From: a secondary endosymbiont of Trabutina mannipara
GTDB taxonomy: Bacteria; Pseudomonadota; Gammaproteobacteria; Enterobacterales; Enterobacteriaceae
DNA: 32,000 nucleotides
Reading direction: 5' to 3'
NCBI RefSeq assembly: GCF_900090215.1
Contig: NZ_LT594522.1
Coordinates: forward strand, 210,001-242,000
Every line of letters begins with the position of its first letter. The first letter of the stretch is position 1. A program made the position numbers and the translations under genes. Below, piece by piece: positions 1-32,000 of the stretch. Under the pieces are notes generated by a model. The model did not search any database. It worked only from the letters and a program-made list of their open reading frames with translations, and was not told the origin of the DNA.

Positions 1-1
1 C

Positions 2-655
2 AGTCAGGTCTTCTCTACTGCAGAAGACAATCAATCAGCGGTAACTATACATGTATTACAGGGTGAACGTAAACGTGCAGTAGATAATAAATCTTTAGGT
101 CAATTTAATTTAGATGGAATTGCTCCTGCAATGCGCGGTACTCCACAAATTGAAGTCACATTTGATATCGATGCTGATGGTATTCTTCACGTATCTGCTA
201 AAGATAAAAATAGTGGTCGTGAGCAAAAAATTACCATTAAGGCATCCTCAGGTTTAAAAGAGGAAGAAATTCAAAAGATGGTACAAGAAGCAGAAGCAAA
301 TGCAGAATCTGATCGTAAATTTGAAGAATTAGTGCAAATTCGTAATCAAGCAGATCATTTGCTACACAGTACTCGTAAACAGTTAAAAGAATATGGTGCT
401 AAACTCTTAGAAAATGATAAATTAGCTATTGAGGAAGCATTAAAAAATTTAGATACTTCGCTGAAAGGTGAAGTAAAATCTGATATTGAAAATAAAATAC
501 AGCTTTTAATAAAAGTATCTAGCAAATTGATAGAAGTAGCTCAACATCAAAAAAATGAGAAAGATGAAGTTAAAGAAAGCGGGGATAACAATAACGCTAA
601 AACAGAAAATGAAGTTGTTGATGCTGAGTTTGAAGAAGTTAAAGATAAAAAATAA
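2..655 (+). CDS. dnaK: Chaperone DnaK (Hsp70), C-terminal part; 5' end lies outside the window
   Basis: The frame is open from base 2. Translation [26 protein letters not shown]...[27 protein letters not shown] matches the Hsp70 substrate-binding domain and lid. It has an acidic C-terminal tail ending EEVKDKK. dnaJ follows directly, as in the dnaKJ operon. Confidence 0.97.
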
Positions 656-712
656 TAGTAGAGTGGTGCATAGCGGCGCTTAATAACCGCATAATATATT
701 ATAGATAAACAG

Positions 713-744
713 GCACGGGCGTTGAGGTAACTCTGCGCCCGTGT
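713..744 (+). terminator. GC-rich stem-loop in the dnaK-dnaJ spacer (possible attenuator or mRNA-stability hairpin)
   Basis: CACGGGCG (714-721) pairs with CGCCCGTG (736-743) around a 14-nt loop, followed by TAATTATTTTG. It is the only GC-rich element in an otherwise AT-rich 118-bp spacer. Confidence 0.35.
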
Positions 745-773
745 AATTATTTTGATGGCAGGAAGATACGACA

Positions 774-1901
774 ATGGCTAAATCAGACTACTACAAGATT
801 TTAGGCATTTCAAAGAATGCGGAAGATCGTGAAATTAAAAAAGCCTATAAAAGACTGGCTATGAAATTTCATCCAGATCGTAATCAAGGCAATACAGAAG
901 CTGAAGCAAAATTCAAAGAAATTAAAGAAGCCTATGAAGTTTTAGCAGATGCGAAAAAACGTGCTGCTTATGATCAATATGGTCACTCAGCTTTTGAACA
1001 AGGTAGTATGGGTGGAGGTAGTGGAAGTTCTAGCGGAACAGATTTTAGCGAAATATTTGGTGATGTATTTGGTGATATTTTTGGCAGTAGCCGTCGTCAA
1101 AGAACTAAACGTGGATCAGATTTACGCTATGATATAGAGCTTTCTCTTGAAGAGGCAGTGCGCGGTGTAACACGGGAAATCCGTTTTCCTACTCTAGAAG
1201 AGTGTGATATTTGCCATGGCAGTGGTACTAGAAAAGGAACCTCTGCAGTACGTTGTCCTACTTGTAATGGGCAAGGTCAGATACAAATACGCCAGAGTTT
1301 TTTTTCGGTACAACAGACATGTCCTAATTGTCAAGGACAAGGTAAGATCATTAAATATCCTTGTACAAACTGTAACAGTAATGGAAGAGTAGAAAAAGTT
1401 AAGACTATTTCTGTAAAAATTCCTGCTGGAATTGATACTGGTGATCGTATTCGTCTCTCAGGAGAGGGAGAAACTGGTGAGCATAGTGCTGCTGGAGATT
1501 TATATGTGCAAGTACAAGTACGTAAACATCCTCTTTTTAAAAGAGAAGACAATGATCTTTACTGCGAAGTACCGATTAATTTTGCTATGGCAGCACTAGG
1601 AGGAGAAATAGAAGTTCCGACACTTAACAGCCGTGTTAAGTTAAAAATTCCAGCAGAAACGCAGACTGGTAAATTATTTCGCATAAGGGGAAAAGGAGTA
1701 AAATCGGTTCGTGGAGGATCTCAAGGAGATTTACTTTGTAGAGTAGTTGTGGAAACTCCTGTTAAACTTTCTGAACACCAGAAAAAATTGCTACATGAGC
1801 TTGAAAAAAGTTTTCAAGGTTCAATAGGCTATCAAAATAGTCCACGATCAAAAAACTTTTTTGACGGTGTTAAAAAATTTTTTGATGATTTAACCAGTTA
1901 A
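774..1901 (+). CDS. dnaJ: Co-chaperone DnaJ (Hsp40)
   Basis: 375-aa ORF. The J-domain [11 protein letters not shown]...HPDRNQG contains the HPD motif, followed by a Gly/Phe-rich linker. There are four CxxCxGxG-type zinc motifs ([32 protein letters not shown]). It lies immediately after dnaK. Confidence 0.97.
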
Positions 1902-1970
1902 ATATTAACTTTTTAGAAACTATTTTTAGATTACCTAGTACAATACCGTTGATCTAAATGAAACTAGTTA

Positions 1971-2267
1971 TTAGTTGTTATTGTTGTTTTTGTTATTACT
2001 ATTTTGTAACAAAGTATTAATTTTTGCATTAATAATTGATTTATAACGAGAAGCTTTATTTTTATGTAGTAATCCATTACTCGCCTTACGATCAATAATT
2101 TTTTGCATAACATAAAAAGCATTTTGTGCTGCTTCATTATCTTTTAAAGCAATAGCAGTGTGTACTTTTCTCAATAAAGTTCGCATCATTGAACGATTAC
2201 TTGCATTATATTGACGACGCTTTTCAGATTGTATGGTACGTTTCTTAGCTGATTTAATACTAACCAA
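1971..2267 (-). CDS. rpsT: 30S ribosomal protein S20, probably starting at TTG 2267 rather than the upstream ATG 2300 of the ORF track
   Basis: (M)[29 protein letters not shown] aligns with E. coli S20 [30 protein letters not shown]. TTG at 2265-2267 is preceded by GGAG with a 7-nt spacer. E. coli rpsT is known to use a UUG start. The C-terminus carries an extra Asn/Lys-rich tail, [11 protein letters not shown]. Confidence 0.9.
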
Positions 2268-2361
2268 GATTAAACTCCAACAGTTGATTATCTTATACAT
2301 TAGTATACATTATTTTCTTAAATTTAAAATACATTTTTATAGTTTTTGAATCGAGAATAAA

Positions 2362-5184
2362 ATGAATAATTGCAAAAAATATACCATAAATTTACCTTAT
2401 ACAAAATTTCCTATGCGTGGTAATTTAGCTAATCGTGAACCTAATATGCTAGAACGTTGGTATATTAATGATCTTTATGGATTGATTCGTAAATCCAGAA
2501 AAGGTAAAGAAAAATTTATTTTACATGATGGACCTCCGTATGCAAACGGTAGTATTCATATTGGTCATTCAGTTAATAAAATTCTTAAAGATATTATTAT
2601 TAAATCTAAAATATTAATGGGTTATGACTCTCCCTATGTCCCAGGTTGGGATTGTCATGGTTTACCAATTGAATTAAAAGTAGAACAACTTATCGGTAAA
2701 CCTGGTAATAAAGTAAATACTTCTGATTTCAGAGTGGCATGTAGAAAATACGCTGCAAAACAGGTAGAAAAGCAAAAAAGAGATTTTATGCGCTTAGGTA
2801 TACTAGGTGACTGGAAGCACCCTTACCTAACAATGAATTTTATTACCGAAGCCAATACTATTCGTGCATTTGGTAAGATTATTGCCAACGGTTACTTGTA
2901 TAAAGGGGCTAAACCAGTACATTGGTGTATTGATTGTTGCTCTGCACTTGCAGAATCAGAAATTGAATATTATGAACAGACTTCACCGTCTATTGACGTT
3001 ACTTTTGAAGCTGCAGATTCTCTTTCTTTAGCAAAAAAATTTCAGGCTAATAATTTCACAGGTAAAATTTCAATAGTAATTTGGACAACTACACCCTGGA
3101 CTCTACCAGCAAATCGTGCTATCGCGATTAACCCTAATTTAAACTATCAATTAGTAGAAATTAATGGAAAAGGTTATATTTTAGCAGCTGACTTAGTTAA
3201 AAATTTAATTATACGTACCAATATTCAGCACTGGAAAATAATAGGAGTTCCTACTAAAGGAAGTAATCTTGAGTTACTTAAATTTCGTCATCCTTTTATG
3301 GACTTTAATGTATCAATTATACTGAGCAATCATGTAACTTTATCTACTGGTACAGGAGCTGTACATATAGCTCCTGGGCACGGTTTAGAAGATTATATTC
3401 TTAGCCAAAAATATGGTTTAGAAGTTACAAATTTAGTAGGTCCTGATGGTTATTATCTATCTGGTATTTTAAAGGAACTTGACGGTATACAATTTTTAAA
3501 AGCAAATGATATAGTTATCGAAATACTACGCGCTAAAGAAGCTATAATGCATGCAGATAAACTGCAACACAGTTATTCATACTGCTGGCGTCATAAAACA
3601 CCAATTATCTTTCGTACTACTCCCCAGTGGTTCATCAGTCTAGATCTACTAAATTTACGTAAAAATACGTTAGAAGAAATTAAAAAAGTAAATTGGATTC
3701 CTAATTGTGGTCAGGAAAGAATTAAAAATATGGTAGCCAATTGTCCAGATTGGTGTATTTCACGTCAGCGTATTTGGGGGGTACCAATGGTCTTATTCGT
3801 GCATAAGAAGACTCAATTATTACATCCCAGCACTATAGAAATAATAGAAAAAGTAGCAAAAATGGTAGAAAAAAAAGGCGTACAAGCATGGTGGGATTTA
3901 AATCCCATCAATCTTCTTGGTGAAGATGCTATTCATTACCATAAAGTGCCAGATACACTTGATGTTTGGTTTGATTCTGGTTCTACATATTTTTCTGTAG
4001 TTTCAGTACATCCAGATTTTGAAAAAGCTACACCAGATCTGTATTTAGAAGGTTATGACCAACATCGTGGTTGGTTTATGTCATCATTGATAATTTCAAC
4101 TGCTATATACGGTAAGGCACCATATCGTCAGGTACTTACCCACGGATTTATTGTGGACGAAAAAAGTAGAAAAATGTCAAAATCATTGGGTAATGTAGTA
4201 AGTCCTCAACAAATTGTAGATAAACTAGGAGCTGATATATTGCGACTATGGGTAGCTTCATCAGATTACACAGGAGAGATGGCAATATCTAATGAAATAC
4301 TTAAAAGAGCAGTAGATATTTATCGTCGTATACGTAATACAATACGTTTTCTACTAGCTAATTTAAACTTTTTTGATCCCAACAAACATATTGTTAATCC
4401 TGAACACATGGTATTATTAGACCGTTGGGCCGTTAGCTGTGCTTTAACGGCCCAGGAAGAAATTATAGCTGCTTACAATAGATATGATTTTCATAATGTT
4501 ATACAACGCATAATGCAATTTTGTTCAATTGAGATGGGTTCTTTTTATCTAGATATTATTAAAGATCGTCAGTATACAGCTAAAGCTGACAGTATTGCAC
4601 GTCGCAGTTGTCAAACTGCATTATACCATATTTGCGAGGCAATTGTTCGTTGGATAGCACCTATTATGTCGTTTACTGCTGATGAAATTTGGGAATTTAT
4701 GCCTGGAAAAAGAATGCAGTATGTATTTACAGAAGAATGGTATAAAGGACTATTTAAACTAGATTATAACCAACCATTTAATGATAAATATTGGCGTACC
4801 TTGCTAAAAGTACGTAATGAAACTAATAAAATTATAGAAATTGCACGTGCTGATAAGCGTATTTGTGCTTCACTAGAAGCTAGTGTTACGCTTTATGCTA
4901 AACCTTCTCTTGCTACTTTGCTGCGTAAAGTAGGTAATGAACTTTATTTTGCTTTGCTAACTTCAAATGCAGTGGTAGCAGATTATGATGCTGCTGGAAA
5001 TGATGCTATGCAGTGTCAAGGATTAAAAGGTTTAAAAATTACCTTAGAAAGGGCTGTTGGAAAAAAATGTCAGCGCTGCTGGCATTATGAATTAAATATT
5101 GGTCAAAATACTAATTATCCAGAAATATGTAGTCGTTGTGTTACCAACATTGCTGGATATGGTGAAAAACGTAAGTTTATATGA
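2362..5184 (+). CDS. ileS: Isoleucine--tRNA ligase
   Basis: 940-aa ORF. The N-terminus [20 protein letters not shown], the HIGH motif (SIHIGHS), the KMSKS motif and the C-terminal zinc knuckles CQRCWHY...CSRC all match class I IleRS. Its length is close to the E. coli enzyme. Confidence 0.98.
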
Positions 5185-5353
5185 TAAATAATAAGGTTTT
5201 TATTTGTAATAGCTTTAATAAATGCTAGTTCTATACTAGAATTTTTACTAGCGAGAATACTAAAATCATAAATTACCACAAATGGTGGAACTAGTTAGAT
5301 AAAAAAAATTTTCCAGCTAAATCAGTAATTTTATTGCAATTATTAGCTAGTGT

Positions 5354-5387
5354 AAAATAATACAAACCTTAAAATAATACAAACCTT
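5354..5387. repeat. Perfect 17-bp tandem duplication (AAAATAATACAAACCTT x2) in the ileS-recA spacer
   Basis: Copy 1 is 5354-5370 and copy 2 is 5371-5387. They are identical and directly adjacent. Confidence 0.9.
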
Positions 5388-5573
5388 TAAGATAGAACTT
5401 AAATGTTAAAAACATAATTTCAAATTTAACAATCAGTTTTGATAAATAGCTCTATATACATAAATTAATTATTATATGTAGAGGTTTCAATTTTACGGAT
5501 GTTTTATAACTTAAGTTCTCTAACTAAAATAGTAAATTATTTGTTTTAAAAGATTCCTTCTTAATACTAAGAC

Positions 5574-5593
5574 TGCTGTATATATTTTAAATT
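5574..5593 (+). promoter_or_regulatory. Degenerate LexA (SOS) box upstream of recA: left half intact, right half lost
   Basis: TGCTGTATATATTTTAAATT compared with consensus TACTGTATATATATACAGTA. The CTGTATATAT half is conserved (CTGT at 5576-5579), but TAAA replaces the ACAG half-site. It lies about 50 nt upstream of the recA ATG, where the E. coli recA operator sits. Confidence 0.35.
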
Positions 5594-5641
5594 AATTATG
5601 GTTGACAAATAATAGCGATATCTAGATTTAGAGGAGTCAAA

Positions 5642-6634
5642 ATGGTTATTGATGAAAATAAACAAAAAGCATTATCTGAAGCATTAAACCAGATTGAAAA
5701 ACAATTTGGTAAAGGATCAATAATGCGTCTAGGTGAAGATTGCTCTATGAATGTTGAAACAATATCTACAGGTTCTTTATCTCTAGATATCGCTTTGGGA
5801 GCTGGTGGTTTACCTATGGGACGTATCGTAGAAATATACGGTCCTGAATCATCAGGTAAAACAACTCTGACTCTGCAAGTTATCGCTTCAGCACAGCGTA
5901 AAAATAAAACCTGTGCATTTATTGATGCTGAACACGCTCTTGATCCTATATACGCTAAAAAACTGGGGGTGGATATTGATAATCTTCTGTGCTCTCAGCC
6001 AGATACTGGAGAACAAGCTTTAGAAATATGTGATGCCCTTACTCGTTCTGGTGCAGTAGATGTCATTGTTGTTGATTCTGTTGCAGCATTAACGCCAAAA
6101 GCAGAAATTGAGGGTGAAATAGGTGATTCCCATATGGGACTAGCTGCTCGCATGATGAGTCAAGCAATGAGAAAGTTGGCAGTAAATTTAAAAAACGCTA
6201 ATACTCTACTGATTTTTATTAATCAGATACGTATGAAGATCGGCGTTATGTTTGGTAATTTAGAAACTACGACTGGGGGCAATGCTCTAAAATTTTACGC
6301 ATCAGTTCGTCTAGATATCCGTCGTATTGGTTCAGTAAAAGAAGGAGATGTAGTAGTTGGCAGTGAAACACGAGTTAAAGTTGTAAAAAACAAAATTGCT
6401 GCTCCTTTTAAACAGGCAGAATTTCAAATATTGTACAGTGAAGGAATTAATATCTACGGTGAACTTATTGATATAGGCGTAAAACATAATTTAATTGAAA
6501 AATCTGGTACCTGGTATAGTTATAATGGTGAAAAAATTGGTCAAGGTAAGACTAATGCATGCAATTTTTTGCATAAAAAATTAGAATTAGCGGCAGAAAT
6601 AGATAATAAATTACGTGATATGCTGTTGTTATGA
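5642..6634 (+). CDS. recA: Recombinase RecA (lacks the acidic C-terminal tail of E. coli RecA)
   Basis: 330-aa [36 protein letters not shown] matches the E. coli N-terminus, and the Walker A motif GPESSGKT is present. It is close to E. coli RecA along its length up to ...KLRDMLLL, where it stops. A GAGGAG ribosome-binding site lies at 5631-5636. Confidence 0.98.
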
Positions 6635-6700
6635 AGTTAATAAATAAAAATTTACCTATTTTCTTAAATTTTGCATAATTTATAATTAATCGAGATAACT

Positions 6701-9334
6701 ATGAGTAATAGCACCGATGATATACGTCAGAAATTTATCAATTTTTTTAATAGCAAAGAACATCAACTTGTTGCAAGTAGTTCATTGGTACCTAATAACG
6801 ATCCAACATTGCTTTTTACTAATGCAGGTATGAATCAGTTTAAAGATGTCTTTTTAGGACTAGATAATCGTTCTTACAGAAGAGCTACTACATCACAGCG
6901 CTGTGTACGTGCTGGTGGAAAGCATAACGATTTGGAAAATGTAGGTTATACGACGCGTCACCATACTTTTTTTGAGATGTTAGGCAATTTTAGCTTTGGA
7001 GATTATTTTAAATATGATGCTATACGATTTGCATGGGAATTATTAACTAGTGAACAATGGTTTAATCTACCAAAAGATAAATTATGGGTTACAGTTTATG
7101 CTACCGATTATGAATCATATAATATATGGGCCAATGATATTGGGGTCCCTTTAAAGCATATTATTCGTATTGGTGATAATAAAGGCATCGCTTATAACTC
7201 TGATAATTTTTGGAAAATGGGCGAAACTGGTCCTTGCGGTCCATGTTCAGAAATATTTTACGATCATGGTAATCATATATTAGGAAATCCACCGGGAAGC
7301 ATAGATAAAAATGGCGATCGTTACATTGAAATTTGGAACTTGGTATTTATGCAATTTAACCGTCATACTGACGGAACTCTGCTTCTTTTACCCAAACCTT
7401 CAGTAGATACTGGTATGGGACTAGAGCGTATTGCTGCAGTATTGCAAAATGTTGATTCAAATTATGATATAGACTTTTTTAAAAAAATTATTGACGCTGC
7501 AGCCTGGGCAACAGGCACAAATAACCTTAATAGCAAATCTTTACGTGTTATTGCTGATCATATTCGTTCTTGCGCTTTCATTATTAGCGACGGAGTTGTA
7601 CCTTCAAACGAAGGTAGAGGATATGTATTACGCCGTATTATTCGGCGTGCTCTTCGCCATGGAAATATACTAGGAGTTAGCAATACTTTTTTTTACAAGC
7701 TAGTTGCACCACTTATCGAAGTAATGGGTAATGTTGCTGGTAACTTAAAACTACAAAGATCAATAGTAGAACAAATTCTTCGTACTGAAGAAGAGCAATT
7801 TAATCGCACAATTAAACGTGGATTAACGCTATTAGATGAAGAGCTAGAAAAATTGACTGGTGATACTCTTAATGGAGAAACTGCTTTTCGTCTTTATGAT
7901 ACTTATGGTTTCCCTCTAGATTTTACTTTAGATATTTGTCGTGAACGTAACTTATCTGTTGATAAAGCAGGATTTAAATCAGCTCTAGAAGCACAACGTA
8001 AAAAAGCTCGCGATTCACGCCATTTTAGCTTTGACTACAACAGTCATATACTGCTGCAGCAAGTAGAAGAAATATCTTCATTTATTGGATATGAACAGCT
8101 TAAACATCAGAGTATAGTAATAGCTATATTCCGTAATGGTCATCGAGTTAATATAATATTTAATGGAGAAGAAGCAATAATAGTACTTAAAGAAACACCA
8201 TTTTATAGTGAGATGGGTGGCCAGATTGGAGACCAAGGTGAATTAAAAGCAGCTTCTGGAATCTTTCAAGTAACAGATACTCAGAAATACGGTAGAGCAA
8301 TCTGCCACTTAGGTAAAATTAATTATGGTGAAATAAGATTAGGTATGAATGTTACCGCACAAGTAAATGATCTTCTTCGTAAGAAGATTTGCTTAAATCA
8401 CTCTGCTACACATTTATTACATGCAGCGTTGCGTCAGGTGCTTGGTCCACATATTAAACAAAAAAGCTCGTCAGTAAAAGATAAATACTTACGTTTTGAT
8501 TTTTTACATAGTAAAGCTATGGAACTAGAACAAATACGCCAGGTAGAAAAAATTGTAAATAAGCAGATAAGACGTAATATATCTATTAAAACAGAAATTT
8601 TAACTCTGGAAGAAGCATGTAAAAAAGGAGCAATAGCGTTATTTAACGATAAATATGTTAGAATGCTGAGTATTGGAGATTTTTCTAAAGAATTGTGTGG
8701 AGGAACTCACGCCAACCGTACTGGAGATATTGGAATCTTTAGTATTACTAAAGAATCAGGAATAGCTGCGAATATACGTCGTATTGAAGCTGTTACTGGA
8801 GAAGAAGCCATAATATTATTTAATAATCAAAATAATTTATTGAACCAAGTTACAAAATTAATAAAAAGTGACAGCAAAACAATAGTTAATAAGGTACGAG
8901 CACTGCAGGAACATTCTCGCCAGTTAGAAAAAGATATTCAAGAATTGAAAAATAAATATGCAACACAAATAGTGATATCTATCATCCAGAATGTTCGCAA
9001 TATTAAAGGAGTTAAAGTTTTAGTAACTAAATTAGATAACATTGAATATAAAGTTTTACGTATTATGGTAGATCATTTAAAAAATAAACTTGGTTCTGCT
9101 GTTATTGTTCTTGCTACAACGATAGCAGGTAAAATATACATAATAGCAGGTGTAACTAAAGATTTAATTGAGAGGATTAAAGCATATGATATTGTTATTC
9201 ATATAGCACAACAGGTAGGTGTAAAAGGTGGTGGCAGAGCCGATATAGCACAGGCTAGCGGTAAGAATAATAATACTACTACATTATCAACTGTATTAGA
9301 AAATGTAGATGCTATAATAGCTGTAAGTATTTAA
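6701..9334 (+). CDS. alaS: Alanine--tRNA ligase
   Basis: 877-aa ORF. The N-terminus ...[42 protein letters not shown], the segment [16 protein letters not shown] and the editing-domain HSATHLLH...CGGTH motifs match AlaRS. The recA-alaS-csrA order is as in E. coli. Confidence 0.98.
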
Positions 9335-9364
9335 ATAGATTTTTAAAAAAAATTAAAGGAAAAA

Positions 9365-9544
9365 ATGCTTATTTTAAATCGAAAAGTTGGTGAAACTTTA
9401 ATAATTAGTAATAGTAATGTAACTATGGTTACTGTTTTAAGCATTAAAGGTAACAAAGTTCGTATTGGTGTTAATGCTCCTAAAGAAATTTCTGTGTATA
9501 GAGAAGAAATATATCAACGTCTTCAAGATAATACAAAATCGTAA
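9365..9544 (+). CDS. csrA: Carbon storage regulator CsrA (59 aa; below the ORF-track length cutoff)
   Basis: ATG is at 9365 and TAA at 9542-9544. [59 protein letters not shown] aligns with E. coli Csr[53 protein letters not shown]. It sits between alaS and tRNA-Ser as in E. coli. Confidence 0.95.
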
Positions 9545-9645
9545 AAAAATCTTTATTTTCATAAAATACATATATAATTTTATTAATTAACCATAATTGT
9601 TACTAAACATTAATTTTAAATTTATTATTGTACTATCAAATTATT

Positions 9646-9675
9646 TTGACTTATCAAAGCTATATAAATTAATAT
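9646..9675 (+). promoter_or_regulatory. Candidate sigma70 promoter for the tRNA-Ser/tRNA-Arg pair
   Basis: TTGACT (9646-9651), an 18-nt spacer, then TAATAT (9670-9675), about 30 nt upstream of the tRNA-Ser 5' end. The -10-like hexamers are common in this AT-rich DNA, so support is weak. Confidence 0.3.
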
Positions 9676-9704
9676 ATAGAATTATGCATGTAGTTTTCAT
9701 TATT

Positions 9705-9797
9705 GGTGAGGTGGCCGAGAGGCTGAAGGCGCTCCCCTGCTAAGGGAGTATACAATCAAAAGCTGTATCGAGGGTTCGAATCCCTCCCTCGCCGCCA
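9705..9797 (+). tRNA. serV: tRNA-Ser, anticodon GCU (long variable arm, CCA encoded)
   Basis: GGTGAGGTGGCCGAGAGGCTGAAGGCGCTCCCCTGCTAAGGGAG...GGTTCGAATCCCTCCCTCGCCGCCA. The anticodon loop CTGCTAA sits between the CTCCC/GGGAG stem. It is nearly identical to E. coli serV and in the same position downstream of csrA. Confidence 0.95.
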
Positions 9798-9807
9798 TAT
9801 ACACAAT

Positions 9808-9881
9808 GCATCCGTAGCTCAGTTGGATAGAGTACTCGGCTACGAACCGAGCGGTCGGAGGTTCAAATCCTCCCGGATGCA
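9808..9881 (+). tRNA. argV: tRNA-Arg, anticodon ACG (3' CCA not encoded)
   Basis: GCATCCGTAGCTCAGTTGGATAGAGTACTCGGCTACGAACCGAGCGGTCGGAGGTTCAAATCCTCCCGGATGCA. The anticodon loop CTACGAA sits between the CTCGG/CCGAG stem. The discriminator A is followed by TTA rather than CCA. Confidence 0.95.
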
Positions 9882-9934
9882 TTATCTATCTTAGAAGTAA
9901 GGTTTACAATACAGACCCACAATGGTCTAGCATA

Positions 9935-11218
9935 TTAAGTTATTTTCCAGTGAAGCAGAAAATTATGTTTTTTACCCTTTCGTAACAAGGTATAACTTCC
10001 ATATAGCTTGTCATATTCATTAAATACATAATCTTCAGATGTTTGTTTTTTACCATTTATAGAAATAGCATGGGACTTTATCAGAATACGAGCCTGTCTT
10101 CTCGAGATTGCTATATCAGATGTTAACAACGCTTGCTGTAAATCTATATTACGTTCAATAACTACTGTAGGTATGCCGTCTTGTGCCATTTGATCTAAAT
10201 CAGCTTTAGTTAGATTTGCTATAGTTCCTGTAAAAATGCTGGCAGTAATACGTTTTGCAGTTGCTAAACCATGTTTACCATGAATTATACGAGTTATCTC
10301 TTCTGCTAGAATATATTGGGCGCTGGGTGCTTTAGATCCTCTATCTAGATCTGCTTGTTCTATCGCTTCTATTGTCGCTAATTCTAGAAATGTAAAAATT
10401 TTTAAAAATCGATATACGTCGCTATCAGCCGTATTAATCCAGAATTGATAGAATTTATATGGGCTAGTTTTATTTGGATCTATCCAAATAGTATCAGACT
10501 CGGTTTTACCGAATTTATTACCGTTTTTTTTATTTATAATTGGTAATGTAAGACCATATACAGTATGGTTATTTAACCTACGTGTTAAATCAATACCAGA
10601 AGTAATATTTCCCCATTGATCAGATCCTCCAATCTGGAGTGCTACGCCATACTTCTTGTTAAGATAGGCAAAATCATAACCTTGTAAAACATTATAGGAA
10701 AACTCTGTAAAAGAAATACCATTATTAGCACGTTTAAAACGTTGCTTTACCGTTTCTTTTTTAATCATCTGATTAACAGAAAAATATTTACCAATATATC
10801 GCAAAAATGTAAGTACGCTTATGGAGCGAAACCAATCATAATTGTTTACAACAATAGCGCTATTATTACCACAGTTAAAATCTAGAATTGATGACACTTG
10901 ATATTTAATTTTTTCTACCCATTCACGAATACTTTCCACAGTATTAAGCTTACGTTCAGTAGTTTTATAACTAGGATCTCCAATAAGACCTGTGGCACCA
11001 CCAACTAATGCGATAGGACGGTGACCAGCTAATTGAAAGTGTTTAAGGCAAAATAATGGTACTAAATGTCCCAAATGTAAGCTGTCAGAGGTGGGATCGA
11101 AACCACAATAGAAAACTATTGGTCCTGAATTTAATCGATCAGCTAGCTCTTTTTTATTTGTAATTTGGGCAATAAATCCTCGTTTATGCAATTTTTGCAG
11201 AAGGTTATTGCTTACCAT
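9935..11218 (-). CDS. tyrS: Tyrosine--tRNA ligase
   Basis: 427-aa ORF. The segment ...[18 protein letters not shown] contains the HIGH-type motif, and KFGKT is the KMSKS-type motif. The C-terminal S4-like domain ends [14 protein letters not shown]. It is collinear with E. coli TyrRS. Confidence 0.98.
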
Positions 11219-11742
11219 TTTAAACTCCCCAACTATATGTAAATATGGTTAATGTTAAAACATAATAATACTATACTTTATCTAAAGATATCGTAGATGT
11301 TATTATTGTTAATTTTTAATCTGTTCAATGTTATTGATAATAGAATTTACTTCCTTAATATGTTTAGCATACTAAGTTAATTAGCTTTGCACAGCTTTTA
11401 TTTTTTTTCAATTTTATCTAGCGTTAGCATTAACGATGGCTGTTTAATACCAATAGCTTTTGCTAATTTAATTTGATTATTTATGATATAAATTACAAAT
11501 TTTATGTAAATTAATATAATTTTGGGGCGTAATTTTAAAATTATTTAAAATATGGTCAATTAAAGTGCGCCATACGCGAACAAGTAGCGCTTGATACTGG
11601 TAATTACACTTTAAAAGTAATAATAGCATTCTAAAATACAAAATTTACCATACATTCTCCTACAATAGGTACTTATTGTTACAAAATAATAATTTTAAAA
11701 AAATACATTCTATATTAGAAATTTAAGCAAATACGAATCATA

Positions 11743-12393
11743 ATGGATAAACTAGTTAACTTAGAAAATATAAATACTCTTAGTATTCGCTTTAGAGGTT
11801 TTTATCCGGTTGTTATTGATGTAGAAACCGCTGGTTTTAATGCTGGAACTGATGCTCTATTAGAAATAGCTGCTGTAACATTAAAAATGGATAAAAAAGG
11901 ATGGTTACATGCTGACAATACTCTTCATTTTCATATTACTCCTTTTCATGGAGCGCAGCTACAACCTGAAGCTTTGGCATTTAATGGAATAGATCCGCTA
12001 AATCCTTTACGTGGTGCTGTTACTGAGCACGAGGCTTTACATAAGATATTTAAAATGGTACGTAAAGGTATTAAAGAGCACGATTGCAATCGTGCTATTA
12101 TTGTTGCTCATAATGCAGCTTTTGATCATGATTTTTTAATGGTAGCTGCAAGTCGTGCCGATTTAAAAAACAACCCATTTCATCCTTTTGTTACTTTCGA
12201 TACAGCAGCATTAAGTGGACTAGTACTTGGCCAGACTGTACTAGCAAAAGCTTGTAACGCTGCTGGTATAGAATTTGACAATAACGAAGCGCATTCAGCA
12301 TTATATGATACTGAACGTACAGCAGCTCTATTTTGTGAATTAGTTAATCGATGGAAACGTTTAGGTGGCTGGCCGGTAGTAGATTTACCTTAA
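11743..12393 (+). CDS. rnt: Ribonuclease T (DEDDh exonuclease)
   Basis: 216-aa [48 protein letters not shown] and [27 protein letters not shown] match E. coli RNase T nearly end to end. Confidence 0.96.
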
Positions 12394-12397
12394 AATA

Positions 12398-12745
12398 TTA
12401 AATCCCACTTAATTTGGCTCCAAATATGGCAACGCAGAGATTACTCATTACAATATCTGATATATTTTGTAAATCATAAAAATTCAATTTTTTTAAATTT
12501 ACTTTAAATTTACGATCATGCCACTCTTTTGGAGTATATACTTTAATTGATAAAGCGTGAATACTGTTATCTAAAATAGATTCCATAAGGGGGGTATAAA
12601 TAGTCTGCTGTTTTTTAACTTTGCTCATACCAGCGAACAACTCACTAACTGCAATAATATAAAAATATCTGCCGGTTACATTTACATAAACTTCATACCA
12701 CGAAAAATTTTTCATCAATAGCTTTTTTATTTCACTTATTTCCAT
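12398..12745 (-). CDS. ibaG: BolA-family protein IbaG (YrbA) with a roughly 30-residue C-terminal extension
   Basis: [75 protein letters not shown] aligns with E. coli IbaG ...[51 protein letters not shown]. The E. coli protein ends about 9 residues later, whereas this ORF runs on to 4 nt from the rnt stop. Confidence 0.85.
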
Positions 12746-12845
12746 CTTTAAATTACATTTAAATTTTTTCTTCTAAAAAACTGATTACAACGCTAATACA
12801 GCAAGCACTTGCTAAGAATTTTTTTCTTTATTACAATTAAAAATT

Positions 12846-12870
12846 ACAGAGGTCTAAAATAGACCTCTGT
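12846..12870 (-). terminator. Perfect 11-bp-stem hairpin, terminator-like on the minus strand, in the ibaG/ribE divergent spacer
   Basis: ACAGAGGTCTA-AAA-TAGACCTCTGT is a perfect inverted repeat. On the minus strand it is followed by AATTTTTAATTG. On the plus strand the tail GCTTATTAAATG is less U-rich. Confidence 0.4.
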
Positions 12871-12989
12871 GCTTATTAAATGAAATTTTCAAGATGGTTC
12901 AATATTGTTTAAATACTAACCTAGTTAGATAGCATGCTGCAAAATAAATAAAATTAACTGCGCCTAATTTTTTTATATAAGGAAAACTT

Positions 12990-13604
12990 ATGTTTACGGG
13001 AATAATTCAAGCTACTGCGCCCATTATAGCGATTAAAGAAAAAAAATTTTTTCGTACTCATTATGTACGATTACCGGTAGCGTTATTACCCAACTTGAAT
13101 ATTGGCGCCTCAGTAGCACATAATGGTTGTTGTTTGACAGTTACTGGAATTAATGGTAATTTAGTAAGTTTTGATATAATGAAAGAAACGCTCAGAATAA
13201 CTAATTTAGGCAACCTTAAGGTAGGTGATGAGATTAATATAGAGAGAGCGGCAAAGATTAATTCAGAAATTAGCGGTCATCTAATATCAGGACATATTAT
13301 TTGTATCGCTGAATTAATTAAAATTATTATATCAGAAAATAACCTAAACATTTGGTTTTCATTACACGATAATACACTAATAAAATATGTTATGCATAAA
13401 GGATATATTGCCGTAGACGGCATTAGCTTAACACTGGGAAAAGTAGTTAATAATTGCTTTTGTGTGCATCTAATACCTGAAACATTGCTACGTACTACAT
13501 TAGGTAAAAAACTACTAGGTGACAGTGTCAATATCGAAATTGATTCACATACACAGTTAATTGTTAATACTGTAGAACAGTTATTAGCAAAAAAAATTTA
13601 TTAA
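12990..13604 (+). CDS. ribE: Riboflavin synthase (alpha chain)
   Basis: 204-aa [21 protein letters not shown]...[14 protein letters not shown]...[20 protein letters not shown]...GHL(I)SGHI...VDGISLT...HLIPETL...TTLG is the duplicated lumazine-binding repeat architecture of E. coli RibC/RibE. Confidence 0.95.
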
Positions 13605-13631
13605 AAAGATAAAAAATACTAAAAAGCAAAA

Positions 13632-13814
13632 ATGTATGTTGATGTACTAATTAATCCAGATATTCGTGTTGAATTACCTAAATTAGCTAACTGGCCTACA
13701 TTTCCACAACTGTGGCTAAATGGTAATTTTATCGGATGATGTGATATAATTCAAGAGATGTACCAAAGTGGTTAATTAAAAAAACTTATTAAAAACTTAA
13801 AAAACAAACGGTAA
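13632..13814 (+). pseudogene. grxD: Monothiol glutaredoxin Grx4 (grxD) remnant: 5' half deleted and two in-frame stops
   Basis: The single-frame translation is MYVDVLINPDIRVELPKLANWPTFPQLWLNGNFIG*CDIIQEMYQSG*LKKLIKNLKNKR*. It aligns with E. coli Grx4 residues ...FAYVDILQNPDIRAELPKYANWPTFPQLWVDGELVGGCDIVIEMYQRGELQQLIKE. TGA at 13737-13739 replaces Gly and TAA at 13773-13775 replaces Glu. Only 27 nt separate it from the ribE stop, so the N-terminal part with the CGFS active site is gone. Confidence 0.9.
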
Positions 13815-13840
13815 CACAAAAACTAATATTTTAAAATATA

Positions 13841-13868
13841 TTGACTATTTTTTGTAAAAAAGTATTAT
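13841..13868 (+). promoter_or_regulatory. Candidate sigma70 promoter for tRNA-Pro
   Basis: TTGACT (13841-13846), a 16-nt spacer, then TATTAT (13863-13868). The tRNA 5' end is 17 nt downstream of the -10 element. Confidence 0.45.
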
Positions 13869-13884
13869 AAATTACCGCATATTA

Positions 13885-13958
13885 CGGTGAGTGGCGCAGT
13901 CTGGAAGCGCAATACGTTCGGGACGTATGGGTCAGAGGTTCAAATCCTCTCTCACCGA
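13885..13958 (+). tRNA. proK: tRNA-Pro, anticodon CGG (3' CCA not encoded)
   Basis: CGGTGAGTGGCGCAGTCTGGAAGCGCAATACGTTCGGGACGTATGGGTCAGAGGTTCAAATCCTCTCTCACCGA. The anticodon loop TTCGGGA sits between the ATACG/CGTAT stem. It resembles E. coli proK. The discriminator A is followed by GAA. Confidence 0.93.
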
Positions 13959-13974
13959 GAAAATTTTGTTAAAC

Positions 13975-14047
13975 TTTTTGCTAAAGTAGGTAAATCTTTT
14001 AAAAGGATCATCTTAAATCTTTTAAAAGGATCATCTTTTTGCTAAAG
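13975..14047. repeat. Perfect 23-bp tandem duplication (AAATCTTTTAAAAGGATCATCTT x2) bracketed by a 12-bp direct repeat (TTTTTGCTAAAG)
   Basis: The tandem copies are at 13992-14014 and 14015-14037. TTTTTGCTAAAG occurs at 13975-13986 and 14036-14047. The block lies just downstream of tRNA-Pro and upstream of greA. Confidence 0.9.
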
Positions 14048-14151
14048 ATATGAGATATTTACAATCTAATATTTAGATTAGACATATTTTATCCGCCTGT
14101 TAAAATTTATACTAATACGCATTTTTTGCATCTTTTAGAAGGTGTGTAATT

Positions 14152-14628
14152 ATGAATAAGATTCCGATGACCATTCGCGGTGCTGAAAAACTCCGTAAGG
14201 AACTAGAATATCTCAAAAATGTTTGCAGACCTAAAATTACCAGATCTATTGCTGATGCTCGTGAATATGGTGATTTAAAAGAAAATGCTGAGTATCATGC
14301 TGCTAGAGAACAACAAGTATTTTGTGAAGGCAGAATAGAAAAAATAGAAGCTAAATTATTTAATGCGCAGGTTATAGATGTAACTAAGCTAACCCCTAAC
14401 GGCAGAGTTATTTTTGGTGCTACAGTTAGTGTAGAGAATATTAATAATAAAGAAAAGCAAAAATACTGCATTGTTGGCGATGATGAAGCTGATTTTAAAA
14501 AAAATTTAATTTCTATTAATTCTCCTATAGCTCGCGGACTTATTGGCAAAATAGAAGGAGATATTGTAGTTATTAAAACTCCTAACGGTATAGTAGAATA
14601 CAAAATTATTCGTGTTGATTATTTGTAA
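14152..14628 (+). CDS. greA: Transcription elongation factor GreA
   Basis: 158-aa [25 protein letters not shown]...[16 protein letters not shown]...[27 protein letters not shown] is collinear with E. coli GreA, which is the same length. Confidence 0.97.
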
Positions 14629-14712
14629 ATACATGATTTTTATCAATCCATAACATGGAAATAAAATATGATATTGATAAATGTTTAATCCATAACTTAT
14701 TTAGAAAATAAA

Positions 14713-15342
14713 ATGACTACTAAAAAGCGTTCTGCAAGTTCTATTTTTTGGCTAAAAGAACATTTTAATGATAAATATGTTCAGCATGCACAAAAAAAAC
14801 AACTGCGTTCTCGTGCTTGGTTTAAACTTCATCAAATACAACAAAGCGACAATATATTTTATCCAGGAATAACTGTAGTAGATTTAGGATCTTCACCTGG
14901 AGGTTGGTCTAAATATGTTGTTATGCAGATAGGCAACAAAGGTCGTGTTATTGCATGTGATATACTTCCAATGGAGTCAATAGTAGGCGTAGAGTTTATA
15001 CAAGGTGATTTTCGTAACCCATTAGTGTTAAATTCTTTGATTGAAGTTATAGGTAAAAAAAAAGTACAGGTAGTGCTATCAGATATGGCTCCTAATATAA
15101 GCGGTACTCCGGAAGTTGATATTCCTAAAACTATGTATCTAGTTGAATTAGCACTGGATATGTGTCTAGATGTTCTTGCACCAGGTGGTAGTTTTTTAGT
15201 TAAAATTTTTCAGGGAGAAAATTTTGATAAGTACCTGCATACAATAAGTTCTCTTTTTAAGAAGGTAAAAATACGAAAACCTGAAGCTTCTCGTGCTAGT
15301 TCAAGAGAAGTGTATATTGTAGCTAAAGAACGTAAATTATAG
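14713..15342 (+). CDS. rlmE: 23S rRNA (uridine2552-2'-O)-methyltransferase RlmE (FtsJ)
   Basis: 209-aa [42 protein letters not shown] and the SAM-binding motif [12 protein letters not shown] match, and the ORF ends [12 protein letters not shown]. It lies directly upstream of ftsH as in E. coli. Confidence 0.97.
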
Positions 15343-15401
15343 TATCCTAAGTATCCTAAATTTAATTGTTAACACTGTATGAGGTTAATTCCTTGAGTGA
15401 T

Positions 15402-17267
15402 ATGGCGAAAAACCTAATTATTTGGTTAGTTATTGCAGTTTTATTAATGTCTGTATTCCAGAGTTTTGGTACCAGTGATTATAATAAACGTAAAGTAGAT
15501 TACTCTACTTTTATGTCAGAATTAAATAAAGATCAAGTTAGAGAAGCACGTATTAATGGTCGTGAAATTACAGTTACTAAAAAAAATAGTAATCGCTATA
15601 CTACCTATATTCCCATCAATGATCCTAAGCTACTTGATATTCTTTTGACAAAAAGCGTGAAAGTTATAGGTGAGCCTCCAGAAGAACCTAATATTATAGC
15701 TTCAGTATTTATATCTTGGTTTCCGATGTTATTACTCATTGGTGTCTGGGTATTCTTTATGCGGCAAATGCAAAGCGGCGGTAAAGGTGCTATTTCTTTT
15801 GGTAAAAGTAAGGCTAGAATCCTGACGGAAGATCAAATTAAAACAACATTTGCTGATGTTGCTGGTTGTGATGAAGCTAAAGAAGAAGTTAGTGAACTAG
15901 TAGATTACTTGCGGGAACCAAGTCGTTTTCAAAAACTTGGGGGTAAAATTCCCAAAGGAGTGTTAATGGTGGGTCCTCCTGGTACTGGAAAAACACTTTT
16001 AGCAAAAGCTATTGCAGGTGAAGCTAAAGTTCCTTTTTTTAACATTTCTGGTTCTGATTTTGTAGAAATGTTTGTTGGTGTCGGTGCTTCTCGCGTTCGC
16101 GATATGTTTGAACAAGCTAAAAAAGCAGCACCATGTATTATCTTTATTGATGAAATTGATGCTGTAGGACGTCATCGTGGTGCAGGACTTGGTGGGGGTC
16201 ACGATGAACGAGAACAAACTCTAAACCAAATGCTTGTTGAAATGGACGGATTTGAAGGAAATGAAGGAATTATCGTTATTGCTGCAACTAATCGACCAGA
16301 TGTCTTAGATCCTGCTTTACTTCGTCCTGGTCGTTTTGACCGTCATGTGGTAGTTGGACTACCAGATATTAGAGGACGAGAACAAATTTTGAGAGTACAC
16401 ATACGCCATGTGCCGCTTGCACCTGATATAGATGTCTTAGTTGTTGCTCGTGGTACACCTGGATTTTCAGGTGCTGATTTAGCTAATCTAGTAAATGAAG
16501 CAGCTCTATTTGCAGCACGTAGCAGTAAACGCATGGTATCAATGATAGAATTTGAAAAAGCAAAGGATAAAATTATGATGGGCGCAGAGCGTCGTTCTCT
16601 GGTAATGACTGAAGCACAAAAAGAATCTACAGCTTATCACGAAGCTGGACACGCTATCATTGGTCGTTTGGTACCAGAACATGATCCAGTTCATAAAGTA
16701 ACAATTATTCCTCGCGGGAGAGCCCTGGGTATTACCTTTTTTTTACCAGAAAAGGATACTATAAGTGCTAGCCGCCAGAAGTTAGAAAGCCAAATATCTA
16801 CCCTATATGGTGGTAGGTTAGCCGAAGAAATTATTTATGGTTCAGAAAATATTTCTACTGGTGCTTCTAACGATATCAAAGTTGCAACATCTATTGCAAG
16901 AAATATGGTAACCCAATGGGGTTTCTCTGAAAAACTTGGTCCTCTTTTATATGCAGAGGAAGAATGCGAAGTATTTTTAGGTCGTTCTGTAGCTAAGTCC
17001 CAACATATATCAGATGAAACTACACGCATCATCGATCAAGAAGTTAAATCATTAATTGAACGAAATTATATACGTGCACGTACACTATTGATGGATAATA
17101 TAGATATATTGCATGCAATGAAGGATGCATTAATGAAATATGAAACTATTAACGCGCCGCAGATCGATGAATTAATGAGCCGTAAAGCAGTTTGTCCACC
17201 ACCAGGATGGGATAATATTGTTTCCAGTACTAACTGTAAATTTTTATTTTATACTGATAGTTACTGA
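15402..17267 (+). CDS. ftsH: ATP-dependent zinc metalloprotease FtsH
   Basis: The ORF track opens at TTG 15366, but homology begins at ATG 15402: [22 protein letters not shown] compared with E. coli [22 protein letters not shown]. Walker A GPPGTGKT, Walker B IIFIDEID, the second region of homology and the zinc motif HEAGH are all present. The C-terminal tail is shorter and unrelated to that of E. coli. Confidence 0.96.
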
Positions 17268-17290
17268 ACAATTTTTTTAAAAAAATTTGT
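17268..17290. other. A/T-only near-palindrome immediately after the ftsH stop (possible weak terminator)
   Basis: ACAATTTTTTTAAAAAAATTTGT is T7 abutting A7, flanked by ACAA/TTGT. It has no GC stem, so any terminator function is doubtful. Confidence 0.25.
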
Positions 17291-17464
17291 GGTAAATAGT
17301 AAGTATTCTACATTGTTAGATTGCAAGTTTTATCGTTAAAATAACTGTTTTTTTACCGCAGCAAATAAAATATACTTGCAACTAAAGTAGGCTTTTGTTA
17401 AAAATTTTTTTAAATTGTGCTTTAGATAGATATAACTTTAGTAATTAACTTGAGGATACAAAAT

Positions 17465-17746
17465 ATGTATCGATTTCTATTAATTATTTTTATAGTAATA
17501 TCTATCGTACTTATTACGCTGATTATGCTGCAAAAAATTAAAGGTGCTAATAATGTAAGTACTTCGTCAAGTATAGGATCATCTAGTACCATACTAGGTT
17601 TTAAAAAATCTAGTAATTTTGTAACTCGTATTACATTTATGCTAGCAGCGCTATTTTTCATTATTAGCTTAATACTAGGAAAGCTAAATAATAAATATAT
17701 TTTAAAAAAAAATGGAAATAAAAGATCTAAAAAAGTTACCAACTAA
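17465..17746 (+). CDS. secG: Protein-export membrane protein SecG
   Basis: Homology starts at ATG 17465: MYRFLLIIFIVISIVLITLIMLQKIKGA compared with E. coli MYEALLVVFLIVAIGLVGLIMLQQGKGA, and ...FVTRITFMLAALFFIISLILG compared with FMTRMTALLATLFFIISLVLG. GAGGA at 17452-17456 lies 8 nt upstream. The TTG at 17450 used by the ORF track is probably not the start. Confidence 0.9.
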   Translation: MYRFLLIIFIVISIVLITLIMLQKIKGANNVSTSSSIGSSSTILGFKKSSNFVTRITFMLAALFFIISLILGKLNNKYILKKNGNKRSKKVTN

Positions 17747-17804
17747 AACAATGCAAAAATGATTCATTAGAATCTTCTAAAAATAAATATTTAAATGCTA
17801 CGTG

Positions 17805-17893
17805 GCCGAGGTGGTGAAATTGGTAAACACGCTACCTTGAGGTGGTAGTGCCTAAAAACTGGCTTACGGGTTCAAATCCCGTCCTCGGTACCA
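17805..17893 (+). tRNA. leuU: tRNA-Leu, anticodon GAG (CCA encoded)
   Basis: GCCGAGGTGGTGAAATTGGTAAACACGCTACCTTGAGGTGGTAGTGCCTAAAAACTGGCTTACGGGTTCAAATCCCGTCCTCGGTACCA. The anticodon loop TTGAGGT sits between the CTACC/GGTAG stem. It follows secG as E. coli leuU does. Confidence 0.95.
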
Positions 17894-17940
17894 AATTTAA
17901 ATATGCTTGCTATTTATTTTAGATGTTTTTATTACTTAAT

Positions 17941-18036
17941 ATGGTAAAAATGGAGATGGAAAACTATGAATTATTCGATTTAAATAATAATATCCAGAAA
18001 ACAAATCTAGTACCTAGAGTTTTAACGTTTTACTAA
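17941..18036 (+). pseudogene. rimP: Remnant of ribosome maturation factor RimP (last ~30 codons only)
   Basis: The short frame [31 protein letters not shown] ends 10 nt before the nusA ATG. ELFDLNNNIQKTNLVP aligns with the E. coli RimP C-terminus EVFALSNIQKANLVPHF*. There is no room or sequence for the other ~120 codons between tRNA-Leu and this point. Confidence 0.7.
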
Positions 18037-18046
18037 GGCAACTAAG

Positions 18047-19528
18047 ATGAATAAAGAAATTCTGGCTGTTGTTGAGGCAGTGTCTAATGAAAAATCAATC
18101 CCCAAAGATAAACTTTTCGAAGCGCTAGAGACAGCATTAGTTACAGCAACTAAGAAAAAATACGAAAATGAAATTGATGTTCGCGTTAGCATAAATCACA
18201 AATCAGGTGATTTTAATACATTTCGTCGTTGGATTATTGTTGATAAGGTTACTCAACCTACTCTTGAAATTACACTTGAAGCGGCAAAAATGGAGGATCC
18301 ACTAGCCAAAATAGGAGGCTATATAGAATATCAAATAGAATCAATTACATTTGATCGTATTACTACTCAAACTGCAAAACAAGTAATAATTCAGAAAATG
18401 CGTGAAGCAGAACGTGCAATTGTTATTAATCAATTTTGCAATTACGAGGGTAAACTTATAACAAGTTTGGTTAAAAAAGTTAATAGAGATAACATTATTC
18501 TAGATTTAGGAAGCAATGTTGAAGCATTAATTGGTCGTGAGGATATGCTTCCACATGAAAATTTCCGTCCTGGAGACCGTATACGCGGCATATTATATTC
18601 GATACGCCCAGAATTAAGAGGTGCACAACTTTTTGTAAGTAGATCACGTCCGGAGATGTTAGTAGAATTATTACGCATTGAGGTACCGGAAATAAGTGAT
18701 GAAATAATTGAAATTAAAGCTGCTGCTAGAGATCCTGGTTCACGGGCAAAAATAGCAGTAAAAACAAACGATAAACGTATTGATCCGATCGGAGCTTGCG
18801 TAGGAATGCGTGGAGCACGAGTTCAAGCAGTTTCCAAAGAACTAAATGGAGAACGTATCGATATTGTACTATGGGATAATAATCCTGCTAAATTCGTTAT
18901 TAATGCTATGGCTCCTGCTGATGTCGTTTCTATAGTAGTAGATGAAGATAAACACACAATGGATATCGCGGTAGAAGCAGATAATCTTGCTCAAGCTATT
19001 GGACGTAACGGACAAAACGTTAGATTAGCCTCCCAACTTAGCGGTTGGGAGCTAAATGTAATAACAGTAGAAGATATGAAGTTAAAACATCAAGCTGAAA
19101 ACAATGAAGCTATCGATATCTTAACAAGTAATCTACATATTAATAAAAATTTGGCTACTGTACTAGTAGCAGCAGGTTTCTCTTCCATTGAAGAACTAGC
19201 CTATGTACCTTTAAATGAATTGTTAGAAATTAAATTGCTAAATGAAGAAACAATAAAAATGTTACGTGAAAAAGCAAAAAATGCACTTACTAAGCTTGCT
19301 TTAGCTAAGCAAAAAAACAGAATACCTGCTAAAGACCTGCTAGAGTTACAAGAACTTGATCGATGCATAGCATTTAACTTGGCAAAGTATGGTGTTTGTA
19401 ATTTACAAGATCTTGCTGAACAAAGTGTCGAAGATATATCAGATATTGACGGTTTGAGTAGTGAAAAAGCAGGAGAGATAATTATGGCAGCGCGTAATAT
19501 TTGCTGGTTTAGAGATAACGATAAATAA
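18047..19528 (+). CDS. nusA: Transcription termination/antitermination factor NusA
   Basis: 493-aa [34 protein letters not shown] compares with E. coli [31 protein letters not shown]. The S1 and KH regions ([38 protein letters not shown]) and the two C-terminal acidic repeats are present. Confidence 0.98.
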
Positions 19529-19550
19529 ATTATAGCAGGAAATTAACAGC

Positions 19551-22055
19551 ATGACAGATGTAAATATGAAATCGCTCGCTGCTGAAATACAGATTCCAGT
19601 GGATCACCTGATAAAGCAATTTGCTGATGCTGGTATTGATAAAACAGCAGCTGATTCTGTAACTGAGATGGAAAAAAAAATTTTTTTTGCGTATTTAAAC
19701 AATAGAAATATTCTGTCTAATAAATTAACTTTGCAACATAAAATACGTAGTACTTTAAATATTTCTTCTACAGGCGGTAAAAATAAATCGATACAAATTG
19801 AAGTACGCAGAAAGCGCAATTATCAACAAGTGCAAGAGCAAGCTGAAGAAAAAGCAAAGCGTGACGCTGAAGAAAAAGCAAAGCGTGACGCTGAAGAAAA
19901 AGCAAAGCGTGACGCTGAAGAAAAAGCAAAGTGTGACGCTGAAGAAAAAGCAAAGCGTAAAAAAGATAAAACTAAGCGTAAAGAACTAGCAGAATTTAAA
20001 CGCAAAGATAAAATGCATCATGAAGAAAAGCTTTATAAAAAAGCTGATAAAAAACGTATTTTTACTGAAAAAGTAGGTAATAATTTTTTTGATAATGCAT
20101 CTTTAGATGAAGATCTTATTAACTATATTGAAGGTGATCGTCGCCGTAATCCAGTTGTTAAATATAGCAATAAAAAAACAAGTAGCTTATCAGAAGAAGA
20201 TAATGCTGATATCGAAGAATCAAGAGCAGTAGGTCGTAAAAATAAAAGCAAAATAAGCACATTACTGCATAGTTTTAATAAGCCAACCAAAGTTTTGAAC
20301 CGCGATGTAATCATAGGTGAAACTATTACAGTAGCAGAATTAGCTAAAAAAATGGCTATAAAAGGATCGCAGGTCATTAAAAAAATGATGAAACTAGGTG
20401 CGGCTACTACTAGCAACCAAGTTCTTGATCAAGAAACTGCGCAACTAATAGCAGAAGAAATGGGTCATAATGTTATTCTACGTCTTGAAAACGAGTTAGA
20501 AAAATCATTAATGTATGAACGAAATACTGATACTCCAGAATTACGTGCGCCAGTAGTAACTATAATGGGACATGTAGATCACGGTAAAACATCTCTGCTC
20601 GACTATATTCGCATTGCAAAAGTGGCTGCAGAAGAGGTAGGTGGTATTACGCAGCATATTAGCGCCTATCATTTTAAAACAGATAAAGGCATGATAACTT
20701 TCATTGATACACCAGGTCATGCAGCATTTACAGCAATGAGAGCTCGTGGTGTGCAGATAACTGACATAGTAGTACTAGTAGTAGCTGCAGATGACGGAGT
20801 GATGCTGCAGACAATTGAAGCAATTAAGCATGCAAAAGCCGCTAAAGTACCGATAGTAGTTGCTGTTAACAAAATTGATAAACTGGAAGCAGATCCAGAT
20901 AGAGTAAAAAATGAACTGATACAATACGATCTTCTTCCAGAAGAATGGGGTGGTGAAAATCAATTTGTACATGTTTCTGCTAAAACTGGCTCTGGAATTG
21001 ATAAATTAATTGAAGCAATTTTGCTGCAAGCGGAAATTTTAGAACTAAAAGCAATCCACAAAGGAATGGCCTCTGGTGTCGTAATAGAATCTTTTTTAGA
21101 TAAAGGACTAGGTCCAGTTGCTATAGTGCTAGTACTTGAAGGTACTCTTAATCGGGGTGATGTTGTTATTTGTGGTATTGAATATGGTCGTGTGCGTGCT
21201 ATGCGCAATGAATTTGATTTCGATTTAGAATCTGCGGGACCATCTGTTCCAGTTAAAATACTAGGTCTATCAGGAATACCAGCTGCTGGTGATAAAGTAA
21301 CAGTAGTACGCGATGATAAAAAAGCACGAGAAGTAGCAATTTATCGCCAAGGTAAATTTAGGGAAATAAAATTAGCACTGCAACAAAAATCAAAACTGGA
21401 AAAAATGGAAAACATGTTCGCTATCACTAAAAGTGAGGTATCTGAACTAAACATCGTGCTTAAATCTGACGTACAAGGTTCAGCTGAAGCAATCAGCAAC
21501 GCATTGAAAAATTTATCAAACGATGAAGTAAAAGTAAAAATTATAGTTTCTGGTGTTGGTAGCATTAACGAAACTGACGTAACGTTAGCAGCAGCATCTA
21601 ATGCTATTATACTAGGTTTTAATGTTCGTGCAGATAATTATGTTAACAAGCTTCTTGAATCAGAAAAACTAGAAATACGCTATTACTCAGTAATTTATGA
21701 TCTACTTAATGAAGTAAAACAAGCGATGAATAGCATGCTATTACCAGCATACAAACAGGAAATAGTCGGGATAGCAAAAGTTAGTGATGTATTTAACTCA
21801 CCCAAATTAGGTGTTATTGCTGGTTGTATAGTAACTGAAGGAGTAGTTAAATGTCACAACCCAATACGTATTTTGCGTAAAAACATAGTAATTTATAAAG
21901 GTGAAATAGAGTCATTAAGACATTTTAAAGATGATGTTAACGAAGTTCGTAATGGTCTTACATGCGGTATCGGAATCAAAAACTATAATAATATAATTTT
22001 AGGAGATGTAATCGAAGTTTTTAAAAATGTTGAAATCAAAAATACTATTGCCTGA
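19551..22055 (+). CDS. infB: Translation initiation factor IF-2
   Basis: 834-aa ORF. The N-terminus [29 protein letters not shown] and the G domain ([29 protein letters not shown]) match. The C-terminus ...[17 protein letters not shown] compares with E. coli GDVIEVFEIIEIQRTIA. Confidence 0.98.
19842..19958 (+). repeat. In-frame 24-bp tandem array (about 4.9 copies of GCTGAAGAAAAAGCAAAGCGTGAC = AEEKAKRD) inside infB
   Basis: Copies at 19842-19865, 19866-19889 and 19890-19913 are identical. The copy at 19914-19937 has one C-to-T change (Arg to Cys). The copy at 19938-19958 is partial, with 21 nt identical. Confidence 0.95.
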
Positions 22056-22090
22056 ATAATTTTTTTATTTTATTTGAGAATATTTGCAAA

Positions 22091-22456
22091 ATGGCAAAAG
22101 AATATAGTCGTATACAGCGAGTTTCACAAGAGATAAAAAAAAATACTGCTATTATCTTACAGCGCGAAATTCAAGATCCTCGTATCAAAATAACAACAGT
22201 ATCCTACGTTAAAGTTTCTAGAGATTTAGCATCTGCAAAAATTTTTGTCACTTTTTTAAATAACGAACATCCTGAACAAGTTAAACATAATATACGTATC
22301 CTACAAGGAGCTGCGTACAAAGTACGCAGCCTGCTTGGTAAAGCAATGTACTTACGTATAGTACCAGAATTACATTTCATATATGATAATTCACTTTTAG
22401 AAGGAATACGTATATCTAAACTAGTGAGACAGGTTGTTCAAAATAAAAATAACTAA
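22091..22456 (+). CDS. rbfA: Ribosome-binding factor A
   Basis: 121-aa [34 protein letters not shown]...[15 protein letters not shown]...[22 protein letters not shown] aligns with E. coli RbfA. Confidence 0.96.
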
Positions 22457-22461
22457 ATTAT

Positions 22462-23400
22462 ATGAACCGTCTAAAGGGTAACTGTAGATATCGTAATATT
22501 AACGGTATCGTCCTGTTAGATAAACCTATAAATATATCATCTAACGATGTTTTACAAACTGTCAAGAGGATATATTATGCTAATAAGGCCGGGCATACCG
22601 GATCTCTAGATCCATTAGCAACTGGTATGTTGCCTATTTGTTTAGGCGAGGCAACTAAATTTTCTCAATATTTGCTAAATGCAGATAAACGTTATAAGGT
22701 AACAGCTAAGCTAGGTGAACGCACAAATACTTCTGATGCTAATGGACAAACTATTAGTATACGACCGGTATCGTTAAATAAGACAAAGTTAATAAAAGAG
22801 CTTAAATATTTCTGCGGTGAAAGCAATCAAGTTCCGTCGATGTTTTCAGCATTAAAATATCATGGACGTCCGCTGTATGAATATGCTCGTAAAGGAATAA
22901 ATGTAGTGCGCGAAGCACGAAAAATTAATGTTTATGATTTAAAATTACATAATTGGAACTTAAATAAGTTAGAACTAGAAATTCATTGCTCTAAAGGAAC
23001 CTATATCCGCACTATTATAGATGATTTGGGGGAACGTCTAGGCTGTGGTGCACATGTTATTGCATTACGTAGAACAGCAGTAGCTAACTATTCTAGCAGC
23101 GATATGATAACACTTACAGCTCTTCAAGCTATATATGCAGAAACATTAAATAATAAAGAAAAATTCTCGTATTTAGATGCTTTGCTGTTACCAATAGATA
23201 GTGCTCTAATAGCTATGCCAACAATAAATATACCATCTTATCTAGCATATCGCTTGTTACTGGGTCAAAATATAAAGGTAATAGCGCCGCATGTTGGTTT
23301 AGTACGTATTATTTATGATAATAGTAACTTTTTGGGTATTGGTGAAATAAATTCTCAGGCACTTCTAATTCCACGTTGCCTGGTTAAAAACCGTACCTAA
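22462..23400 (+). CDS. truB: tRNA pseudouridine(55) synthase TruB
   Basis: 312-aa ORF. INGIVLLDKPINISSNDVLQTVKRIYYANKAGHTGSLDPLATGMLPICLGEATKFSQYLL contains the catalytic Asp motif, and IHCSKGTYIRTIIDDLGERLGCGAHV also matches. Confidence 0.97.
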   Translation: MNRLKGNCRYRNINGIVLLDKPINISSNDVLQTVKRIYYANKAGHTGSLDPLATGMLPICLGEATKFSQYLLNADKRYKVTAKLGERTNTSDANGQTISIRPVSLNKTKLIKELKYFCGESNQVPSMFSALKYHGRPLYEYARKGINVVREARKINVYDLKLHNWNLNKLELEIHCSKGTYIRTIIDDLGERLGCGAHVIALRRTAVANYSSSDMITLTALQAIYAETLNNKEKFSYLDALLLPIDSALIAMPTINIPSYLAYRLLLGQNIKVIAPHVGLVRIIYDNSNFLGIGEINSQALLIPRCLVKNRT

Positions 23401-23436
23401 TACATGTATTATTATTGCGATTAATGCTTGCTAAGA

Positions 23437-23461
23437 ATAGATAATATGATTTATTATCTAT
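23437..23461. repeat. Perfect 9-bp inverted repeat (ATAGATAAT / ATTATCTAT, 7-nt loop) in the truB-rpsO spacer
   Basis: The arms are 23437-23445 and 23453-23461. The repeat lies 37 nt after the truB stop. No U-run follows it, so it may be an operator or an RNA hairpin rather than a canonical terminator. Confidence 0.5.
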
Positions 23462-23519
23462 AAGTAAATAGAGAGCTTAAGAGATATCGGCGCTCATCTA
23501 TTTAATTGGGAGTATTATA

Positions 23520-23789
23520 ATGTCTCTAAGTTTTGAAATTAAAAAAAAAATTATCTCTACTTTCGGCCGTAACGCTAAAGACAGCGGTTATACTGAAGTT
23601 CAGATAGCTATTTTAACTGCTCAGATTAGCCATCTGCATAATCATTTTATGGAAAATAAAAATGACCATCATAGCCGCAGGGGTCTCCTACGTATGGTTT
23701 CAAAGCGACGTAAATTGCTAGAATACTTAAAGAAAAAAGATATAGTACGTTATACCAACCTTATTGAACGTCTAGATCTTCGGCACTAA
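23520..23789 (+). CDS. rpsO: 30S ribosomal protein S15
   Basis: 89-aa [42 protein letters not shown]...[25 protein letters not shown] aligns with E. coli S15, which is the same length. GGGAG lies 8 nt upstream of the ATG. Confidence 0.97.
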
Positions 23790-23798
23790 ACAGTAAGA

Positions 23799-23822
23799 AT
23801 CATTTTCTATCTGTAAAATGAT
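23799..23822 (+). terminator. Weak AT-rich hairpin just after rpsO (candidate rpsO terminator/attenuator)
   Basis: ATCATTTT (23799-23806) pairs with AAAATGAT (23815-23822) around an 8-nt loop, followed by ATATATTATTTAT. The stem has only one G:C pair. Confidence 0.3.
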
Positions 23823-23873
23823 ATATATTATTTATAGCCATTTTAATACGTCGTATCTAAATAATACGGTAGA

Positions 23874-23917
23874 ATAGCAGTTCTATAGCAGTTTTATCCT
23901 GTAATATCCTGTAATAT
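23874..23917. repeat. Two adjacent micro-duplications in the rpsO-pnp leader
   Basis: ATAGCAGTT occurs at 23874-23882 and 23885-23893 (11-bp period). ATCCTGTAAT occurs at 23896-23905 and 23906-23915 as a perfect tandem, followed by a partial AT. Confidence 0.85.
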
Positions 23918-23987
23918 TTAATTTTGATTGTATTATTGCAAATAGTATATAAATAATCAACACTAAATTTTAAATAAGGAAATTATT

Positions 23988-26072
23988 TTGCTAAATCCGA
24001 TTGTTTGCAAGTTTCAATACGGGTATCATACCGTAACAATAGAAACAGGGTTAATGGCCCGGCAGGCTACTGCTGCAGTCATGATAACTATGGAAGATAC
24101 AGCAGTTTTCGTAGCAGTTGTAGGTGCCAAACAAGAAAAAACAGGACACAATTTCTTTCCGTTAACTGTAAATTATCAAGAGCGAACCTATGCTGCTGGA
24201 CGTTTTCCTGGAGGATTTTTTCGCCGTGAAGGACGACCAAGTGAAAGCGAAACCTTAATTTCTCGCTTAATTGACCGTCCTATTCGTCCTCTATTTCCAG
24301 AAGGTTTTTTTAATGAAGTACAGATTATAGCTACCGTGGTATCTATTAATCCTCAGATTAGCCCAGATATTGTAGCCATGATTGGAGCTTCTGCAGCATT
24401 AAGTCTGTCAGGTATTCCATTTAACGGTCCTATTGGCGCCGCCAGAATTGGTTTTATAAATAACAAGTATGTATTAAACCCAACTAAAGTAGAACTAACT
24501 GAAAGCCGATTAGATCTAGTAGTTGCTGGTACTGCTAATACGGTACTTATGGTAGAATCAGAAGCACAGTTATTGAAAGAAGATCAAATGCTGGAAGCTA
24601 TAGTGTATGGACATGATCAACAGCAAGTAGTAATAGAAAATATTAATCAGTTAGTTGCTAAAGCTGGTAAGCCAAAATGGCAATGGAAGCACCAGGATGT
24701 TAATGTTAGCCTAAAAACAAAGGTTGTCGAGCTAGCTGAATCTCGTATCGGTGATGCTTACCGCATCACCGAAAAACAAAACCGCTATGCTGTTGTTGAC
24801 GCTATAAAAAAAGATACTATAGAAACTTTAAAGTACCAGGACAACACTTTAGAAGAAAGCGAAATTCATAGTATACTATGGATGTTAGAAAAAAACGTGG
24901 TACGTAGCAGAGTATTACGAGGAAAACCGCGTATCGATGGCCGTGAAAACGATATGATCCGCAATCTAGATGTTCGTATTGGTGTCCTACCACGTACTCA
25001 CGGTTCAGCATTGTTCACTCGTGGAGAAACCCAAGCACTGGTTACCGTTACGCTAGGAACTGAACGTGATGCACAGAATATTGATGACCTTACAGGTGAA
25101 AGAATAGATAGATTTTTACTACACTATAATTTTCCTTTGTATTGTGTGGGTGAAACAGGTATGGTGGGATCGCCCAAACGGCGTGAAATAGGCCACGGTA
25201 GTTTGGCAAAAAGGGGTATTATGGCAGTAATGCCTAATGCAAGCGAATTTCCTTATACTATTCGCGTGGTAGCAGAAATCACGGAATCAAATGGTTCTTC
25301 ATCAATGGCTTCTGTTTGCGGTGCTTCGCTAGCACTAATGGACGCTGGAGTACCTATCAAGACAGCTGTTGCTGGTATCGCTATAGGTTTGATTAAAGAA
25401 GAAGAAAAATTTGTAGTATTATCCGATATTATCGGTGATGAAGATCATTTAGGAGATATGGATCTTAAAGTTGCCGGTAGCATGGAAGGTATTACAGCAT
25501 TGCAAATGGATATAAAAATAGAAGGAATAACAAGCAAAATCATGAATATAGCGCTTGAGCAGGCTAAAATAGCAAGAAATCATATCCTTAGGATAATGGA
25601 ACGTTCTATTAGCTCGCCACGTTGTAATATTTCTGAATTCGCACCTCGTATTCATACGGTAAAAATTAATCCAGATAAAATAAAGGACTTAATTGGTAAA
25701 GGAGGCTCTGTTATTCGTGTGTTAACAGAGGAAACTGGTACCACTATAGAAATTGAAGATGATGGTACTGTAAAAGTGGTAGCTACAAGTATCGATAAAG
25801 CTAACCATGCTATTCGTCGTATTAAAGAAATTACTGCTGAAATAGAAGTAGGACGTATTTATAATGGTAAAGTTGCTCGCATAGTTGATTTTGGAGCTTT
25901 TGTTGTTATAAGTGGTGGCAAAGAAGGTTTAGTACATATATCTCAAATAGTAGATAAACGTGTAGAAAAAGTTACTGATTATTTGGAATTAGGACAAGAG
26001 GTTCCTGTTAAAGTTATTGAAGTAGACCGTCAGGGTCGCGTTCGTCTTAGTATCAAGGAAGCAATTACTTAA
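23988..26072 (+). CDS. pnp: Polyribonucleotide nucleotidyltransferase (PNPase), TTG start
   Basis: 694-aa ORF starting at TTG 23988, with AAGGA 7 nt upstream. E. coli pnp also uses UUG. (M)[31 protein letters not shown] compares with [32 protein letters not shown]. Two RNase PH domains, a KH domain (GKGGSVIR) and an S1 domain ([13 protein letters not shown]) are present. Confidence 0.98.
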
Positions 26073-26150
26073 AAGAACTAAGAACTTAAGCAGCACGTAT
26101 TTAATTGTTAGTTTTAGGACTGGTATCCATTAAAATGAGACACTCGTACA

Positions 26151-27557
26151 ATGTCTAAAGTAGAAAAATATTTTTCCGATTTGGGGCTTAAAGCTCATAT
26201 ACTTAACGCACTTGCAGATCTAGGTTATGAAAAACCATCACCAATACAGTCTGCCTGTATTCCACATCTTTTAGCTGGACGTGATGTATTAGGTATGGCT
26301 CAAACAGGTAGCGGTAAAACTGCTGCTTTTTCTTTACCGCTGTTAAATAATATTAATCCAGAATTAGCGGTACCACAGATGTTAGTTCTAGCTCCTACTA
26401 GAGAACTAGCAGTACAGGTAGGTGATGCCTGTACAGATTTTGCTAAGCATATAAAAGGTGTTAATATAGTTTCCTTATACGGAGGACAACGTTATGACTT
26501 ACAATTACGCGCCCTGCGCTATGGGCCACAAGTTGTTGTAGGTACTCCAGGAAGACTTTTAGATCATTTAAAAAGAGGTACTCTAAACTTATCTAAGTTA
26601 AATGGATTAGTGTTAGATGAAGCGGATGAAATGTTGCGAATGGGGTTTATAGAAGATGTAGAAAATATTCTATCTAAGATACCAGCTAAACATCAAACTG
26701 CTCTATTCTCAGCTACTATGCCAGAAGTAATTCGTAGAATTACGCGACGGTTTATGAACAATCCATATGAAGTACGGATTCAATCCAGTATAAAAAACTG
26801 TCCAGATATCAGCCAATGCTATTGGATAGTTCAAGGAATACGCAAAAATGAAGCACTGGCTCGTTTCTTAGAAGCAGAAGATTTTGATGCAGCTATTATA
26901 TTTGTGCGTACTAAAAATGCAACGCTGGAAGTAGCAGAAGCTTTGGAAAAAAACGGTTATAATAGCGCTGCTCTCAATGGTGATATGAATCAAAATTTAC
27001 GAGAACAGACATTAGATCGTTTTAAAAATGGTCGCTTAGATATACTAATCGCTACTGATGTCGCTGCACGGGGACTAGATGTTGATCGCATTAGCTTGGT
27101 CGTCAACTATGATATTCCGCTCGATTATGAATCTTATGTTCATCGTATTGGACGTACCGGTCGTGCTGGTAGAGCTGGACGGGCACTATTATTTGTAGAA
27201 AACCGCGAACGACGTCTATTGCGTAATATTGAACGTATGACTAAGCTGACAATAAAGGAAGTAAAATTACCTACTGCAGAAATATTAAGCAGCCGTAGAT
27301 TAGCTAAGTTTGCAGATAAAGTACAAAACCAGCTAGAAAGTAACGATCTTAATATGTATCGCGCACTGTTAGCAAAATTGCAACCTGCGGCAGAAGAGCT
27401 AGATATGGAAACTTTGGCTGCAGCATTGTTGAAAATGGCCCAGGGAGAACGTCCACTTATCTTACCACAAGTTCCTAATAATAAAGTTCCTAATAATATT
27501 AAACGTCGTATTTTGCGACGTAATTTAATTGATCGCAGTAGGGGCAGCAGGCGTTAA
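26151..27557 (+). CDS. deaD: DEAD-box RNA helicase DeaD/CsdA, helicase core plus dimerisation region only (C-terminal RNA-binding domain missing)
   Basis: 468-aa ORF. The Q-motif region [26 protein letters not shown] is present, along with [15 protein letters not shown] and [13 protein letters not shown]. It is collinear with E. coli DeaD to ...[12 protein letters not shown], then ends after a short basic tail. The E. coli protein is about 160 residues longer. Confidence 0.93.
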
Positions 27558-27594
27558 ATTTCATTCATTTATTTCGTAAAATATGAAAACAAAA

Positions 27595-27620
27595 CAAGAC
27601 GCGACTTCAAGACGCGACTT
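27595..27620. repeat. Perfect 13-bp tandem duplication (CAAGACGCGACTT x2) 40 nt after the deaD stop
   Basis: The copies at 27595-27607 and 27608-27620 are identical and adjacent. The unit is unusually GC-rich for a spacer here. Confidence 0.9.
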
Positions 27621-27632
27621 GTTATTTATGGG

Positions 27633-27660
27633 ACTTCTGGACACTACGGCGTCCAGAAGT
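27633..27660. other. 10-bp perfect stem-loop downstream of deaD (function unknown)
   Basis: ACTTCTGGAC (27633-27642) pairs with GTCCAGAAGT (27651-27660) around an 8-nt loop. It is followed by GCTAAAAAAAG on the plus strand and CCCATAAATAAC on the minus strand, so neither strand has a U-tract. Confidence 0.5.
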
Positions 27661-27684
27661 GCTAAAAAAAGAAATAGCAATTAA

Positions 27685-27890
27685 ATTACCGAATTAGCTA
27701 GTATCATAATCGCTGCAGTAGATCATCCGATTGGATAATACCTGAACAAATGATGTGATGCTTCCATCCAGATAAAGTCTGCTGTCATTGTTGGGGGTAT
27801 AAAAGTTTTTGATGTAATTTCATTTAAAACGCAACGATTAGCTGATTTTTCGTGCAATGCTGTAGCAAAACGTGTATGGTGCTTGAAATC
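27685..27890 (+). pseudogene. deaD: Probable decayed remnant of the DeaD C-terminal (DbpA-type) RNA-binding domain, out of frame with deaD and carrying internal stops
   Basis: One frame (+1 relative to deaD) reads ITELASIIIAAVDHPIG*YLNK*CDASIQIKSAVIVGGIKVFDVISFKTQRL...AKRVWCLKS*. By eye this resembles E. coli DeaD [45 protein letters not shown], with V.H..G...N, a D, and I.G.IK.F aligned. Similarity is weak, so the call is tentative. Confidence 0.4.
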
Positions 27891-27908
27891 ATAATTTTAT
27901 GATTAATA

Positions 27909-27981
<73 letters not shown>

Positions 27982-27993
27982 ACAATGTATAAA

Positions 27994-28022
27994 TTATTAT
28001 CTTAATTTAACACCTATGTCAA
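27994..28022 (-). promoter_or_regulatory. Candidate sigma70 promoter for tRNA-Lys
   Basis: On the minus strand, TTGACA (28022-28017) is followed by a 17-nt spacer and TAATAA (27999-27994). The tRNA 5' end is 13 nt downstream of the -10 element. The promoter sits right after the mnmE stop. Confidence 0.4.
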
Positions 28023-28049
28023 AGAATTCATGTTCATGAATAACTGTAA

Positions 28050-29426
28050 TTACTTACCAATACAAAAGCTAGAGAAAATATTTTTCAGCAAATCATTAGA
28101 ACTAAATTCTCCTGTAATTTCACTAAGCATTTTTTGTGCTAACCGTAATTCTTCAGCTAGTAGTTCACAATAACAGGCGTTAACTAATTGCTCTTTCCCC
28201 TGAAATAAATGCTTAGCTGCATTTTTAAGTGCCTCTATATGACGGCGACGCGCTAAAAACTGTCCTTCAGTGCTACCAGTAAAACCATTAATTTGCTTAA
28301 GGTGTTCAAAAAGAAAGTTTAGGCCTATACCTGCTTTTGCAGAAAGAGTGATTATTGAGTAATCTTTTATTTTTCTTATGCCAATTTTTTCTCCTGTAAT
28401 ATCAGCTTTATTTCTTACTATAGTGACATCTATACCAGATGGTATACGTGCTATAAACTTCTGTATCATTTTAAGTGTTGTTTCGGTACTATCTATTTCT
28501 TCTTTACTATCACTATCAATTAATAATACATGATCTGCCTGTTTAATTTCACGCCAAGCACGCTCAATACCAATTTTTTCTACTTCATCTTCTGATTCGT
28601 GCAAACCTGCGGTATCGATTATATGCATAGGAATGCCGTTTATATGAATATATTCACGCAATATATCGCGTGTAGTACCAGCAACTGCAGTTACGATCGC
28701 TACCTCACGCCCCGCAATAGCATTCAGTAGGCTGGATTTACCGGCGTTAGGTTTACCAGCAATGACTACTTTAATACCTTCACGTAAAATACTTCCTTGA
28801 TGAGCTTCTGCTATTACCATATTAAGTCTGGTAATAATATCATTTATACTTGTTTCTATTTTACTTTTTGAAATAAAATCAATGTCTTCATCTGGAAAAT
28901 CGATAGCAGCTTCAACAGCTATGCGCAGATTAGTCAGCATTTCTACTAACTCATGAATACGGATAGAAAACTTGCCTTGCAATGAGTTGAATGCAGATCG
29001 AGCTGCCTGAACTGAACTAGCATCTATTAGATCAGCAATAGCCTCTGCCTGAGCAAGATCTAGCTTATTATTTATAAAGGCACGCTTAGAAAACTCTCCT
29101 GGATGGGCAATACGCACTCCTTGAAGCGATATAATTTGCTGCAATAGCAGATCTAAGATTATAGGACCACCGTGTCCTTGTAGTTCTAGAATATCTTCAC
29201 CAGTAAAAGAAAAAGGACCTGGAAAAAATAGGGCGATACCATGATCTATATGATTGCCGTTCATATCGCAAAATGGTAGGTATTCAGCCTGCCTGGGAAT
29301 TGGCAGCTTACCCAATAACATGCGTGCTACCGATGTAGCTAAAGGTCCAGAAACACGCAAAATACCTATTCCGCCACGTCCTTGCGGTGTAGCAATTGCA
29401 GTAATAGTATCAGTATCTATGCTCAT
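28050..29426 (-). CDS. mnmE: tRNA modification GTPase MnmE (TrmE)
   Basis: 458-aa [25 protein letters not shown], the G domain [18 protein letters not shown]...DTAGL...NKADI and the C-terminal FCIGK motif are present. It is collinear with E. coli MnmE and sits downstream of yidC as in E. coli. Confidence 0.97.
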
Positions 29427-29428
29427 AG

Positions 29429-29533
29429 CTATAGACCTCTTTTAAAAAGTACGCTATAAATAAACTTTTGCTGAATAATAGTTACAAAATTATTTACGAT
29501 GTAATACAATACTAAACCTGATGGTAATAATAG
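29429..29533 (-). other. yidC: Out-of-frame 3' end of yidC encoding the conserved last transmembrane segment
   Basis: The shifted minus-strand frame gives [34 protein letters not shown], compared with E. coli [34 protein letters not shown]. The switch point is the T7 run (A7 on the plus strand, 29534-29540). The stop at 29429-29431 lies 2 nt before the mnmE ATG. Confidence 0.9.
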
Positions 29534-31032
29534 AAAAAAATAGTAAATATAACTGGCATAAAAAACATAATTTTATGTTGTATTGGATCAGTATTGATCG
29601 ACATTTTATGAATAAAGAACATAGTCACACCCATCAGTGTCGGCAAAATATAGTAAGGATCTGGAGCAGATAAGTCATGTATCCACATACTAAAAGGAGC
29701 ATGATGTAATTCAATAGAGCTTGAAAGCATGTAATATAACGATAATAAAATAGGCATCTGTATTATTAGAAGTAGGAATCCACCAAAAGGATTAACCTTT
29801 TCTGCTTTATATAAAGCTATCATTTCTTTACTATATAGCTGTTTATTATCATATAAACGCTCTCGTATCGCTGTTAGTTTAGGCTGCAGAATACGCATTC
29901 TATACATTGAAGTATACTGCGATTTTGTAATAGGATACATAAGGCAACGTACGATAAAAGTAATGATAATAATAGAAACCCCCCAATTGCAAGTATAGCT
30001 ATATATAATAGTTAATATTTTAAATAATGGTTGATAAATGAACCATAACCAGCCATAATCGATTACAAGGTCTAAATAAGGGGCAATATCTGCCATCTTC
30101 TGAATTTTGGGACCAATCCATAATGATGCATTTAATTCTTTTTTGCTACCTGCTGCAATAATAACAGGAGTAGATTTAAATCCGATCTCAGCTTGACCGT
30201 TACTTAAATACGTTGTATAAAACGTATTTTTTCCTTGGGTAAAAGGAATCCAAGCAGTAGCAAAATATTGCTGTAGCATAGCGATCCAACCTCCATCAGT
30301 ATAGACGCTTAAATTTTTTACTTTAATTGCTTTAAAACTATACTTTTGATATTTTTTTGCAGTGGTAGAATAGGATGTGCCACGGTAGCCATGAATTGAA
30401 AAATTGCAATTTTTTATTTTTTTTGGGAAAATAATAGACTGTTTTAGTTTACCAAACAAAATTAGCTCTAATTGCTGCGTATTATTTGTGTTATTAACAT
30501 TATAATTGATGTTAATAACAAATTCACCGCGTTTTAAAATAAAAGTTTTTTTGTAAACAACACCATCGTAATCGACGTAAGTAAAAGGGACGCGTAACTC
30601 TTTCTGAGTATCCTCCATAATATAGGTATTTTTATTAGTTTTATAAAGCGGGCGAAAAATATTTGATTTATTTTTCTGACTATTTTTTACCGTTAGGCCG
30701 CTTTGAGCCTGATATACAAATTCATTAGATGTTTCAAGTAAATGAAAAGGTTGCAGTGAATCTAATTTATCTGAATAAGTTAACAGAAAAGCCTGCTCAA
30801 TATCACCACCGTAAGGGTTTATTTTTAGTGATAATACGTCAGTATTCACTGTAATAAACCTACCTTCATGTTCCCTAGGAACTTTATTGCTGTTGGGGTC
30901 TAACTCTTGTTGCATTTTATGCTGATTAGTATACTTAGAATAATATTCAGTGTCAGTTTTTTGCAAAAAAATGAAAAACACGCACAGCATAGCTATTACA
31001 ATAATTACAAGAATATTATATTGTGAATCCAT
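29512..31032 (-). CDS. yidC: Membrane protein insertase YidC, main reading frame (terminates prematurely after a frameshift in a homopolymer)
   Basis: 506-aa [19 protein letters not shown] compares with E. coli [67 protein letters not shown] and [12 protein letters not shown] are all conserved. After ...PVIFTIFF the frame reads YYYHQV* instead of the conserved [11 protein letters not shown]... Confidence 0.93.
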
Positions 31033-31078
31033 TTTTTTTATTTTTATGGTTCTCTGTTAAGTAAGATGGTCCTCTAAA

Positions 31079-31435
31079 TTAAAAATGGAGACAATGGTAG
31101 TTCCATAATTTATCTAATGTTTCTGTTATGGCAGAATTATTTTTATAAAAATTTGTAAAGTCTTTTTTAGCAATAACTACAAAATCCATTGTAGGCAATG
31201 TATGCTGTTGCCGTCGAAAACTTTCGCGTATTAATCGTTTAATTTTGTTGCGTTCATGAGCCTTTTTTATATATTTTTTTGCTATAGTAAAACCAACTCT
31301 TGGATAACCTAATGTATTCAAGCGGCTAAGAATAAGAATATATTGCGTACCCACACGGTGAGGTTTCTGAAATACGAAAAAAAAATCATTAGAAGTTAAC
31401 AACCGTAACTTACGGGTAAATGCAATCTTAATCAC
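31079..31435 (-). CDS. rnpA: Ribonuclease P protein component, GTG start
   Basis: 118-aa ORF. (M)[29 protein letters not shown] compares with E. coli [29 protein letters not shown]. The RNR motif [16 protein letters not shown] is present. The GTG at 31433-31435 overlaps the rpmH stop codon by one base (TAGTG). Confidence 0.95.
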
Positions 31436-31584
31436 TAGTTTTCTTTAGAAGAAACAGTTAAATACGAACGTCCTTTAGCACGTCGTCGTGCTAAAATATG
31501 ACGCCCTTTTTTATTTGCCATACGAATTCTAAAACCATGGGTGCGATTACGTTTTAATACTGATGGTTGAAAAGTGCGTTTCAT
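31435..31584 (-). CDS. rpmH: 50S ribosomal protein L34 (49 aa; below the ORF-track cutoff)
   Basis: The minus strand has ATG at 31582-31584 and TAG at 31435-31437. [49 protein letters not shown] compares with E. coli [46 protein letters not shown]. Confidence 0.95.
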
Positions 31585-31792
31585 AGCGATATTTACCTAA
31601 ATTTTAGATAATAAATAAGGTAATAAAATACCGATTCATATTATTTATTATAGAGAAATTATCATTATAATAACTGTTAGTCAATTTACATTACGTATTA
31701 CTTTTAAAAAAAAGAGGTAATATTTTTACGATTAGCGCCGATAGCGATGACGTTAATTATGTTTTCCTAAAAAAACTTAGAATAAAGAAGCT

Positions 31793-32000
31793 ATGAAATT
31801 TATCATAAAACGTGAGCATTTAATCAAGCCTCTGCAACAAGTAAGTAACACATTGGGTGTTAGGCGTCCTCTTTTGCCTATTCTAAATAATATACTATTA
31901 CAGATAAATAAAGATAATTTGCTATTGACTGGTACCGATTTAGAACTAGAAATAGTAGCTAAGGTCGTTCTTAATAATTTTTATGAGCAAAGTGTAGCTA
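31793..32000 (+). CDS. dnaN: DNA polymerase III beta sliding clamp, N-terminal part (continues beyond the window)
   Basis: ATG at 31793. MKFIIKREHLIKPLQQVSNTLGVRRPLLPILNNILLQINKDNLLLTGTDLELEIVAKV compares with E. coli MKFTVEREHLLKPLQQVSGPLGGRPTLPILGNLLLQVADGTLSLTGTDLEMEMVARV. Confidence 0.95.
   Translation, partial: MKFIIKREHLIKPLQQVSNTLGVRRPLLPILNNILLQINKDNLLLTGTDLELEIVAKVVLNNFYEQSVA

Follow-up and report, generated by a model that had tools for sequence, protein, structure and literature searches.

Introduction

The insect endosymbionts Buchnera and Blochmannia are known to carry single homopolymer indels in otherwise intact genes (Tamas et al. 2008, quoted in PMC3017870 and PMC5009743). 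In B. vafer, visC carries a single homopolymer indel in an 11-A tract and the gene has been lost in a sister lineage (PMC3017870), which makes it the closest case to the locus described here and an exact precedent for the dilemma of telling erosion from rescue. Low-level frameshifting that compensates for an indel ('savior' frameshifting) is also known from the G7 run of the herpesvirus thymidine kinase gene (PMC5009743).

The heptamer U_UU.U_UU.C is listed as shift-prone in Escherichia coli, where it is employed by IS elements and under-represented in genes, and heptamers lacking stimulators promote frameshifting at 2–10 times the 0.055% background, i.e., at tenths of a percent (PMC4066793). 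Slippage of bacterial RNA polymerase (RNAP) prefers poly(T); the E. coli enzyme needs at least seven Ts (T7) to slip productively, with a reporter rescue of approximately 5%, and a +1 insertion at a T7 tract was found in 0.75% by mRNA sequencing (PMC6260861).

Here, these systems are compared with the yidC locus of 'Candidatus Trabutinella endobia' (genome of 298 kb, LT594522), as found in a window of 32,000 nucleotides, the whole stretch of DNA that was analyzed. In free-living bacteria, the YidC insertase is essential. An earlier sequence-only reading had described a frameshifted yidC and offered three explanations: a homopolymer length error, a very recent lesion, or production of the full-length protein by transcriptional or ribosomal slippage.

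Results

A single-base lesion places the last transmembrane helix of YidC out of frame

According to the ORF translation, yidC of Trabutinella encodes 506 amino acids (Table 1). The frame-0 product follows the native sequence as far as the E. coli F506 equivalent, at the end of transmembrane helix 5 (TM5), and then continues with YYYHQV followed by a stop. The frameshift maps to a run that reads A7 on the plus strand (29534–29540) and T7 on the sense strand. Beyond it, the −1-frame tail encodes the TM5–6 loop, TM6 and the short cytoplasmic end (E. coli residues 507–540), with the equivalents of Y517, N521, T524 and Q528 retained. The stop of the tail occupies 29429–29431, and the mnmE ATG (29426) lies 2 nt further on. 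With 506 + 34 open codons in a genome of 33% GC, the single-base lesion is the sole flaw in the reading frames. The earlier description of a yidC truncated by a 1-nt shift, with its C-terminal TM helix kept out of frame, was reproduced in all coordinates and translations. Likewise, one more T does repair the frame, as had been proposed: the identical protein results whether a T is added to the run or a C is placed behind it.

Table 1. Positions of yidC, its frameshift and neighboring features within the window.
Feature	Position	Strand	Remarks
yidC frame-0 ORF	29512..31032	-	deposited as SBT82068.1, 'Membrane protein insertase YidC'
Frameshift site	29533..29540	-	T7 (29540-29534), then C (29533)
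Premature frame-0 stop (TAG) of yidC	29512..29514	-	six codons past the shift site
-1-frame yidC continuation	29429..29533	-	34 codons + stop
mnmE	28050..29426	-	downstream neighbor; intact, 458 aa; anchor for the Mikella comparison
Putative Shine-Dalgarno-like AAGAGG for mnmE	29436..29441	-	within the last yidC tail codons (AAA AGA GGT), 9 nt before the mnmE ATG; inferred from sequence
rnpA	31079..31435	-	upstream neighbor; intact, 118 aa
rpmH	31435-31584		with rnpA completes the rpmH-rnpA-yidC-mnmE block

Possible loss of a C next to the run

At the frameshift site, all four relatives compared (S. glossinidius, Doolittlea, Gullanella and an E. coli-like contig) read TTY TTC CTN, with CC at the codon boundary. 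Each encodes YidC in a single frame, and the frameshift is common to none of them. The E. coli-like contig (L004, protein P0137) lies outside the clade; its candidacy as a clade member was ruled out and it served solely as an E. coli reference. Given the codons of the relatives, the one-step reconstruction is the deletion of a C beside a pre-existing T7 run. The missing base is thus one C of a former CC or one T of a former T8, and the loss of the C may be what occurred. The 1-nt frameshift itself stands; its location inside the homopolymer is less certain. As for the comparison with sister strains that had been suggested, Mikella, the only close relative at hand, is without yidC, and the four more distant relatives are in frame. 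Neither a protein scan nor a degenerate, clade-specific DNA pattern for rpmH retrieved sister strains from the GTDB genome collection, from which the clade is absent, and exact-product look-ups for MnmE and the truncated YidC of the window gave no second record.

Sequencing depth and other homopolymer runs in the window

The Trabutinella genome was obtained by Illumina HiSeq sequencing of DNA from pooled bacteriomes of 15–20 insects; SPAdes assembly with iterative read mapping gave one contig, covered 1216-fold (PMC5322300). The window has 40 further coding A/T runs of at least 7 nt (7–10 nt), among them in-frame T7/T8 runs in dnaJ (1298–1305) and ftsH (16737–16744), and no frame is broken at any of them; the about 24 other genes are all in frame. 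The deep Illumina coverage and the absence of frame breaks at other coding runs make a sequencing error at yidC very unlikely, and the explanation by a homopolymer length error loses further ground if it was a C that was lost, as may be the case.

The out-of-frame tail is conserved and the truncated YidC is predicted to be inactive

The 34-aa tail shares 77% identity over 31 aa with the C-terminus of E. coli-type YidC (pairwise E = 5.5e-19), and stop-free windows of 34 codons make up only 1.5% in the −1 frame of the genes of this window; the match is far above chance. Both the P1 domain and the 60KD_IMP core of the γ-proteobacterial YidC/Oxa1/Alb3 insertase were detected in the yidC product, the former as Pfam YidC_periplas (PF14849; 243 bits, positions 2–282 of 283) and the latter as 60KD_IMP (PF02096; 144 bits), of which the frame-0 product covers only 1–139 of the 163 profile positions. 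When the tail was joined, the PF02096 match extended to 1–162, with a gain of 33 bits, and the protein aligned end to end with the E. coli YidC structure 3wvf (E = 2.8e-197). The five-helix core (TM2–TM6) is accordingly not found in one frame, as TM6 sits in the −1 frame.

Alignment to E. coli YidC showed that the equivalents of the TM2 arginine (R366) and of T362 are kept, and the tail reads LVLYYIV, in which the Y517 equivalent is preserved. The TM2 arginine is functionally important in YidC. In E. coli, TM6 packs against TM2, TM3 and TM4, the Y517A exchange abolishes complementation and is lethal, and T362 is also important (PMC4124156). Since the truncated protein ends at the F506 equivalent, these TM6 contacts are lost with the remainder of the Pfam core, and the 506-aa YidC, devoid of the TM5–6 loop and TM6, should be inactive. 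As expected of an eroding pseudogene, yidC carries a mutation that costs the protein an essential part.

The identity of the tail to 120 homologues averages 70%, equal to that of the conserved core directly upstream. The claim that the shifted segment had suffered no secondary decay is borne out by this equality, at the low resolution that 34 residues afford. A tail as conserved as the core implies either a very recent lesion or selection still acting through a slipped product; with 34 residues, and with yidC kept in no close relative, the two are indistinguishable. Dating the lesion by the divergence of the tail was rejected as underpowered on the same grounds.

In the body of the gene there are five further runs of at least 7 nt, none of which has slipped. 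The ratio of YidC to MnmE divergence (dYidC/dMnmE) was 1.26 in Trabutinella vs. 0.68–1.05 in six other lineages, a weak signal based on two genes only, which might hint at a mild excess of YidC divergence.

The site is slippery and lacks stimulatory elements

The frame-0 codons AUU UUU UUC hold the heptamer U_UUU_UUC, of the X_XXY_YYZ type, and the site is at the same time a U7 run; a −1 shift or the addition of one U leads to the same native full-length YidC sequence. No element that could stimulate slippage was detected around it. The downstream 117 nt showed no significant RNA structure (−10.9 kcal/mol, z = +0.66), and neither did the upstream region (z = −0.89), where the fold ends 23 nt short of the run. 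No GGAGG-like or Shine-Dalgarno-like element was seen upstream of the shift site when the sequence was read directly, Rfam gave no match at the site, and promoter-like matches around it were no commoner than in shuffled sequence. Further, the two-frame arrangement is not kept in the four relatives, as would be expected of programmed −1 frameshifting, and the run of 7 nt is shorter than the at least 9 nt associated with high slippage.

By analogy with the rates reported from E. coli, this suggests that full-length YidC would amount to approximately 1%, and at most to a few percent. Rescue by transcriptional or ribosomal slippage, one of the explanations offered previously, is therefore mechanistically possible, owing to the U7 run and the heptamer, but not beyond a low level at a threshold run without a stimulator. 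The poly(A) tracts of Buchnera and Blochmannia that had been invoked as precedents are much longer than 7 nt.

Mikella endobia harbors an eroded yidC relic at the same locus

In the sister species Mikella endobia, the locus is organized as rpmH-rnpA-[594 bp]-mnmE. The 594-bp spacer has stops in all frames, and a tblastn comparison of the spacer with YidC yielded no match. At the DNA level, it contains a collinear chain of yidC remnants that scored 310 bits vs. 184 ± 25 for shuffled sequence, a value reached by 0 of 200 shuffles. An independent assembly of reads (L002) has the spacer in unchanged form. To judge from this chain, the spacer is an eroded yidC relic, i.e., yidC has eroded independently in a related lineage; in Trabutinella, the lesion count of the gene is one. 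FtsH of Mikella is intact (94% identical, with both TM helices kept). Based on the relic and on the intact, membrane-anchored FtsH, YidC is dispensable in this clade, and the premise carried over from E. coli that YidC is essential fails here.

As regards Trabutinella, its authors reported the loss of all transporters except one putative mechanosensitive channel, the absence of envelope genes and a total of 27 pseudogenes (PMC5322300). According to this gene-loss report, clients of YidC are few; SecG and FtsH are retained. In the same study, ORFs of at least 80% of the reference length were annotated as genes, and the 506-aa ORF was annotated as YidC (PMC5322300). Neither the Trabutinella nor the Mikella genome paper mentions yidC. 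Apart from the MnmE of Mikella, the protein collection contained no YidC or MnmE closer than those of Sodalis. A third member of the clade is the 281-kb symbiont of Pseudococcus viburni. An ENA fragment (P0256) from the same 90% cluster as the truncated YidC was considered as a second Trabutinella assembly and rejected, as it is an unrelated 54-aa peptide that shares the cluster through an artefact of clustering.

Discussion

A young lesion as the probable first step of yidC erosion

We lean towards a genuine, young and leaky one-base deletion at the T7–C junction, which would represent the first step of yidC erosion; this is the probable, if by no means secure, reading of the locus. Among the three earlier explanations, the very recent lesion is the best supported, and its recency is what we infer. 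Under standard decoding, the gene would give a 506-aa YidC without the TM5–6 loop and TM6, whereas RNAP slippage (+1 U) and −1 ribosomal slippage would each deliver the full-length protein, and such an incidental leak may explain how the mutation could become fixed. Nothing indicates an evolved, programmed recoding signal. Selection for YidC would be weak in an intrabacterial symbiont from whose membrane proteome almost nothing is left. Most likely, Trabutinella yidC stands at the first stage of an erosion already completed in Mikella.

Two observations concern the time course. The gene is flawless but for one base, with five other runs in its body unslipped, which speaks against erosion. It also stayed intact in Trabutinella long after it was lost in Mikella, suggesting that it was useful in this lineage until recently.

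Alternatively, the frameshift could be stably maintained, with trace amounts of YidC made by +1 U transcriptional and/or −1 ribosomal slippage and with selection keeping both body and tail, similar to the conserved homopolymer frameshifts of Blochmannia and Buchnera. We regard this as unlikely, although it is worth weighing: body and tail show no decay, the heptamer is a bona fide shift-prone site (used by IS elements and avoided in E. coli genes; PMC4066793), the run is at the T7 threshold of a polymerase that prefers poly(T) (PMC6260861), and both routes restore the native sequence. Moreover, a low dose could suffice for few membrane clients, and SecG, FtsH and, according to the authors, the mechanosensitive channel are still kept. 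However, rescue has been shown for tracts of at least 9 nt, with approximately 30% full-length transcripts (cited in PMC3017870), which are far longer than the present run, and the site has no stimulatory element. Further, Mikella lives without YidC, the frameshift occurs in no relative examined, and +1 T reversion should be frequent, so that revertants would be expected to take over if full dosage mattered. More doubtful still is the stricter version of this idea, i.e., a fixed and selected dosage device in which YidC is made solely by combined RNAP and −1 ribosomal slippage on the stimulator-free U7/U_UUU_UUC site. If true, this device would supply an insertase that is normally essential in traces only, and the notion of rescued frameshifts would come to include runs far shorter than the ones documented in Blochmannia and Buchnera.

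It is rather improbable that frameshifted and in-frame alleles coexist in polyploid cells or among the pooled bacteriomes, the assembly reporting the majority allele and a minority supplying YidC. The DNA did come from 15–20 individuals (PMC5322300), sites next to homopolymers are indel hot spots in endosymbionts (88.7% of indels lay in homopolymers in one Blochmannia comparison; PMC3622351), and a gene without any other damage is in keeping with selection that continues on a subset of copies, but it is the frameshifted allele that the consensus shows at 1216-fold coverage, which leaves intact copies in a minority. We give very little credence to an artefact of sequencing or assembly that conceals an intact yidC of 534 aa. 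It would account for a lesion adjoining a 7-nt homopolymer, for the perfectly preserved tail and for the otherwise sound state of a gene that is essential in E. coli; it conflicts with the depth, chemistry and read mapping of the assembly and with the 0/40 count at other coding runs, a lost C would not be a miscount of run length, and the loss of the gene in the sister removes the argument that yidC must be intact. Equally remote is a functional 506-aa YidC without TM6, its tail being an undecayed remnant or kept for mnmE expression. The authors' length rule admits the ORF as YidC, other proteins of this genome are shortened at their C-terminus as well (e.g., DeaD with 468 aa and RecA with 330 aa), and the AAGAGG motif lies inside the last tail codons. 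Against this, the conserved five-helix core includes TM6, which touches TM2, TM3 and TM4, E. coli YidC is inactivated by the lone TM6 change Y517A (PMC4124156), the match to the Pfam core stops at 139/163, and a role in mnmE expression explains only the last few conserved codons rather than all 34.

Implications

Both the deposited record and UniProt present the 506-aa 'YidC' (SBT82068.1) as a normal gene; as a core helix is missing, it should be flagged as frameshifted. Together with the Mikella relic, the young lesion favored here would mean that nested, intrabacterial symbionts of mealybugs are losing the YidC insertase. YidC is dead in Mikella and yet membrane-anchored FtsH persists, which raises the question of the insertion route of the membrane proteins that remain: Sec alone, spontaneous insertion, or factors of the host or of Tremblaya. 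The phenomenon as such is well known, is an ordinary event in shrinking genomes and opens no new question. From a practical point of view, sequencing metadata combined with a sister genome can resolve findings of an essential gene broken at a homopolymer without access to reads.

Comparison with known systems

As in the Blochmannia and Buchnera cases, yidC belongs to an AT-rich, reduced genome of an insect endosymbiont and is otherwise undamaged, with a single indel at a poly(A)/poly(T) tract shifting the frame. With visC it shares the ambiguity between a first step of erosion and rescue by polymerase slippage, as well as the previous loss of the gene in a sister lineage. It differs in the length of its run, which is 7 nt compared to tracts of at least 9 bp in Blochmannia (11 A in visC), and in being a sense-strand poly(T) rather than a poly(A) tract. 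Also unlike those cases, it may be the flanking C that was lost, the frameshift is common to no relative, and it is known here from the genome sequence alone.

The canonical U_UUU_UUC heptamer, on which a −1 shift yields native YidC, recalls programmed −1 frameshifting in E. coli dnaX and in the IS3/IS911 transposases. In contrast to these, the yidC site is accompanied neither by a downstream hairpin or pseudoknot nor by an upstream Shine-Dalgarno-like stimulator, and the relatives use one frame. Its frame-0 product is without evident function, and the site would therefore be corrective at best rather than a regulated two-product system. In the herpesvirus thymidine kinase gene, as in yidC, the gene is knocked out by an indel within a short homopolymer and very low slippage may give enough product; there, the low product has been demonstrated and is selected under drug pressure, whereas the leak from yidC is predicted and its benefit hypothetical. 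The yidC relic of Mikella, also a nested mealybug symbiont, involves the same gene and locus (rnpA-yidC-mnmE); unlike that relic, Trabutinella yidC is at the single-lesion stage, with a coding sequence that is still recognizable and open in two frames.

The yidC frame break and its out-of-frame end

'Ca. Trabutinella endobia' (LT594522; 298,471 bp) is a gamma-proteobacterium of a mealybug, where it resides within Tremblaya cells (PMC5322300). The gene order of the window is dnaK'-dnaJ-rpsT-ileS-recA-alaS-tyrS-rnt-ibaG-ribE-greA-rlmE-ftsH-secG-nusA-infB-rbfA-truB-rpsO-pnp-deaD-mnmE-yidC-rnpA-rpmH, and all of these genes are uninterrupted ORFs except yidC. The sequence-only reading had described yidC as broken by one nucleotide, with its C-terminal segment intact in another frame; coordinates and translations alike were reproduced exactly. 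At the break the sense strand reads ACT ATT TTT TTC TAT TAT TAC CAT CAG GTT TAG, and the frame-0 product is native as far as F506, the end of TM5, and lacks residues 507–540, that is, the TM5-6 loop and the whole of TM6 (E. coli numbering). Two bases separate the stop of the out-of-frame tail from the mnmE ATG at 29426.

The tail was 77% identical to the C-terminus of E. coli-type YidC over 31 residues (E = 5.5e-19). Once it was joined, the Pfam 60KD_IMP match grew from profile positions 1–139 to 1–162 of 163 (144 to 177.5 bits), and the joined protein aligned end to end with the solved E. coli YidC (3wvf; E = 2.8e-197). In the −1 frame of the window's genes, stops occur at 12.4% per codon (on average one per eight codons) and only 1.5% of 34-codon windows are open; the tail is no chance open frame. 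Apart from the frameshift yidC is flawless, and the tail is as well conserved as the core (mean identity to 120 homologues, 70% vs. 70%), in line with the earlier remark that it shows no secondary decay.

In the deposited annotation the truncated ORF of 506 aa stands as a normal 'Membrane protein insertase YidC' (SBT82068.1); the genome authors counted genes as pseudogenes only when their length fell below 80% of the reference (PMC5322300). The repaired 534-aa sequence was absent from the collections searched, and yidC is unmentioned in the Trabutinella genome paper and in the main text of the Mikella paper. SBT82068.1 sits in a '90% identity' protein cluster represented by an unrelated 54-aa ENA peptide (P0256, L005:828-992), and homology searches therefore miss it.

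Coordinates of features at the yidC locus, elsewhere in the window and on related contigs
Feature	Position	Strand	Remarks
yidC frame-0 ORF	29512-31032	minus	506-aa YidC homologue, by translation
A7 (T7 in sense strand)	29534-29540	plus	site of frame break
yidC tail	from 29533, stop 29429-29431	minus	34 codons, −1 frame
AAGAGG, Shine-Dalgarno-like, for mnmE	29436-29441	minus	within last codons of tail
rpsO start, A10	23541-23550		in frame
rlmE, A9	15055-15063		in frame
secG, A9	17704-17712		in frame
rbfA, A9	22135-22143		in frame
infB, A9 then T8 directly	19672-19688		in frame
rnpA, T9 (sense strand)	31377-31385		in frame
infB tandem repeat	19842-19958	plus	24 nt, 4.9 copies, 97% identity; AEEKAKRD ~5x, N-terminal IF2
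tpke11 sRNA	700-771	plus	between dnaK and dnaJ; Rfam 56.7 bits, above gathering score
Ribosomal S15 leader	23454-23576	plus	upstream of and overlapping rpsO start; Rfam 45.2 bits, above gathering score
BolA/IbaG-like ORF	12398-12745	minus	115 aa; Pfam BolA match ends at residue 74
DeaD	26151-27557	plus	468 aa; DEAD, Helicase_C and dimerisation domains kept
Eroded yidC pseudogene (rnpA-mnmE spacer)	L001:4408-5000 (Mikella LN999831)		594 bp; same sequence in L002
Mikella FtsH	L009:3310-5199 (Logan SRR33480052)		629 aa
MnmE, E. coli-like contig	L004:2496-4199 (ENA ERZ27313641 k141_20637)		567 aa

Among the other features, tpke11 and the S15 leader are both kept in a 298-kb genome. The BolA/IbaG-like ORF carries a C-terminal extension of ~40 aa, possibly arising from loss of the original stop codon. 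Compared with the E. coli protein of 629 aa, DeaD is missing the long C-terminal extension.

Nature of the lesion

Illumina HiSeq 2000 paired reads, 1216-fold in coverage and mapped iteratively, gave the chromosome as a single contig (PMC5322300), and the other 40 of the 41 coding A/T runs of 7–10 nt in the window, the rpsO A10 and several A9/T9 included, are in frame. A homopolymer length error, one of the options first suggested, is thus very unlikely, and the frameshift is almost certainly not a sequencing error.

The lesion had been placed inside the T7/A7 run. One added T does restore the native protein, but an inserted C gives the identical product, and the Phe-Phe-Leu codons of S. glossinidius, Doolittlea, Gullanella and an E. 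coli-like contig, all in a single frame, are TTY TTC CTN, with CC across the codon boundary. Loss of one C would therefore give ...TTTTTTTCTA... in a single step; the other route, a C-to-T change creating T8 followed by T loss, takes two, each likely in the Trabutinella genome. Judged from these codons, the lesion may be something other than a change in run length. The E. coli-like contig (rpmH-rnpA-yidC-mnmE) encodes an MnmE whose G and helical domains are each matched in two stretches, probably an assembly artefact.

Loss of yidC in Mikella endobia

Mikella endobia, the sister lineage, is the closest relative (MnmE 82–84% identical; GreA, RecA and RpmH clustering with the window's at at least 90% identity), and its locus reads rpmH-rnpA, 594 bp, mnmE. 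This spacer gave no tblastn match to YidC and has stops in all three frames. Further, it holds collinear yidC DNA remnants (chain 310 bits vs. 184 +/- 25 in 200 shuffles, 0/200 reaching 310; best HSP 44.6 bits vs. a shuffled maximum of 32.8), ends in the codons LQQNIIYRLLEKRGII* directly upstream of mnmE, and is identical in the independent read assembly SRR33480052. On these remnants, yidC is long dead in Mikella; the AAGAGG motif within the tail may be why only this end stays recognisable there. Mikella FtsH is intact, with both N-terminal TM helices and 94% identity to the window's, on a contig whose encoded GreA matches Mikella's exactly.

Need for YidC and potential for slippage

The premise that YidC is indispensable is not borne out for this clade, which changes the weight of the finding. 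Trabutinella has lost all transporters but one putative mechanosensitive channel, and has 0 envelope-synthesis genes and 27 pseudogenes (PMC5322300); YidC should therefore have few clients, and the genome is evidently still shedding genes. In a rough comparison, the YidC/MnmE divergence ratio against S. glossinidius was 1.26 in Trabutinella and 0.68–1.05 in six other lineages, weakly in line with a reduced need for YidC. In E. coli YidC, TM6 (~residues 513–532) contacts TM2, TM3 and TM4, and Y517A alone abolishes complementation (PMC4124156). The out-of-frame tail keeps equivalents of Y517, N521, T524 and Q528, and the truncated 506-aa protein would probably be inactive.

If RNA polymerase adds one U to the U7 run, the codons become AUU UUU UUU CUA. 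The frame-0 codons AUU UUU UUC contain the canonical heptamer U_UUU_UUC, at which a −1 tandem slip of two tRNA-Phe gives ...IFFLLLPSG; rescue by either route is mechanistically possible, with the same product. U_UU.U_UU.C is listed as shift-prone, used by IS elements and under-represented in E. coli genes, with an efficiency >0.1% without stimulators; stimulator-free heptamer motifs reach only 2–10 times the 0.055% background (PMC4066793). For E. coli RNA polymerase, which prefers poly(T) over poly(A), productive slippage needs at least T7; insertion rescued a reporter at ~5% (T7) and 10% (T8), and mRNA sequencing detected 0.75% insertion at a T7 tract (PMC6260861). By these E. coli data, the long runs in intact core genes should make transcripts more heterogeneous than the yidC run does.

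No stimulator was found: folding of the 117 nt starting at the run was no stronger than in shuffles (z = +0.66), the 87 nt upstream gave z = −0.89, their weak hairpin stopping 23 nt short of the run, no Shine-Dalgarno-like stimulator precedes the run, and Rfam has no match at the frameshift site. Taken with the E. coli rates, this would put full-length YidC at around 1%, or possibly a few percent. The slippage proposed earlier thus has its mechanism available, but only a trace yield is expected.

Interpretation and comparison with known cases

The best-supported account is that yidC was already nearly dispensable when it took its first lesion, a real and young one-base deletion, which would have been tolerated through the small need for YidC and a sequence leaking a little full-length product. 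This agrees with one of the reader's options, a very recent lesion. The main rival is a stably maintained frameshift, with trace YidC from slippage still under selection; the otherwise flawless gene, a tail conserved like the core and the retention of yidC long after Mikella's loss all speak for it. The tail is 34 residues long and yidC is retained in no close relative, so these data do not separate 'recent' from 'still selected'. A further possibility is that the symbionts, polyploid and sampled as a pool, carry in-frame and frameshifted alleles side by side.

Of most interest beyond the frameshift itself is the ongoing loss of YidC among nested mealybug symbionts: in Mikella the gene is dead, yet a membrane-anchored FtsH persists. 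For endosymbiont genes, both frameshifts at A/T runs and the possibility that slippage rescues them are already well documented; Trabutinella yidC is a new instance, absent from the genome paper and shown as a normal gene in database entries. It matches visC of Blochmannia vafer, where a single homopolymer indel affects a gene lost in the sister lineage (PMC3017870).
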